DNA of 64,000 nt from Alphaproteobacteria bacterium (GCA_965248835.1 CBDFLJ010000002.1:2144001-2208000), one strand, 5' to 3'; positions 1 to 64,000 are shown, counted from the stretch's first letter. Notes: generated from the sequence alone by a model not told the origin. Translations and numbers: made by a program.

Positions 1-122
1 GCTGCGCCGATTGCCTGCTCGGCGATCTGATCGGGCGTCAGCGGCAGGTAGTCCGACATGGTCGGGGTGTGTATCGCGCCGGTCACCGCACAGGTAATGA
101 TGACCTTGCCGTTTTTCGCCAT
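1..122 (-). CDS. 3-keto-5-aminohexanoate cleavage enzyme family (BKACE/DUF849), N-terminal part; runs off the window start
   Basis: Manual translation from ATG at 122 gives MAKNGKVIITCAVTGAIHTPTMSDYLPLTPDQIAEQAIGA, the characteristic BKACE N-terminus (KVIITCAvTG..HTP.MS..LP.TP..IA). Not in the ORF track. Confidence 0.88.
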   Translation of the reverse strand, partial: MAKNGKVIITCAVTGAIHTPTMSDYLPLTPDQIAEQAIGA

Positions 123-136
123 TTTGCAGGCCTCCC

Positions 137-178
137 CAGTCCTCGAAAATCAGTCCTCGAAAATCAGTCCTCGAAAAT
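137..178. repeat. Perfect 3 x 14-bp tandem repeat CAGTCCTCGAAAAT
   Basis: Units at 137-150, 151-164 and 165-178. On the minus strand the unit is the end of the cyclase gene (ATT TTC GAG GAC TGA, IFED*). Confidence 0.95.
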
Positions 179-940
179 CGCCACCGCCCGGGTCCAGCCG
201 GCCGAGGCGCCCTTAATCTTCACCGGGAAGCAGGACACCATGAACCCGGTGTCGGGCAATTCCTCGAGGTTGCCCAGCTTCTCGATCTGGCAATAGCCGA
301 TGTCACGCCCGGCCTTGTGCCCCTCCCAGATGATGGAGGGATCGCCGGTCTCCTCCCAGCGTGTTTTGGTGTGGACGAACGGCGCATCCCAGCTCCAGCC
401 GTCGGTGCCGCAGATCCTGACGCCGCGCTTGGTCAGGTAGAGCGTCGCCTCGCGCCCCATGCCGCAGCCGCGCGCGACATAATCGTCCTCGCCGTAGCGT
501 GCGCCGGCGGCGGTGTTGACCAGAACGATGTCGAGCGGGGCAAGCGCATGGCCGATGCGGTCGAGTTCGGCCTCGATATCGGCTGCGGAGACGACATAGC
601 CGTCCTCGAAGCGGCGGAAGTCGAACTTGACCCCGGGCTGGAAGCACCAGTCGAGCGGCACCTCGTCTATGGTGATCGCCCTTTTCCCGCCGTCCATGGT
701 CGAATGGTAATGCCACGGCGCATCGACATGCGTGCCATTGTGGGTGGAAAGGCTGACCCATTCGATCGCCCAAGCTTCGCGGTCGGGGAGCTGTTCCGCC
801 GTCAGGCCGGGGAAGAAGTCGCACATCTGGTCGACCGTCTCGCCATGCGCCTGGTACCTGATCTCCGGCTGCATGAACGGAGGATCCGAAGCGATCCCCG
901 ATTCGAGCGGCACCGAGATATCGAGGATCCGTCTTGCCAT
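164..940 (-). CDS. Cyclase / kynurenine formamidase-like metal-dependent hydrolase
   Basis: True start MARRILDISVPL at 940; HNGTHVDAPWH matches the HxGTHxDxPxH cyclase motif; the start overlaps the stop of the upstream ADH. Confidence 0.9.
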   Translation of the reverse strand: MARRILDISVPLESGIASDPPFMQPEIRYQAHGETVDQMCDFFPGLTAEQLPDREAWAIEWVSLSTHNGTHVDAPWHYHSTMDGGKRAITIDEVPLDWCFQPGVKFDFRRFEDGYVVSAADIEAELDRIGHALAPLDIVLVNTAAGARYGEDDYVARGCGMGREATLYLTKRGVRICGTDGWSWDAPFVHTKTRWEETGDPSIIWEGHKAGRDIGYCQIEKLGNLEELPDTGFMVSCFPVKIKGASAGWTRAVAIFED

Positions 941-2055
941 CACGCGGGCTCCCTGGTGTCGATATGGATGTGGACGGGCTCCGGGCCGTCCCTGGTCTCG
1001 CGGCCCAGCACCTGGACGGCCTTCTCGGCCTCGCCGATCCTGTAGGAATGGGTACACATCACCTCGAGCTCGCGCCACCGCGCCTTGAGAATGTCGATCG
1101 CCTTGGCGGTGTCGGTCCAGTCCGAGGACAAGACCCCCAGCATCGAGATTTCCTTGTAGATCAGCCGGTCGGTATAGAAGTCGCCCAGCGCGTTGTCGGT
1201 CTTCAGCCCGGCAACCACGATGGTGCCGCCCTTGCGGACCATCTCGACGGCCTGGTGCAGCGGCTCGGTCGCGCCGGCCGAGACATCGACCACCACGTCG
1301 GCGCCGTGCCCGCCGGTCAGGTCCTTGACCCGGGCGACCGCGTCCTCTTCCTCGACGTTGATCGCCGCATCCGCGCCCAGTTGGCGGGCAAGCGCCAGCC
1401 GTTCGGCATCGGCCGCCGTGCCGGTGATGATCACCTGGGCTGCGCCGGCCTCGCGCGCGACGACGACGGCCAGCAGCCCGCGCTGGCCGGGGCCGGTGAT
1501 GACCACCGAATCGCCCGCCTTGGTGCCCGGACGCTCCCACGCCCAGCGGACGGCGTTCGACATCGGATTGAACAGGCTGAGCGGTGCCGTCGGCACGTCC
1601 TCGGGCGCCTTGTGCAGGCGGGTCCTTGGATGGAGATAGAGGTGGGAGGCATAGCCGCCCCACAGGCGCGGCGCGGTGTCGAAGCCGACGCGCAAACCGT
1701 ATCCCATACCGTTGTCGCACAGCACCATGCGATTGTCTTTGCAATACCGGCATTCGCCGCAGCCGATCGAGGTCTCGACGATCACCCGGTCGCCTTCCCT
1801 GACCCCCCAGCGCTCGAGCGCCTTGGCGCCGGCGCGGTCTATCCAGCCGAAGATCTCGTGGCCGGGGATGATGGGAAAGATCTGGGTCTGGGAAGCGCCC
1901 AGCCTCCCGTCATACTGCTCGTAGTCGGTGCCGCACAGACCCGCGGCTTCCATCTTGAGCACCCCGTCTTCGGGGCCGACCTCCGGGACCGCGACCTCGC
2001 GGTATTCGAAGCTCCGGGGCGCGGTCAGCACGGCCGCGAACGCGTTGTCGGGCAT
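940..2055 (-). CDS. Zinc-binding alcohol dehydrogenase (MDR family)
   Basis: Start MPDNAFAAVL; catalytic Zn motifs GLCGTD and GHE; structural Zn motif CGECRYC...C; GPGQRG nucleotide loop. Confidence 0.9.
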   Translation of the reverse strand: MPDNAFAAVLTAPRSFEYREVAVPEVGPEDGVLKMEAAGLCGTDYEQYDGRLGASQTQIFPIIPGHEIFGWIDRAGAKALERWGVREGDRVIVETSIGCGECRYCKDNRMVLCDNGMGYGLRVGFDTAPRLWGGYASHLYLHPRTRLHKAPEDVPTAPLSLFNPMSNAVRWAWERPGTKAGDSVVITGPGQRGLLAVVVAREAGAAQVIITGTAADAERLALARQLGADAAINVEEEDAVARVKDLTGGHGADVVVDVSAGATEPLHQAVEMVRKGGTIVVAGLKTDNALGDFYTDRLIYKEISMLGVLSSDWTDTAKAIDILKARWRELEVMCTHSYRIGEAEKAVQVLGRETRDGPEPVHIHIDTREPA

Positions 2056-2149
2056 TGCCGGGTCTCCCTGCGGTCGCCGTCTCGCGGTCCAGGCGCCGCA
2101 TGGCATTAAATCCGCCGCATGTGCGCCACGAGCCGGACCGGCGCGATCG

Positions 2150-2178
2150 GATCGGGACCGTTCTAGCACGGCCCGATC
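2150..2178. promoter_or_regulatory. Imperfect inverted repeat in a divergent intergenic region (possible operator)
   Basis: GATCGGGACCGT-tctagc-ACGGCCCGATC (one bulge) between the divergent ADH and thiolase genes. Confidence 0.3.
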
Positions 2179-2283
2179 GGAGCCGGCGAGACGGGGCGCG
2201 ACAGCGTCGGTACAAATGTCGCGCTCTTGAGGTATGCTGGCGCCCCTTTCTGCGCCGCCACCGGCCGTCACGGAGCGAAAATC

Positions 2284-3450
2284 ATGACCGCATGCATCGT
2301 GGGATGGTCCCACACCAAGTTCGGCAAGCACGACGGAATCGACATCGAATCCCTGATCACCGATGTGGCGGGCCGGGCGCTTCACGATGCCGGGGTGGAA
2401 CCGGCGGATGTCGACGAGATCTATATCGGGCTGTTCAACGGCGGGTTCGTAAAACAGGATTTCCCCTCATCGCTCGTGCTCCAGACCGATGACGCGCTGC
2501 GCTTCAAGCCGGCAACCCGGGTCGAGAACGCGTGCGCGACCGGATCGGCCGCGATCCACCAGGGGCTGAAGTCGATCGCCGCCCGGCAGGCGCGTATCGT
2601 GCTGGTTGTCGGTGTCGAGAAGATGACCGAGCTTGCCGGCGCCGCCATCGGCGAGGTGCTGACCAAGGCCGCCTATCTCAAGGAGGAAGGCGGCGAGTAC
2701 GGCAGCTTCGTGGATATCTTCGGGCGCATCGCCGAGCACTACTTCCAGCGCTATGGCGATCAGACCGATGCCCTGGCCAGGATCGCGGCGAAGAACCATG
2801 CCAACGGCGCAGCCAACCCGCTGGCCCATTTCCAGAAGGATCTGGGCTACGAATTCTGCCGCACGCCGTCGGACAAGAACCCGGTGGTCTCCGGCCCGCT
2901 CAAGCGGACCGACTGCTCACCGGTCACCGACGGCGCGGCCGCGCTGGTGCTGGCCGACATGGAGACCGCGCTTGGCCGGGACAAGGCGGTCGTCTTCCGG
3001 GCGGCGCGCCAGGTCAACGATTACCTGCCGCTCAGCCGGCGCGACCCGACCCGGTTCGAAGGGGTCGAGCGGGTCTGGCAGCAGGCCTTCGCGGACAGCG
3101 GACTGGCGCTGGACGACCTCGACATGCTGGAGGTCCATGACTGCTTCACCATCGCCGAGCTGATGATCTACGAGGCGATCGGCCTGACACCGCAGGGCCA
3201 GGGCGCGCGCGCGATCGAGCAGGGCTGGACCACCAAGGAGGGCAAGCTGCCGATCAACCCCTCCGGCGGGCTCAAATCGAAGGGCCATCCGATCGGGGCG
3301 ACCGGGGTGTCGATGCACGTGATGGCGGCAATGCAGGTGCGCGGCGAAGCCGGCGGGCTCCAGGTGCCGGGTGCGAAACTCGCCGGGGTGTTCAACATGG
3401 GCGGCTCGGCGGTCGCCAACTACGCCAGCATCGTCGAGCCGCTGCGCTGA
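2284..3450 (+). CDS. Thiolase / acetyl-CoA acetyltransferase (SCP2-type)
   Basis: Start MTACIVGWSHTKFGK; ENACATG (catalytic Cys), EVHDCF and GHPIGATG motifs. Confidence 0.92.
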   Translation: MTACIVGWSHTKFGKHDGIDIESLITDVAGRALHDAGVEPADVDEIYIGLFNGGFVKQDFPSSLVLQTDDALRFKPATRVENACATGSAAIHQGLKSIAARQARIVLVVGVEKMTELAGAAIGEVLTKAAYLKEEGGEYGSFVDIFGRIAEHYFQRYGDQTDALARIAAKNHANGAANPLAHFQKDLGYEFCRTPSDKNPVVSGPLKRTDCSPVTDGAAALVLADMETALGRDKAVVFRAARQVNDYLPLSRRDPTRFEGVERVWQQAFADSGLALDDLDMLEVHDCFTIAELMIYEAIGLTPQGQGARAIEQGWTTKEGKLPINPSGGLKSKGHPIGATGVSMHVMAAMQVRGEAGGLQVPGAKLAGVFNMGGSAVANYASIVEPLR

Positions 3451-3511
3451 GCCGCTCCGGCGGGAACGCGCGGCGTCCTGCGAAGGAGCATGGAAAGCCG
3501 CGGCCCTCGGC

Positions 3512-4150
3512 TCAATAGAGCCGGTTCTCGTACGAATCGCGGATCGAGGCCTCGATCTCTTCCAGGGGCTTGTCGCGGGCCCGCTGATCCTTGGTGATCT
3601 GGGCAAGCGAGGGGAAGGCGGAGCGTGCGATGACGGTCTGCGGATCCCACAGCTTGGCCCGCTTGATCGCCTTGGCGCAGTGGAAAAAGATCTCATCGAG
3701 ATCGATGAGAATGCCGTAGGCCGGGGCCCGGTCGCGCACCCGCATGTCGTCCAGCGCGTCCTTGTCATCGATCACCCGGGCACGGCCGGAGGCGCGCAGC
3801 ACCTCCTCGACCCCGGGCAGCAGGAAGATCAGCCCGACCGACTGACCGGAGTTCTCGATGATGTTCATCATCGTGTCGGCGCGCCGGTTGCCGGGGCGCT
3901 CGGGGATCAGGACGGTGCGGTGGTCGATCACCTTGACGAAGCCCGCCGGATCGCCGCGCGGGCTGACATCGGCGCGGCCGTCGGCGCCGACGGTGGAGAT
4001 GAACAGCATCGGCGACATCGCGATGAACTGCCGTGCGTGCTTGTCGAGCGCCGGCATCTCCTTGTTGACGATCAGGGGGGCCGGCTCGCCCACGCCGTCG
4101 CGCAGGACCTCCGGCTCGTCGATTGTGCTGAACGCGGCGGCGTCGCTCAT
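3512..4150 (-). CDS. Pyridoxamine 5'-phosphate oxidase-like FMN-binding protein (MSMEG_1061-type)
   Basis: Start MSDAAAFSTID; DVSPRGDPAGFV, PERPGNRRAD, FHCAKAIKRAKLWDP and the C-terminal ..RLY are typical of this family. Confidence 0.88.
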   Translation of the reverse strand: MSDAAAFSTIDEPEVLRDGVGEPAPLIVNKEMPALDKHARQFIAMSPMLFISTVGADGRADVSPRGDPAGFVKVIDHRTVLIPERPGNRRADTMMNIIENSGQSVGLIFLLPGVEEVLRASGRARVIDDKDALDDMRVRDRAPAYGILIDLDEIFFHCAKAIKRAKLWDPQTVIARSAFPSLAQITKDQRARDKPLEEIEASIRDSYENRLY

Positions 4151-4255
4151 GGTGGTGCTCCTTGCATCCGGATTTGCCGGAGTCTCTCTCGCCGGCGAGG
4201 CGCATGCAAGCCGCCAAGCTTGACGATCCGATCCCGGGTATGGGACGGAAGGGAC

Positions 4256-5770
4256 ATGAACCTTGCAAGCCTCCTGGTCAAATCGGCGCTGGCGCGGGCC
4301 GATCGGCCGGCGGTCGCGGTCGGCACCGGGACGGCCGCGACCTACCGCACGCTGGCCGCCCGGGCCGCCAGGATCGCAGCCGGGCTGCGCGGGATCCACG
4401 GCCTGGAGCCCGGCGACCGCGTCGCGCTGGCGATGAAGAACTGTCCTTCGTTCATCGAGACTCTTTTTGCGATCTGGCATGCCGGGCTGGTGGCGGTGCC
4501 GATGAACGCCAAGCTCCACCCCAAGGAGCACGCCTATATCCTGGAGAATTCCCAGGCACGGCTGTGCGTGGCCACCGCGGAGCTCGTGTCCGGCATCGCC
4601 GAGGAGGACCCGGGGCTCGACGCGCTGATCGAGGCCGACGGCCCCGAATACGAAGCGCTGACGCGCGCCCGGCCGATGGCGATGGTCGCTTCCTCCCCGG
4701 AGGACCTCGCGTGGCTGTTCTACACCAGCGGCACGACCGGGCGGCCCAAGGGCGCGATGCTGTCGCACCGCAATCTCCTGATGATGACGCTGAACTATTT
4801 CGCCGATGTCGATTCGGTCGGGCCCGGCGATGCGGTCATCCACGCGGCCCCGCTCAGCCACGGCTCGGGCCTCTACATGCTGCCTTTCATCGCCAAGGGC
4901 GCCTGCAACGTGATCCCGGCCTCCGGCGGCTTCGAGGCCGAGGAGTTCCTGTCGCTTGTGCCGTCCTGGCCGGGGACGGCGGCGTTCTTTGCGCCGACCA
5001 TGGTCACCAGGCTGATCAACGCGCCGTCGATCGGCACGGCGGATCTCGCCAACTTGCGGACCATCGTCTATGGCGGCGCGCCGATGTATGCCGAGGACTG
5101 CGTGCGGGCCCTGGATGCGCTCGGGCCTACGCTGGTGCAGATCTACGGCCAGGGCGAGGCGCCGATGACCATCACCGGCCTGCCGCGTGATGTCTATGAG
5201 GACCGCGACCATCCGCGCTACATGGCCCGGCTCGGCTCGGCGGGAGTCGCGCGCACGGACGTCGAGGTCCGCGTGGTCGATGCCGAGGACAAGGACGTTC
5301 CGGTCGGCGAGGTCGGCGAGGTCCTTGCCCGCGGCGACGTGGTGATGAAGGGCTACTGGCGCAATCCGGATGCGACCGCGGAGACCCTGCGCGGCGGCTG
5401 GCTGCATACCGGTGACATGGGCGCGTTCGATGAGGACGGGTACCTGACGCTGAAGGACCGCTCCAAGGACCTGATCATCTCCGGCGGGTCCAACATCTAT
5501 CCGCGCGAGGTCGAGGAGGTGCTGCTGCGCCACCCCGCCGTGCTGGAGGTCTCGGTCATCGGCAAGCCCGATCCGGACTGGGGCGAGTCGGTGATGGCCT
5601 TCGTCGTCGCCCGCCCCGGCGAGGCGCTGAGCGAGGCCGCGCTCGACCGGCTGTGCACCGAGCACATCGCCCGGTTCAAGCGGCCCAAGGCCTATCGGTT
5701 CATCGACGCGCTGCCCAAGAACAATTACGGCAAGGTGCTCAAGACCGCGCTGCGCGAACGGCCGGACTGA
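4256..5770 (+). CDS. AMP-dependent acyl-CoA synthetase / ligase
   Basis: Start MNLASLLVK; YTSGTTGRPKG, YGQGE, GWLHTGD and LPKNNYGKVLK motifs. Confidence 0.93.
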   Translation: MNLASLLVKSALARADRPAVAVGTGTAATYRTLAARAARIAAGLRGIHGLEPGDRVALAMKNCPSFIETLFAIWHAGLVAVPMNAKLHPKEHAYILENSQARLCVATAELVSGIAEEDPGLDALIEADGPEYEALTRARPMAMVASSPEDLAWLFYTSGTTGRPKGAMLSHRNLLMMTLNYFADVDSVGPGDAVIHAAPLSHGSGLYMLPFIAKGACNVIPASGGFEAEEFLSLVPSWPGTAAFFAPTMVTRLINAPSIGTADLANLRTIVYGGAPMYAEDCVRALDALGPTLVQIYGQGEAPMTITGLPRDVYEDRDHPRYMARLGSAGVARTDVEVRVVDAEDKDVPVGEVGEVLARGDVVMKGYWRNPDATAETLRGGWLHTGDMGAFDEDGYLTLKDRSKDLIISGGSNIYPREVEEVLLRHPAVLEVSVIGKPDPDWGESVMAFVVARPGEALSEAALDRLCTEHIARFKRPKAYRFIDALPKNNYGKVLKTALRERPD

Positions 5771-5778
5771 CCGCGGCG

Positions 5779-6867
5779 ATGCGCCTGGGCTTCTTCACCC
5801 AACCCGTCCATCCGATCGATCGCGACTACCGCACGGTGCTGGAGGAGGACCGCGAGGCGGTGCTGCTGGCCGACCGGCTGGGATATGAAGAGGCCTTCAT
5901 CGGCGAACACTACACCGATCTCGCCGAGCCGATCACCTCGTGTCTGATGTTCATCGCCTCGCTCGCGCGCGATGCGCCGCGCATCACCTTCGGCAGCGGG
6001 GTGGTCAATTTGCCAAGCTATCACCCGGCGATGATTGCCGGCCAGGTCGCGATGCTGGACCACATGCTCGAGGGCCGGTTCATTCTCGGCATCGGCCCCG
6101 GCGGGCTGCCGTCGGACATCGAGGTGTTCGGCAATCTCGATCTCGACCGCAACGCCAAGATGGCCGAAATCTTCGACCAGGTTCTGGCCCTCTGGAACGG
6201 CGATGCGCCCTATGACGTCGAAGGCCTCTACAACGCCTTCACCACCCGGCGGACGCTGCTCGCCGAGATCGGCCAGGGCATCGCACCCAGGCCGCGTCAA
6301 TTGCCCCATCCGCCGGTGGTCGTCACCGCGCTGGCGCCGGCCTCCGAGGGCATCGCCAGAGCGGCCGAGCGCGGTTGGACTCCGATCTCATCGAACTATG
6401 TCCAGGCGCGTGTCGTGGCGACCCATTTGCCCAAATACCTCGAAGGCTGCCGGCGCGGGGACCGCACGGCCGACCCGGCCGCGTGGCGGGTGGCCAAGTC
6501 GATCTTCGTCGCCGACGACGAGGCGACCGCGCAGGCCTATGCCAAATCCGCCGACGGCCCTTATGGCCATTACTTCCATTCGATCATCAAGAAACTCACC
6601 CGCGGCGGCCGGTTCGACCTGTTCAAGGACTCCGCGGATCTGCCCGACGAGGCGGTCTCGGTCGAGCGCTCGCTCGCCACGCAGGTCATCGCCGGCACGG
6701 TGCCCAGCGTCATCGACCAGATCCTGCGCTTGCGTGAGCAACTCGGCGCCTTCGGCACGCTGCTCTATACCGGCCACGATTGGCGCAACCCGCCGCTCGG
6801 CCGCCGTTCGATGGTGCTGATGGCCGAGGCGGTGATGCCGGGCGTCAACGCGGCGCTCGGCGAATAG
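5779..6867 (+). CDS. LLM-class (luciferase-like) flavin-dependent oxidoreductase
   Basis: Start MRLGFFTQPVHP; ADRLGYEEAFIGEHY and LDHMLEGRFILGIGPGGL motifs. Confidence 0.9.
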   Translation: MRLGFFTQPVHPIDRDYRTVLEEDREAVLLADRLGYEEAFIGEHYTDLAEPITSCLMFIASLARDAPRITFGSGVVNLPSYHPAMIAGQVAMLDHMLEGRFILGIGPGGLPSDIEVFGNLDLDRNAKMAEIFDQVLALWNGDAPYDVEGLYNAFTTRRTLLAEIGQGIAPRPRQLPHPPVVVTALAPASEGIARAAERGWTPISSNYVQARVVATHLPKYLEGCRRGDRTADPAAWRVAKSIFVADDEATAQAYAKSADGPYGHYFHSIIKKLTRGGRFDLFKDSADLPDEAVSVERSLATQVIAGTVPSVIDQILRLREQLGAFGTLLYTGHDWRNPPLGRRSMVLMAEAVMPGVNAALGE

Positions 6868-6884
6868 ATCCGGGCGCACGGCGC

Positions 6885-6986
6885 CTAAAGCATCAGCCCC
6901 ATTCGGCTGGGCAGCCACAGGGCGAGGCTCGGGAAAACCGTAAGGATCGCAAGGCGGACCATGTCGGCGATCAGGAAGGCGGTGAT
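6885..6986 (-). pseudogene. Orphan C-terminal remnant of a TRAP transporter large permease (DctM)
   Basis: Manual translation gives ITAFLIADMVRLAILTVFPSLALWLPSRMGLML*, matching the DctM last helix (..PF.IAD.vRL.lL..FP.i.LWLP). No start or upstream body is present. Confidence 0.72.
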
Positions 6987-7016
6987 GCGCGGGATCGATC
7001 CGTGCCGGCCGGCCGC

Positions 7017-7940
7017 TCAGCCGCAGCGGGCACCGGGCCCGACCCCCGCTTCGTCGGCGAATGCCGCGGCGGCCAGCTTGGCACCGCCTTCGCCGCGGGC
7101 GCGGCCGAGCCGGACCTGGCCGTCGGCGGCGGCGACAACCATCCCGTCGTCCTCGATCGCGACGATCTCGCCGGGAACGCCGCCGGTCCGCCCGGTCTTG
7201 CGCGAGTCGAAGAGCTGGACCTCCTTGCCGCCGATCGTGGTCCAGGCCCCGGGCGAGGGGTCGGCGCCGCGGATCAGGTTGTGGACCTCAGCCACCGGCC
7301 TGGACCAGTCGATCTCCACATCGGCCTTGCGGCACCAGCTCTCATAGGTCTTTTGGCTCTCGTCCTGGACGATCCTGGGCGCGGTGCCGGCGCGGACCAT
7401 GTCGATGCTTTCGATCATCGCCTCAACGCCGAGCGGGAACAGCTTGTCGAAATAGACTGTCCCCAAAGTGTCGTTCTCGCCGACCTCGACCTCCTTCTGC
7501 ATCAGGATCGGCCCGGTATCCAGGCCGTTGTCGGGCCAGAAGATCGACAGCCCGGTCTTCGTCGCGCCCTGGATGATCGGCCAGTTGATCGAACTCGGCC
7601 CGCGGTGGCGCGGCAGCAGCGAGGGGTGGTATTGGATGGTCCCCCTGGTGGGGATGTAGAGAAAGTCCTCGGGCACCAGCAGGGTGACGAACGCCATCAC
7701 CCCCAGATCAGGCTTCATCTCTCGGAATTGCTGCCATACCGCGGGCTCCTTGTAGGACGACGGCTGCAACAGCGGGATATCGCGCTCCAGCGCAGCTTCC
7801 TTGAGCGGGTCGGGGCGGGCGCCTTGCCTGTCCGGTGCGCAATAGACGGCGATCACGGTCTCACCGCGCTCCAGCAACGCCTCAAGAACCGCCTTGCCGA
7901 AGGCCTGCTGCCCGATCAAAGCGATATGCATGTCCGCCAT
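7017..7940 (-). CDS. Formyltransferase family protein (Fmt-like), resembling the 10-formyl-THF hydrolase domain of ALDH1L1
   Basis: Start MADMHIALIGQQAFG; YHPSLLPRHRGPSSINW, IFWPDNGLDTG and HNLIRGADPSPGAWT motifs. Confidence 0.85.
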   Translation of the reverse strand: MADMHIALIGQQAFGKAVLEALLERGETVIAVYCAPDRQGARPDPLKEAALERDIPLLQPSSYKEPAVWQQFREMKPDLGVMAFVTLLVPEDFLYIPTRGTIQYHPSLLPRHRGPSSINWPIIQGATKTGLSIFWPDNGLDTGPILMQKEVEVGENDTLGTVYFDKLFPLGVEAMIESIDMVRAGTAPRIVQDESQKTYESWCRKADVEIDWSRPVAEVHNLIRGADPSPGAWTTIGGKEVQLFDSRKTGRTGGVPGEIVAIEDDGMVVAAADGQVRLGRARGEGGAKLAAAAFADEAGVGPGARCG

Positions 7941-8104
7941 GGCCGATTCACCCTCCCCTTCTGAGGATTTGTTCGACCATAGACCAGCACGCGAAGGCTC
8001 GCCATAGCGGGCCTCGCGACACTGAGGGATGCGGCCATCGCGCACCCGCGCGGGCGCGCGTAAGATGGCCTGCAACAAGGCGGAAGAATGCGGAAACGGA
8101 CGGG

Positions 8105-9799
8105 ATGGAAATCGATTACCTGATCGTCGGCGGCGGGTCGGCCGGGTGCGTCCTGGCCGCGCGGCTGTCGGAGAACCCCTCCAACAACGTGCTGCTGCTC
8201 GAAGCCGGGAGAGACTATGCGCCGGGCGGCGAGCCGGCCAACGTGCGCGATACCTTCTTCCGGGCGGCTTACGACCCCGACCATCTGTGGCCGGACACCC
8301 AGGTCTATTGGCAGCCGGTCCCGCACAATGCACCCGAGACCGTGGCCCCGAAGCGCTACGAACAGGCGCGGATCATCGGCGGCGGCTCCAGCGTGAACGC
8401 GATGGTGGCGTTGCGCGGCGTACCCGCGGACTATGACGGCTGGGCGGAGGCCGGCGCCGACGGGTGGCGCTACGACGACGTCTTGCCCTATTTCAAGAAG
8501 CTCGAGCGCGATCTCGACTTCGACGGCGCCTATCACGGCGATGACGGGCCGATCCCGGTGCGCCGGCACAAGCGTGAGGAGTGGCCGCCGTTCACCACCG
8601 CCGTCGCCAAGGTCGCGGCCGAGCGCGGCATGGACTACGTCGCGGACATGAACGGCGCGCCGGCCGACGGGTTCTGCTCGGTGCCGATGAGCAACCTGCC
8701 CGAGCACCGGGTCTCGACGGCGATCGGCTATCTGACCGAGGAGGTCCGCGCACGGCCCAATCTCGAGATTCGCGGCGGGACCGAGGTCGAGTCGATCCGT
8801 CTGGACGGCGGCCGCGCGGTCGGCGTGGACGTCCGGCGGCCGCACGGAATTGATGTCGTGACGGCGGCCAACACGATCCTGTCCGCCGGCGCCTTCCGGT
8901 CGCCGATGCTGCTGTTGCGCTCGGGGATCGGGCCGGCGGCGGAGATCGCGGCCCACGGTATCGAACGCCGCGCCGATTCGCCCGGCGTCGGGCGCAACCT
9001 CCACGACCATCCGGTGGTGGTGGTGGCCGCCCTGCTCAAGCGCTCCGCGGTGCAGCCGGCCGGGCTGCGGCCGGCCGCGAACATGGCCCTTCGCCAGTCC
9101 AGCTTGATCGGCGATGCGCCGCGGCACGACGTCCAGATGGGGGTCAACAACAAGATCTCCTGGCACGCGCTGGGCCGCCGGCTGGGCGGCATCGTGTGCA
9201 GCCTCTACAAGCCCTATTCGCGCGGCGCGGTGAGCCTCGATCCGGACGATGCGCTGCGGGCGCCGGTGATCCGGGCCAACTTGCTGTCCGATCCGCGCGA
9301 CATGGAGCGGATGGTCTGGGCGGTCCGGCTGGCCGCCGGAATTGCCACCGACCCCGGGATGACCTCGTGCGTCGATGCGGTCTTCCCGGCCTATTTCTCC
9401 GAACGGGTGCGCGGCTTCAACCGCGAGACGCTGGCCAACCGGATCAAGTCGCGGATAATGGTGCTGGCGCTCGACGGCCCGCCGGCGCTGCGCAACCACC
9501 TGGTGCGCACGGCGCTGAGCGAGGGCGTGGACATCGCCGCGCTGGCAAGCGACAACGAAGCCATCGAGAGCTGGATCCGCGGCCATGCGACCGGCTTCTA
9601 CCACCCCGTGGGAACCTGCCGGATGGGCGCCCGCGATGACGCCGAGGCTGTCGTCGATCCGGCGGGCCGAGTCTACGGTGTCGAAAGCCTCAGGGTGTGC
9701 GATGCCTCGATCATGCCCTGGATCACCAGCTGCAACACCAACATCCCCACCATCATGATCGCCGAGAAGATCGCCCAGTCGATCCGCGACGGCAATTAG
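8105..9799 (+). CDS. GMC family FAD oxidoreductase (choline dehydrogenase-like)
   Basis: Start MEIDYLIVGGGSAGCVLAARLSE; GGGSSVNAM, VGRNLHDHP, YHPVGTCRMG and NTNIPTIMIAEK motifs. Confidence 0.93.
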   Translation: MEIDYLIVGGGSAGCVLAARLSENPSNNVLLLEAGRDYAPGGEPANVRDTFFRAAYDPDHLWPDTQVYWQPVPHNAPETVAPKRYEQARIIGGGSSVNAMVALRGVPADYDGWAEAGADGWRYDDVLPYFKKLERDLDFDGAYHGDDGPIPVRRHKREEWPPFTTAVAKVAAERGMDYVADMNGAPADGFCSVPMSNLPEHRVSTAIGYLTEEVRARPNLEIRGGTEVESIRLDGGRAVGVDVRRPHGIDVVTAANTILSAGAFRSPMLLLRSGIGPAAEIAAHGIERRADSPGVGRNLHDHPVVVVAALLKRSAVQPAGLRPAANMALRQSSLIGDAPRHDVQMGVNNKISWHALGRRLGGIVCSLYKPYSRGAVSLDPDDALRAPVIRANLLSDPRDMERMVWAVRLAAGIATDPGMTSCVDAVFPAYFSERVRGFNRETLANRIKSRIMVLALDGPPALRNHLVRTALSEGVDIAALASDNEAIESWIRGHATGFYHPVGTCRMGARDDAEAVVDPAGRVYGVESLRVCDASIMPWITSCNTNIPTIMIAEKIAQSIRDGN

Positions 9800-9901
9800 G
9801 CGACGGCTGCACCGGCCGGTCCGGGGCAACCATCGTTCATTGGACCTTGCGGGGCTGCACCGCCACAATGCCGGGACAACAGCCGGACAGGGGGAGCACG
9901 C

Positions 9902-10900
9902 ATGCGTCTTGATGTCTTCAACCACGTCTTTCCATCCGTGTTCATCGACACCCTGGAAGCGACGATGCCCAAGAAGGCGGTCGCCCGGTGGCGCTCGATC
10001 GCCACGCTGCACGACATGGACGCCCGCAAGCGGCTGCTCGATGAATTCGGCGACTACCAGCAGATCATCTCCATGTCCCAGCCGCCGATCGACGTGCTCG
10101 GCGGGCCGGACGAGACTCCGGCGCTTGCCAGGATCGCCAATAACGGCATGGCCGCGATCTGCAAAGCCGACCCCGACCGGTTCCCGTCGTTCCTCGCCAG
10201 CCCGCCGATGAACAACCCCGATGCAGCCGTCCTGGAGGTCGACCGTGCGGTGGGCGAGCTCGGCGCCTGCGGCCTGCAAGTCCATTCCAACGTCAACGGC
10301 CGCGCGCTCGACGACCCGGCCTTCTTCCCGGTCTTCGAGCGCATGGCCCAGCTCGACCGCCCGATCTTCCTCCACCCGGCCCGGCCGATGTCGCACGCCG
10401 ACTACCAGGCCGAGGACGAATCCATGTACGAGATCTTCTGGGGGCTCGGCTGGGCTTACGAGACCTCCGCGGCGATGGCCCGCATCGTCTTCTCGGGCAT
10501 GTTCGACAAGCTGCCGACTCTGAAGATCGTCGCCCACCATTGGGGCGCCTACATCCCGCACGCCGGCGGCCGGATCACGCCGCATTGGGATCACCGGTCG
10601 TCCCAGTCCGACATCACCAGCTACGGTCCGCTCAAGGACGCCCTCAAACGGCCGGCGATCGACTACTTCAAGATGTTTTACGTCGATACCGCCATGTTCG
10701 GCGCCAAAGAGGCGAGCCAGTGCGGGCTCGACTTCTTCGGCGCCGGCCAGTCGCTGTTCGCATCCGACTGCCCGTTCGACATGGAGGGCGGGCGCATGCT
10801 GATCCGCGACACGATCGACGTCGTGGACACGCTTCGCTGCACCGAGTCCGAGCGGGCCGACATGTATCTCAACAACGCGCAGAAGCTGCTGCGGCTGTGA
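9902..10900 (+). CDS. Amidohydrolase-2 family protein (ACMSD/decarboxylase-like)
   Basis: DVFNHVF, PIFLHP, HHWGAYIP and LFASDCPFD motifs. Confidence 0.87.
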   Translation: MRLDVFNHVFPSVFIDTLEATMPKKAVARWRSIATLHDMDARKRLLDEFGDYQQIISMSQPPIDVLGGPDETPALARIANNGMAAICKADPDRFPSFLASPPMNNPDAAVLEVDRAVGELGACGLQVHSNVNGRALDDPAFFPVFERMAQLDRPIFLHPARPMSHADYQAEDESMYEIFWGLGWAYETSAAMARIVFSGMFDKLPTLKIVAHHWGAYIPHAGGRITPHWDHRSSQSDITSYGPLKDALKRPAIDYFKMFYVDTAMFGAKEASQCGLDFFGAGQSLFASDCPFDMEGGRMLIRDTIDVVDTLRCTESERADMYLNNAQKLLRL

Positions 10901-12147
10901 TGGCCGAGCCGCGCGATGTGACGATCATCGGTGCCGGAATCATCGGGCTGGCGAGCGCGCTTGCGCTCCAGCGCGACGGCCACCGGGTGAAGCTGATCGA
11001 CCGGCTGCCGCCCGGCGAGGGCACCTCCTACGGCAATGCCGGCATGATCCAGGTCGATGCCTGCGTGCCGATCGCGACCCCGGGCATCTTGCGCCAGGTG
11101 CCTTCCATGCTGCTCGACCCGGAGGGCCCGCTGGTGATCCGCTGGCGTTATCTGGCCCGCCTCGCGCCGTGGCTGCTGCGTTTCATCGCGGCCTCGCGGC
11201 CCGGCCGGGTCGAGGAGATCTCCTTCGCATTGGCGTCGTTGCTGGACCGCGCCTGGGACGCCTACCGGCCGCTGATCGCGGCTTGCGGCGGCGATGACCT
11301 GTTCCGCCCGACGGGCGAACTCTATGTCTACCGCCGGATCGATGCCTACGAGGACGCCCGGGCGGGTCATGACCTCAGGCGGCGGCGCGGCGTGAGGCTG
11401 GAGGAGCTCGGCCCCTCGGAGCTGCGCCAGCTCGAGCCCGCCCTGGCGAAGGATATTGTCCGGGGCGTCTTCTCGCCCGACTGCCACGTGCTCGCCGATC
11501 CGCTCGCCCTGTCACAGCGCTTCGCCGCGGAGATCCGGCGCAACGGCGGCACGTTCCTGCGCGAAAGCGTCAGCGACATCGAGCCCGGACCGGACGGCCC
11601 CGCCGCTGTGGTCACCGATCAGGGCCGGCACGCGGTGGACCGGCTGGTGCTCGCCGCGGGCGCGTTCTCGAAGCGCCTGGCGGCCCGGCTCGGCGCCCGG
11701 CTGCCGCTCGATACCGAACGGGGCTATCACCTGATGCTGCCCAGGCCCGGCGTGGATCTGCGCGTTCCACTGCTGGTCGGCGATCACCGGTTCGGCATCA
11801 TCCCGATGGCGCACGGCATCAGGCTCGCGGGCACGGCCGAGCTCGGCGGCATCGCGGCGCCAGCCAACTATCGGCGCTCGCAGATGCTGGGGCCGATGGC
11901 CCGCAGGATCGTGCCCGACCTCAACATCGAGGACGGTGCGCAGTGGATGGGCTACCGCCCCTCGATGCCCGACAGCCTGCCGGTGATCGGCACGGTGCCG
12001 GGGAGCGACCGCTGCGTGCTCGCCTTCGGCCACGGCCATCTCGGCCTGACCATGGGCGCGGTCACCGGCAGCCTGGTCGCCGACCTGGTCGCGGGCCGCG
12101 AGGCGCCCATCGACATGACCCCCTACCGACCCGAGCGCTTTTCCTGA
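10900..12147 (+). CDS. FAD-dependent D-amino acid dehydrogenase family oxidoreductase
   Basis: Start MAEPRDVTIIGAGIIG overlaps the upstream stop; GTSYGNAG, ERGYH, WMGYRPSMPDSLPVIG and FGHGHLGLT motifs. Confidence 0.9.
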   Translation: MAEPRDVTIIGAGIIGLASALALQRDGHRVKLIDRLPPGEGTSYGNAGMIQVDACVPIATPGILRQVPSMLLDPEGPLVIRWRYLARLAPWLLRFIAASRPGRVEEISFALASLLDRAWDAYRPLIAACGGDDLFRPTGELYVYRRIDAYEDARAGHDLRRRRGVRLEELGPSELRQLEPALAKDIVRGVFSPDCHVLADPLALSQRFAAEIRRNGGTFLRESVSDIEPGPDGPAAVVTDQGRHAVDRLVLAAGAFSKRLAARLGARLPLDTERGYHLMLPRPGVDLRVPLLVGDHRFGIIPMAHGIRLAGTAELGGIAAPANYRRSQMLGPMARRIVPDLNIEDGAQWMGYRPSMPDSLPVIGTVPGSDRCVLAFGHGHLGLTMGAVTGSLVADLVAGREAPIDMTPYRPERFS

Positions 12148-13439
12148 TCGAACAGGTCGTCGAGCTCACGATGGTCAGGCAGCGTCGTGTCGATCGGCTT
12201 GCCGGCGCGCAGCACCACCCGGTTTGACTGCGGGCGGACCAGGAGCTCGCTAAACCACCGGGCGCGGAACAGGACCAGGTCGGCAGGCAGGCCGACGGCG
12301 ATCCGGCCGCGCTCGGCAAGACCCATGGTCGATGCCGGCGTGCGGGTGACCGCCGCCGGCCAGGGGCCGATCGGGTGGTCCAGATGGGCGATCCGCACCG
12401 CCTGGGTGAACACTTCCAGCCCGTCGAGGTCGCCGTAGGCGAAGAAGGGATCGCGCGTGTTGTCGCTTGCGATCGACACCGGGATGCCGCGGCCGGCCAT
12501 CTCGTGCACCAGGGTGACACCGCGCCAGCGGGGGGTCCGGGCCCGGCCGCGGTCCTGCAGGTACATGTTGCACATCGGCAGGCTGACCACGTGCAAGCCC
12601 GCTTCCGCCACCAGGTCGAGCGCGCGGTCGATCTCCGCCTCGGGGCGTTGCGCCAAACTGCAGCAATGGCCGACGGTGACGTTGCCCTCGAAGCGGTTGC
12701 GCATCTTCGCCTCGGCCACCCGGTCGAGCGCGCGGGCCGTCGGATCGTTGGTCTCATCGACATGGAAGTCCATGTCGAGACCACGCTCGGCGGCCGCGCG
12801 AAAGAGGCTGTCGAAAATCTCCTCCTGGCCCTCCTGGATCGAAGCGACGCAGCCGAGCAGCCCGACGTGGGCGGCCGTGCTGTCGGCCACCGCCCGCATC
12901 ACGTCCGCGTCCCGGTAATAGTCGAAATGGACCAGCGAGACCGCCTGGAGGTCGATCCGCCCGGCCCAGTCCGATCGCAGTTCGGAGAACACCGGCCAGG
13001 AGATCTCGTTCTGCGGCGGCAGCGAATCGATATGCGTGCGGATTGCCGCCGTGCCGTGCGCGAAACCGCAGCGCAGCGCGAAATCGAAGCGCCGGCGCAC
13101 GTCCTCAGCCGACCAGTTGGCCGCCCGGTCGCGGGCGACCGTGCCGACCGCATCCGACCATGACCCCTTGGGATCGGCCAGGCGCGGCCAGATGTGGGCC
13201 TTGTCGAGATGGGTGTGCAAATCGACGAAGCAGGGCCAGACCTGCCCGCCGTCGAGGTCGATCCCCGCCCCGCCTTCCCCGGCCGGCGCGACGGAGGCGA
13301 TCCGTCCATCCTCGACCGTGATGTCGAGACAGGCCAGCTCGTCCTTGCCCGCCGCCGCCCCGTCGAGCAGGCAGGTCGGCACGTTCGCGTTGCGCAGGGT
13401 GTAGCGCCGCGCTTCCGGAATCTCCACGAAGCCCGTCAT
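12123..13439 (-). CDS. Cytosine deaminase-like metal-dependent amidohydrolase (family also includes pterin deaminases)
   Basis: DLHTHLDK, DFHVDE, GHCCSL, RTPRWRGVT and SDNTRDPF motifs; the 3' end overlaps the convergent gene by 25 nt. Confidence 0.88.
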   Translation of the reverse strand: MTGFVEIPEARRYTLRNANVPTCLLDGAAAGKDELACLDITVEDGRIASVAPAGEGGAGIDLDGGQVWPCFVDLHTHLDKAHIWPRLADPKGSWSDAVGTVARDRAANWSAEDVRRRFDFALRCGFAHGTAAIRTHIDSLPPQNEISWPVFSELRSDWAGRIDLQAVSLVHFDYYRDADVMRAVADSTAAHVGLLGCVASIQEGQEEIFDSLFRAAAERGLDMDFHVDETNDPTARALDRVAEAKMRNRFEGNVTVGHCCSLAQRPEAEIDRALDLVAEAGLHVVSLPMCNMYLQDRGRARTPRWRGVTLVHEMAGRGIPVSIASDNTRDPFFAYGDLDGLEVFTQAVRIAHLDHPIGPWPAAVTRTPASTMGLAERGRIAVGLPADLVLFRARWFSELLVRPQSNRVVLRAGKPIDTTLPDHRELDDLFDQEKRSGR

Positions 13440-14173
13440 GCGAAGCTCGCCCCGCCGTTGACGTTGATGATCTCGCCGGTGATGTACTTGGCCTGGTCCG
13501 AGATCAGAAAGCGCGCCGCATCGGCGATGTCATCGACATGGCCCGCACGGCCGATCACCGATCGAGAACGCACGTTGGCCCACGCCTGCTCGGTGTAATC
13601 CGCCGTCATCGGCGTCTCGGTCGAGCCGGGCGCGATCGCGTTCACCCGGATGCCGCTGGGGCCGAGCGAGCGAGCATAGGACCGTGTGAGGGCGATGATC
13701 GCGGCCTTGGAGCTCGCATAGGCCGGACCGCCGCGGCCCTCCCCGCCGACCCCGCCGGCATGGACGATGCTGGAGCCGGTGAACACGATCACCCCCTTGC
13801 CGGCCTCGATCATCGGCCGGGCTGCGGCTTGGGCCATCAGGAACGAGCCGGTGACATTGACCGCCAGCACGCGGTTGAACTCATCGGCGGAAACCTCGTC
13901 CCACCGCTTTGTCGAATGGATCGCCGCGAAGTGGACCAGCGCGTCCAGCCCGCCCAGCCGCGACAAGGCTTCGTCGACGGCGGCCTCGCAGTCCTCCGAC
14001 CTGGCAACGTCGCAGGCCTTGAACGACAGCGCGTTGCCGGCGCCGGGATGGGCGGCCGAGAGCGCGTCCTCGCTGAGATCGACCGCCAGCACTTGGTCGC
14101 CGTCCGCGGCCATGTTGCGCGCGCACGCAAGACCGATCCCGCTCGCGGCTCCGGTCACGATCACCCTGGCCAT
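13436..14173 (-). CDS. SDR family oxidoreductase
   Basis: TGAASGIG, catalytic YASSK and VNAIAPG motifs. Confidence 0.92.
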   Translation of the reverse strand: MARVIVTGAASGIGLACARNMAADGDQVLAVDLSEDALSAAHPGAGNALSFKACDVARSEDCEAAVDEALSRLGGLDALVHFAAIHSTKRWDEVSADEFNRVLAVNVTGSFLMAQAAARPMIEAGKGVIVFTGSSIVHAGGVGGEGRGGPAYASSKAAIIALTRSYARSLGPSGIRVNAIAPGSTETPMTADYTEQAWANVRSRSVIGRAGHVDDIADAARFLISDQAKYITGEIINVNGGASFA

Positions 14174-14368
14174 GTTCCCTCTCCCGTTTTGCCGCCATCA
14201 GGGCCAGTCTATCGGAACCGCGACCGGAAGCGAGAGCCGCTCAAGCGGCCTCCGCAGCGAGCGGCAAGCAGCAAGCGAGCGCCTGCGCCGGTCCCGTCAT
14301 TCCGCCATGTCGATCCTCCCTGCCCCGCTATCCTCCGCTATAGTGGACGCAACAGCGGGGAGCGAACC

Positions 14369-15568
14369 ATGGATTTCGAGCTCAGCCGTGAGCAGCGCGA
14401 TCTCAAGGAGCGGGCGCGGGCGCTCGCCCAGGAAACCATCGCCGCCCGCGCCGCGGAGATCGACGAGAGCCGCGACTATCCCTGGGACAATGTCGAGGCG
14501 CTGCGCGCGGCCGGGTTCATGGGCATGACCGTGCCCAAAGACTACGGCGGGCCCGGGCTCGGCTACCTCGACGCGGCCCTGGTGATCGAGGAGATAGCCA
14601 AGGCCTGCGCGGTGACCGGACGGATCGTGGTCGAGGCCAACATGGGCGCGATCTCGACCGTCTTGGCTTATGGCACCGAGGACCAGAAGCGGCAGTGGGC
14701 CCGAGGAGTCCTGGGCGGCGACAAGCCGGCGATCTGCATCACCGAGCCGGAAGCGGGAAGCGCGGCCTCCGAGATGAAGATGCGCGCCGACCGCCGCGGC
14801 GATGCCTATGTGCTCAATGGTATGAAGCATTGGATCACCGGCGGCGGCGTCTCGCGGCTGCACCTGATCTTCGCCCGGATGTTCGACGAACGCGGCACGG
14901 AGCAAGGCATCGCCGGCTTCATCGCCGTCCGGGACGAGACGCCCGGCCTGATGATCGGTGCGCGCGAAAAAACGATGGGCCTGCGCGGCATCCCGGAGGC
15001 CGAGATCCATTGCCGCGACATGACCGTGCCCGCAACCGCCATGGTTGTGCCGCCGCGCGGTCCGGGCAAGGGCTTCGCCGATCTGATGAACGCCTATAAC
15101 AGCCAACGCGTGGGTGCAGCCACGGTCGCGCTCGGGGTCGCCGCCGGCGCCTACGAGCACGCGCTCGCCTACGCCCGGACCCGCGAGCAGTTCGGCCGGC
15201 CGATCTGCGAGTTCCAGGGGCTGCAATGGATGCTGGCCGACATGTCGATCCAGATCGAAGCGGCGCGGACCATGATCCATCGCGCCGCTGCCAGCGCCGG
15301 GGAGGGCTTCCCCGACGCTCTGCTCGCCGCCCAGGCCAAGGTGCTTACCTCCGAGATGGCGATCAAGGTGACCAACGACGCGCTCCAAATCTTCGGCGCA
15401 GCCGGATATTCCCAGTCCCGCCCGCTGGAGCGCATGGTGCGCGATGCAAGGATGTTCGCGATCGGCGGCGGCACCGCCCAGATCCTGCGCACCGTGATCG
15501 CCGGCCGGCTTCTGCAGCGCCGGCTGCCGCAGACCCGTGACGGCTACGCGCGCCTGGCTGCGGAATAG
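14369..15568 (+). CDS. acdA: 3-sulfinopropanoyl-CoA desulfinase (acyl-CoA dehydrogenase fold)
   Basis: [54 protein letters not shown] and the C-terminal LPQTRDGY match the Advenella Acd desulfinase subfamily as I recall it; no catalytic Glu in IGGGTAQ. Confidence 0.85.
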
Positions 15569-15577
15569 GCCCACGCG

Positions 15578-15745
15578 GTGGCGGCAAAGGACGACAAGGG
15601 CAACCAAGCGGACAAGACGGCGGCGCGGCGCGCGCGCGAGGCCGCGGCGCTTCGCGAGAACCTCAAGCGGCGCAAGGCCCAGAGCCGCGCCCGGGCAGAA
15701 CCGACGACCGAGCCGCCTCGCGATCGCCGCCGCGACGACCGTTAG
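15578..15745 (+). CDS. Small conserved alphaproteobacterial protein upstream of murA (55 aa)
   Basis: GTG start; contains [18 protein letters not shown], a motif I recognise from short ORFs preceding murA in alphaproteobacteria; below the ORF-track length cutoff. Confidence 0.7.
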
Positions 15746-15825
15746 GCTGCCATTCCCGGCTTTGGCCTCGGGGCTTGATGGTATATCAAGCGCCCGACGA
15801 TGCGTTGATCCCCTGGACGACCCCC

Positions 15826-17097
15826 ATGGACACGATCAAGCTCCGCGGCGGCGAGAGGCTGCGCGGCCGTATTCCGATCGCCGGCGCCAAGAACGCAGCC
15901 TTGCCGCTGATGGCCGCGAGCCTGTTGAGCGACGAGACGCTGCGGTTGGATAACCTGCCCGGCGTGCACGACATCCGGACCATGGTCCGGCTGCTGGAGA
16001 CGCTCGGCGTGCGCATCGAGGACGGGCCGGGCGCGGATACCGTCTCGTTCAACGCGGCGGGCGTGAACGACACCACCGCGCCATACGAGCTTGTGCGCCG
16101 CATGCGGGCGTCCGTGCTGGTGCTCGCGCCGCTCCTCGCCCGGTTCGGCCGCGCGCGGGTCTCGCTGCCGGGCGGGTGCGCGATCGGCAGCCGGCCGATC
16201 GATCTCCACCTGAATGCACTGCGCCAGATGGGCGCAGCGATCGACCTTCAGGACGGCTACGTCGATGCCCGCGCTCCCAACAGGCTTCAAGGCGCGGACA
16301 TCACCTTTCCGTTCGTCTCGGTGGGCGCCAGCGAGAACCTGCTGATGGCCGCATGCCTGGCGCGCGGCGAAACGGTGCTGCGCAATGTCGCGCGCGAGCC
16401 CGAGGTCGGCGATCTTGCCGCCTGCCTGTCCACCATGGGCGCCGGGATCGCGGGCATCGGGACCGACACGTTGCGGATCCAGGGCAGCGAAAGCTTGAAA
16501 GGCGGATCCCACCGGGTGATTTCGGATCGGATAGAATCGGGCACCTATGCGATCGCGGCCGCAATGACCGGCGGCGACGTCATGCTGACCGGCGCCCGGC
16601 CGGACACGATGCGCGCCCTCCTGGATACGCTGCTCGCGGCGGGCATCGGCATCGCGGAGACCGACCGCGGCATTCATATCCAGGCCGCGGACAGCAGGCC
16701 CGGTGCGATCGATCTTTTCACCCAGCCCTATCCCGGGTTCCCGACCGATCTCCAGGCGCAGATCATGTCGCTGGCGGCCGTCGCCGACGGCGCCTCTCGG
16801 GTCACCGAGACGATCTTCGAGAACCGGTTCATGCATGTGCCGGAACTCGTCCGCATGGGTGCGGACATCAAGGTCCGCGGCGCGACCGCGCTGATCCGCG
16901 GGGTGGACCGGCTCAAGGGAGCCGCCGTGATGGCGACCGACCTCCGGGCCTCGGTCTCGCTGATCCTGGCGGGGCTGGTCGCCGAGGGCGAGACCGTGGT
17001 CCACCGGGTCTACCATCTGGACAGAGGATACGAGAAGATCGAGAACAAGCTCGCGGCCTGCGGGGCCGGGATCGAACGGATTTCCGAAGCAAGATGA
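15826..17097 (+). CDS. murA: UDP-N-acetylglucosamine 1-carboxyvinyltransferase
   Basis: [27 protein letters not shown] (active-site Cys), [19 protein letters not shown] and HLDRGYE motifs. Confidence 0.98.
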
Positions 17098-17525
17098 GCG
17101 CGCCGCTGAAACTCTCCGCCAGGGACGAGGAAGACCTCGCAATCATCTCCTCATGCCTGCAGGACGCGATCGTGCCGGTCGTCGAGATGACATTCCTGCC
17201 CGATGAGCAATCTTTCCTCTTCATCGCCAGCCGGTTCGGCTGGGAGGGCACGGAAGGCGATATGGCCGGGCGCAAGGTCTACGAGCGCATAAACTGCGCG
17301 GTTCGGTTCAACGGCGTCGCCTCGGTCAAGCGCCGCGACATCGACCAGACCGGCCGGGACGCGATCCTGTCTTTGCTCGCCATTCGGCCCAACCGGGAGT
17401 ATATCGACCTGATTTTTTCGGGCGGCGGCATGATCCGGCTGGCGGCCGGCGCGATCGATTGTCGATTGGACGACCTCGATCATCGCTGGCCGACCCGCTG
17501 GAGGCCGAGCCACGATCAGGGTTGA
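17094..17525 (+). CDS. DUF2948 family protein
   Basis: [28 protein letters not shown] and [11 protein letters not shown]; usual position between murA and the his genes. Confidence 0.88.
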
Positions 17526-17531
17526 GCGGGC

Positions 17532-18203
17532 ATGCCGGATCAGGATGCGAACGACAGGCTGGTGATCGCCGTGCCGCGCGGCCGGATCCTGGACGAGCTC
17601 AAGCCGCTTCTCGACCTGATCGGGATCGAGCCCGAGCCGGCCTTCGCGCGCGAGGACTCCCGGCAGCTCGGGTTCACCACCAATATCGACGGCGTGATGA
17701 TCATCCGCGTGCGCAGCTTCGACGTCGCGACCTTCGTCGCCTTCGGTGCCGCCCACCTGGGGGTCGCCGGCAACGACGTGCTGATGGAATTCGACTACCC
17801 GGAGCTCTACGCACCGCTCGACCTCGGTATCGGGCGCTGCAGGATGGCGGTCGCCGCCACCGCCGAACTGCTGGCCGCCGAAGACCCGGCGCGGTGGAGC
17901 CACGTCCGCGTGGCGACCAAGTATCCGGCGATCACGCGGCGCCATTTCGCCGGGCGCGGCGTGCAGGCCGAATGCATCAAGCTCAACGGAGCCCTGGAGC
18001 TTGCCCCCCGGCTCGGCCTGTGCCGGCGCATCGTCGACCTGGTTTCGACCGGCGACACGCTGCGCGCCAACGGGCTGATCGAAGTCGAGACGATCGCCGA
18101 GATCAGCTCGCGGCTGGCGGTCAACCGCGCCGCCCTCAAGACCCGGCCGGAGGAGATCGGCGGCTGGATCGAGCGGTTCCGGGACGCGGTCGATGCCGCT
18201 TAG
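17532..18203 (+). CDS. hisG: ATP phosphoribosyltransferase, short form
   Basis: [24 protein letters not shown] and [16 protein letters not shown] motifs; 223 aa with no regulatory C-terminal domain (HisZ-dependent type). Confidence 0.96.
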
Positions 18204-19488
18204 GCTCGACGCCGGCGCGGCCGGGTTCGAACGTGCCTTCACCGCCTTCGTCGAGAGCCGGCAGGCCGCCGAACCGGACGTCGCCGCCGAGGTCGCCCGG
18301 ATCATTGCCGACATCCGTGCGCGCGGCGATGATGCGCTGCTCGCCCTGACCGCGGTGCACGACCGCTTTCATGTCGAGGCCGCCGCCGCGCTCGCGGTCC
18401 CCGCCGCCGAACTCAACGGCGCGCGCGCGGCATGCGCGCCCGATGTGATCGAAGCCCTCGAACTCGCCGCCGCGCGCATTACCGCCTTCCATGACCGGCA
18501 GCTTCCCGGGCCGCTGTCCTGGCGCGACGCCGCGGGTGTCAACCTGGGGGCGCGCTGGACCCCGCTCGAAGCGGTGGGCATCTACGTGCCCGGCGGCACG
18601 GCTGCTTATCCGAGCTCGGTGCTGATGAACGCCATCCCCGCCCGGATCGCCGGTGTGGAGCGGATCGCCATGGTGGTGCCGGCGCCGGGGGGTCGTCTCA
18701 ACCCGCTCGTCCTGGCCGCCGCAGCAATCGCCGGCATCGAAGAGGTCTGGCGGATCGGCGGCGCTCAGGCAGTCGCGGCGCTGGCCTACGGCACCGCGAC
18801 CATCGCCGCGGTCGACAAGATCACCGGGCCCGGCAATGCCTATGTCGCCGAAGCCAAGCGTCAGGTCTTCGGCAAGGTCGGCATCGACCTGATCGCCGGT
18901 CCATCGGAGATCCTGGTGGTCGCCGATGCCGACAATGACCCGGAATGGATCGCCGCCGACCTGCTCTCCCAGGCCGAGCATGACGCGCGCGCCCAATCCG
19001 TCCTGATCACCGACGATGCCGGCTTCGCCGATGCGGTCGTCGCGGCGGCCGAGGCGCTGCTCGCGCGGCTGCCGCGCGCGAACATCGCGCGGGCGAGCTG
19101 GACGGCGTGCGGCGCGGTGATCGTGCTGGCAGCGCTCGATGACGCGCCGGCGCTGATCGACCGCATCGCACCGGAACACCTGGAGCTCGCCTGCGAGGAC
19201 CCGGAGGCGCTGGCTTCGCGGGTCCGCCATGCCGGAGCGATCTTCCTTGGACGCCACACGCCGGAGGCGATCGGCGACTATGTCGCGGGGCCCAACCATG
19301 TCCTGCCGACCTCGCGCAGCGCGCGGTTCGCATCGGGCCTGGGCGTACTCGACTTCCTCAAGCGCACGACGCTCGTGGGCTGCGATGCGGCCTCGCTGGC
19401 GGCGATCGGACCGGCGGCGGTCAGGCTCGCCGAGGCCGAGGGGCTCGATGCTCACGCGCTGTCATTGTCGATCCGGCTGGGCAGCTAA
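18193..19488 (+). CDS. hisD: Histidinol dehydrogenase
   Basis: [48 protein letters not shown] and [13 protein letters not shown] motifs. Confidence 0.97.
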
Positions 19489-19549
19489 GCCGTCTTTAAC
19501 GTTTGTAGGCCTGATTTGTCGGCAATCGCCGCGCCGCCTGCGGTCATGC

Positions 19550-20083
19550 CTACCCGCCCGCCGGGACCGCATCGATCAGGATGAAGGCGATGCGGCAGGC
19601 GGCGGTGCCGCGGTTCACCCAGGCGTGGTTGGTGCCGCGCTGGATGATGACGTCGCCGGCCGTGCAGTGGACTTCGGAATCATCGAGCAGCATGTCGATC
19701 TCGCCGGACAGGATGATCGCGTAGTCGATCGAATCGGTGCGATGCATGAACGGATGCCGGTTGGCCACGTCCTCGGCCGGCTTGGCGCCCAGCGCGGAGG
19801 CGAGAGCGCTGTGGTCCAGCCCTTCGATCTCCGCACCCACCGGCTCGAACTCGACGATGCGAAAGACCGAGCCGTTGGCCGGCGGCGGGGTGACGATCTC
19901 GCCCACCACCGGATCGTCATCGCCGCTGTTGTCGGCCGGTGTGGCGAAGGTCCGCCAAAGCTGGGTCGAGGCCAGCCTGCCGACACCCCTGACCAGCACG
20001 TTGGGTGCCGGCCCATCGCGAAGCACCACGGCTTTCCCCGCCGCGTCGTGCCCGGTGACGATCCGCCGAACGCTTTGCGCCAT
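19550..20083 (-). CDS. Cupin domain protein
   Basis: VRRIVTGHD..GKAV, MHRTDSIDY and GDVIIQRGTNHAWVN motifs. Confidence 0.9.
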   Translation of the reverse strand: MAQSVRRIVTGHDAAGKAVVLRDGPAPNVLVRGVGRLASTQLWRTFATPADNSGDDDPVVGEIVTPPPANGSVFRIVEFEPVGAEIEGLDHSALASALGAKPAEDVANRHPFMHRTDSIDYAIILSGEIDMLLDDSEVHCTAGDVIIQRGTNHAWVNRGTAACRIAFILIDAVPAGG

Positions 20084-20153
20084 CGCATCGTCCTCCCTTT
20101 GATCGGCCGTCTCGGCGCCGGCGCCAATTAATCCGGCGGCGTGCTCCGCCGCC

Positions 20154-21623
20154 TCACACGTACAGATGCGGCCACTTGGTGCGGACCTGCTCCTTCAATT
20201 CCGGGCTCGCCTCGGCGACTTGCGGGAACTCGTCCTTCCAGCCATAGGGGCGGCATGCGTCCACGATGGCGCGGTTGTTGTGATAGGGAGGCTCGCGCAA
20301 CAACGGGTCGAGCGGGGTCGACCAGGCGCGCTTGATGAACTGGATATCCTCGGGCGGGTCGCAGCGCGTCGACATGGCCCAGATGACGTCGAACATGTTC
20401 GACGGGTCGATGTCATCATCGACCACCACGACCCAGCGGCCGGCGTAGTTGCCGGCGTGACAGTTGGCCGCCAGCATCGCGGCCTGGCTGGCGTGGCCGG
20501 GGTACATCTGGCGGATCGCGACCACGTTGAACAGCCGCCCCGCGCCGGCTTCGTGGCACCAGACGCCGGCGACGCCCGGCAGCCCGGCCTTCTCGATCTC
20601 CTCCCAGATCATCGCCGATTTCACCGTCGCCCGGGCGAAGGTGAAATTCTCCGGCGGGCGCGAAGGAATGGCAAGCGTGAGGATGGGATCGTTGCGGTGA
20701 TAGACGCGCTCGACGCGGACCACCGGCTGTTCGGAGGCGTTGGAGGCGTAATAGCCCATGAACTCGCCGAACGGCCCCTCCTCGCGGGTCTCGTCGGGCA
20801 TCATGACACCCTCGATCACCACCTCGGCATGCGCCGGCATCGGCAAGCCGTGGACCTCCGAGGCGACGACCGGGATCGGCCGGCCGCGCAAGCCGCCGGC
20901 ATAGGCCAGCTCGTTCACCCCGATGTCGATCTCCTGGTGGGCGGTGATGAACAGCAGCGGGTCCTGGCCGCAGCAGATCAGGACCGGGCAAGGCTCGCCC
21001 CGGTCGAAATATTTCTGACGGATGAACCGTCCATGCTTGCCGGGCGACATCCACACGGCCACGGTCCGCGCGTCATGGACCATCACCCGATAGGTTGCCG
21101 AATTGACCCAGCCGGTGTCGGGATCGCGCATGATCACCAGGTCGTCGGTGCCGATATAGCGCCCGCCGTCATGCTCGTGGACGAACGGCACCGGGAACGT
21201 CCAGACGTCGATGTCCTCGCCGCGCTGGACGTTCTCCAAGATCGGCCCGGTCGCGACCTCGACCGGTGGTATCACCTCGAAGTCGGTGCGCATGCGCTCG
21301 CGGTAGGCCTTGACCAGGTCGAGCTCATGGCGCGGCTCGGGCAGGCCGAGGACGACGGCGAGCCGGCGATAGGCGTTGGCCCCGCCGGCTAGGACCCGGA
21401 AGCCTTCCGGATAGCCCTTGATGTTGTCGAACAGGACCGCCGGGGCACGGCCCGGATTGCGTGCAGCCACGGTCTCGGCGACCGCACCGATTTCGAGGTT
21501 CCAGTCCGCGCCCTCGATACGCTCAACCTCGCCCATTTCCTCGAACAGCGCCAGCAGCTCGCGCAAGCCTTCGTAGCCCTGGTTCGGCGTGGCGAGCCGG
21601 GACCTGGCGGTGTCCTCGGCCAT
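20154..21623 (-). CDS. UbiD family (prFMN-dependent) decarboxylase
   Basis: PAVLFDNIKGYP, HEHDGGRYIGT, EGPFGEFMGYY and VVVVDDDIDP motifs. Confidence 0.93.
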   Translation of the reverse strand: MAEDTARSRLATPNQGYEGLRELLALFEEMGEVERIEGADWNLEIGAVAETVAARNPGRAPAVLFDNIKGYPEGFRVLAGGANAYRRLAVVLGLPEPRHELDLVKAYRERMRTDFEVIPPVEVATGPILENVQRGEDIDVWTFPVPFVHEHDGGRYIGTDDLVIMRDPDTGWVNSATYRVMVHDARTVAVWMSPGKHGRFIRQKYFDRGEPCPVLICCGQDPLLFITAHQEIDIGVNELAYAGGLRGRPIPVVASEVHGLPMPAHAEVVIEGVMMPDETREEGPFGEFMGYYASNASEQPVVRVERVYHRNDPILTLAIPSRPPENFTFARATVKSAMIWEEIEKAGLPGVAGVWCHEAGAGRLFNVVAIRQMYPGHASQAAMLAANCHAGNYAGRWVVVVDDDIDPSNMFDVIWAMSTRCDPPEDIQFIKRAWSTPLDPLLREPPYHNNRAIVDACRPYGWKDEFPQVAEASPELKEQVRTKWPHLYV

Positions 21624-21630
21624 GGCGACC

Positions 21631-22869
21631 CTATTCGGCGGCCGCGCGCGCGCCGAGTTGCGGGGCGAGCTTGAACAGCCGGTTCGCGTTGCCGCCCAGA
21701 ATGTTGCGCTTGGCCGTCTCGTCGAGCCACGGGATGTTCCAGATAGTGGACGGCCCGTCGAAGTCCCAGTGCGGCCAGTCCGAGGCGTAGAGGAGCTGGG
21801 TCTCTGCGTTGATCGCCTCGAACGTCGCGCGCATCAGCTTCTGGTCGCGGGTCTCCATCGGCTGGGAGGTGAAGTACATCTCGCGGATGTACTCGCTCGG
21901 CGGGCGCTTGAGCATCGGCGCCTCCGAGGAGCGCATGAAGTACTCGTTGTCCAACCGCTGCATGATGAACGGCACCCAAGCCAGCCCGCTCTCGATCCAT
22001 ATCACCGGCAGGTTGGGGAACCGCTCGGGCAGCCCTTGGAGCACGTAGTTGGTCATGTGCACCAGGTTCGACAGCACGAAGGAGATCGCGTGCACGCCGA
22101 TGAACCGGTCGATCTGGCGTGTCCATTCGTCGTGCCAGGTCGGGCCTGCGTGGAAGCCCAGCGGCATGCCGCGCTCCTCGATCGCGGCATAGACCTTCAT
22201 GTACTGGTTGTGGTGGACCGGCTTGTGACGGACCGAGGTGATGTTGAACCCGACCACGCCCGGCTTGTCGGCGAACTCCTCGACCGTCTTGAGCGAGGCC
22301 TCGGCATCGCTGAACGGCAGGTAGATCATCGTGGTTACGCCGGGATCGCCGGGCAGCACTTCCTGGGTGAGCCAGCGGTTGTAGGCGAACGCGAGCGCGA
22401 CCTCCATATCCGGGTTGGGATGCAGCCCGAGCTGCAGCATCGGCGTGGGGAAGACGACCTGGTAGTCGATGCCCAAAGCCTCCATCGCGCGGCGGGCGAT
22501 AACCACGTCGCGGTGCGCACCGCTATCGTCGGACGGCTCCCGCGTGCCGCCGCCCGAATGCGGAATCCGCCCGGCAACGTTCTGAAAGTTGAGCCCCGGC
22601 TGGACCGGCAGCAGGCCGCCCGGGTTGGTACCGTCGGGCCGCTCGAAGCTTTGGGCCAGATGGCGCAGCACCGGATCCTCGATGTATTCGACGATGCGCG
22701 CCCAGGAGGTGTTCTCGAAATGATGCGCATCGACATCGATGATCAGGTAATCCTCCAGCCGGTTCTCGCGCTTGTAGCGCGCGGCATGGGCCAGCACATC
22801 GGTGGTCGATGTCGTCGGATCCATCTCTTTGATGTCGATTTCGCGGGGCACGTCGAAGCTGTCGGTCAT
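21631..22869 (-). CDS. Amidohydrolase family protein
   Basis: Start MTDSFDVPRE with AGGAG RBS; IDVDAHHFE, LGFHAG, IESGLAW and LYASDWPHWDFD motifs. Confidence 0.9.
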   Translation of the reverse strand: MTDSFDVPREIDIKEMDPTTSTTDVLAHAARYKRENRLEDYLIIDVDAHHFENTSWARIVEYIEDPVLRHLAQSFERPDGTNPGGLLPVQPGLNFQNVAGRIPHSGGGTREPSDDSGAHRDVVIARRAMEALGIDYQVVFPTPMLQLGLHPNPDMEVALAFAYNRWLTQEVLPGDPGVTTMIYLPFSDAEASLKTVEEFADKPGVVGFNITSVRHKPVHHNQYMKVYAAIEERGMPLGFHAGPTWHDEWTRQIDRFIGVHAISFVLSNLVHMTNYVLQGLPERFPNLPVIWIESGLAWVPFIMQRLDNEYFMRSSEAPMLKRPPSEYIREMYFTSQPMETRDQKLMRATFEAINAETQLLYASDWPHWDFDGPSTIWNIPWLDETAKRNILGGNANRLFKLAPQLGARAAAE

Positions 22870-22906
22870 TGCGCCGTCTCCTGATCCTCTCGCCGGTGTT
22901 GTCTCA

Positions 22907-22915
22907 ATTATAGCA
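22907..22915 (-). promoter_or_regulatory. Extended -10 promoter element TGcTATAAT
   Basis: The minus strand reads GTGCTATAATTGAG, about 38 nt upstream of the amidohydrolase ATG; a perfect consensus in GC-rich DNA; no -35 at canonical spacing. Confidence 0.55.
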
Positions 22916-22921
22916 CGTCGC

Positions 22922-24361
22922 TCAGGGCAAGCGTATGCCAACGAACTTGAGCTGGGAAAGTTCTTCCATCGCGTAGCGCACGCCCTCGCGGCCGAACCCG
23001 CTGCGCCCGACCCCGCCGAACGGATAGGTGTCGAGCCGGAAGCGGCTGCCCTCGTTGATCCACAGCGAGCCGACCTCGAGCTCCTCGGCCACGCGGAAGG
23101 CAACCGAAAGATCGTTGGTGAAACACGCGCCCTGGAGGCCGAACTCGGAATCGTTTGCGATCGCCAGCGCGTGATCGAGCCCATGGGCGGTGATCACCAC
23201 TGCGACCGGCCCGAACGCCTCCTCGTGCATCAGCCTAGCATCGGCCGGCGGATCGACGACGATCGCAGGTCCCAGGATCGCGTCCTCGCGGGTGGGAGCG
23301 AGCGCAAGCCGGCCGCCCTTGTCCACCGCATCGTCGATCATCGCCTGGACGCGGTCGGCCGCCGCCGCACTCACCATCGGGCCGACAGCGGTCGCCTCGT
23401 CCGCCGCCTCGCCTACGACCAGCTTCCGCGCGGCGGCAACGAACAGCGGCACGAAGTCATCGACGACCGTGCTGTCGACGATGATGCGCTGGGCGGAGAT
23501 GCATTGCTGGCCCGACGCCTCGAAGGCGGAGCCCGCGATCCGGACGGCCGCATCCTCGAGATCGGCATCGGCACAGACTAGGTTGGCCGCGTTCGAGCCC
23601 AGCTCGGCGACGAATTTCTTGGCGCCCGCCGCCCGCGCCAGGGCGTCGCCGGCCGCGGTCCCGCCAGTGAAGGTCACCGCAGCGACGCCGGGGTGGGCGG
23701 CGAGTGCCGCCGCGGTCTCGCGGTTGCCGGGCACGACGTTGAACAGCCCGTCCGGCAGGCCCGCGCGCTGGAAGGCGCGCGCGATGATCAGCGCGGTCTC
23801 CACGCCCTGCGGAGCCGGCTTGACGACCACCGCATTGCCCATCGCGAGCGCCGGCGCGACCTTCTGGACCAGCAGGTTGGCCGGCGCGTTGAACGGCGTG
23901 ATCGCGCCGATCACGCCGTAGGGCACCCGTCTGGTGAACCCGTGCCTGCCGGCGCCCTGGGCCGAGACGTCGAGCGGCAGGGTCTCGCCGCGGAGCGCGC
24001 CGATCTCGGCGGCGACCAAGCGGACGAAGGCGGCCGAGCGGTTGGCCTCGAACGTCGCGGGTCGGACCGGCTTGCCGATATCGCGGATCAGCGCGGTCAC
24101 GATCGCCTGCCGCTCGGCCTCGATCTCTGCGGCTGCCTTGTCGAGCCAGACCGCGCGTGTCGCCGCCGGCGTCCTGCGGTGTTCGGCAAAGGCGGCCTGC
24201 GCGCTCCTGACCGCGGCATCGACGACGGCTTCATCGGCATCGACGATCCGCGAGGCGATGCTGCCGTCGACCGGGGAGATCAACTCGTAGCGCGCCCGCC
24301 CCTCGCCCGCGTCCTCGCGCCCGTCGATCCAGGGATCCAGCAATGCCACGTCGTCGGTCAT
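22922..24361 (-). CDS. Aldehyde dehydrogenase family protein
   Basis: AITPFNAP, FTGGT, ELGSN (catalytic Glu), SGQQCIS (catalytic Cys), EEAFGPV and PFGGVGRSGFGREG motifs. Confidence 0.95.
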   Translation of the reverse strand: MTDDVALLDPWIDGREDAGEGRARYELISPVDGSIASRIVDADEAVVDAAVRSAQAAFAEHRRTPAATRAVWLDKAAAEIEAERQAIVTALIRDIGKPVRPATFEANRSAAFVRLVAAEIGALRGETLPLDVSAQGAGRHGFTRRVPYGVIGAITPFNAPANLLVQKVAPALAMGNAVVVKPAPQGVETALIIARAFQRAGLPDGLFNVVPGNRETAAALAAHPGVAAVTFTGGTAAGDALARAAGAKKFVAELGSNAANLVCADADLEDAAVRIAGSAFEASGQQCISAQRIIVDSTVVDDFVPLFVAAARKLVVGEAADEATAVGPMVSAAAADRVQAMIDDAVDKGGRLALAPTREDAILGPAIVVDPPADARLMHEEAFGPVAVVITAHGLDHALAIANDSEFGLQGACFTNDLSVAFRVAEELEVGSLWINEGSRFRLDTYPFGGVGRSGFGREGVRYAMEELSQLKFVGIRLP

Positions 24362-24457
24362 CTTATCCCTCCCGCGTTTACCGGCAAACTATCGGCCCAG
24401 TGTAGGCAGAGGCAACCGGGTCTTCTAATCTTTGCGGCGGCAACCCGGAGACGCGCG

Positions 24458-25450
24458 ATGTCGAAACTGCAGATCAGCCTGGCGTGCTGCGACTACGACC
24501 GGACACGGGCGCTGTTCGACGGGCGGGTGGGGATCGAGGGTTGCGAGGTGATCGCCACGCCGATGCACCCCGAGGAGGCTTTCCACCGGGCCTTCAGCTA
24601 TCAGGAGTTCGACGTCACCGAGCTGTCGCTGTCTTCGACCATGATGACCACCGCGCGCGGCGAATGCCCCTATGTCGGCGTGCCGGCGTTCGTCTCGCGG
24701 CTGTTCCGCCACTCTTCGATCTACATCCGCACCGACCGCGGGATCACCGAGCCGGCCGACCTCAAGGGACGGTTGGTGGGCTTGCCGGAATACCAGATGA
24801 CCGCCTGCCTGTGGGTGCGCGGCATCCTGGAAGACGAATACGGCGTGAAGCCTTCCGACATACGCTGGCGCAACGGCGGGCTCGAGGAGGCCGGCCGCAA
24901 GGAGCGCTCGCGCCTGACGCTGTCCGAAGGGGTGGAGCTCGAAAGCATCCCGGCGGACCAGACGCTGTCGCAATGGCTGGTCGAGGGCAAGATCGATGCC
25001 CTGGTCACCGCCCGGGCGCCGTCGTGCTTCATGACGGGCGCGCCGAATATCGGCCGGCTGTTCGCGAACTATCCGGCGGTCGAGCGCGCCTATTACGAGA
25101 AGACCGGGCTGTTCCCGATCATGCACATCATCGGCATCCGCAAGGCGCTCTACGAGCGCCATCCCTGGCTGGCGGTGAACGTCTACAACGCCTTCGTCGA
25201 GGCGAAGCGGCTGTGCTACGAGGCCATGGGCGAGATCGGCCACCTGCAGACCAGCCTGCCCTGGCCGGTGGCGGCCTACGACGAGGCGCGCGCGCTGATG
25301 GGCGAGGATTTGTGGAGCTACGGCATCGAACCCAACGTCGGCGAGATCGAGACGGTGACGCGCTATTCCTACGACCAGGGCCTGGCGCAGAGGAAGCTCG
25401 CGCCCGAGGAGCTGTTCGCTCCGTCGACATTCGAGATCTCCAAGATCTGA
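24458..25450 (+). CDS. 4,5-dihydroxyphthalate decarboxylase-like protein (periplasmic-binding-protein fold)
   Basis: Start MSKLQISLACCDYDRT; FDVTELSLS, SRLFRHSSIY, VGLPEYQMTA and FPIMH motifs; no signal peptide. Confidence 0.85.
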   Translation: MSKLQISLACCDYDRTRALFDGRVGIEGCEVIATPMHPEEAFHRAFSYQEFDVTELSLSSTMMTTARGECPYVGVPAFVSRLFRHSSIYIRTDRGITEPADLKGRLVGLPEYQMTACLWVRGILEDEYGVKPSDIRWRNGGLEEAGRKERSRLTLSEGVELESIPADQTLSQWLVEGKIDALVTARAPSCFMTGAPNIGRLFANYPAVERAYYEKTGLFPIMHIIGIRKALYERHPWLAVNVYNAFVEAKRLCYEAMGEIGHLQTSLPWPVAAYDEARALMGEDLWSYGIEPNVGEIETVTRYSYDQGLAQRKLAPEELFAPSTFEISKI

Positions 25451-25466
25451 GCAAGGAGAGGCCGCC

Positions 25467-27188
25467 ATGGCCGACAGCGGGCGCAGCAACACCCAGAGCG
25501 CCGCCGAGGCGATCGTCGATGCCCTGATCGAGGAAGGGGTCGAGCACGTCTTCGGCGTGACCGGCGACACGGTGCTTCCGATCCTCGATGCGATCTATCA
25601 CCGCCAGGACCGGATCAAGTACATCACCGCGCGGTTCGAGACCGGGGCGACCGCGATGGCCGACGGCTATTCGCGGGTGACCGGCAGGATCGGCTGCTGC
25701 CTGTTCCATGTCGGACCCAGCATCTCCAACACGGTCCTTGGGGTCTGGTCGGCCCAGAAGGATGCCGTGCCGCTCCTGGTGATGTCGGCCAATCTCGATA
25801 CCTTCCGGCTGAACCGCAACCTGTGGCACGAGTTCGACGTCATGGGAGTGATGAGCAAGATCACCAAGTGGAACGATCAGCTCGTCGAGCCCAAGGATGT
25901 CCCGCGGCTGATGCGCACGGCCTTCCAGGCGGCGAAATCCGGCATGCCGGGCCCGGTCCATCTCGATTTTCCCAAGGACCTCCTGGCCAGGCCGGTGGCG
26001 GTCGAGACCAGCGACGTCTCGGTCCGCGGCGGCGCGCATTCCGGGCGCCTCGCCAACGCGCCGCGCCCGGAAGCCTGGGCGGTCGAAGAAGCCGCCCGGC
26101 TGATCCAGGCGGCATCCCGGCCGGTGATCCTGGCCGGGCGCGGGGTGAAATGGGCCGGCGCGGGCGAAGCGCTCACCGCCCTTGCCGAACGGCTTGCGAT
26201 ACCGGTGATCACCACCGAGATGGGCCGCGGCGCGATCCCGGAGGACCATCGGCTCGCCGGCGGCATTGCCGGCCATTTCGGCCATTCGACAGCCAACGCG
26301 CTGCTCCGCGAGGCCGATCTGGTACTCGGCCTGGGCGCGCGCTTCCTCAATGTCAACACCATCAACTGGACGCTGATCGCCGAAGAGGCGCAGATCATCC
26401 AGGTCGAGAACGACCCGATCGAGATCGGCCGGCAATACGCGGTCGCGCTCGGCATCCACGCCGATTCGGGCAGCTTCCTCGCCGACCTCGCGGCGTGGTG
26501 CGCGGACCAGGGTATTGCAGCCGCGGCAACCGTCTCGCAGGCGCGGGTTGCGCGCGTGGCCGAACTCCGGGCAGACCAGGACCGGCGCTACTACGACACC
26601 GACCTCGATGCCGTGCCGATCAAGCCGCAGCGCATCACCCGCGCGATCGAGGAGGCGTGCGATCCCGACGCGCTCTATTTGATCGGGGCCGGGCTGCATA
26701 CCCAGTTCGCCCATGGGCTCCGGATCCGCCGGCCCGATCAGTACCAGTGGGCGGCGGGCTCGGGCACGATGGCCTGGGCGTTTCCGGCGGCGTTGGGCGC
26801 GAAGCTCGCACTGCCGGACCGCCAGGTGGTCGTGCCCATCGGCGACGGCGATTTCGGCATGAACGCCCAGGAGATCGAGACCTCGGTCCGCGAGAAGCTG
26901 CCGGTGATCGTGGTGGTCTACAACGACTGCAGCTACGGCGCGCTCCGGGTCTTTCAGAACGCCGTCTACGGTGCGCGCTATATCGGCTCCCACTACGGCG
27001 CGACCGATCTGGTGAAGCTCGCCGAGGCCTATGGCGCACGCGGCGAACGGATCGAAGACCCGGGCGATCTGGTGGGGGCGCTGAGGCGCGCGGCCGATGC
27101 GGAGGTAACCAGCGTGATCGATGTCCAGATCGACGGCTGGGAAGACCACTACCGCGCGGCCGAATGGGCCGAGTTCCACAAGTTCTGA
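25467..27188 (+). CDS. Thiamine pyrophosphate-binding protein (acetolactate synthase-like)
   Basis: RFETGATAMADGY, PGPVHLDFP and the ThDP motif GDGDFGMN...NDCSYG. Confidence 0.92.
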   Translation: MADSGRSNTQSAAEAIVDALIEEGVEHVFGVTGDTVLPILDAIYHRQDRIKYITARFETGATAMADGYSRVTGRIGCCLFHVGPSISNTVLGVWSAQKDAVPLLVMSANLDTFRLNRNLWHEFDVMGVMSKITKWNDQLVEPKDVPRLMRTAFQAAKSGMPGPVHLDFPKDLLARPVAVETSDVSVRGGAHSGRLANAPRPEAWAVEEAARLIQAASRPVILAGRGVKWAGAGEALTALAERLAIPVITTEMGRGAIPEDHRLAGGIAGHFGHSTANALLREADLVLGLGARFLNVNTINWTLIAEEAQIIQVENDPIEIGRQYAVALGIHADSGSFLADLAAWCADQGIAAAATVSQARVARVAELRADQDRRYYDTDLDAVPIKPQRITRAIEEACDPDALYLIGAGLHTQFAHGLRIRRPDQYQWAAGSGTMAWAFPAALGAKLALPDRQVVVPIGDGDFGMNAQEIETSVREKLPVIVVVYNDCSYGALRVFQNAVYGARYIGSHYGATDLVKLAEAYGARGERIEDPGDLVGALRRAADAEVTSVIDVQIDGWEDHYRAAEWAEFHKF

Positions 27189-27197
27189 GGCGCGGAA

Positions 27198-28562
27198 ATG
27201 GCCGATCACGCCGAGGGCCCCGCGGTTACCGCTGCCCTTGCCGAATTCGCGCTGACCAGCCGCGGGGAAAACGTGCCCGAGGCGGTGCGCGCCGAAGCGG
27301 TGCGCACGCTGCTGAATTGGGTCGGCGGCTGCGTCGGCGGTGCGGACAATCCCGCGATCGGATCGATCCTGGCCGGTCTCGGCCCGTTCATGGGCGCACC
27401 CCGGGCGACCGTCCTCGGCAGGGCGGAAAAGGTCGATGCGTTGCACGCGGCGCTGCTCAACGGGGCGTCCTGCAACGTGCTCGACTTCGATGATGCGCAC
27501 CTGCGCACGGTGATCCATCCGGCCGGCCCCGTGGCGCCGGCGATCCTGGCCCTTGCCGAGCACCGCCCGCCGGTGACCGGCGCGGATTTCCTGCACGCGC
27601 TGATCATCGGCATCGAGGTTGAGTGCAAGATCGGCAACGGCATTTCGCCCGAGCATTACGCCCACGGCTGGCATATCACCGGCACCTGCGGGGTGATCGG
27701 GGCTGCGGCCGCCGCCGGGCGGCTGCTGGGGCTCGACCGGATACGTATGCGCTGGGCGCTGAGCACCGCGGCAACCCATGCCGCGGGGTTCCGGGCCATG
27801 TTCGGCGGGATGGGCCGGATCCTCCATTCCGGCCGCGCCGCGCAGAACGGTCTCGCTGCGGCGTTGATGTCCGAGGCCGGGTTGGAGAGCTCCGAGCGCG
27901 CGATCGAGGCATCCGATGGGTTCGCCAACGTGATCTCGCCGCGCCGGGACTGGGCGGCGATGACCGACGGGCTCGGTACGGTCTGGGAGACCGCGGCCAA
28001 CACCTACAAGCCCTATGCCACCGGGATCGTCACACAGGCCGCGATCGATGGCTGCATCAGGCTGCGCGAGGCGCATGGCCTGAAAGCCGGCGACATCGCT
28101 GCGGTCGAGCTCGCGGTCAACCCAATCGCCCTGATGCTGACCGACAATCCGCGGCCGAAGTCGGCGAACGCAGCCCGCCTCAGCCTCCAGCATGTCACCG
28201 CCGCAGGGCTGGTACACGGCAAGGTCGGCGCGGCCGAGATGACCAAAGAGGCTGTCGCCAACCCCGAGACCGCCGCCTTGCGCGCGCGGGTCTCGGCGCT
28301 TGCCGACGACGCCCTGGCACGCGACCAGGCGCGGGTCAGGATCGTGCGCACCGCCGGCGAGGCTTGCGCGTGCGTCGTCGAGCATGCCTATGGCAGCGAA
28401 CAAAATCCGATGAGCGATGCCGACCTCGATGCCAAAGTCCGCGACCTGTGCCTCCCGGTGCTGGGCGCGGAGGCGGCCGAGGCGTTGATCGCGACCTGCC
28501 GCGGCATCGCCGGCCTGGCCTCGGCGGCTTCCGTCGCCGAGGCCGCCCGGCCGGCGCGGTGA
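27198..28562 (+). CDS. MmgE/PrpD family protein
   Basis: LDFDDAH..IHPAGPV, GWHITGTCG, GRAAQNG and YKPY motifs. Confidence 0.9.
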   Translation: MADHAEGPAVTAALAEFALTSRGENVPEAVRAEAVRTLLNWVGGCVGGADNPAIGSILAGLGPFMGAPRATVLGRAEKVDALHAALLNGASCNVLDFDDAHLRTVIHPAGPVAPAILALAEHRPPVTGADFLHALIIGIEVECKIGNGISPEHYAHGWHITGTCGVIGAAAAAGRLLGLDRIRMRWALSTAATHAAGFRAMFGGMGRILHSGRAAQNGLAAALMSEAGLESSERAIEASDGFANVISPRRDWAAMTDGLGTVWETAANTYKPYATGIVTQAAIDGCIRLREAHGLKAGDIAAVELAVNPIALMLTDNPRPKSANAARLSLQHVTAAGLVHGKVGAAEMTKEAVANPETAALRARVSALADDALARDQARVRIVRTAGEACACVVEHAYGSEQNPMSDADLDAKVRDLCLPVLGAEAAEALIATCRGIAGLASAASVAEAARPAR

Positions 28563-28619
28563 AGGAAGCGGTCAATCGCTGCGCCACAGAGAACGGCCGG
28601 TCCCGCTTGCCGACGACGG

Positions 28620-28838
28620 TCAGGGCGCCCTGCCCTTCCGCCGCCGCGCGATGAGCCTCTCGAGCACGATCGCAATCACCCACGCCGCCAGCGGAGCGAT
28701 AAAGATGTATTCGAAAAGCGGGTGCGAGCGGTCGCCCCCGCTCGCCGCGACGACCACGACGAACCAGACGAGCGTGAGTGCGTAGCCGATCTTGTGCCAG
28801 GTCTTGCGGCGGCCTGGCGGGTTGGGCGGTGCGTCAAT
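28620..28838 (-). CDS. Putative 72-aa two-helix membrane protein with probable ATT start
   Basis: Translation IDAPPNPPGRRKTWHKIGYALTLVWFVVVVAASGGDRSHPLFEYIFIAPLAAWVIAIVLERLIARRRKGRAP*; two hydrophobic segments flanked by basic residues; GGAGG 9 nt upstream of the ATT. Confidence 0.55.
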   Translation of the reverse strand: MDAPPNPPGRRKTWHKIGYALTLVWFVVVVAASGGDRSHPLFEYIFIAPLAAWVIAIVLERLIARRRKGRAP

Positions 28839-29667
28839 CGGCCCCGGCCTCCTGTTCGGCCTCCTGGGCGATGGAGCGGTCGTGATAGCGCCGGTGCGCG
28901 GCCCGCATGTGATCGAGGATCGCCGGGTCCCGGTCGCGCACGGGCACCGGGTCGGGGTCCCAATGCCCGTAGGCGTCGGTGCCGCGCACCAGCGCCGCGG
29001 TGCGCCGGCCGAGCGTCGAGCGCACCGAGGTCGGGATGTAGAACAGCGTCAGCCCGATCCGGGGTACAGCGCTCCGGTTGGGCAGCGATCCGTGCACCGT
29101 GCGCTCGTGATGGACCGAGAACTGCCCCGCCCGGAGCTCGATGTCGACCGCTTCGCTCTCGTCGAGCCTCTCGATCGCCTGGCCGCGCGCCAGGAGGTTC
29201 TTTTCGGCGAACGTCTCGGTATGGCGGTACGCCGGCCCCAGATGGGAGCCCGGCAACACCCTGAGACACCCGTTGTCCCGGTTGCTGTCGGTCAGCGCCA
29301 CCCACACGGCAGCGAGCGCGTGCGGCTCGAGGCCGAAATAGGCCGAATCCTGATGCCAGGAGACATAGGAGCCCTCCCCACCCCCCGGCTTGACCCAGAA
29401 TTTCGAGGCAAAGATCAAGATGTCCGGCCCGATCAGATCCTCGACCACGTCGAGAATCTCAGCGCGCTTCGTCAGCGCATGCGACCAGGTAAAGCAAAGA
29501 TGCCCTTTGAAGTGGACCGCCCCGACCGAGAACCCTTCTTCCCGCTCGAAGTCATCCAGCGCTGCGCACATCGACGCCGCCTCGGCCCGTGAGATCCCCG
29601 AAAACGGTGCCAGGTAGCCCTGCGCCCGATAGAGCGTCACCTGATCGGCATCAAGACCCTTGCCCAA
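28834..29667 (-). CDS. Phytanoyl-CoA dioxygenase (PhyH) family Fe(II)/2-OG dioxygenase
   Basis: Likely TTG start (GGAGGG RBS); SWHQDSAY, NGCLRVLPGSH and HGSLPNRS..RIG motifs. Confidence 0.9.
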   Translation of the reverse strand: MGKGLDADQVTLYRAQGYLAPFSGISRAEAASMCAALDDFEREEGFSVGAVHFKGHLCFTWSHALTKRAEILDVVEDLIGPDILIFASKFWVKPGGGEGSYVSWHQDSAYFGLEPHALAAVWVALTDSNRDNGCLRVLPGSHLGPAYRHTETFAEKNLLARGQAIERLDESEAVDIELRAGQFSVHHERTVHGSLPNRSAVPRIGLTLFYIPTSVRSTLGRRTAALVRGTDAYGHWDPDPVPVRDRDPAILDHMRAAHRRYHDRSIAQEAEQEAGAD

Positions 29668-29809
29668 GACCCGGCGCCCTCCGCAGCCAATCCGCACCGC
29701 TCCATGATCGCACGTTCAAGCCCCGGCACAATCCCCAGCGCCGCCGACATCCCCCTAGGCCCGATTCCGCCCAGCGGCTATCATCGTCCCGACAGCCCTC
29801 ACCCACCCG

Positions 29810-29896
29810 GGGCCCGTGGTGGAATTGGCAGACACAGCAGACTTAAAATTTGCTTCTCGAAAGAGAGTGCCGGTTCGAGTCCGGCCGGGCCCACCA
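29810..29896 (+). tRNA. tRNA-Leu (anticodon UAA)
   Basis: Acceptor stem GGGCCCG/CGGGCCC-A-CCA, D-arm GTGGAATTGGCAGACAC, anticodon arm GCAGA-CTTAAAA-TTTGC, long variable arm CTCGAAAGAG and T-arm GCCGG-TTCGAGT-CCGGC. Confidence 0.97.
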
Positions 29897-29941
29897 GAAC
29901 CTGCACGCGGAACCTGCACGCCCCACCGGAACCTGCACGCG
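29890..29941. repeat. Direct repeats at the tRNA 3' end
   Basis: GAACCTGCACGC at 29897, 29910 and 29929; the 20-mer CCCACC(A/G)GAACCTGCACGCG at 29890-29909 and 29922-29941. Confidence 0.9.
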
Positions 29942-29998
29942 AAGCGACCTTGCGCGGCGGCCGGCGAAGAACCGGACTGCGGTCTGATCGGAACATGC

Positions 29999-30373
29999 TC
30001 AAAGCACGGCCGTGAAATCGCACTGGACGAGGTAGGGGCCCTCGGCCGGGGCGGGCTGGGTGTGGCGGGCCGGACGCGAGTCCGGATCGGGGAACATCCT
30101 GGTCCACTCGGCATTCAGCACTGCGCGGTCGGCCGGATTCCGGAGCCAGACCGAGACCTTGATGATGTCCTCCGTCGTCCCGCCCGCCGCCTCGACCGTC
30201 TCGCGTATATAACGGAAAACCAGCGCGCACTGCTCTTCCAGCGTCTTGGCGGGCTTCTCGGTCACCGGGTCGCGGCCGAGCAGGACGCCCGACATCACGA
30301 TATTGCCGATCCTGGATGCGTTGGGGATGGGGTTGGCGTGCTTGAAGCCCTCGATGTGGATGGACTTGCGCAC
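29999..30373 (-). CDS. RidA/YjgF family protein
   Basis: RKSIHIEGFKHANPIPNASRIGN and LNAEWTRMFPDPDSRPARHT (Rid Arg retained). Confidence 0.88.
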   Translation of the reverse strand: MRKSIHIEGFKHANPIPNASRIGNIVMSGVLLGRDPVTEKPAKTLEEQCALVFRYIRETVEAAGGTTEDIIKVSVWLRNPADRAVLNAEWTRMFPDPDSRPARHTQPAPAEGPYLVQCDFTAVL

Positions 30374-30376
30374 CGC

Positions 30377-30814
30377 TCAGCGCCCCTCGTAGTACTTGGC
30401 GAAGTCGGGCAGCTTGGCGAATCGCTCGACGCCGTCTTCCATCGGCACCCAGGGAAGTGCGCTGTCGGTCCAGATATTGGCCTTGATCGGCACCCAGCTC
30501 GGATCGTCCAGCGTGCCGCCGAACACGACCGTGACATGGGGCCTGGCGGCGCTGCCCGAATAGACCGTCGTGCCGCACGCGCCGCAGAACCGCATGGAAA
30601 GCGCGTTGCCGCTGTCGGCGGCCCGCGTGCGGATAACCGGGTCCCCCTTATCCAGGGTGAAGCCCGAGCTTGGGACCTGGAGCGATATGCCGAAGGCGCT
30701 CCCGGTGCGCTTCTGGCAGGCGGTGCAATGACAGAGATAGGAGACGAACGGCTCTTCGCTCACGGTGTAGCGGATCGCACCGCACGCGCAGCCGCCGGAA
30801 AACGGTACCGGCAT
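30377..30814 (-). CDS. GFA (CENP-V) family Zn protein
   Basis: GGCACGAIRY, CHCTACQK and FCGACGT motifs. Confidence 0.93.
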   Translation of the reverse strand: MPVPFSGGCACGAIRYTVSEEPFVSYLCHCTACQKRTGSAFGISLQVPSSGFTLDKGDPVIRTRAADSGNALSMRFCGACGTTVYSGSAARPHVTVVFGGTLDDPSWVPIKANIWTDSALPWVPMEDGVERFAKLPDFAKYYEGR

Positions 30815-30949
30815 CCCAAATCCTCCCCTGTGAGACTGTCCGCCGGCGATGATAACCGGAGCCGACGGCGCTGTCCCGGGGCGCGATGCACGGACGCCGA
30901 CCGCAGCGAGACCGCAGCACTTGCTTCAAGGGCGCTATCCAAAGCCGTG

Positions 30950-30979
30950 CTGACCCGCGCGGAGATCTCAAAGTATGAT
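30950..30979 (+). promoter_or_regulatory. Putative sigma70 promoter of the fdrA/ylbE operon
   Basis: CTGACC-N18-TATGAT, about 35 nt upstream of the GTG at 31014. Confidence 0.35.
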
Positions 30980-31013
30980 GCGGGCCGAGCATGGACGGAA
31001 CGGGAGTTTGCGT

Positions 31014-31199
31014 GTGACGGGCCAGGATGATCCGCTACGGGCGTTGCTGAACGGCCCGGTCTCGGTGGTCAACATCGGATTTGAGGGCTTCGCTGCCGTG
31101 CTGAGGCAGCAGGAGGTGCCGGTGGTCCAGGTCGATTGGGCGCCGCCGGCCGGCGGCGATCCTCGTCTGATCGACCTGCTGGAGAAGCTGGGGGCGTGA
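31014..31199 (+). CDS. Stand-alone FdrA C-terminal domain protein
   Basis: LLNGPVSVVNIGFEGFAAVLRQQEVPVVQVDWAPPAGGDPRLIDLL matches the FdrA/YahF tail (viNiGl..F......vvq.dW.PPAGG); likely GTG start with GGGAG RBS. Confidence 0.82.
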   Translation: MTGQDDPLRALLNGPVSVVNIGFEGFAAVLRQQEVPVVQVDWAPPAGGDPRLIDLLEKLGA

Positions 31200-32467
31200 T
31201 GGCGCAGAGCGCGACCGCAGAGGCCATCGAAGCCGCCAACGCCGAAGCGGTCCGCCGGATGTTGGCGGCCGAACCGGTTCTGGTCGACGTCGCCACCGCG
31301 GGCGCGGTCATCGACGGGCTTGGCGAGCATATGATCCTCCACGCCGGCCCGCCGATCGCATGGCAGGCGATGAGCGGTCCGATGCGCGGTGCGGTCGCCG
31401 GCGCGATCGTGCTGGAGGGCTGGGCACCGGATCTCACTGCGGCGGGCGCGCTCGCAGCCGGCAACGGCATCGCATTCCATCCCAACCATCACTTCGACGC
31501 CGTGGGACCGATGACCGGCATGATCACCGCCTCGATGCCGGTGATGGTGGTCGAGAACCGGGCCTTCGGCAACCGCGCCTTCTGCACCCTCAACGAGGGG
31601 CTGGGCAAGGTGATGCGGTTCGGCGGCAACGATGATGAGGTCCTTGCCCGGCTGCGCTGGCTGGGCGAAGCGCTGGCGCCGGCGCTTTCGGGCGCGCTCG
31701 GGCGGTCGGGCGGGGTTGCGTTGAAGGCGCTTATCGCGCGCGGCCTGTCGATGGGCGATGAAATGCACCAGCGCAACGTCGGCTGCACAAGCCTGTTCCT
31801 GCGCACCATCGCGCCCGCCATGGCGCGCGCCGTCGAGGACAGGGAGGAACTGGCGACGCTCTTCGACTTCATCTGCGGCAACGACCAGTTCTTCCTCAAC
31901 ATCGCCATGGCGATGGGCAAAGCGATCATGGACCCGGTGCGCGGCATCGCGGCATCGAGCATCGTCACCGCGATGTGCCGCAACGGCACCGAGTTCGGCA
32001 TCAGGGTCAGCGGGCTGGGCGATCGCTGGTTCACCGCGCCGGTCGAGATGCCGCGCGGGCTGTATTTCCCTGGCTTCACCGAGGCCGATGCCAACCCGGA
32101 CCTGGGCGATTCGACCATCATCGAAACCGTGGGGCTGGGCGGGTTCGCGATGGCGGCCTCGCCCGCGGTCGCCGGCTTCGTCGGCGCCGGCACCGCAGCC
32201 GAGGCGCTCGATTACACCAGGACGATGTACGAGATCACGGTTGCACGGAACGGCGAATGGTCGATCCCGGGCCTCGATTTCGCCGGCGTGCCCACCGGGA
32301 TCGATATCCGCAAGGTTGTCGCGACCGGGATCGCGCCGACGATCAACACCGGCATCGCCCACCGCGAGCCCGGCATCGGCCAGGTCGGCGCCGGCGTGGT
32401 CCGCGCCCCGATGGCCTGTTTCGAGCAAGCCTTGGCGGCCTTCGCCGAGACGATGGGCGTGGCATGA
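31199..32467 (+). CDS. ylbE: DUF1116 / YlbE (AllG) family, oxamate carbamoyltransferase subunit
   Basis: ILHAGPPI.W..MSGPMRGA, NEGLGKVMRFG, MGDEMHQRN, NPDLGDS and INTGIAHREPGIGQVGAG motifs. Confidence 0.9.
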   Translation: MAQSATAEAIEAANAEAVRRMLAAEPVLVDVATAGAVIDGLGEHMILHAGPPIAWQAMSGPMRGAVAGAIVLEGWAPDLTAAGALAAGNGIAFHPNHHFDAVGPMTGMITASMPVMVVENRAFGNRAFCTLNEGLGKVMRFGGNDDEVLARLRWLGEALAPALSGALGRSGGVALKALIARGLSMGDEMHQRNVGCTSLFLRTIAPAMARAVEDREELATLFDFICGNDQFFLNIAMAMGKAIMDPVRGIAASSIVTAMCRNGTEFGIRVSGLGDRWFTAPVEMPRGLYFPGFTEADANPDLGDSTIIETVGLGGFAMAASPAVAGFVGAGTAAEALDYTRTMYEITVARNGEWSIPGLDFAGVPTGIDIRKVVATGIAPTINTGIAHREPGIGQVGAGVVRAPMACFEQALAAFAETMGVA

Positions 32468-33960
32468 ACGAGCCGGTCGTCGGGACCAGAACTCGGGCCG
32501 GGTTCTATCTCGATTCGGTGGCCCTGATGCGTATTTCGAGTCAGGTCGCCGCGCGCGCGGATGTGCTCGATGCCTCGCTGATGATCGGCAGCCCGTCGAA
32601 CAAGGCGCTCCTGCGCGAGGCCGGCCTGTTCGACGAGGCGGCGGGTGCGGCCGGCCCCAACGACCTGATCGTCGCGGTCCGCGCCCGCGATGAAGCAGCG
32701 CTGGCGGCCGCGCTGGCGGCCGCGGAAGCCGCGTTGCAGATGCCGGCGGCCGGCGGCGAGGCGGCCGGTGGCGGCTGGCGTCCGCGCACGCTGGAGACCG
32801 GGCTGGAGGCGCTGCCCGGCGCAAACCTCGCGATCATTTCCGTTCCGGGTGATTTCGCGGCCCGCGAGGCCCGCCGGGCGCTGCGGCGCGGCCTGCATGT
32901 GATGCTTTTTTCCGACAACGTGCCGGTCGACGACGAGGTCGCGCTCAAGGATATGGCGGCCGAGCGCGGTCTGTTGATGATGGGGCCGGATTGCGGGACG
33001 GCGATCCTGGCCGGCGTACCGCTGGGGTTCGCCAACGTCGTCCCGCGCGGCGATATCGGTCTGATCGCCGCCTCGGGAACCGGGCTGCAGGAAGTCGCCT
33101 GCCTGATCGCGCGGGCGGGCGGTGGGGTCAGCCACGCCATCGGCGTCGGCGGGCGCGACATGGGCCAAGCGGTCGGCGGGCGGATGACCCTGGCCGCGAT
33201 CGATGGCCTGGACCGGGATCCCGAGACGCGCCGGATCGTGTTGATCTCCAAGCCGCCGGACCCCGCCACCGCGCAGCGGATCGCCGAACGCATCGCAAGA
33301 AGCCGAAAGCATTTCACGGTCTGCTTCATCGGCATGGCGCCAATGGACCTGCCCGGCAACGCCACCCAGGTGGCGACACTCCGCGCGGCCGCTTCCGATG
33401 CGATGGATGAGGATGGGATCGGCCGGACGCCGGGGCTCCGTGAGGCGCTGCCGCAGGCACGAGCGGGCGGCCTGCGTGGCCTGTTTGCCGGCGGCTCGCT
33501 TTGCGCCGAAGCCCAGGCGGTGCTGATCCAGGCCAGGATCCAGGCCGCCTCCAACGTCGCGATCCCCGGCGCCAAGCCGATCGCGCAAGCCACGGACGGC
33601 ATGGCGGTGCTGATCGACCTTGGCGCCGACGAATACACCCGCGGGCGGCCCCATCCGATGATCGAGCCGGCCGTGCGCGAGGATCCGCTGGCCCAGGCGA
33701 TGGCCGACCCGGGCGTCGCCGTGGTGCTGGTCGACGTCGTCATCGGCTACGGCGCCCACGAAGACCCCGCGGGCCGGCTGGTCGCAGCCCTTGGCGGGCG
33801 GGCACCCGCTGCGCCGCTGGTGATCGCCTCGGTATGCGGCACCGAGGCGGACCCCCAGGTGCTGTCCGATCAGATCGGTATCCTGCGCGCGGCGGGGGTA
33901 TGGGTTGCCGCGTCCAACGCCGAAGCCGCCGAGCTCGCGGCCGCCCTGCTGTCGGGCTGA
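32464..33960 (+). CDS. fdrA: FdrA (AllF) acyl-CoA synthetase-like subunit lacking its C-terminal tail
   Basis: YLDSVALM, ISVPG, MLFSDNV, MGPDCGT, ASGTGLQE, LISKPP and DLGADEYTRGRPHPMIEP motifs. Confidence 0.92.
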   Translation: MNEPVVGTRTRAGFYLDSVALMRISSQVAARADVLDASLMIGSPSNKALLREAGLFDEAAGAAGPNDLIVAVRARDEAALAAALAAAEAALQMPAAGGEAAGGGWRPRTLETGLEALPGANLAIISVPGDFAAREARRALRRGLHVMLFSDNVPVDDEVALKDMAAERGLLMMGPDCGTAILAGVPLGFANVVPRGDIGLIAASGTGLQEVACLIARAGGGVSHAIGVGGRDMGQAVGGRMTLAAIDGLDRDPETRRIVLISKPPDPATAQRIAERIARSRKHFTVCFIGMAPMDLPGNATQVATLRAAASDAMDEDGIGRTPGLREALPQARAGGLRGLFAGGSLCAEAQAVLIQARIQAASNVAIPGAKPIAQATDGMAVLIDLGADEYTRGRPHPMIEPAVREDPLAQAMADPGVAVVLVDVVIGYGAHEDPAGRLVAALGGRAPAAPLVIASVCGTEADPQVLSDQIGILRAAGVWVAASNAEAAELAAALLSG

Positions 33961-34820
33961 GTGCCGAGCGCCAAGACGGCGCCGGCCAGGGCATCCCAGC
34001 CGGAGCTGTGGCCGATCCGATCGATCGCGGCCAGACCGGCATCGAGCGCCGCATCATCCATGCGATCGAGCGCGGCCAGCGTCTCGTGCAGGGCCGCAGC
34101 GCCCTCGCCGCCGGCCGCCGCGGCGAGATGGGAAAGGCTGATCCGCCCGGTCGCCCGGCGGGCACGCGCCATGACGGCGCCGGCGAGGCGATCGGCAGCC
34201 GCGTAGCTTGCCGCCGCCCTAAGCGCGATCATCATGCCGCCCAGGAAGTCATCGCCCGAGGGCGTAAGTCCCGGACCGAGGCCGACCAGCCGTTCGATGG
34301 CGTCACCGGGCGGCGCCTCTGCCGCGCCGCGGCCAAGCCAGGCGGCAAGTGCGTCGATGCCGGGTGCGGCGCGATCGAGCAGCGGCGACGAGGCAGCCCT
34401 GCCGCGCACCGCCAGCGGCGCCAAGCCGTCCGCCCGCGCATACCGCGCCGCCTTGTCGGCGAGAGCCTCGAGTGCCGGGCGAGTCACACGGATCGGCCCC
34501 GCCGAGGGCGCGTAGAGGCGCGCTGCGCCGATCTCGATGACCGGCCCGCCGGGCAATCGGCACCCGGCGCCGGTGGGCGTGAGGTGGTCGCCGGCCCGAA
34601 ATCGGAGCGCCGGCCAATCCGGTGCCAACGCGTTGAGCGGTCCGGCGCCGATCGACATCGGGCCGAGGCAGGCAAGGGCGCCGGTCGCGTTCTCGCACAG
34701 ATAGAGGCTGCGCTCGAAGGCCGCGAACACCACGCCCGGCCGCAGGGCGAGGCCCGCCATGACACACGCCGCATGGCGGCCGATCAGCGCGATTCGGATC
34801 GTCCCGGCAGCCTCAGCCAT
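33870..34820 (-). CDS. DUF2877 / YlbF (AllH) family protein
   Basis: LVGLGPGLTPSGDDFLGG and IGHSSGWD motifs; the 3' end reads 91 nt into the antisense strand of fdrA. Confidence 0.88.
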   Translation of the reverse strand: MAEAAGTIRIALIGRHAACVMAGLALRPGVVFAAFERSLYLCENATGALACLGPMSIGAGPLNALAPDWPALRFRAGDHLTPTGAGCRLPGGPVIEIGAARLYAPSAGPIRVTRPALEALADKAARYARADGLAPLAVRGRAASSPLLDRAAPGIDALAAWLGRGAAEAPPGDAIERLVGLGPGLTPSGDDFLGGMMIALRAAASYAAADRLAGAVMARARRATGRISLSHLAAAAGGEGAAALHETLAALDRMDDAALDAGLAAIDRIGHSSGWDALAGAVLALGTQPDSRAAASSAASALDAATHTPAARRIPI

Positions 34821-35775
34821 CGGACAGAATTTGGGTGCCCGACTCCCCGGTCAGCGCCTCCAGCGCCTCTTCGAGATGTCCGATGATCACGCGCTTGCCG
34901 CCGCGCTCGATGAAATCGATCGCGGCTTCGATCTTGGGACCCATGCTGCCCGGCGGGAACTGGCCTTCCGCCAGGTGGCGGCGGGCATCGGCGAGCCCGA
35001 TCGTCGCCAGCTCCTGCGCGCTCGGCGTGCCGAATTCGATCGCCACGCGGCCGACCCCGGTCAGGATCATCAAGGTGTCGATGCCCAGAACGCTGGCCAT
35101 CAGCGCGGAGGTGAGGTCCTTGTCGATCACCGCCTCTATCCCTGTGCGCACGCCGTTGTTTGCGCGCAGCACCGGGATTCCGCCGCCGCCGCCGGCGATC
35201 ACGACCGCGCCGGCGCGCGACAGATCGCGGACCAGCGATATGTCGGCGACGTGCTTGGGCCGCGGCGATGGCACGACATGGCGCCAGCCGCGCCCGGAGT
35301 CCTCGCGCATCGCCCAGCCGGTCTCCTTGGACAGGGCTTGGGCCTCGTCCTCGGAATAGAAATATCCGATCGGCTTGGTCGGCGCGGCGAAGGCCGGGTC
35401 GTCCGGGTCGACCTCGACCTGGGTCAGCAAGCACACGACGTGGCGCGGATCGCCGACCTCGCGCAGCGCGTTCTCCATTGCCTGCATCAGGAGATAGGCG
35501 ATGCCGCCCTGGCTGTGCGCGACACAGATATCGAGCGACATCGGCGTGACCCGGTCCCGGGCGATCGCCTGGCGCATCAGGATCTTGCCGACGACCGGGC
35601 CGTTGCCGTGGGTGATCACCAGCTCGCGCCCCAGCCGCATCAGCGGCAGCAGCGAACGGCCGGCCTTCTCGGCATAGTGCTGCTGCTGCTTGACGGTGCC
35701 GGAGATCCCCTCCGGATGGATCGCATTCCCGCCGATTGCAACCAACAGCCGATCGGGGATAGGAAACCGCGCCAA
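34813..35775 (-). CDS. arcC: Carbamate kinase
   Basis: Likely TTG start with AGGAG RBS; AIGGNA, THGNGPVVG, PTKPIG, GWRHVVPSP, AVIDKD and GSMGPKIEAA motifs. Confidence 0.93.
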   Translation of the reverse strand: MARFPIPDRLLVAIGGNAIHPEGISGTVKQQQHYAEKAGRSLLPLMRLGRELVITHGNGPVVGKILMRQAIARDRVTPMSLDICVAHSQGGIAYLLMQAMENALREVGDPRHVVCLLTQVEVDPDDPAFAAPTKPIGYFYSEDEAQALSKETGWAMREDSGRGWRHVVPSPRPKHVADISLVRDLSRAGAVVIAGGGGGIPVLRANNGVRTGIEAVIDKDLTSALMASVLGIDTLMILTGVGRVAIEFGTPSAQELATIGLADARRHLAEGQFPPGSMGPKIEAAIDFIERGGKRVIIGHLEEALEALTGESGTQILSDG

Positions 35776-35895
35776 TAGCCAACTCCTGGACGTGGTTGCA
35801 TGTACGGCCTTGGGAGGGTACCCCATCAGCGCCTCGCTTGACGACGCGCAAATGTTCTGGATCGATCACGCGCTGCGTTGCCGCCAGGCCAGGCT

Positions 35896-35939
35896 AGGCC
35901 GGGCCGGACATCCAAACAGGCCGGGCCGGACATCCAAAC
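35896..35939. repeat. Perfect 2 x 22-bp tandem duplication AGGCCGGGCCGGACATCCAAAC
   Basis: Units at 35896-35917 and 35918-35939, just upstream of the aminotransferase start. Confidence 0.93.
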
Positions 35940-35956
35940 AGGGAAGTATGCGTTCA

Positions 35957-37201
35957 ATGTCGCTACTCTTCGAGGACCTCAACCCGCCGCCGCGCCTGTT
36001 GATGGGGCCGGGGCCGATCAACGTCGATCCGCGGGTCCTGCGCGCGATGTCGATGCCCATGCTGGGCCAGTTCGACCCGGTGTTCACCAACTACATGAAC
36101 GAGGTGATGGTCCTGCTGCGCCAGGTGTTCGCGACCGGCAACCACTGGTCGCTCCTGGTCGACGGCACCGCGCGCGCCGCGATCGAGGCGATCCTGACCT
36201 CGATCATCGAGCCGGGTGATCGGGTTCTGGTGCCGGTCTCCGGCCGGTTCGGCCAACTCCTGTGCGAGATCGCTGAACGCGCGGGCGCGGATGTGCGTAC
36301 CATCGAGGCGGAATGGGGCACGGTGTTCAGCGCCGATCAGGTCGAGGATGCGCTCAAGCGCGAGCGCCCGAGGGTGGTCGCCGCCGTCCACGGCGACACC
36401 TCGACCACCATGGCCCAGCCGCTGGATGAAATCGGCCCGCTATGCCGGCGCTACGATGCACTGCTGTTCGTCGATGCGACCGCGACGCTGGGCGGCATGC
36501 CGTTCCCGGTCGACGACTGGCAGATCGACGCGGCTTCGGCGGGTCTTCAGAAATGCCTTTCCGGCCCGTCGGGCTCTGCGCCGATCACCTTCAACGACCG
36601 GGTGGTCGAGGTTCTTCGTCGACGCCGCCACATCGAGCGCGGCATCCGGCCGGAGGGGTTCGACGCCGGCGAGGGCTTGCAGATCCGCTCGAACTATTTC
36701 GATCTGCCGATGCTGATGGACTACTGGTCGGAGATGCGGCTGAACCACCACACCGAGGCGACCTCGATGCTCTATGCGGCGCGCGAATGCTGCCGGATCG
36801 CGCTGGACGAAGGGCTTCAGGCGCGGTTCTCCCGCCACGACCTCGCGGGCCGCTCGCTGGTCGCCGGCATCCAGGCGATGGGGCTGTCGATCTTCGGCGA
36901 CGTCGACAACAAGATGCCCAACGTCACCGGCATCCTCATCCCCGACGGAATCGAAGGCGACCGGGTGATCAAGGACATGCTGGAGGATTTCGGAATCGAG
37001 ATCGGCACCTCCTTCGGCCAGCTGCGCGGCAAGATCTGGCGCATCGGCGTAATGGCCTATAACTGCCGCAAGGACGCGGTGCTGACGACCCTGGCGGCGT
37101 TCGAGGCGACGCTTCGGCGGCAGGGATTCGCAGCCCCTCCGGGCGCCGGCGTCGATGCGGCACTGGCGACGTGGCAAGCCGGTGCGGCGGGCTCAGATTG
37201 A
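35957..37201 (+). CDS. pucG: Class V aminotransferase, (S)-ureidoglycine aminotransferase (PucG/HpxJ) type
   Basis: LNPPPRLLMGPGP, GQFDP, GDTSTTM, AGLQKC (PLP Lys), SNYFDL, RLNHHTEAT and IEIGTSFG are diagnostic of the PucG/HpxJ subfamily. Confidence 0.85.
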   Translation: MSLLFEDLNPPPRLLMGPGPINVDPRVLRAMSMPMLGQFDPVFTNYMNEVMVLLRQVFATGNHWSLLVDGTARAAIEAILTSIIEPGDRVLVPVSGRFGQLLCEIAERAGADVRTIEAEWGTVFSADQVEDALKRERPRVVAAVHGDTSTTMAQPLDEIGPLCRRYDALLFVDATATLGGMPFPVDDWQIDAASAGLQKCLSGPSGSAPITFNDRVVEVLRRRRHIERGIRPEGFDAGEGLQIRSNYFDLPMLMDYWSEMRLNHHTEATSMLYAARECCRIALDEGLQARFSRHDLAGRSLVAGIQAMGLSIFGDVDNKMPNVTGILIPDGIEGDRVIKDMLEDFGIEIGTSFGQLRGKIWRIGVMAYNCRKDAVLTTLAAFEATLRRQGFAAPPGAGVDAALATWQAGAAGSD

Positions 37202-37343
37202 CCCCGACCAGCGGGGACGGTAGCCTCCGGTCCGACCCGAACAGCGCCGGACCGCATTTTCGATTGCAGGCGCGCCGATCGCAACGGCGGCGGCCGAATG
37301 AGCCTCGCCCGGCGGCCGGGTGGAGACAGACGGGAGCTATCCG

Positions 37344-38471
37344 ATGGCACAGAAAAAAGCGGTCTTCCTCGACCGGACCGGCTACAAGACGCCCCGGCTC
37401 GACCTCTGGGAGCCGGTGGTCATCCCCAAGGAGGATATCGACGAGGAGGTCGGCCGGCTCGCCGGTCTCGACCGGCCGGACAACGGTCGGCGGCACTCGA
37501 TCCTCGCCCATCCCGACTGGCAGAAGCTCGGCGTCGGCCCCGGCCTGCAGCCCGGCATCAGGGTGACACTGGAGGTGCTGCGCCCGGGCGAGCAGTCCGC
37601 GCCGATCCGCCACAACTCCACCCAGGTGAATTTCTGCATCGGCGGCAGCGGCCATTCGATCGTCAACGGCAAGCGCTTCGATTTCGCCCGCTACGATGTC
37701 TGGAATTTTCCCTCGATGGCGACCTATTGGCACGTCAACGACGGCAAGGAAATCCAGGTCAGGCTGAGCTACTCCAACGCTCCGCTGCTGGAAAAGATGA
37801 ACGTCCATATCGTCGAGGAGGAACCGCCGCCGCTGATCGAGGCCGTCGGCGGCGCCGATGCGCAGGCCGAAGCCGAGCCGGACGAGCGCGACGTCAACCC
37901 CTATGGCACCTTCCAGCTCACCGAGGACGGCGCCTGGCTGATGCCCTACGAGACGCTGATCAACCCCTCGGCGGTCGATTCCAAGGCGCTGCAATGGCCG
38001 TGGCAGGACGTCAAGCGCGAACTCGACAAGCTCCAGGCGCTGGGCCGGGACTATCGCGGGCGCAGGCTCTACCTCCTGTTCAATCCGATGACCGGCCGGT
38101 TCAACGGCACCACTCCCAGCTTCTTCGCCACCATGACGGTCCGCCCGGCCAAGATCGTCGACCGCCCGCACCGCCATGTCTCGGCCGCGATCAACTACTA
38201 TTTCTCGGGCCGCGGACGCTCGACCGTCGAAGGCAAGGTCTATGAATGGAAGGCCGGAGACCTGATGCTGTCGGCGCCCGGCTGGGCGGTCCACAACCAC
38301 GCCTCCTACGACGAGCAGGTCTACGAGCTCACCATCCAGGACCAGCCGCTCAACATCGTCATGGAGTCGCTGCTGTGGCAGGAGGACCTCAAGCACCCGT
38401 GGTCGGTGCTGGGCGCCAATGTCGGCTTCGGGACCAACGCCGAGCAGGTCAAGAGCGCCTTGGGCGAATAA
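37344..38471 (+). CDS. Bicupin, gentisate 1,2-dioxygenase-like
   Basis: Two cupin repeats; the C-terminal one carries RPHRHVSAAINY and WAVHNH; LTIQDQP. Confidence 0.75.
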   Translation: MAQKKAVFLDRTGYKTPRLDLWEPVVIPKEDIDEEVGRLAGLDRPDNGRRHSILAHPDWQKLGVGPGLQPGIRVTLEVLRPGEQSAPIRHNSTQVNFCIGGSGHSIVNGKRFDFARYDVWNFPSMATYWHVNDGKEIQVRLSYSNAPLLEKMNVHIVEEEPPPLIEAVGGADAQAEAEPDERDVNPYGTFQLTEDGAWLMPYETLINPSAVDSKALQWPWQDVKRELDKLQALGRDYRGRRLYLLFNPMTGRFNGTTPSFFATMTVRPAKIVDRPHRHVSAAINYYFSGRGRSTVEGKVYEWKAGDLMLSAPGWAVHNHASYDEQVYELTIQDQPLNIVMESLLWQEDLKHPWSVLGANVGFGTNAEQVKSALGE

Positions 38472-38478
38472 CCCGGCC

Positions 38479-39378
38479 ATGATGACGCTGCCCAAGGGTT
38501 CTCTGCGCGGCTCGATCCCGCCCCTGATCACCCCGTTCCGGCAGGGCGAGGTCGACTATGCGGCGTATGCCCGCATGGTCGAGTTCCAGATCGACAACGG
38601 CTCCCACGGCATCCTGGTCAACGGCACCACGTCGGAGCCCTCGACGCTCACGCTGGAAGAGCGCAACCGGGCCGTCGATGTCGCGGTCGAGGCCGCGGCG
38701 GGCCGCGTGCCGATCGTTGCCGCGACGGGCTCGCAGTCCTTCGCGGAGACCCGGGCGCTTACCCGGCATGCCGCCAAGGCCGGCGCGGACGCGCTGCTGA
38801 TCGTCACGCCCTACTACATCCGGCCGCCGCAGCGCGGGCTGGTCGCCTACTACCTGGAGCTCGCCAAGGAAACCGACCTGCCGTGGATGATCTATCACAT
38901 ACCCGGCCGGGCGGCGGTCTCGGTGAGCCTGGAGACCATGTGTGAGATCGCCGAGAAGTCATCGACCTTCGTCGGCATGAAGCACGCCGTGGACGATCTC
39001 GGCTTCGTCAGCCAGTGCCTTGACCGGCTGGGCATGGATCTGAGGATCTTCGTCGGGCTCGAAGACCTCAGCTATCCGATGATGGCCGTCGGTGCCTGCG
39101 GGCTGATGAACGCGGTGGGAAACCTCCAGCCCGCGCGGCTTGCCGCGTTGTGCGATGCCATCTGGTCGGGTGATCTGAAACAGGCCCAGGCGCTCCATTA
39201 CGCGCTGTTCGAGATCAACCAGGCGGTGTTCTACGACACCAACCCGATCGCGATGAAATACATGATGAAGCGCCTGGGCATCATTCCCGAGAACGAGCAC
39301 CGGCTGCCGATGGTCCCGGCGACGCCCGAGCTCGAACGCCGCCTCGATGGCGTGCTGGAGCGTGCGGGCCTGATCTGA
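38479..39378 (+). CDS. DapA/class I aldolase family (HpaI-like / dihydrodipicolinate synthase-like)
   Basis: NGTTSEPSTL, VTPYY, IYHIPGRA, GMKHA (Schiff-base Lys) and DTNPIAMK motifs. Confidence 0.87.
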   Translation: MMTLPKGSLRGSIPPLITPFRQGEVDYAAYARMVEFQIDNGSHGILVNGTTSEPSTLTLEERNRAVDVAVEAAAGRVPIVAATGSQSFAETRALTRHAAKAGADALLIVTPYYIRPPQRGLVAYYLELAKETDLPWMIYHIPGRAAVSVSLETMCEIAEKSSTFVGMKHAVDDLGFVSQCLDRLGMDLRIFVGLEDLSYPMMAVGACGLMNAVGNLQPARLAALCDAIWSGDLKQAQALHYALFEINQAVFYDTNPIAMKYMMKRLGIIPENEHRLPMVPATPELERRLDGVLERAGLI

Positions 39379-39388
39379 AGCCCGAAAA

Positions 39389-40144
39389 TCACCTCAAGGC
39401 GGAACCGCCGGTCGTGCGGCGGCGGCCGGCCAGCGCACGGGCCAGCGCGGCGTAGTCCGCCGCGAGGCTCCGGCCCGGGCTCTGCGGATCGGCCGCACAC
39501 GCAGCGCACATGTTCAAGCTGGTACGCGGCGCCGGCAGGACCCGGACGGCTGCGGCCATGCGCGCGCGCTCCTCCTCGGTCTCCGGCAGGACCGGCTGCC
39601 CGGCCGCCGCGAGCCGGCGCATCTCGGCCTCTTCGCCGCCGGCGCGGCGTCGGATCAGATCGAAGCGCGCGCGCTCGAGCGCCGCCATGCTGGCGTAGTG
39701 CGCGGCAACGCAGCATTCGGGAAAGCCGAGCAGCCGGGCTTCCCGGGCGATGCCCGGCTGCGCGCCGGCGGCGAGTTCCGCAAGCTCGGAAGCGACACGC
39801 CTGGTCTTGGCGACGTAACAGGCCTGACCGGCGGCCAGGCGCTCGCGCGTCGGCGCGGTGAACCAGGAGGGAAGCGCCTCATCGGCCGGCGCGGCGTGCC
39901 AGTAAGGCCCGGTGAGGACATGAAACCCGCCGGTCCGGGCGACCGCTTCCACGGTGTCGCGCCATCCCGTCTCGTCGAAACCGCGGCCGGTAAGGTAGAC
40001 CGGCTTGATGCCGGCCGCCATGGCGATGAAATCGAGCGCCTCCTGGCCGGCGGTTGCAGCGACATAGCCGTCGGTCCAAGCGATCGGTGCCGCGTAGAGC
40101 TTCTTCATCAGACTGCGCAGCCGGGGCAGGTTCGCGATCTTCAT
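39389..40144 (-). CDS. Hypothetical protein with LLGFPECCV and CxxC motifs (DUF483-like)
   Basis: Start MKIANLPRL with GGAGA RBS, overlapping the stop of the emrB remnant; GIKPV, ARLLGFPECCV and NMCAAC motifs. Confidence 0.7.
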   Translation of the reverse strand: MKIANLPRLRSLMKKLYAAPIAWTDGYVAATAGQEALDFIAMAAGIKPVYLTGRGFDETGWRDTVEAVARTGGFHVLTGPYWHAAPADEALPSWFTAPTRERLAAGQACYVAKTRRVASELAELAAGAQPGIAREARLLGFPECCVAAHYASMAALERARFDLIRRRAGGEEAEMRRLAAAGQPVLPETEEERARMAAAVRVLPAPRTSLNMCAACAADPQSPGRSLAADYAALARALAGRRRTTGGSALR

Positions 40145-40683
40145 TCTCCGGCCGCTCTCCTGGTCGGCCCGCCCGTGCGGACGAGGATCGCCACGACGAT
40201 CGAGACACCGACGCCGGAGCCGTAGTTGCGCGCAAGGCTGGTCAATGTCGAGGCCTCGGTGCGGAACCGCGGCGGCAGAGTCTCGAAGGCAATCACCGTC
40301 AGCGGCACCCAGACGAAGCCGATCCCGAGCCCGTTGAAGAAGGCCGCGATGGTAACGTCCATCAGCTCCACGTCGGCGGAAAACGTCGACAGGCTGTACG
40401 ACGAGATCGCGACGCAGCCAAAGCCCAGCGCGGTGACCAACCTGCCGTCGATATGGCGCACCATCCAGCCCGCGGTCAGCAGCGAGATCATCGTGCCCAG
40501 CCCGCGCGGCGCCATGACCAGACCGGCGGTCATCACCGGCAGTCCGCCCTGCATGTGGGGAAGCGATATCGAGGCGATGGTCATGTCGAGGATGACGACC
40601 GTCGTCGCCATCATGGCCGCCACGGTGACCATCGATCGCGCGGGCCCCGATCCGGCGCGATCGGCGCCGGAAAGAGCGGTCAC
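40141..40683 (-). pseudogene. Internally deleted and truncated DHA2 (EmrB-type) MFS efflux permease
   Basis: TM1 motif ILDMTIASISLPHMQGGL is joined directly to the much later PVMTAGLVMAPRGLG; ends shortly after RNYGSGVGVSI; 180 aa versus about 500 expected. Confidence 0.85.
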
Positions 40684-41747
40684 TTGTCCTCGACCATGAA
40701 GGCGAGCGCGGAACCCACCATGTCGAACAGCGAGACCTCACGCCCGGTATCGATGCTGACCGTCGCGGTCACTCCGGCGGGCATGGCGAAGGGCCGGCCG
40801 GCGGACGTGTCGACCTCCAGCCGGACGGGCACGCGCTGGACGATCTTGACCCAGTTGCCGGTCGCATTCTGGGGCGGCAGCACGGACAGCTCGGCCCCTG
40901 TCGAGGGGCTGATCGAGCTGACCTTCGCGCGCCAGGTCAGATCGGGGAAAGCATCGACGACGATCTCCGCCTCCTGGCCGATCCGAACATGGGTAAGCTG
41001 GGTCTCTTTGAGGTTGGCCTCGATCCACGGCTGCGCGGACTCGATCAGAGGCAGGACCGCATCGCCGGCTTCGACATACTCGCCCGACTGGAGGCGCACC
41101 CGGCCGATCGTGCCGTCCGCAGGGGCATGGATCACGGTCCGGCGGAGGTTGATCTCGGCGCTTTCGCGTGCAGCCCTAGCCTCGATGAACCCGGGATGGG
41201 CTTCCACCGCGATATCTTCCTTGCCGCCCAGGTTGGCAAGCAATCGCAGGCTCTTCTGGCGCACCGCGCTGGCGCGCTGGCGCGAGGTCAGGAGGTTCTG
41301 CTCGGCCTCTTCGTAGGCTGCGCGGGAGGCATGCCCGCGGCCGGCCAGCGATTTCAAGCGTTTGTACACGCCGCTGTAATAGGCGATGTTCTGGTTGGCC
41401 TCGCGCAGCGCCATCTGAGCCTCGCGGTAGGATGCGCGCAGCCCCTTTATGTCGCTGCGCACCATCGCAAGCTTGGCCTTGGCCCTGTCCAAGGCCACCC
41501 GATGCGGCTCGGAATCGATGCTGAAGATCGGATCCCCGGCCTTCACGAACCCGTTCTCGGCGACGTACACCCGGTTGACCCGGCCGTCGATCTCGGCGCT
41601 GACCAGCACCACGTTGGATTTCACATACGCATTTTCGGTCGTCACGTAGCGGCGCGACGCCACCCAGTAATGCGCGCCGATGACCAGTGCGACGGCCGGG
41701 ACGATCCCCAGGAATACGATGCGAATGATTGTCCGCCTGCCGGCCAT
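40680..41747 (-). CDS. HlyD/EmrA family membrane fusion protein
   Basis: N-terminal TM helix; TENAYV, WIEANLKETQL and LPPQNATGNWVKIVQRVPVR motifs. Confidence 0.93.
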   Translation of the reverse strand: MAGRRTIIRIVFLGIVPAVALVIGAHYWVASRRYVTTENAYVKSNVVLVSAEIDGRVNRVYVAENGFVKAGDPIFSIDSEPHRVALDRAKAKLAMVRSDIKGLRASYREAQMALREANQNIAYYSGVYKRLKSLAGRGHASRAAYEEAEQNLLTSRQRASAVRQKSLRLLANLGGKEDIAVEAHPGFIEARAARESAEINLRRTVIHAPADGTIGRVRLQSGEYVEAGDAVLPLIESAQPWIEANLKETQLTHVRIGQEAEIVVDAFPDLTWRAKVSSISPSTGAELSVLPPQNATGNWVKIVQRVPVRLEVDTSAGRPFAMPAGVTATVSIDTGREVSLFDMVGSALAFMVEDK

Positions 41748-41899
41748 GGGCCGCTGCCCTCGTCCTTGCGGTATCTCGCCCAGCCCGGCGACCGGCCCGT
41801 GTGCAGGGCCCGATTGCGGCGCGTGCCAAATACATCGACGCCGAATTTCGATAGGTTACTATCTTTCTCCGAAGACGGCAAAACTTCAATAGCGCCCGA

Positions 41900-41951
41900 T
41901 CTCGGACACGGTCTCGGACGCGGTTGTCGGAAATCGCCGCTGGCGTATGAT
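41900..41951 (+). promoter_or_regulatory. Putative sigma70 promoter with an abutting 12-bp direct repeat
   Basis: TCTCGGACACGG/TCTCGGACGCGG (41900-41923) immediately followed by TTGTCG-N16-TATGAT (41924-41951), upstream of the TauD genes. Confidence 0.4.
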
Positions 41952-41990
41952 GGGACCGGACTCGAAGACACCCGCAAACGGAGTCGGACC

Positions 41991-42836
41991 GTGGGCCTGA
42001 CCGTCACGCCGCTGAGCCCGAGCATCGGCGCCGAAATCGGCGGGCTCGACCTGAACGCGCCGCTGAGCCCGGGCGAAATTTCCCGGATCGAGCAGGCCTG
42101 GCTGGATCACATCGTTCTGGTGTTCCGCGGCCAGAAGCTGGACCAGGACGCACAGATCCGGTTCGCCGCGCTGTTCGGCACCGTCGGCGAACGCTCGCGG
42201 TCGCCGGACAGGCGCCCGGAAGGCGCCGATTTCCACCCGGCGGTCATGCTGGTGTCGAACATCCGTGAGAACGGCAAGCCGATCGGATCGCTGCCCGACG
42301 GCGAGATGTGGTTCCACCACGACATGTGCTACCACCCCGCGCCCTATCGCGGCACGATGCTCTATGCGATCGAGATCCCGCGCCGCGGCGGCAACACCCT
42401 GTTTGCCAACATGTATGCGGCCTACGATGGTCTGGAGGAGTCCATCAAGGCCGAAATCCGGGGCAAGCAAGCTCTGCAGATCTACGATTACTCGGTGCGC
42501 GACCGGGTCTCGCCCGACGGCGACATCAGCGGCTATCCGCACCAGCTTCAGCCGGTCGCGATCACCCATCCGCTGAGCGGCCGGAAGGCGCTCTACGTGA
42601 ACCCGCTGATGACCGCGCGAATCCAGGATGTCCCCACCGCGCGCAGCGACGCGTTGCTCGAATGCCTGTTCGGATTCGTCGCGCGCTCGGAGATCATCTA
42701 CGAGCATGTCTGGCGCCCGGGGGACTTCGTGATGTGGGACAACTGGTGCTCGTGCCACGCGCGCACCGATTTTCCCGAGGACGAGCGCAGGCTGCTGCGA
42801 CGCTGCACCATCTTGGGTCAGAAGCTGAGCGAATAG
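41991..42836 (+). CDS. TauD/TfdA family Fe(II)/2-OG dioxygenase (copy 1)
   Basis: GTG start; GAEIGGLDL, WFHHDMCY, GGNTLFANM and WDNWCSCHAR motifs. Confidence 0.92.
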   Translation: MGLTVTPLSPSIGAEIGGLDLNAPLSPGEISRIEQAWLDHIVLVFRGQKLDQDAQIRFAALFGTVGERSRSPDRRPEGADFHPAVMLVSNIRENGKPIGSLPDGEMWFHHDMCYHPAPYRGTMLYAIEIPRRGGNTLFANMYAAYDGLEESIKAEIRGKQALQIYDYSVRDRVSPDGDISGYPHQLQPVAITHPLSGRKALYVNPLMTARIQDVPTARSDALLECLFGFVARSEIIYEHVWRPGDFVMWDNWCSCHARTDFPEDERRLLRRCTILGQKLSE

Positions 42837-42848
42837 GAAGACAGACCG

Positions 42849-43694
42849 ATGGCCATCCGAATCAACAAGCTCACCCCGCATATCGGTGCCGAGATCGACG
42901 GGCTCGACCTGAGGACTCGCCCGAACCAGGCCGAGATCGACGGGATCTACAAGGCCTGGCTGGACAATATCGTCATCGTCTTCCGCGGCCAGAAGCTGGA
43001 GCAGGCCGATCTCCTCCGGGTGACCGAGTATTTCGGCCCCCCGGCGGCCAACGCCCGGCCCAGGGAATACCGCAGCACCGCCCAACTCGAAATGCTGCCG
43101 GGGATCATGCTGATCTCCAACGTGCGCGCGAACGGCCAGCCCATCGGCGCCCTGCCCGACGGCGACATGATGTTCCATCACGACATGCTGCATGCCGAGG
43201 TCCCGGACAAGGGGACCTTCCTCTATGCGGTCGAAATCCCGGGCCACGGCGGCAACACGCTGTTCGCCAGCGGCTATGCGGCCTACGACACGCTCGATGA
43301 CACGCTGCGCGGCGCGCTGGAAGGAAAGCGCGCCTTCCATCACTACAACTACGGCTCCCAGCACCGCGGCGATGACATCGGCACCCCGGCATTCTCCGAA
43401 TCGGTCCACCCGGTCTTCCGGACCCATCCCGAGACCGGCCGCAAGGCGGTCTACATCGACCGGCTGATGACCGAATACGTGCTCGACATGGACAAGGCCG
43501 AGAGCGACGCCGTGCTGGAACGGGTGTTCGACCATTGCGAAAAGGACGAGTTCGTCTACGAGCACGTCTGGCAACTGGGCGATTTGCTGTTGTGGGACAA
43601 TCGCTGCTCGATGCATGCGCGCCGGGACTTTCCGTCCGAAGAGCGGCGACTGCTGTGGCGGACGACGCTTGCCGGCGACGACCGGCCCCATTGA
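42849..43694 (+). CDS. TauD/TfdA family Fe(II)/2-OG dioxygenase (copy 2)
   Basis: GAEIDGLDL, MFHHDMLH, GGNTLFAS and WDNRCSMHAR motifs. Confidence 0.92.
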   Translation: MAIRINKLTPHIGAEIDGLDLRTRPNQAEIDGIYKAWLDNIVIVFRGQKLEQADLLRVTEYFGPPAANARPREYRSTAQLEMLPGIMLISNVRANGQPIGALPDGDMMFHHDMLHAEVPDKGTFLYAVEIPGHGGNTLFASGYAAYDTLDDTLRGALEGKRAFHHYNYGSQHRGDDIGTPAFSESVHPVFRTHPETGRKAVYIDRLMTEYVLDMDKAESDAVLERVFDHCEKDEFVYEHVWQLGDLLLWDNRCSMHARRDFPSEERRLLWRTTLAGDDRPH

Positions 43695-43709
43695 GCCGGG
43701 GAGACCGGG

Positions 43710-44561
43710 ATGACCAAAATTCTCAGCGACTCGCAAATCGCGGCCTATGAGCGCGACGGGTTCGTCTTTCCGGTGCGTATCATGGACCGGGCCGAGGCCG
43801 CCGAACTGCTGCGGCGCTTCCAGGCGCTGGAGCGCCGCCTGGGCGCGGAGCCCCAGCAACGCTTCAAGATCAAGGCTCATCTGCCTCTGCGCTGGCTCAA
43901 CGCGCTGGTGCGCAACCCGGTCATGCTCGATGCCGTCGAGGACCTGATCGGACCCGACATCCTGTGCTGGGGCTCAAGCTTCTTCACCAAGAAGGCACGC
44001 GATTCGCGCTTCGTCTCCTGGCACCAGGACTCGACCTATTACGGGCTGCGCCCGGCGGAGACCGTCACCACCTGGGTCGCCTTCACCGACAGCAAGATCG
44101 CTTCGGGCTGCGTCCGGTTCGTGCCCGGCACCCACAAGGACGGCATCCTCGATCACATCGAGACCTACGATGCCGACAATCTGCTGATGAAGGGCCAGAC
44201 CATCGTGGGGGTCGAGGAGACCGCGGCGATCGATTGCGAACTCGACGCGGGCGAAGTCTCGATCCATCACGAATCGGTCGTCCACGGCTCGAACCCCAAC
44301 ACCACCGACGGGCCGCGGATCGGGCTTTCGATCCATTACATCGCCCCGCATGTCCGCCAGACTGCCTTCGATCGCGCGACCGCGATGGTCGTGCGCGGCC
44401 GCGACACGCACGGCCACTGGGAGCCCGAGCCCGAGCCCAAGGAGGACCTCGACCCGGTATGCCTTGCCGCGCTGGACGAGGTCTATGCGCAATACCGCAG
44501 CGGGGTCGGTAAACCGAACGGATCGGGAAGAGACCATGCGCAGGCCGCCGCGCGCCGATGA
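43710..44561 (+). CDS. Phytanoyl-CoA dioxygenase (PhyH) family protein
   Basis: SWHQDSTY, SGCVRFVPGTH and HGSNPN..RIG motifs. Confidence 0.9.
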   Translation: MTKILSDSQIAAYERDGFVFPVRIMDRAEAAELLRRFQALERRLGAEPQQRFKIKAHLPLRWLNALVRNPVMLDAVEDLIGPDILCWGSSFFTKKARDSRFVSWHQDSTYYGLRPAETVTTWVAFTDSKIASGCVRFVPGTHKDGILDHIETYDADNLLMKGQTIVGVEETAAIDCELDAGEVSIHHESVVHGSNPNTTDGPRIGLSIHYIAPHVRQTAFDRATAMVVRGRDTHGHWEPEPEPKEDLDPVCLAALDEVYAQYRSGVGKPNGSGRDHAQAAARR

Positions 44562-44649
44562 GACGGGTAATGACTGGCCAGCCGCGCTCGATGACGGCCG
44601 GAACCGGTACCGGCCGGCGATGAAGGCGCCCGGCGCGCCGTAGGGTCCG

Positions 44650-45489
44650 GTGTCCCCGTCCGTGGAAACGCTGCCGCCGCGCGAGCACGTCTTCGTCGGC
44701 GGCCGGCGGGTGAGGTTCCGCCAGGCCGGGCCGGGCGATGCCGAGCCGGATGCGGTGGTCTTCCTGCACGGGCTCGGCGGCGGCTCTGCGACCTGGAGGC
44801 GGCAGTACGAGCGGTTCGGCGCGACCCGGCGCGTCGTCGGCTGGGACATGCCGGGCTATGGCGGCTCGCAACCGCTGCCCGGAACGCCGCAGGCGCGCGA
44901 TTACGCCGAGATCCTGGCGGCGTTCCTCGGTGCGCTCGACTTGGTTCGGGTCCATCTGGTGGGGCAGTCGGTGGCGGCGTTGATCGCGGCCGCCTTTGCC
45001 CGGCTGGCGCCGGGACGGCTGCGCTCGGTGGTCTTCGCCCACCCGCTGACCGGCTTCGGCGCCCTGCCGGCGGACGAGCGGGCGGCGGCGGCGGCGCAGA
45101 GGATACGCCCGTTTGATGCGCTCGGACCGCAGGGCTTCGCGCAATCGCGCGCGCCGCGCCTGCTCGCGCCGGGCGCCGCGCAGACGCTGGTCGAGGAGGT
45201 GGTCGCGACGATGTCCGAGGTGCCGCCGGCGGCCTATCGCCAGGCGGTCTTGATGATGAAATCGGCCGATCTCATGACCGAGGCCGCAGCGATCGGTCTG
45301 CCGGCCCTCGTGGTCGCGGGATCCGACGATCCACTGGCGCCGCCCGAGATCTGCCGCGGGTTGGCCGATGCCTTGCCTGCGGGGCGGCATGCCCTGATCG
45401 ACCGGTCCGGACACTATGCCGCGCTGGAGCGTCCGGAGGCTTTCAACCAGGCCCTGCAGGCGTTTTTCGAATCGACCGAGGCACGCTGA
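44650..45489 (+). CDS. Alpha/beta fold hydrolase
   Basis: FLHGLGG, WDMPGYGGS, VGQSVAA nucleophile elbow, GSDDPL and SGHYAALERPEAFN motifs. Confidence 0.9.
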   Translation: MSPSVETLPPREHVFVGGRRVRFRQAGPGDAEPDAVVFLHGLGGGSATWRRQYERFGATRRVVGWDMPGYGGSQPLPGTPQARDYAEILAAFLGALDLVRVHLVGQSVAALIAAAFARLAPGRLRSVVFAHPLTGFGALPADERAAAAAQRIRPFDALGPQGFAQSRAPRLLAPGAAQTLVEEVVATMSEVPPAAYRQAVLMMKSADLMTEAAAIGLPALVVAGSDDPLAPPEICRGLADALPAGRHALIDRSGHYAALERPEAFNQALQAFFESTEAR

Positions 45490-45523
45490 GCGAATCTCGC
45501 GCAAGGGTGAGCCATATGAGCCT

Positions 45524-45539
45524 TGGCAAACCGCTTGCA
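45524..45539 (+). promoter_or_regulatory. Putative sigma54 (-24/-12) promoter upstream of pntAA
   Basis: TGGCAAACCGCTTGCA has GG-N10-GC spacing and one mismatch to TGGCAC-N5-TTGCA; it lies 70 nt upstream of the ATG. Confidence 0.45.
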
Positions 45540-45609
45540 AGTGGGCATGTTGCGGGACGTTTCCAGAATTCAGGTGCCCGGCGCACCGCACCCAAGAAAC
45601 AACGTAGCC

Positions 45610-46782
45610 ATGAAGATTGCGGTTCCCAAGGAAAGACGGCCCGACGAACGTCGCGTAGCCGCATCCCCGGATACCGTCAAGAAGTTCATCGGCCTCGGCG
45701 CGGACGTCGTCGTGGAGTCCGGCGCCGGGCAAGGCGCCTCGATCTCCGATGAGGCGTTTTCCGAGGCCGGCGCCGCGGTCGCCGACGGGGCGGAAGCGAC
45801 ATTGGAGTCCGCCGACATCGTCCTCAAGGTCCAGCGCCCGATGATCGCGGGCGAAGGCGAGGTCGACGAGGTCGCGATGATGAAGCCCGGCTGCGTGGTC
45901 GTCGGCATCCTGTCGGCGCTGCAGCACGCCGGTCACGCCGCGGCCTATGCCGGCGCGGGGCTGACCGCCTTCGCGCTGGAATTGCTGCCGCGGATCACCC
46001 GCGCGCAGTCGATGGACGTGCTGACATCGCAATCGAACATTGCGGGCTACAAGGCCGTCATCGACGGCGCGCACGCCTTCGGCCGCGCATTTCCGATGAT
46101 GATGACCGCCGCCGGGACGATCCCGCCGGCCCGCGTGCTGGTGCTGGGAGCCGGCGTCGCCGGGCTCCAGGCGATCGCGACCGCGCGGCGGCTGGGCGCC
46201 ATCGCGACCGGCTACGATGTCCGCCCCGCGGTCAAGGAACACGTCGAGAGCCTGGGCGCCAAGTTCCTCGAGGTCGACTCGGCGGCGACCGCCGAAGCCG
46301 AGACCGCCGGAGGCTACGCCAGGGAAATGGGCGAGGACTACCAAGCGCGGCAGGAGACCGCGCTTCGCGCCGTGCTGCCGAGCCAGGACGTCGCGATCTG
46401 CACCGCGCTGATCCCCGGCCGGCGGGCGCCGATACTGATCACCGAGGAGATGGTCAAGTCGATGCGGCTGGGCTCGGTGATCGTCGACCTCGCCGTCGAG
46501 CAAGGCGGCAACTGTCCGTTGAGCGAGCTGGGCAAGGCGGTCACCAAGCATGGCGTCCGGATCCTCGGCTACGCCAACGTGCCCAGCCGGCTCGCGGAGG
46601 ATGCCTCGGCGATGTATGCCCGCAACGTCCTCAGCTTTCTCACCCCGTTCTTCGATCGCCAGACCAAGGCGTTCGCCTTCGATTGCGACGACGAGATCGT
46701 CAAGGCCTGCCTGATCGCCCGCGACGGCGCGGTGGTGCACCCCCTGCTGGTCGACGAGCAGGCGAAGGAGGAGGTTGCGTGA
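45610..46782 (+). CDS. pntAA: NAD(P) transhydrogenase subunit alpha part 1
   Basis: [31 protein letters not shown] and [10 protein letters not shown] motifs. Confidence 0.96.
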
Positions 46783-47105
46783 ACGCGCAGACGATGCCTC
46801 AACCCGCCGCGGCGGAAGCGGCATCGGACCCGTTCATATTCCTGTTCACCGTCTTCGTTCTGGCGATCCTGGTGGGCTATTACGTCGTCTGGAACGTCAC
46901 GCCGGCGCTCCATTCGCCGCTGATGAGCGTCACCAACGCGATCTCCTCGGTGATCATCGTCGGCGCGTTGATCGCGGCCGGCCCGGCCGGCATGAACTTC
47001 TCCAAAGTCATGGGGTTGCTTGCCGTGACGCTGGCCTCGATCAACATCTTCGGCGGGTTCATCGTCAGCCAGCGCATGCTGCGCATGTACAGAAAAAAGC
47101 GCTGA
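46779..47105 (+). CDS. pntAB: NAD(P) transhydrogenase subunit alpha part 2
   Basis: GTG start with GGAGG RBS; [18 protein letters not shown] and NIFGGF..RML motifs. Confidence 0.95.
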
Positions 47106-47120
47106 GGCGGGACATCGATT

Positions 47121-48509
47121 TTGTCTGACGAGCTGACAGGCCTCGCCTACCTGATCGCGGCGATCTGCTTCATCCTGGCGCTGCGCGGCCTGTCTTCTCC
47201 GGAAACCGCGCGGCGCGGCAACGCGATCGGCGTCGCCGGCATGGTGATCGCCATCCTGACCACGCTCGCGGACCCCAACGTGATCTCCTTCGAGATCATC
47301 GCCGCCGGAATCCTGATCGGCGGTGCGATCGGCACCGTGGTCGCGCTGCGCATCCGGATGACGGCCTTGCCCCAGCTCGTGGCCGCCTTCCACAGCCTTG
47401 TCGGGCTCGCCGCGGCAGCGGTGGCCACGGCCGCGCTCTATTCGCCGGAGTCCTACGGCATCGGTACGATCGGGTCGATCAAGACCGCGAGCCTGATCGA
47501 GATGTCGATCGGCACCGCGGTCGGCGCGGTCACCTTTTCCGGCTCGATCGTGGCCTTCGCCAAGCTGCAGGGGCTGGTCTCCGGCGCGCCGCTGATCTTT
47601 CGCGGCCAGCATCCGCTGAACGCCGCGCTCGGGGTCGTTCTGGTCGGGCTCGGCGTCTGGTTCTGCTCGACCGAGACCGTTGCGGCCTATTGGATGGTGC
47701 TGCTGCTGGCGTTTGCGCTCGGGTTCCTGATCATCATCCCGATCGGCGGGGCGGATATGCCGGTGGTGATCTCGATGCTCAACTCCTATTCGGGATGGGC
47801 GGCCTGCGGGATCGGCTTCACCCTGTCCAACACGCTGCTGATCATCACCGGTGCCCTGGTCGGCTCGTCCGGAGCGATCCTCAGCTACATCATGTGCAAG
47901 GGGATGAACCGGTCCTTTTTCAACGTGATCCTGGGCGGCTTCGGCATCGCCGGCGATACGCCGAGTGCCATGCACGCGGCCGACCGGGGCGTGAAGGCGG
48001 GCAGCGCCGAGGACGCGGCCTTCGTGATGAAGAATGCGTCCAAGGTGATCATCGTGCCCGGCTATGGGATGGCCGTCGCCCAGGCCCAGCACGCGCTGCG
48101 CGAGATGACCGACATGTTGAAGGACAAAGGCGTCGACATCGCCTTTGCGATCCATCCGGTCGCCGGCCGCATGCCGGGGCATATGAACGTGCTCCTGGCC
48201 GAGGCGAGTGTTCCCTACGACGAGGTCTTCGAGCTCGAGGAGATCAACAACGCGTTCGCGACCGCGGACGTTGCATACGTCATCGGCGCCAACGACGTCA
48301 CCAACCCGGCGGCCAAGACCGACCCGCAGAGCCCGATCTTCGGCATGCCGATCCTGGAGGTCGCCAAATCGAGCACGGTGCTGTTCGTCAAGCGCTCGCT
48401 CGCCCCGGGCTATGCCGGGGTCGACAACGAGCTGTTCTACAGAGACAACACCATGATGCTGTTCGACGACGCCAAGAAGATGACCGAGGAGATCGTCCAG
48501 GCGCTGTAG
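47121..48509 (+). CDS. pntB: NAD(P) transhydrogenase subunit beta
   Basis: FHSLVGLAA, IGGADMPVVISMLNSYSGW, HPVAGRMPGHMNVLLAEA and GANDVTNP motifs. Confidence 0.97.
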   Translation: MSDELTGLAYLIAAICFILALRGLSSPETARRGNAIGVAGMVIAILTTLADPNVISFEIIAAGILIGGAIGTVVALRIRMTALPQLVAAFHSLVGLAAAAVATAALYSPESYGIGTIGSIKTASLIEMSIGTAVGAVTFSGSIVAFAKLQGLVSGAPLIFRGQHPLNAALGVVLVGLGVWFCSTETVAAYWMVLLLAFALGFLIIIPIGGADMPVVISMLNSYSGWAACGIGFTLSNTLLIITGALVGSSGAILSYIMCKGMNRSFFNVILGGFGIAGDTPSAMHAADRGVKAGSAEDAAFVMKNASKVIIVPGYGMAVAQAQHALREMTDMLKDKGVDIAFAIHPVAGRMPGHMNVLLAEASVPYDEVFELEEINNAFATADVAYVIGANDVTNPAAKTDPQSPIFGMPILEVAKSSTVLFVKRSLAPGYAGVDNELFYRDNTMMLFDDAKKMTEEIVQAL

Positions 48510-48582
48510 GATATGCTTCGAACAGGCCGGTCCAGCGCCCGGTCCGGCGGGCCGTGCCGGGCTCTCACGCGGAGGCAGGGCG

Positions 48583-49605
48583 ATGTATCTGGAAAATTGC
48601 TGGTATGTGGCGGCCTGGGACCACGAGGTGGGCGCGGCACCGTTCGCCCGCCGACTCCTCGGCCGGCCGGTCGTCCTCTACCGCCGCCGCGACGGCAGCC
48701 CGGTGGCCCTGGAGGACAGGTGCTGCCACCGCAACCTGCCGCTTTCGATGGGCCGCATCCTCGGCGACAACATCCAATGCGGCTATCACGGACTGACCTT
48801 CGCGCCGGGCGGGGCCTGCATCGAGGTGCCGGGCCAGACGACGATCCCGCCGGGCGCGCAGGTGCGCAGCTATCCGGCGGTCGAGCGCCACCGTTGGATC
48901 TGGATCTGGCCCGGTGATCCGGCCCGTGCCGACCCCGCGCTGATCCCCGACCTGTTCTGGAACGACGGCCCCGAATGGGCGGTCACCGGCGATTATCATC
49001 ACGTCGAGGGTGACTACCGGCTGATGATCGACATCCAGCTCGATGCGACCCACGTCACCTATGTGCACCCCGATACGCTGGGCAGCGATTCGGTCCAGGC
49101 GACCCCGCCCAAAGTCTCGCCGAAGGATGGCCGCGTGATCATCGACCGCTGGCTTATCGGCGTGGAGCCGCCGCCAATCTGGGCGCTGGCGGGCGGGTTC
49201 ACCGGGCCGGTCGACCGCTGGATCCTTTCGACCTACGAGCCGCCGACCGGGTGCCTGTTCGACATCGGCGCGGCCGAGGCCGGCACCGGCGCACCCGAGG
49301 GCGACCGCAGCAGGGGCATCACCAACCGGACCTCCCATTTCGTCACGCCGGAGACCGGAAAGACATGCCACTATTTCTGGGTCTTCGCGCGCAACTACCG
49401 GATCGACGACGACGACCTGAGCGCGCGGATGAAGCCCGGCATCCACCAGACCTTCCAGGAAGACGTCGATTTGGTCCAGGTGCAGATGCGCGGCCTGGCC
49501 GGCCGACCTGCGCCCGACCAGGTCGACGTCAACGCGGACATCACGACCATCCAGGCCCGCCGCCTGCTCGACGGCCTGATCGCGGCCGAAGCCCGGGCGG
49601 CCTGA
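48583..49605 (+). CDS. Rieske non-heme iron oxygenase alpha subunit (VanA/demethylase-like)
   Basis: Rieske motif CCHR...CGYHG; mononuclear Fe ligands DATHVTYVH and FQED; TPET. Confidence 0.92.
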   Translation: MYLENCWYVAAWDHEVGAAPFARRLLGRPVVLYRRRDGSPVALEDRCCHRNLPLSMGRILGDNIQCGYHGLTFAPGGACIEVPGQTTIPPGAQVRSYPAVERHRWIWIWPGDPARADPALIPDLFWNDGPEWAVTGDYHHVEGDYRLMIDIQLDATHVTYVHPDTLGSDSVQATPPKVSPKDGRVIIDRWLIGVEPPPIWALAGGFTGPVDRWILSTYEPPTGCLFDIGAAEAGTGAPEGDRSRGITNRTSHFVTPETGKTCHYFWVFARNYRIDDDDLSARMKPGIHQTFQEDVDLVQVQMRGLAGRPAPDQVDVNADITTIQARRLLDGLIAAEARAA

Positions 49606-49668
49606 TCGATCCGTCCGACGAGGAGCGGATCGCGGCCGCCGGAACGGACCCGGTCGGGCCGCCCGCCG

Positions 49669-51948
49669 TCACGGCGTCTTGTTCACCAGGGCCTGAAGTC
49701 TGTCCGGTGCCAGCGGGGTCTCCGTCGGCTGGACGCCCAACGCGCCGAGCGCATGGGCGAGCGCGTTGCCGATGGCACCGCCGACCGCGACCAGCCCGCC
49801 CTCGCCCGCGCCCTTGAACCCCAGCGGGTTGGATGCCGCCGGATGGGTCTGGAGCGCGATTGATACGATGCGCGGCACCGTGGTCGAGATCGGCATCAGG
49901 TAGTCGGCGAGCGAGCCGGTCAGCAACTGGCCGTCGCCGTCGTGGATGATCCGGTCGAGCAGCGCGCCGCCGATGCCCTGGACGACCGCGCCGATGGTCT
50001 GGCCTTCTGCGAGCATCGGGTTGAGCACCCGGCCGAGTTCCTCGACCACCCAGTAGGCCTCTACGGCGACCTCTCCGGTTTCGGCGTCGACGGCGACATG
50101 GGCGGCGTGCGCCCCGAATCCCCAGGCGCTTTGTCCGGCGTTGTCGAACCTTCCGTCCGCCTCCAGGCTCTGGCCGCGCGAGGCGGCGAATGCGGCCAGC
50201 GTTGCGAGATCCAACCCGCCGACTTCGCCGTCGCGGTATTCGAGCTTTGCCGGATCCGTGTTGAGCCGAAGGGCCGCGATCTCCCGGCAGCGCGCGCGAA
50301 AAGCCTCGGCGGCCAATCCGACGGCGTTGCCGCCCATGACCGTGCTGCGGCTGTGGTAGGTGCCGCTGCCGTCAGGCAGCAGGCTGGTGGTGCCGTGCCG
50401 GACGGTTATCGAGGCGAGGTCGACCTCGAGCGTCTCGGCTGCGATCTGCGCCATCCCGGTCGCGAGCCCCTGGCCGAGCGCGGACGAGCCGACGCGCACT
50501 TCGATGCCGCCGTCGTCGTGGGCGATGATTCGCGCGTTCTCCGGCGGGCCGGCGGCACTGCTTTCGACAAAGCAGGCAAGCCCGAGCCCGTGCCGGCGCC
50601 CCTGCTCGTCGGTCCAGCCCTGGCGCCGCGGCCAGGTGTCGTAGTCGACCGCGCCCAGCATCCGCGCGAAGACCGCCGGGTAGTCGCCTTCGGCATACGC
50701 GGTGTCGGTATCGCCGGGGATCAGCTCGCCGATCGCATAGGGCAGCGCGTCCGGGCGCAACAGATTGCGCAGCCGGATCTCGGCCGGATCGATGCCGAGG
50801 TCGCCGGCCATCAGATCGATCATGCGCTCGCGAAAGAAGTTGGCCTCGAACCGCCCCGGCCCGCGGTAGGTGCCGGTCGGCGTCTTGTTGGTGATCGCCA
50901 CCGCCACCGAAAGCGCGACGTTGTCGATCGCATAGGGGCCGGGCAGGAACTGGCCGGCACGGGTCGGCACCACCGCGCCGTTGGTCCGGACATAGGCGCC
51001 GATGTCGGCGAGGAGCGCTCCGCGCAGTCCGAGGATCCGGCCCTGTGCATCGGCGGCGATCTCCAGCGTGCATTCGATATCGCGGGCTTGGTTGGTGGCC
51101 ATCAGATGCTCGCGCCGATCCTCGATCCACTTGACCGGCCGGCCGGCCCGGCGGCTGGCGATCGGCACCAGGTAATCTTCGGGATAGAGCTCGCCGCGGA
51201 CCCCGAACCCGCCTCCGACATCGAGCTCGATCAGCTCGACGGCATCGCGCGCCAGCCCGAACGCCGCGGCAAGCACACCCCGGTTGTAATAGGTGGTCTT
51301 GGCCGCGCCCCACAGTTTCAAGCCGCCGCCGCCGGGATCGAAGTCGGCGACCAGCCCGCGGGTCTCAACCGGTGAGGCCGCCTGGCGGTGGGTGCGAAAA
51401 GTCTCGGTCCGGCGATAGGCCGCCCCTGCGAACGCCGCGTTCGCGTCGCCCCGGCCGACCTCATAGCGGATCGCGAAGTTCTCGCCGGCCCGTTCATGCA
51501 CCAGCGATCGGGCCGCGGCGGCCTCCTCGGGACCGGCGATCACCGGCAGCGCTGCGTATTCGACCGCGATCAGCGCCAGCGCGTCTTCGGCGCGATAACG
51601 GTCGGTCGCGACCACCACGGCCACCGGCTCGCCGACGAAACGGACCTTTTCGACCGCGAGCGGGGGTTGCAGGAAGCGGGCGAATTCCGGCATCGCAACC
51701 AGTCGGACGGGGATCTCGGGAATGGGCCGGTCGAGGTCGGCGGCGCAGAAGACGTCCAGCACGCCCGGCGCGGCACGCGCGGCGGCGAGATCGATCGCGG
51801 TAATCCGCGCGTGTGCCAGCGGGCTGCGCAGGATCGCCATCGCGGCCATGCCGGGAAGGTTGAGATCGTCGACGAAGCACGCGCGGCCGCGAAGCAGCCT
51901 CGGATCTTCGAGCCGCTTGACCGGCCGTCCGATCATGCCGTCCGGCAC
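49669..51948 (-). CDS. Xanthine dehydrogenase/CoxL family molybdopterin-binding subunit
   Basis: GTG start with GGAGG RBS; RLEDPRLLRG, DVGGGFGVRG, YRGPGR, GQG and GFKGAGE motifs. Confidence 0.92.
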   Translation of the reverse strand: MPDGMIGRPVKRLEDPRLLRGRACFVDDLNLPGMAAMAILRSPLAHARITAIDLAAARAAPGVLDVFCAADLDRPIPEIPVRLVAMPEFARFLQPPLAVEKVRFVGEPVAVVVATDRYRAEDALALIAVEYAALPVIAGPEEAAAARSLVHERAGENFAIRYEVGRGDANAAFAGAAYRRTETFRTHRQAASPVETRGLVADFDPGGGGLKLWGAAKTTYYNRGVLAAAFGLARDAVELIELDVGGGFGVRGELYPEDYLVPIASRRAGRPVKWIEDRREHLMATNQARDIECTLEIAADAQGRILGLRGALLADIGAYVRTNGAVVPTRAGQFLPGPYAIDNVALSVAVAITNKTPTGTYRGPGRFEANFFRERMIDLMAGDLGIDPAEIRLRNLLRPDALPYAIGELIPGDTDTAYAEGDYPAVFARMLGAVDYDTWPRRQGWTDEQGRRHGLGLACFVESSAAGPPENARIIAHDDGGIEVRVGSSALGQGLATGMAQIAAETLEVDLASITVRHGTTSLLPDGSGTYHSRSTVMGGNAVGLAAEAFRARCREIAALRLNTDPAKLEYRDGEVGGLDLATLAAFAASRGQSLEADGRFDNAGQSAWGFGAHAAHVAVDAETGEVAVEAYWVVEELGRVLNPMLAEGQTIGAVVQGIGGALLDRIIHDGDGQLLTGSLADYLMPISTTVPRIVSIALQTHPAASNPLGFKGAGEGGLVAVGGAIGNALAHALGALGVQPTETPLAPDRLQALVNKTP

Positions 51949-52047
51949 CGGGCCGTCCTCCGTTGAATCGCCGCCATAGAGCGCTAGAGTAGGAACCGGC
52001 AGGCGTGCACGCAAACCGGCGCGCGGGACAGATCGGAGGGACGGCGC

Positions 52048-52857
52048 ATGGATCTACAGCTCGACGGAAAGATCGTCGCGATTACCGGCGGCAGCATGGG
52101 GATCGGTAAGGCGATCGCGCTCAGCATGGCACGCGAGGGCTGCAGGATCGCGTTGTGCGCGCGCGGCAAGGAGGGACTCGACGCGGCCGCCGGGGAGATC
52201 ACCGAGGCGACCGGCCAGGAGGTGTTCTCGATCACCGCCGACCTGACCAGGGATGCCGATGCCCAGAAGTTCATCGATGCGGCGGCCGCGCATTTCGGGC
52301 GCATCGACATCCTGGTCAACAACGCCGGTGCCGCGCCTGGCGGCGTGCTCGAAGGCCTGTCCGAGGACGACTGGGAGGCCGCGCTGCAGCTCAAATTCAT
52401 GGGCTATGTCCGCTGCACCCGCCATGTCATCCCCCATATGCGCAAGCAGGGCGGCGGGCGGATCGTCAACCTGATCGGCAATGACGGCATCAAGCACTCC
52501 TACTGGGAGATCGCGCCGGGTGCCGCCAACGCGGCAGGCCAGAACTTCACCCTGTCGATCGCCGCCCAGTACGCCCGGGAGAACATCACCCTGGTCGCGG
52601 TCAATCCCGGCCCGGTGAGGACCGAGCGCTGGGACGGGCTGGTCCGCGCGATGTCGCGCGACATGAAGATCCCCTACGAGAAGGCCGACACGCTGGCGCC
52701 GAAGAGTATTCCGCTAGGCCGGATTGCCGAGCCCGAGGAAGTCGCCAACCTGGTCGCCTATCTCGCCTCGCCGCTCGCCCATTTCGTCAACGGCACGATG
52801 ATCGAGATCGACGGCGGCCAGCAGAAGCCGCTCATGGACGCCTCGCGCGACGGCTGA
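52048..52857 (+). CDS. Atypical SDR family protein lacking YxxxK
   Basis: TGGSMGIG, DILVNNAG and VNPGPVRT motifs; the catalytic position reads PGAAN. Confidence 0.88.
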   Translation: MDLQLDGKIVAITGGSMGIGKAIALSMAREGCRIALCARGKEGLDAAAGEITEATGQEVFSITADLTRDADAQKFIDAAAAHFGRIDILVNNAGAAPGGVLEGLSEDDWEAALQLKFMGYVRCTRHVIPHMRKQGGGRIVNLIGNDGIKHSYWEIAPGAANAAGQNFTLSIAAQYARENITLVAVNPGPVRTERWDGLVRAMSRDMKIPYEKADTLAPKSIPLGRIAEPEEVANLVAYLASPLAHFVNGTMIEIDGGQQKPLMDASRDG

Positions 52858-52926
52858 GCCCCTGCAGAGGTCGAACACGCCGTCGCTCGCCGAGGCCGCC
52901 GGACCGTTCGCCTCGGCGGGCGGGTC

Positions 52927-53904
52927 TCACTCGAAGAGATGACACACGACCTTGTGCTCCGGGTTGAGCGCGCGCTCCCGCGGCGGCGAAGTAACACAGA
53001 TGTCGCCGATCTTCTTGGGGCAACGGCTGTGGAACCGGCAGCCGCGCGGGAGATTGACCGGGCTCGGAATTTCACCTTCGAGCACGATTTCCCGGTGATC
53101 GGCCGCCGGCTTCAGCATTCGTTCGGGCATGCTTGCGATCAAGGCTTCGGTATAGGGATGGCTCGCCTCCTCGAAGAGCCGGCTGGTCCGGGCCTGCTCG
53201 ATGATCGCGCCGAGATACATCACCGCGACTTCGTCGCAGACGTATTCGATCGCGCTCAAATCGTGCGAAACGATGAGCAGCGTAAGACCGCTCTCGCGCT
53301 GGACGTCCTGCATCAGGTTGAGGATCTGGGCGCGGGCCGAGGCGTCGAGAACCGAGACCGGCTCGTCGCAGAAAATGAACTGCGGCTGGACGGCCAAGGC
53401 GGCAGCCAACGCCACCCTTTGCCGCACACCGCCGCTCAATTCATGCGGATAGGCGTCGGCGACCGCGCCCTCCAGGCCGACTTGAGCGAGCAGTCCCCGA
53501 ACCCGCCCCGGCACTCCCCGCGACTCGACCAGGCGATGGATGCGCAGCGGCAGCGCCAGCGTTTGATAAACGGTCTTTCGCGGATTGAGAGACAGAAAGG
53601 GGTCCTGAAACAGCATCTGGACCTCTTTTCGGAACGCGAGTTCCTGGCCACGGCTCATCCGCGCCACGGACCGATCGCGAAACCTTATGCTGCCCGAGGA
53701 CGGTTCGAGCAGCTTGACCAGCATCCGGCCGAGCGTCGTCTTGCCGCTCCCCGACTCTCCGACCAGACCCATGATCCGGTTGCCCGAGATCTCCATGCTC
53801 ACGCGATCGACCGCGGTCAACCACCCGGAGACCCGCCGCAGGGAACCCGAACGCACCGGAAAGACGCGCGAGGCGCTGTCAACCTTGAACAGGGTGTCTG
53901 CCAT
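52927..53904 (-). CDS. Peptide/nickel ABC transporter ATPase (DppF/OppF-like)
   Basis: GESGSGKT, FQDP, LSGGVRQR, CDEP, HPYT and the C-terminal Cys cluster CRFHSRC...C...C. Confidence 0.93.
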   Translation of the reverse strand: MADTLFKVDSASRVFPVRSGSLRRVSGWLTAVDRVSMEISGNRIMGLVGESGSGKTTLGRMLVKLLEPSSGSIRFRDRSVARMSRGQELAFRKEVQMLFQDPFLSLNPRKTVYQTLALPLRIHRLVESRGVPGRVRGLLAQVGLEGAVADAYPHELSGGVRQRVALAAALAVQPQFIFCDEPVSVLDASARAQILNLMQDVQRESGLTLLIVSHDLSAIEYVCDEVAVMYLGAIIEQARTSRLFEEASHPYTEALIASMPERMLKPAADHREIVLEGEIPSPVNLPRGCRFHSRCPKKIGDICVTSPPRERALNPEHKVVCHLFE

Positions 53905-54889
53905 CGCCTCGTTCTTCGTCGGCCAGGACGCAACGCACCTGATGGTCGGCCGCGCGCCGTCGCATCGAGATCGGCCTCTCTCGGCAGCGCCGCTCGACCC
54001 GGGCGCATCGTGCCGCGAACAGGCAGGCCGCGATTTCTTCATAGACCTTCGGCTGCGCCCCCTGGATAGGATCCAGCTTCTTTCCCCGGGCAATCTCCTT
54101 GGACATCCCCACCAGCGCCTTCGTATAGGGGTGGATAGGCCGGTGGATCACGTCTTCCACGGGGCCGATCTCCACCACCTGCCCGGCATAGACGATCGCC
54201 AAACGATTGCACAGGCGGGCGACGACTCCGAGGTTGTGGGAGATCCAGACCAGGGTCAGTCCGAACGCTTCGCGGAGCCTCTCGATCAAAGCGACGATCT
54301 GGCTCTGGATGGTGACGTCCAGCGCGCTGGTAGGGCTGTCGGCGATCAGGATCTCGGGGTTGCAGCTCAGCGCGATCGCGATCACCGCACGTTGCTGCAT
54401 GCCGCCGCTGAACTGATGCGGATAGGCGTCGCAGGCGGACGCCGGGTCGGGAATCCCGACCAGCCCCAGGAGCTCGACCGCGCGGCGCCGGGCTTCCGCC
54501 GCCGAAACCGGTTCGTGAGCCCGGATCGTCTCGGCAATCTGGGCGCCGATCCGGTAGCACGGATCGAGGCTGGCGCCGGGGTTCTCGAACACGTAGCCGA
54601 TACGGCTGCCGATGACCGCCCCGGCCGCTGCGCCGTCCAGCAGGTCGGCGCCCCGGTAGAGGACCCGACCGCCGACGATCTGGCCGTAAGGCGGCGGCGG
54701 ATGGCCGATCATCGACAGCGCCAGCATGGTCTTGCCGGAACCGGACTCCCCGACGATGCCCAGCGCTTCCCCCTGGCGCACGTCGAAGGAGATCCCGTTG
54801 ACGGCGCGCAGCGTCCAGTCGGGCGTCTTGATGTGCATGTGCAGATCTTCGACCCGGAGAATGGGGTCGCTCGGCGGTGCGGCCTCCAT
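53879..54889 (-). CDS. Peptide/nickel ABC transporter ATPase (DppD/OppD-like) with degenerate catalytic motifs
   Basis: GESGSGKT and FSGGMQQR are present, but Walker B reads LIADSP and the Q-loop reads VFENP. Confidence 0.92.
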   Translation of the reverse strand: MEAAPPSDPILRVEDLHMHIKTPDWTLRAVNGISFDVRQGEALGIVGESGSGKTMLALSMIGHPPPPYGQIVGGRVLYRGADLLDGAAAGAVIGSRIGYVFENPGASLDPCYRIGAQIAETIRAHEPVSAAEARRRAVELLGLVGIPDPASACDAYPHQFSGGMQQRAVIAIALSCNPEILIADSPTSALDVTIQSQIVALIERLREAFGLTLVWISHNLGVVARLCNRLAIVYAGQVVEIGPVEDVIHRPIHPYTKALVGMSKEIARGKKLDPIQGAQPKVYEEIAACLFAARCARVERRCRERPISMRRRAADHQVRCVLADEERGDGRHPVQG

Positions 54890-55765
54890 TCAAGCCTCCC
54901 GCATGCCATCGCCGGGGCGCGAACGGATCGTCCGGGGATCGAGCAGATCCTGGAGTCCGTCGCCGAGCAGGTTCAGGGACACCGAGAGCACCAGCAGGAA
55001 CAGGCCCGGGATCGTCGGCACGTGCGGCGCGACTTGAATGACCTTCTGGCCCTCGGCGATCATGATTCCCCATTCCGGCGTCGGGGGCTCGATGGCGAGG
55101 CCGAGATAGCTCAGGCCGGCCGAGAAGATGATGAAAATCGGCATCACGGACACCGCAAAGACGACCAGCGACCCGAAGATGTTGGGCAGGACTTCCGACC
55201 ACAGGATCATCCAGGGTCCCGCTCCGCGGACCCTGGCGGCTTCGACGAAGGTCAGCGTGATCGTCGAGCGCGCCGCCGCATGCGCCGCCCGAATGACGTA
55301 GGGGACGACGACGATGGCCATCGCGACCATCGCGTTGAACATGCCCTTGCCCAGAACCTGCGCCGCCAGGATCGCCAGCAGGACCAGCGGGAAGGAGAAC
55401 AGGACCTCCGTCAGACGGAGAACGATCCAATCGTACCAGCCGCCGAAATAGGCGGCGGTCATGCCGAGGAAGGTCCCGACGACCATGGCGGCGAGAACCG
55501 GCACAGTGCCCAGAAGCAGCGTGATCCGGCCGCCCCAGATGAGCCGGCTCAGGATATCGCGCCCTGTCTGATCGGTGCCGAGGATGTGACCCGGAGTCCC
55601 GGGCGGCTTGTTTCGCAAGCCCGAGAAGATTTCGATCGGGTCATAGGGGCTGAGCAGCGGGGCGAACATCGAGACGATCACCAGAAACAGGACGACGGCG
55701 CCGCCCGTCACTATGCGCTTGTCGCCGGTAATGCTTCGATACAGCCGTTCCAACCGGCCGCTCAT
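54890..55765 (-). CDS. Peptide ABC transporter permease (DppC-like)
   Basis: HILGTDQTGRDILSRL, FVEAARVRGA (EAA motif) and PPTPEWG. Confidence 0.93.
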   Translation of the reverse strand: MSGRLERLYRSITGDKRIVTGGAVVLFLVIVSMFAPLLSPYDPIEIFSGLRNKPPGTPGHILGTDQTGRDILSRLIWGGRITLLLGTVPVLAAMVVGTFLGMTAAYFGGWYDWIVLRLTEVLFSFPLVLLAILAAQVLGKGMFNAMVAMAIVVVPYVIRAAHAAARSTITLTFVEAARVRGAGPWMILWSEVLPNIFGSLVVFAVSVMPIFIIFSAGLSYLGLAIEPPTPEWGIMIAEGQKVIQVAPHVPTIPGLFLLVLSVSLNLLGDGLQDLLDPRTIRSRPGDGMREA

Positions 55766-56712
55766 TGCAAGACGATTCTTGGATCGAACAGCGGGCGAAG
55801 CACGTCGACGATGATGTTGAACAGCAAAAACAGGATGCAGACGAACAGAACGGCGCCCTGGACGACGGTGTAGTCCTGGGCGGTCACGGCGGTGTAGATC
55901 TGGAGGCCGAGGCCGGGCCAGTTGAAGACGACCTCCGAGAAGATCGCCGCCGTCAGCAGGAACCCGGCCTGCATGCCGGTGACGTTCAGAATGGACGGCA
56001 TGGCGTTGCGGATGACGTGGCGCGCGATATGGCGGCGCGACAGACCGCGCGCGTAGAGCGCGTTCACGAACGGCAGGCGCGTGACCTCGATCACCGCGGT
56101 ACGGCACATCCTGACCAGCATCCCCGCCGGCAGAACGGCGGTCGCGATGGCCGGAAGCGTCAGGTGCCAGAGCACGTCGATCACCCCGCCTCCGTCGCCG
56201 CGCTGGGAAACGATGCCCGAGGCCGGGAACAGACCGAGATTGATGGCGAGCAAAATGATTAGAACCATGCCGAACCAGAACGCCGGCAGGCTGATGCCGG
56301 CCAGAGCGAAGACCAGCGATCCGCGATCGAGCCAACCGTTGGGGTGGAGGCCCGAAGCGATGCCCAGACTCCAACCGACGACGATGGCAAGGACCATGCT
56401 GCCGGCGACCAGCAGCAGCGAGTTGACCAGCTTGATCAGCAACAGCTCGGTGACCGGCACGTGCAGCTGCATCGACCGCCCGAGATCGCCGTGGACCGCG
56501 CGCACAGCCCATTTGCCGTACTGGACGACCAACGGCCGATCGAGACCGTAGCTCTGGCGGATCTGCTCTCGCTGTTTCTCGGTCGCGAAGGGCCCGGCCA
56601 GATGAACCACCGGATCGCCGGGCACGAGGCGCATGGCCAAAAACACGATCACCGACACGCCGAAGAGCAGCAGGACGAAATATGTCGTGCGTTTAAGCGC
56701 GTAGGTAAGCAA
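55762..56712 (-). CDS. Peptide ABC transporter permease (DppB-like)
   Basis: TTG start; LVPGDP, GLDRPLVVQY, GDLGRS and EVVFNWPGLG motifs. Confidence 0.93.
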   Translation of the reverse strand: MLTYALKRTTYFVLLLFGVSVIVFLAMRLVPGDPVVHLAGPFATEKQREQIRQSYGLDRPLVVQYGKWAVRAVHGDLGRSMQLHVPVTELLLIKLVNSLLLVAGSMVLAIVVGWSLGIASGLHPNGWLDRGSLVFALAGISLPAFWFGMVLIILLAINLGLFPASGIVSQRGDGGGVIDVLWHLTLPAIATAVLPAGMLVRMCRTAVIEVTRLPFVNALYARGLSRRHIARHVIRNAMPSILNVTGMQAGFLLTAAIFSEVVFNWPGLGLQIYTAVTAQDYTVVQGAVLFVCILFLLFNIIVDVLRPLFDPRIVLQ

Positions 56713-56724
56713 GTGTTCGACTCA

Positions 56725-56763
56725 CGCCGGGCGGCGCCGGGCCGCTCGGCCGGCGCCCCGGCG
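56725..56763 (-). other. GC-rich stem-loop between the SBP and permease genes (probable mRNA stabiliser or attenuator)
   Basis: Nested inverted repeats CGCCGG/CCGGCG and GGCGCCGG/CCGGCGCC; no U-tract. Confidence 0.45.
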
Positions 56764-56783
56764 CCGTTCCCGGGTCATCCGCT

Positions 56784-58481
56784 TCAAGCTTCGTCGAGCC
56801 AGATGGTGCGGAAAGTGAACCACTCCAGCGGGGTCTGGACCTTGCCCTTGACCTTCGATGCATAGACGAACGGATTGAGATCGCTCAGCACCAGCATCAG
56901 CGGCGCGTCCTCGGTCGCCATCCGATTGGCCTTGGACCAGAGTTCGATGGCCTCGGTGCTCAGCCCCCAGGGGGCGTAGGGATCGCCGGCGGCGGGGGGC
57001 GGGGCCTGGCGCGCCGCCTTCATCACCTCGTCGACCTTCTCGTTGCAGTAATAGCCGGTATTGAGCCCGCCCACCGCCCCGACATGGAAGGTGCATCCGA
57101 TGGTCTGTTCGAGCCAGAACGGATCCGGCGCGCCAAAGGACATCTGCGCCGCGCCCACCGACTTGAAGCCGCCGGAGATCCATTTGGTGAAATAGGACAC
57201 CCATTCCGATGCTTCGATCCGCATGTCGACGCCGACTTTCCGCAGGTCGGACTGGACGCGCTCGGCGATCGAGACCGGCAATAGCTGCCCGGAGCCATCG
57301 GTCGAGGTCACGAAGGTGGTGGAAAAGCCGTTCGGGTGTCCGGCTTCGGCGAGCAGCGCCTTCGCCTTCCGCGGGTTGTGCTCATAAGCCTTGAAGCTCG
57401 GGTCGTAGGACAGCATGCCCGGCGGGACGATGCCGTTCTCCATCGGAAACGCCGTACTGTTCAGGACGTCGCGGCAAAGCGCCGAGCGGTCGACCGCGTA
57501 GTTCAGCGCCTGGCGCACGCGTTTGTCCTGATACAGCGGATCCTTCATGTTGTAGGCCCAGTACCAGTTGTGATGCACCGTGCCCTGATCCCAGACGAAG
57601 CCTTCGCCTTCGAGCTGGCCGCGGCTGTCGGGGACCGGCACGATGATCATGTCGAACTCGCCCGAGCGCAGCCCGGCGATGCGCGAGGCGGCCTCGGACA
57701 CCGGTTTGACGACGATACGGTCCAGGAAAGGCCCGATTCGCGGGTTGCCGCCCCAATAGTCGGGGTTGCGCTCCATGACCACGCGGTCGCCGTGCACGCG
57801 CTCGACGAATTTGAACGGCCCGGTTCCCACCGGGTGCAGCGCCATGCCCTCGTTGCCGTATTTCTTGATCGCGGTCGGGCTGATCATCGAGACCATGCCC
57901 GGCCCGAGATTGGCGAGGCGCAGCAGGAAGGAGTTGAACGGCTCTTTGAGGACGACCTTGACCTTGTGCGGGCCCAGCACCTCGACATGATCGAGAAAGT
58001 AGACGTCGGCCGCGCGATAGGCCTTCGCCCGCGGATAGAAATATTCGAAATCCTCTTTGAAGATCCGATCGAGGTTGAATTTCACCGCCTCGGCGTCGAA
58101 CGGCGTGCCGTCATGGAACTTGATGCCCTGCCGCAGGGTGAAGGTGTATTCGGTCCCGTCGGGTGAAATCTCCCACCCGCTGGCGAGCGAGGGCACGAGC
58201 CGCGGCGGCGCGCCGTCCTGCCAACCGACGGTCAGATCGTGCTCGACCAGCTGGTCGTACATCTGCAGCACCAGCCGCGATGTGTGCCAGCCGCCGCAGG
58301 CGTGCGGATCGAGAATGTCGGGCTCGGCCTCCATCGCGTAGACGATCGTTCCGCCTTGCTTCGGCGTCGCCCCGAAGGACAGGCGAGGGCGCGTCACCAG
58401 GCCCGTCGACGCTGCAGCAGCAGCACCGAGCACGAACCCGCGCCGGCTCACGTGAGGCGATTTCACCCGTGATTGGGACAT
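56784..58481 (-). CDS. ABC transporter substrate-binding protein, family 5, with Tat signal
   Basis: SRRGFV twin-arginine leader; YTFTLRQGIKFHDGTPF, GTGPFKF and VRQALNYAVDR motifs. Confidence 0.95.
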   Translation of the reverse strand: MSQSRVKSPHVSRRGFVLGAAAAASTGLVTRPRLSFGATPKQGGTIVYAMEAEPDILDPHACGGWHTSRLVLQMYDQLVEHDLTVGWQDGAPPRLVPSLASGWEISPDGTEYTFTLRQGIKFHDGTPFDAEAVKFNLDRIFKEDFEYFYPRAKAYRAADVYFLDHVEVLGPHKVKVVLKEPFNSFLLRLANLGPGMVSMISPTAIKKYGNEGMALHPVGTGPFKFVERVHGDRVVMERNPDYWGGNPRIGPFLDRIVVKPVSEAASRIAGLRSGEFDMIIVPVPDSRGQLEGEGFVWDQGTVHHNWYWAYNMKDPLYQDKRVRQALNYAVDRSALCRDVLNSTAFPMENGIVPPGMLSYDPSFKAYEHNPRKAKALLAEAGHPNGFSTTFVTSTDGSGQLLPVSIAERVQSDLRKVGVDMRIEASEWVSYFTKWISGGFKSVGAAQMSFGAPDPFWLEQTIGCTFHVGAVGGLNTGYYCNEKVDEVMKAARQAPPPAAGDPYAPWGLSTEAIELWSKANRMATEDAPLMLVLSDLNPFVYASKVKGKVQTPLEWFTFRTIWLDEA

Positions 58482-58539
58482 GGCTTCCTCTCTGTCCGTT
58501 CTTCCGCGTCGTACCGATGCTCAGCAAGCGAGAGCACGC

Positions 58540-58570
58540 ATGCTAGCACCGCCCGGCGCGTGGCTGTCAA
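58540..58570 (-). promoter_or_regulatory. Putative sigma70 promoter of the ABC operon
   Basis: The minus strand reads TTGACA-N19-TAGCAT with a TG extension; the spacing is long. Confidence 0.4.
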
Positions 58571-58758
58571 TCCCGGAGGAACCGGGGCGATGTATGCGCG
58601 TTTGCCCGTGGATGGCGCGCAAAACGCGCCATCGACCCGGGCCATGTCGTCGCTGCCGACAGAGCTTGACGTGGAACGAGACCGCACCCCTGGCGGCGTG
58701 GCAAGGAGTCGTATGGCTGGTTCTTCGCCGGGCGCGGTCATCGACCTTCCTCCGGCAG

Positions 58759-58780
58759 GGTGCTTGAATGGTGCTTGAAT
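58759..58780. repeat. Perfect 2 x 11-bp tandem repeat GGTGCTTGAAT
   Basis: Units at 58759-58769 and 58770-58780 in the divergent intergenic region. Confidence 0.85.
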
Positions 58781-58845
58781 ATTGGCGGTCCGGTTAAACT
58801 CACACCATCCAAACCGCCATTCCATTGACCGACGGGGCGCTCTCG

Positions 58846-60463
58846 ATGATTCAAACCAGACCGTTATTCCGGCTCACCGCGGAGGTCGCAACGCCGCAGG
58901 TCGCCCCGAACGGCCCGTACGGCGATCGCCGTTTCATCCCGGTAACCGGCGGCGCATTTGCCGGTGAACGGCTTTCCGGCCGGATCCTCCCCGGCGGCGC
59001 TGACTGCCAGCTGATCCGGCCGGACGGGATCGCCGAGCTCGACGTGCGCGTGACGCTGCAAGCCGAGGACGGCGCGACGCTTTATGCGTGCTCGCAGGGG
59101 CCGCACACCATGCGCGAGCTGCTGGCCAACAACGTCTTCCACGTGCCCGAATCGGCGATCCGCGTGGTCAGCCCCGATGTCGGCGGCGGGTTCGACATGA
59201 AGGCCGACCCCTATCCCGAGGACGCGCTGGTGCTGCGGGCTTCGAAACGCCTCGGCCGCCTGATCAAATGGGTGGCGACGCGGTCGGATGCGCTATTGGG
59301 CGACACCCATGCCCGCGACCAGCTGGTCTTCGCCGAGATGGCGCTGGACGCCGACGGCAAGATCCTCGGCGTGCGGGCGCGCTCCCATACGGGGCTGGAG
59401 GCGTATTTCAGCGCCGCAGTGACGGAGACCCTGATGTTCTCGCTGTCCTTCATCCCCAACGCCCATGACGTGCAGGCGATCGAGGTCACCAACAGCGCGG
59501 TGTTCACCCACACGCCGCCCAACTCGGTCTATCGCGGCGCCGGGCGACCCGAATCGATCTATCTCATCGAGCGGCTGATGGACCGCGCCGCCGCCGAAAT
59601 CGGCATCGACCCGGCCGAGCTGCGCCGCCGCAACCTGATCGCCCCGGCGGCTTTGCCCTATCACACCCCGACCCACAATGTTTACGATTCGGGCGATTTC
59701 GCCGACATGCTGGATAAGGGGCTCAAGCTCGCCGATTGGGACGGGTTCGAGGCCAGACGCGCCGCATCGGAAAAGAACGGCAAGCGCCGCGGCCGCGCGG
59801 TGATTTTCTATATCGAGCGCGGCGGCATCTTCAACGAGCGCATGGAGCTGCGCTGCGACCCGTCGGGCACGGTCACCATCGTCGCCGACAAGGCGATGCC
59901 GTTCGCCGCCATGGTGCACGGCTTCTACTTCCCCGGCGGCATCACCGACCAGTTCGGGCTCGGGCTCGAGGCGCGCGACAGCCATGCCGGCGATCCGTGC
60001 AACTTCCCCAATGGCAGCCATGTCTGCGAAATCAAGATCGATCCCGAGACCGGCAGCGCCACCATAGAGCGCTACTGCGTCATCGACGATGTCGGGCGCA
60101 TCACCAATCCGTTGATCTGCCACGGCCAGATCCATGGCGGCATCGCGCAAGGGGTGGGCCAGGCGATGATGGAGAACATGGTGTTCGACGATACCGGCCA
60201 GATGCTGTCCGGCTCCATCCTGGACTATTGCATGCCGCGCGCCGACGATTTCTGCGACATCGCCGCCGAACTCGAGGAGGTGCCCTGCGCCACCAATCCC
60301 TTGGGCGTCAAGGGAATCGGCGAGGCCGGCACCATCGGCGCGCCGCCGACCATCGTCAACGCCATCCTCGACGCGCTGCGCCCGCTCGGCATCGACCATA
60401 TCGACATGCCGGGCCACCCCCCAGCGCGTCTGGCAGGCAATTCGCGAGACGGGAGTGGGGTGA
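58846..60463 (+). pseudogene. Chimeric ORF: DUF3237 N-terminal half fused to a deleted, frameshifted CoxL/xanthine dehydrogenase large subunit
   Basis: 58846-59085 is DUF3237-like (GDRRFIPVTGG.F.GERLSGRILPGGAD.QLIRPDG.AELDVR). It continues in frame as CoxL mid-region (SQGPH, DVGGGFDMK, YRGAGRPE); the GQG segment is missing at about 59886; a +1 frameshift at about 60411 hides MPATPQRVWQAIR..* (TGA 60461-60463). Confidence 0.85.
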
Positions 60464-60541
60464 CATCGAATGAGCTACAGGCGGGGTTGCAAAGATGCCC
60501 CACGCGAAGCGGTCGGGTAGTCCGGTTGCAGCGCCGCCTAC

Positions 60542-60999
60542 ATGCTGGGCCCGGAACTGGCCTGGGGCGAGTACATCAGGCGGCGAGAGAACGTGATCTT
60601 GCTCGGCCCCTCCGGCGTCGGCAAAACCCACATCGCGCTTGCCTTCGGACTGGCCGCCTGCCAGACGGGCCTGAGCGTCCGCCTCACCACCGCTTCACAG
60701 CTGGTGCATGAACTGATGGGAGGCCCGCGACGGGAAGAGGCTGCTGCGGCCACAAGCGCAGATCGCCAAGGTCAGCCTCCCGTCGGATGGCTTACGCGGC
60801 GCCGCCAGCGCCACGGTCCGTCCTCATCGTCGACGAGCTCGGATACGTCCCGCTGTCGCAGACCGGAAGCGAACTGCTGTTCGAGATCTTCAGCCATCGC
60901 TACGGGCGCGGCGCCACCATCGTCACTTCCAACCTGCCGTCCCGGGAATGGACCTCCGTCTTCGCCAGCGAACGCCTCACCGGCGCGCTGCTCGACCGG
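60542..60999 (+). mobile_element. istB: Degenerate IS21-family helper ATPase fragment
   Basis: RENVILLGPSGVGKTHIA (Walker A), LIVDELGYVP and TSNLP..W..VF..ERLTGALLDR; frameshift at about 60718 and a 43-nt insertion at 60780-60822. Confidence 0.88.
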
Positions 61000-61150
61000 C
61001 CAGAGCTGGGTCAGCGCACGCAACGCTCCAAGATCGACCTGGGCGCAAATCCTGGTGGTGTCAGGATGACGATGACCCAGCACGTAGCCGATTTCGCCGA
61101 GTGAGGCCCCCTGGCGCACCATCTCGGCGCCGATCCGTGACGAAATGTAG
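60997..61150 (-). mobile_element. C-terminal remnant of a tyrosine recombinase (RIT-element type)
   Basis: EMVRQGASLGEIGYVLGHRHPDTTRICAQVDLGALRALTQLWP resembles RIT recombinase tails (..GASL.EI..VL.H....TT.iYAKVDl..LR..a..WP); catalytic Tyr is replaced by Cys; an FRH box lies in a shifted frame. Confidence 0.78.
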
Positions 61151-61286
61151 CGCGGCATTGCTGGCGAAAGGTGAGCGACATCGCCAATGCCCGCTGCTCA
61201 CCCCAAGCCGAGATAAGGCCGCGATAGACGCACACGGCGCCCGTCCTTAGAATTCCATCTCCGCGCGTGAGGGAGAGAATGGCCAT

Positions 61287-61355
61287 ATGGCCGAGGAATG
61301 CGTCCAGAGGAGTTTGGCGGTGATCCTGGCAGCTGATGTGGTCGGCCATGCGAGG
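61287..61355 (+). pseudogene. N-terminal remnant of a class III adenylate/guanylate cyclase
   Basis: MAEECVQRSLAVILAADVVGHAR resembles the alphaproteobacterial cyclase start M.ee.vqRrLaaIlaADVvGYSRL; similarity stops after about 23 codons. Confidence 0.65.
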
Positions 61356-61498
61356 ACGGCTTGCATGCGGCGCTGGGCTTCGACTGCTGATACCCGACGA
61401 ATGGAGACTCACTTCGGATCCGGTCTTCCGGCGCCGCACGGCAATATCCCCTTGCTGATCCCTCGAGTGTATCCCGACGCGATCGACTGAGGCGGAAC

Positions 61499-64000
61499 GT
61501 GTATTTCGAGCCCCGCCTGTGGCAGTTCACCAAGGGGGTGCGGCTGCGCATCGCCTGGTCGACGGCCATCGGCCTCGTTGCCGCCGTCTTCGGCATCGCG
61601 CGCCTCGCGCTGCTCGGCTGGCTGCTCGCCAAGGTGTTCCGGGGCGAACCGTTCGAGAGCCTCATCGCGCCATTCGCGTTGGTCGCGGCGGTTATGCTGG
61701 TGCGCGGGCTACTCGAGTACGCGCGCAACATGGCGGCCCACCGCACCGCGGCGCTGGTCCAGGTCAACATCCGCGAGCGCCTCTACGACAAGGTGATCGC
61801 GCTCGGCCCGGCGTATTTCGGTCGCCAGCGAACCGGCGAGGTGATCCTGTCGATCATCGACGGGGTCGAGCAGCTCGAGACCTATTTCGGCCGATTTTTG
61901 CCGCAGGTCCTGGTCGCGCTCCTGATGCCGCTGGGCATCTTCGCCTTCGTCGCAGTGCTCGATCTGCCGATTGCCACAGTGCTGCTCGGCTTCGCCCTGA
62001 TCTCCCTGTTCCTGCCGATGGCGGTCAACCGCTGGAACAAACGCGCCAGCCAGTCGAGAAAACGCACCTTCGGCGGTTTCGGAGCCGAGTTCGTCGATTC
62101 CGTCCAGGGGCTCGCGACCCTTAAGGCTTTCGGCCAGTCGAGCGCACGCGCGAGGCTGCTGGAAAGGAAGGCCGCGGAGCTGTTCAACAGCACCATGTGG
62201 GTCGTCTCCACGCACACCATCGCGCGCGGCATCACCGACACAGGCATTGCGGTGGGTGCGGCGACGACGCTTGGTATCGGCGCTTATCGCGTCGCCTCGG
62301 GCGCGATGAGCCTGGAGGCGCTTCTGGTGATCCTGATGATGGGGGTCGAGGTATTCCGGCCGCTTCGCGATCTGCGCACACTGCTGCACCAGGGCATGGT
62401 CGGCCAGGCCGCCGCGCAAGGCGTGTTCTCGATCCTCGATGCGACGCCCGCGATCCGCGATTCCGGCGCGGCCGCGGTCGCGATCGACGACGTGCCCGCG
62501 ACCGTCGAGTTCGACGGCGTGACGTTCGCCTATCCCGGCGGCCGGCAGCCCACCCATCGAGGGCTTAGCTTTCGGGTCGAAGCCGGCGAGCGGATCGGCA
62601 TCGTCGGGCCGAGCGGCGCCGGCAAGTCGTCCATCGTGCGGCTACTGCTGCGCACTTTCGATCCGCAACAGGGCTCTATCAGGATCGGGGGGCACGACAT
62701 CCGCGAACTCTCGTTCGATCAGATCCGCGGCCGTCTCGCAGTCGTCAACCAGGACACCTATCTGTTCTATGGCACCGTCGAGGACAATCTTCGCCTCGGC
62801 AAGCCCGCCGCGACCGAGGATGAGCTGCAGGAGGCTGCCCGCGCCGCCAACGCCCACGAGTTCATCGCCCGCTTGCCGCAAGGGTACCAGACCGTTATCG
62901 GCGAACGCGGGCTTCGCCTGTCCGGCGGCCAGCGCCAACGCATCGCCATCGCCCGGGCGTTGCTGCGCGATGCCCCGATCCTGGTGCTCGACGAGGCTTT
63001 GTCCTCGGTCGATGCCGAGAACGAGGCGGTTATCCAACAAGCGCTCGACCGTTTGATGTCCGGCCGCACAACGCTGATCTTCGCCCATCGTTTGTCGAGC
63101 GTCGCCGACGCGGACAGGCTCTTGGCGCTCGACGACGGCCGCGTCGTGGAGGACGGCACCCACGAGGAGTTGATGGCCCGCCGCGGCGCTTATTATCGCC
63201 TCATGGCGGCCCAGTCGGACGAAGCCGCCGGGGCCGATCAATCGCTCGAACGCGAATTCGACATACGCGGAGAGCCGGGCAAGGACGTGCGGCTCCGCAT
63301 CGACGACGCGGCGCAGACCGAACCGACCGATTCTATTCTCCGCGCCGAGGGCATGGGGTGGCGGCGTGCGACGCTCGAGCTCCTGAGACTCGTGGCAACG
63401 CGCCGGTCGCAGCTTTGGCTGACGTTCGTGCTCGGTGTGCTGCGGGTCTTGGCGATGATCGGCATTGGCGTGTTTAGCGGCCTGACCGTCGCCGCGGTCA
63501 AAATTGGCGCGCCATTCGAGAGCTGGCTGATTGCGCTTGCGGTCGTAGCCCCGATGGCCGGTGTTCTCCACTGGCTCGAATCCTGGGTCGCTCACGACAT
63601 GGCATACAGGCTACTGGCGGAGATGCGCATCGCGCTGTTCAAGAAACTCGATCAGCTGGCCCCTGCCTATCTGCTACGGCGGCGCACCGGCGATCTGGCC
63701 GGCATGGCGACCCACGATGTGGAAACGGTCGAATACTTCTTTGCCCACACCGTGGCGCCGGCGTTCGTCTCGGTCGTGGTGCCGGCAGCGATCGTCGCCG
63801 TGCTGTCCGTGTTCGGCTGGCAGATGGCCGTTGCGCTGATCCCGTTCCTCGGCGGGGTTGCGCTCAGTCCGTTCCTGATGCGGCGCCGGATCGACGTCCT
63901 CGGGTCGCGCGCGCGCGAAGCGCTCGGCCGCCTCAACGCGCACGCGCTAGATACCATCCAAGGGATCACCGAGATCGCCGCGCTACAGCAGGGCGCTCGT
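61499..64000 (+). CDS. Fused double ABC exporter (TMD-NBD-TMD..., CydDC-like); runs off the window end
   Basis: GTG start VYFEPRLWQFTKG; first TMD, then GPSGAGKS (about 62606), LSGGQRQR and LDEALSSVD; a second TMD follows in frame (HWLESWVAHDMAYRLLAEMR); no stop inside the window, so it is absent from the ORF track. Confidence 0.9.
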   Translation, partial: MYFEPRLWQFTKGVRLRIAWSTAIGLVAAVFGIARLALLGWLLAKVFRGEPFESLIAPFALVAAVMLVRGLLEYARNMAAHRTAALVQVNIRERLYDKVIALGPAYFGRQRTGEVILSIIDGVEQLETYFGRFLPQVLVALLMPLGIFAFVAVLDLPIATVLLGFALISLFLPMAVNRWNKRASQSRKRTFGGFGAEFVDSVQGLATLKAFGQSSARARLLERKAAELFNSTMWVVSTHTIARGITDTGIAVGAATTLGIGAYRVASGAMSLEALLVILMMGVEVFRPLRDLRTLLHQGMVGQAAAQGVFSILDATPAIRDSGAAAVAIDDVPATVEFDGVTFAYPGGRQPTHRGLSFRVEAGERIGIVGPSGAGKSSIVRLLLRTFDPQQGSIRIGGHDIRELSFDQIRGRLAVVNQDTYLFYGTVEDNLRLGKPAATEDELQEAARAANAHEFIARLPQGYQTVIGERGLRLSGGQRQRIAIARALLRDAPILVLDEALSSVDAENEAVIQQALDRLMSGRTTLIFAHRLSSVADADRLLALDDGRVVEDGTHEELMARRGAYYRLMAAQSDEAAGADQSLEREFDIRGEPGKDVRLRIDDAAQTEPTDSILRAEGMGWRRATLELLRLVATRRSQLWLTFVLGVLRVLAMIGIGVFSGLTVAAVKIGAPFESWLIALAVVAPMAGVLHWLESWVAHDMAYRLLAEMRIALFKKLDQLAPAYLLRRRTGDLAGMATHDVETVEYFFAHTVAPAFVSVVVPAAIVAVLSVFGWQMAVALIPFLGGVALSPFLMRRRIDVLGSRAREALGRLNAHALDTIQGITEIAALQQGAR

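Follow-up and report, generated by a model that had tools for sequence, protein, structure and literature searches.

Oxamate carbamoyltransferase was assigned its genes in 2024, in E. coli only, where a dehydrogenase supplies the oxalurate, and AllFGH activity is known only from that organism (PMC11326118). The locus considered here, from an alphaproteobacterium (GCA_965248835.1, CBDFLJ010000002.1:2144001-2208000; the window, i.e. the whole stretch of DNA that was analysed, comprises 64,000 nucleotides), places a candidate ureidoglycine aminotransferase gene beside a similar set of genes, and raises the question of whether oxalurate may be formed there by transamination and then be split by phosphorolysis with the recovery of ATP.

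Gene content of the cluster

In the region 31014-37201, the plus strand encodes a 61-aa FdrA-tail ORF, allG, the allF body and the aminotransferase, and the minus strand encodes allH and a carbamate kinase, from which the aminotransferase is divergent:

31014 (GTG)..31199, plus strand: detached C-terminal segment ("tail") of FdrA/AllF, 61 aa, matching the FdrA model and E. coli FdrA
31199..32467, plus strand: allG (422 aa), oxamate carbamoyltransferase subunit of DUF1116/YlbE type, PF06545 (E 4.4e-92)
32464..33960, plus strand: allF body (FdrA minus its last ~50 residues), 498 aa, NF004760
33870..34820, minus strand: allH, DUF2877/YlbF-type subunit, 316 aa, PF11392 (E 4.8e-21)
34813..35775 (longest ORF to 35826), minus strand: carbamate kinase of allK/arcC type, 320 aa from TTG, NF009007
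35776..35956, no strand: divergent intergenic region between kinase and aminotransferase, read as sequence and aligned among 14 intergenic regions
35957..37201, plus strand: candidate HpxJ/PucG-type (S)-ureidoglycine-glyoxylate aminotransferase, 414 aa, PDB 3nnk and 3isl

The tail stop and the allG start overlap in TGATG, the allF body begins in an ATGA overlap with allG, the kinase stop and the allH start share 8 nt, and allH and the 3' end of allF overlap convergently by 91 nt. A further in-frame ATG lies upstream of the tail ORF at 30975; the kinase start is probably TTG 35775, as judged from the alignment with relatives (the alternative being ATG 35826), and an alternative ATG at 35948 would give an aminotransferase of 417 aa. 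The alignment of the 14 intergenic regions revealed a stretch conserved in relatives at about 35838-35856, and no regulator was identified for the cluster. The same alignment contains a 22-bp tandem duplication at 35898-35941 that is present only in this genome.

All three AllFGH subunit families are encoded together at 31014-34820, with matches to PF06545, NF004760 (over cut-off) and PF11392. AllG is about 54-54.7% identical to E. coli YlbE over its full length. The AllF body reaches 464.9 bits with NF004760 (cut-off 433) over model positions 7-493 of 555, is 42% identical to residues 7-493 of E. coli FdrA and matches the FdrA crystal structure 3dmy with 288.6 bits, and the tail corresponds to positions 505-554 of the same 555-position model (E 4.5e-11), to residues 511-554 of E. 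coli FdrA (48% identity) and to residues 429-473 of the 3dmy chain. FdrA is split here into a body and a tail, in permuted order. The PF11392 match of AllH is confined to residues 178-285, and its 39% identity to E. coli YlbF concerns only 116 residues of the C-terminal domain. The carbamate kinase shares 40% identity with E. coli YbcF, scores 331 bits with NF009007 (cut-off 266) and is below the cut-off of TIGR00746 (344.7 bits vs 358.25).

The aminotransferase belongs to PF00266 (class V), and its Lys202, counted from ATG 35948, is aligned with the PLP lysine of 3nnk and 3isl, which are its best PDB matches with 561 bits (ungapped, 399 residues) and 477 bits, respectively; the next best, the alanine-glyoxylate enzyme AGXT 1vjo, gives 302 bits, and no NCBIfam equivalog reaches its cut-off. 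The protein is therefore nearest to the two solved ureidoglycine-glyoxylate aminotransferases and not to AGXT/SGAT or other class-V enzymes, as the PucG/HpxJ-type call of the preliminary description had it, and is regarded as a candidate for EC 2.6.1.112. Every other gene named in that description was likewise recovered by profile searches and PDB matches at the coordinates given there, with exact gene ends and a refinement of the kinase and aminotransferase starts only, and its assignment of an AllFGH set with carbamate kinase agrees with the orthology, by sequence, between this set and the genes of oxamate carbamoyltransferase in E. coli. The gene identities are shown by homology.

Conservation of the linkage among Proteobacteria

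The linkage of pucG with allFGH, which had been noticed in one genome, is conserved beyond it. Aminotransferase orthologues of 64-89% identity were found in 19 of the 30 relatives, a PucG orthologue and AllG occur together in all the 20 PucG-carrying genomes among the 31 considered (own and 30 relatives), and the same arrangement, tail-allG-allF/allH-allK/pucG, was found at 13 of the 19 fetched relatives' loci. In a wider sample of 80 proteobacterial allG loci, a PucG-like gene, defined by at least 55% identity and a position within 10 kb, accompanied allG at 33 loci and was absent within 10 kb at 47. Such a gene is typically located 180-340 bp upstream of allG with the tail ORF alone between them, and the order pucG-tail-allG-allF-allK-allH is frequent in the PucG-carrying loci; the tail directly precedes allG at 68 of the 80 loci. 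An allantoate-amidohydrolase-like gene is present at 13 of the 33 PucG-carrying loci and puuE at four. Among the fetched loci of relatives, the aminotransferase orthologue adjoins puuE in L059 and L060 and lies 5 kb from it in L062. A GGT-family gene with the best PDB match to 5hft, which we take to be HpxW, comes after allH at 18 of the 80 loci.

Because it recurs in the relatives' loci as counted above and in many unrelated Proteobacteria, the arrangement is not due to chance. It might be supposed that the adjacency is a historical accident without a common pathway, the two divergent units being regulated and used independently, since an HpxJ-like gene is found megabases from allF/allG in some genomes (G427) and the upstream purine genes are unlinked in the genome studied here. 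However, pucG and allG remain neighbours in Alpha-, Gamma- and Betaproteobacteria even though the order and orientation of the genes come in several versions, which, together with the co-occurrence of PucG and AllG in 20 of 20 genomes, renders such an accident highly improbable.

Purine and ureide genes in the rest of the genome

The genes of the upper pathway are located about 0.7 Mb from the cluster, and so from the aminotransferase, on the same contig. PuuE (481 bits, cut-off 425), HIU hydrolase, OHCU decarboxylase, xdhA and xdhB are all over cut-off, and adjacent to the upper-pathway genes there is an allantoate-amidohydrolase-like M20 amidase with 422.5 bits, just under the cut-off of 452 set for an NCBIfam model of allantoate amidohydrolase, and 391 bits with TIGR01879 (cut-off 204). 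The HpxW-like GGT-family gene of this genome (G000:C1:960818-962404; 5hft, 349 and 255 bits for two chains vs 243 for the next match) is unlinked to the cluster, has no hpxXYZ-like neighbours beside it, and is 57% identical to the GGT-family gene found after allH in related loci.

The other known outlets for ureidoglycine or allantoate are missing from the genome: TIGR03214 gave no match for AllE, and neither AllA nor allantoicase was found in it, the latter being detected with 424 bits by the same method in the relative G028; the urease alpha subunit was not found in the genome either. The absence of allD, which the preliminary description had singled out as bearing on its reading, holds at the level of the model cut-off for all the 31 genomes (own and 30 relatives); the best TIGR03175 scores in the own genome, 221 and 202 bits vs 496, belong to two Ldh_2 paralogues that are 31-32% identical to AllD and lie in unrelated gene contexts. 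With AllE and AllD not over cut-off, the supply of oxalurate by AllE/AllD is very unlikely in this genome.

These two Ldh_2 scores would be in favour of oxalurate arising mainly from a divergent Ldh_2 ureidoglycolate dehydrogenase, with ureidoglycolate formed non-enzymatically and the aminotransferase chiefly converting glyoxylate to glycine for detoxification or glycine supply, and one locus (L148) does join AllE, AllD, AllF/G/K and a PucG-like gene in one cluster. Yet such an origin of oxalurate is very unlikely, since both paralogues fall far below the AllD cut-offs among unrelated genes, AllE is missing, and allG is accompanied by an AllD-like gene at 1 of the 80 loci and by AllE at none, as against 33 with a PucG-like gene.

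The substrate of the AllF/G/H/K set deserves the same consideration, as the genome encodes two more AllG paralogues, one solitary and the other with an AllF paralogue beside the gene of the cyanuric acid amidohydrolase AtzD, so that members of the family differ in the substrate they use. The atzD-allF-allG paralogue trio is conserved. Moreover, allG is found beside Amidohydro_3 and ABC transporter genes, without allF or tail, at 8 of the 80 loci, and allFGHK adjoin biuret/triuret genes in nitrifiers according to PMC12625717. The set might thus act not on oxalurate but on a different carbamoyl or ureido compound, with the aminotransferase making or removing a related 2-oxo or amino acid. This is unlikely for the cluster described here, whose AllG is the nearest to E. 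coli YlbE (54.7% vs 50.2% and 39.1% identity for the paralogues) and is the only copy in the genome to have allH, allK and the aminotransferase gene beside it; the 561-bit match of this aminotransferase to a characterised ureidoglycine enzyme, and the allantoate-amidohydrolase-like genes and puuE within the same cluster in other genomes, also argue for oxalurate.

A predicted urea-free route and its relation to known pathways

With oxalurate as the presumed substrate, the cluster probably represents the lower half of a urea-free route of purine/allantoin degradation. All the catalytic steps given below are inferred from the sequences, and so are the compound on which AllFGH acts, the acceptor of the amino group and what becomes of oxamate. 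The upper half, consisting of xanthine dehydrogenase, HIU hydrolase, OHCU decarboxylase, the PuuE allantoinase and the M20 allantoate amidohydrolase, would lead to (S)-ureidoglycine, whose amino group would be transferred by the HpxJ/PucG-type aminotransferase to glyoxylate or another 2-oxo acid with the formation of oxalurate and glycine. The complex of AllF (body and separate tail), AllG and AllH would then catalyse the phosphorolysis of oxalurate to oxamate and carbamoyl phosphate, from which the carbamate kinase would produce ATP, NH3 and CO2 with the use of ADP, and oxamate would be converted to oxalate and NH3, probably via the unlinked HpxW-like gamma-glutamyltransferase-family protein. 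The transamination entry and the phosphorolytic, ATP-conserving exit that had been proposed for this locus are thus supported in silico by the gene identities, the linkage and the lack of AllD over cut-off, and the urea-free degradation of allantoin fits a genome without a urease alpha-subunit gene. What counts against the route is that AllE and AllA, which could account for the glyoxylate used by the aminotransferase, are absent, that the cluster lies about 0.7 Mb from puuE and the amidohydrolase gene, that 47 of the 80 allG loci lack a PucG-like gene within 10 kb, that the amidohydrolase and the kinase are each under one model cut-off, and that AllH matches YlbF in the C-terminal domain only.

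The phosphorolytic module with its adjacent kinase is similar to the oxamate branch of the E. coli ALL pathway, comprising AllD, AllFGH (FdrA/YlbE/YlbF) and AllK (YbcF), from which the organism differs in the lack of AllE and AllD over cut-off, in the transaminase gene included in the cluster instead, in the order tail-allG-allF vs fdrA-ylbE with FdrA as a body plus 61-aa tail, and in also having the aerobic urate-to-allantoin genes (PMC11326118, PMC9843812). The entry by allantoate amidohydrolase and an HpxJ-type aminotransferase, and possibly the HpxW-like gene, would be shared with the Klebsiella HPX pathway, which proceeds via HpxK and HpxJ and then HpxWXYZ, as described in part in PMC12625717 and PMC3560190; however, oxalurate would undergo phosphorolysis here, with AllFGH, kinase and ATP, instead of cleavage by the amidase that PMC12625717 calls HpxY. 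The route of Rubrobacter xylanophilus with ureidoglycine carbamoyltransferase and carbamate kinase likewise couples ureide phosphorolysis to ATP, while the ATCase-like enzyme family and the allantoate substrate are its own (PMC4016543). The Puc pathway of Bacillus subtilis (PucF, PucG; structure 3isl) has an aminotransferase of the same family (477 bits), and no match to AllG was obtained in B. subtilis, one of the control genomes, so that the fate of oxalurate there may be different. The function of B. subtilis PucG was reportedly described by Ramazzina et al. in 2010.

The preliminary description had considered the combination as not yet described, and this stands insofar as no paper was found linking pucG/hpxJ to the allFGH genes; on the other side, the reactions already appear in pathway maps, one preprint and a 2016 commentary. 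The gene combination, made up of known modules, is less new than was supposed, and it is common and not peculiar to this organism. The comparison of loci indicates that in free-living Proteobacteria AllFGH would usually be fed by a transaminase. It may be suggested, tentatively, that pucG-tail-allG-allF-allK-allH, often with allantoate amidohydrolase, puuE and an HpxW-like gene, constitutes a self-contained third ureide route, transaminative and phosphorolytic, that this is the prevailing context of AllFGH outside enterics, with the AllD-fed E. coli version as the exception, and that AllF/AllG form a general phosphorolytic decarbamoylase platform with paralogues for other ureido acids, such as the AtzD-linked trio acting on the ring-opening product of cyanuric acid. 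If so, all the ureide nitrogen would be released as glycine and ammonia, without urea, at a yield of one ATP per allantoate.

For the organism, the route, if true, would save one nitrogen directly in the form of glycine and recover one ATP. For the families, it would allow better names for thousands of genes that are currently annotated as "alanine-glyoxylate aminotransferase family", "acyl-CoA synthetase FdrA", DUF1116 and DUF2877, and metabolic reconstructions would no longer break off after PucG/HpxJ. The detached FdrA tail and the paralogues linked to AtzD provide handles on the working of a poorly understood three-subunit enzyme.

Gene content of the cluster and identity of its products

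Because the G+C content of the window is 65-72%, the reading frames were picked by third-position G+C and then checked by profile searches, which placed six genes between 31014 and 37201, with the names, strands and end coordinates that the preliminary description had assigned to them.

Genes of the proposed ureide cluster (window positions)
31014-31199, plus strand: tail ORF (detached FdrA C-terminal segment), 61 codons, matching only the last 50 of 555 FdrA model positions
31199-32467, plus strand: allG, PF06545, E 4.4e-92
32464-33960, plus strand: allF, FdrA model positions 7-493, 464.9 bits (cut-off 433)
33870-34820, minus strand: allH, PF11392, E 4.8e-21
start TTG 35775, minus strand: carbamate kinase, gene end 8 nt within allH, start placed by alignment with relatives
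start ATG 35957, plus strand: class-V aminotransferase, divergent from the kinase gene, start placed by alignment with relatives

The tail ORF, allG and allF are connected by stop/start codon overlaps, and a purine-rich stretch lies 10 nt 5' of the aminotransferase ATG. The convergent genes allF and allH overlap by 91 nt (33870-33960); the end of allH at 33870 is uncertain since its last ~30 codons are Ala/Ser-rich and lie beyond the Pfam domain.

The aminotransferase aligned without gaps across 399 residues with PDB 3nnk ('ureidoglycine-glyoxylate aminotransferase', 561 bits) and scored 477 bits with PDB 3isl ('purine catabolism protein PucG'), while the next PDB match was an alanine-glyoxylate aminotransferase at 302 bits; the PLP lysine is kept in the alignment with the solved structures. 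None of the NCBIfam equivalogs reached its cut-off with this protein and, therefore, routine annotation would leave it with a generic name. Compared with the E. coli proteins, AllG is 54% identical to YlbE, the AllF body 42% to FdrA residues 7-493, the tail 48% to FdrA 511-554 and the kinase 40% to YbcF, and the likeness of AllH to YlbF is confined to the C-terminal domain. In the window, FdrA/AllF is thus encoded as two pieces, a body of 498 aa and a tail of 61 aa, and in the FdrA crystal structure 3dmy both align to one and the same chain. The order is permuted as well: in E. coli it is fdrA-ylbE, with the tail fused to the body, whereas here the body has moved to the 3' side of allG and the tail has been kept on its 5' side.

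In the region between the kinase and aminotransferase genes, a perfect 22-bp tandem duplication (35898-35941) lies just 5' of the aminotransferase ribosome-binding site. It was rejected as an operator, being missing in 13 of the 13 relatives aligned, and is therefore a strain-specific duplication; a distinct stretch at ~35838-35856 is conserved among these relatives.

Conservation in relatives and wider distribution

An orthologue of the aminotransferase (64-89% identity) was found in 19 of 30 relatives, and up to 20 kb was taken around all 19 loci. The synteny of pucG with the fdrA, DUF1116, DUF2877 and kinase genes, proposed in the preliminary description as a check, is kept in 13 of them, where the set of tail, allG, allF, allH, kinase and aminotransferase genes is identical in content and arrangement; these 13 loci belong to the 14 aminotransferase-positive relatives of the window's own family. 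Among the six loci missing the full set, L058 begins at a contig end and L056 has kept only allH beside the aminotransferase gene. In other families of the order, this gene adjoins puuE (L059, L060), lies 5 kb from it (L062) or, in L061, shares its surroundings with an allantoinase-like gene, allH, allF, allG and the tail. Among the 31 genomes, the window's included, AllG occurs in 20/20 of those with the aminotransferase orthologue and in 4/11 of those without it, AllE reached its cut-off in two, and AllD, whose absence from the window's genome was among the checks proposed, reached it in none. The relatives are not independent, so these counts are descriptions, not tests.

A pattern scan based on the AllG alignment, covering one genome for each prokaryotic species, yielded at least 565 relatives. 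The 80 best of these (67-89% identity), a sample biased towards the query, represent Alpha-, Gamma- and Betaproteobacteria as well as a small number of unclassified MAGs; neighbour genes within 10 kb of allG were scored by tblastn.

Genes within 10 kb of allG in the 80 loci
PucG-like (at least 55% identity): 33
allF: 63
allH: 49
kinase: 42
allantoate-amidohydrolase-like: 15, of which 13 with PucG
puuE: 4
AllD-like: 1
AllE: 0

The linkage is therefore not limited to this genome. PucG was present in 20 of the 30 loci having full flanks, allF and kinase, and the most frequent order in the 80 loci was pucG-tail-allG-allF-allK-allH (allK, carbamate kinase). The tail ORF lies directly 5' of allG in 68 loci and adjoins an allG copy in 2 more; of the 10 loci without a tail, 8 also lack allF. 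Clustering of all ORFs revealed one more recurrent gene, encoding a 530-aa protein of the gamma-glutamyltransferase (GGT) family, with PDB 5hft as its best match, after allH in 18 of the 80 loci, 11 of them with PucG. Eight allG loci (L071, L073-L077, L079, L108) have neither allF nor tail, and their allG follows an Amidohydro_3-family gene, with genes for a branched-chain-type ABC transporter and an AMP-binding enzyme nearby; this AllG paralogue probably has a different function.

In a second sample, of 400 genomes drawn evenly from the phylum, AllG was found in only 9, six of which have an HpxJ/PucG-like gene (52-61% identity) and four a true AllD. One cluster (L148, G161:C15:116001-134000) contains AllE, AllD, full-length FdrA with the tail fused as in E. 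coli, YlbE, carbamate kinase, AllC-like and PucG-like genes, so both oxalurate routes are encoded side by side. In another AllG genome (L149, L150), an HPX-like cluster occurs along with a second, separately located cluster, allF-tail-allG-kinase, that lacks AllD. From both samples, the combination is common, exists in several architectures and sometimes accompanies the dehydrogenase entry.

Related genes in the rest of the genome

The assembly consists of two contigs (4.89 Mb), the window being on contig 2, where a purine cluster ~0.7 Mb away contains xdhA, xdhB and the genes for OHCU decarboxylase, HIU hydrolase, the allantoinase PuuE and, directly 5' of puuE, an M20 amidase scoring 422.5 bits, where an allantoate amidohydrolase model has its cut-off at 452 bits. 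Profile searches of the genome gave no match for ureidoglycine aminohydrolase (AllE), ureidoglycolate lyase (AllA) or the urease alpha subunit. Allantoicase was likewise without a match in this genome, both in the own-genome searches, run without a positive control, and in the search including relatives, which works as judged from its 424-bit match in the relative G028. The best AllD matches are two Ldh_2 paralogues scoring 221 and 202 bits, the cut-off being 496; they are unlikely candidates for AllD and were not accepted as such, being under all AllD cut-offs and having unrelated neighbours (formaldehyde, hydroxypyruvate or branched-chain amino acid genes).

Genes outside the window (G000, the window's own genome; C1 and C2, its contigs)
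G000:C2:1467282-1470620 (L015:15282-16493 and 17457-18620): CoA-transferase and acyl-CoA dehydrogenase genes
G000:C2:1437673-1441640 (L145:7649-11640): second allF/allG pair
G000:C1:66409-67626 (L147:6391-7644): third AllG-family gene

A GGT-family gene on contig 1, with unrelated neighbours, could serve to remove oxamate; its best PDB match is 5hft, named generically by the tool, which we take to be the oxamate amidohydrolase HpxW. The interval from puuE to the HIU hydrolase gene contains an acyl-CoA dehydrogenase gene and a family-III CoA-transferase gene, the latter formyl-CoA transferase-like (234 bits, cut-off 442); these putative enzymes might act on oxalate derived from oxamate. The bicupin gene (37320-38471) and the DHDPS-family gene (38419-39378) 3' of pucG were considered as pathway members, an oxalate decarboxylase for instance, and rejected as core parts: the bicupin product matches, and weakly, only gentisate 1,2-dioxygenase-type proteins, and both genes accompany the cluster only in the two same-genus relatives. 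Elsewhere in the window, the ORF at 58798-61104 has both a DUF3237 match and domains for molybdopterin binding, and after it comes a 130-aa IstB (IS21 helper) fragment; the arrangement suggests an insertion-sequence rearrangement.

The window copies share 48% and 54% identity with the second allF/allG pair, which is directly 3' of atzD, a cyanuric acid amidohydrolase gene by NF052395 (387.5 bits, cut-off 360), with neither allH nor kinase gene near. This trio was found in all 6 relatives fetched, in the same order in 5, suggesting an AllFG-type enzyme that acts on the AtzD ring-opening product. The third AllG-family gene (41% identity) is solitary and adjoins a HupE/UreJ gene and an M24 peptidase/creatinase-like gene.

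Proposed pathway and prior knowledge

Homology and gene context, on which all the catalytic steps are predicted, support in silico the previously proposed joining of a transamination entry to a phosphorolytic, ATP-yielding exit. Allantoate would be hydrolysed to ureidoglycine, which the aminotransferase would convert to oxalurate and glycine; AllF (body and tail), AllG and AllH would carry out the phosphorolysis of oxalurate to oxamate and carbamoyl phosphate, from which the kinase would form ATP, ammonia and CO2, and the HpxW-like enzyme may release oxalate and ammonia from oxamate. With the upper genes present and other outlets not found, ureidoglycine should be makeable and the aminotransferase is the only recognisable onward enzyme, as the adjacent AllFGH set appears to be the only recognisable consumer of oxalurate in this genome.

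In E. coli, the assignment of AllFGH and AllK dates from 2022-2024 (PMC9843812, PMC11326118), and the words 'aminotransferase', 'HpxJ' and 'PucG' are absent from PMC11326118. A 2025 paper places allFGHK beside biuret and triuret genes in nitrifiers without upstream purine genes (PMC12625717). The full-text literature search revealed no paper linking pucG/hpxJ with fdrA/ylbE/ylbF (allFGH), though an earlier statement may exist. The preliminary description knew of no account of the combination as a pathway; a 2021 preprint had stated from pathway maps that symbionts could make glycine and oxalurate from ureidoglycine and then oxamate or carbamoyl phosphate. The pathway is a foreseeable recombination of known modules, of which, as far as searched, no gene-level description was found.

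Urea would not be formed on the proposed route, which fits the absence of a urease alpha-subunit gene and echoes the remark in PMC11326118 that urease-negative enterics carry AllFGH. The combination itself has a wide distribution beyond this genome.
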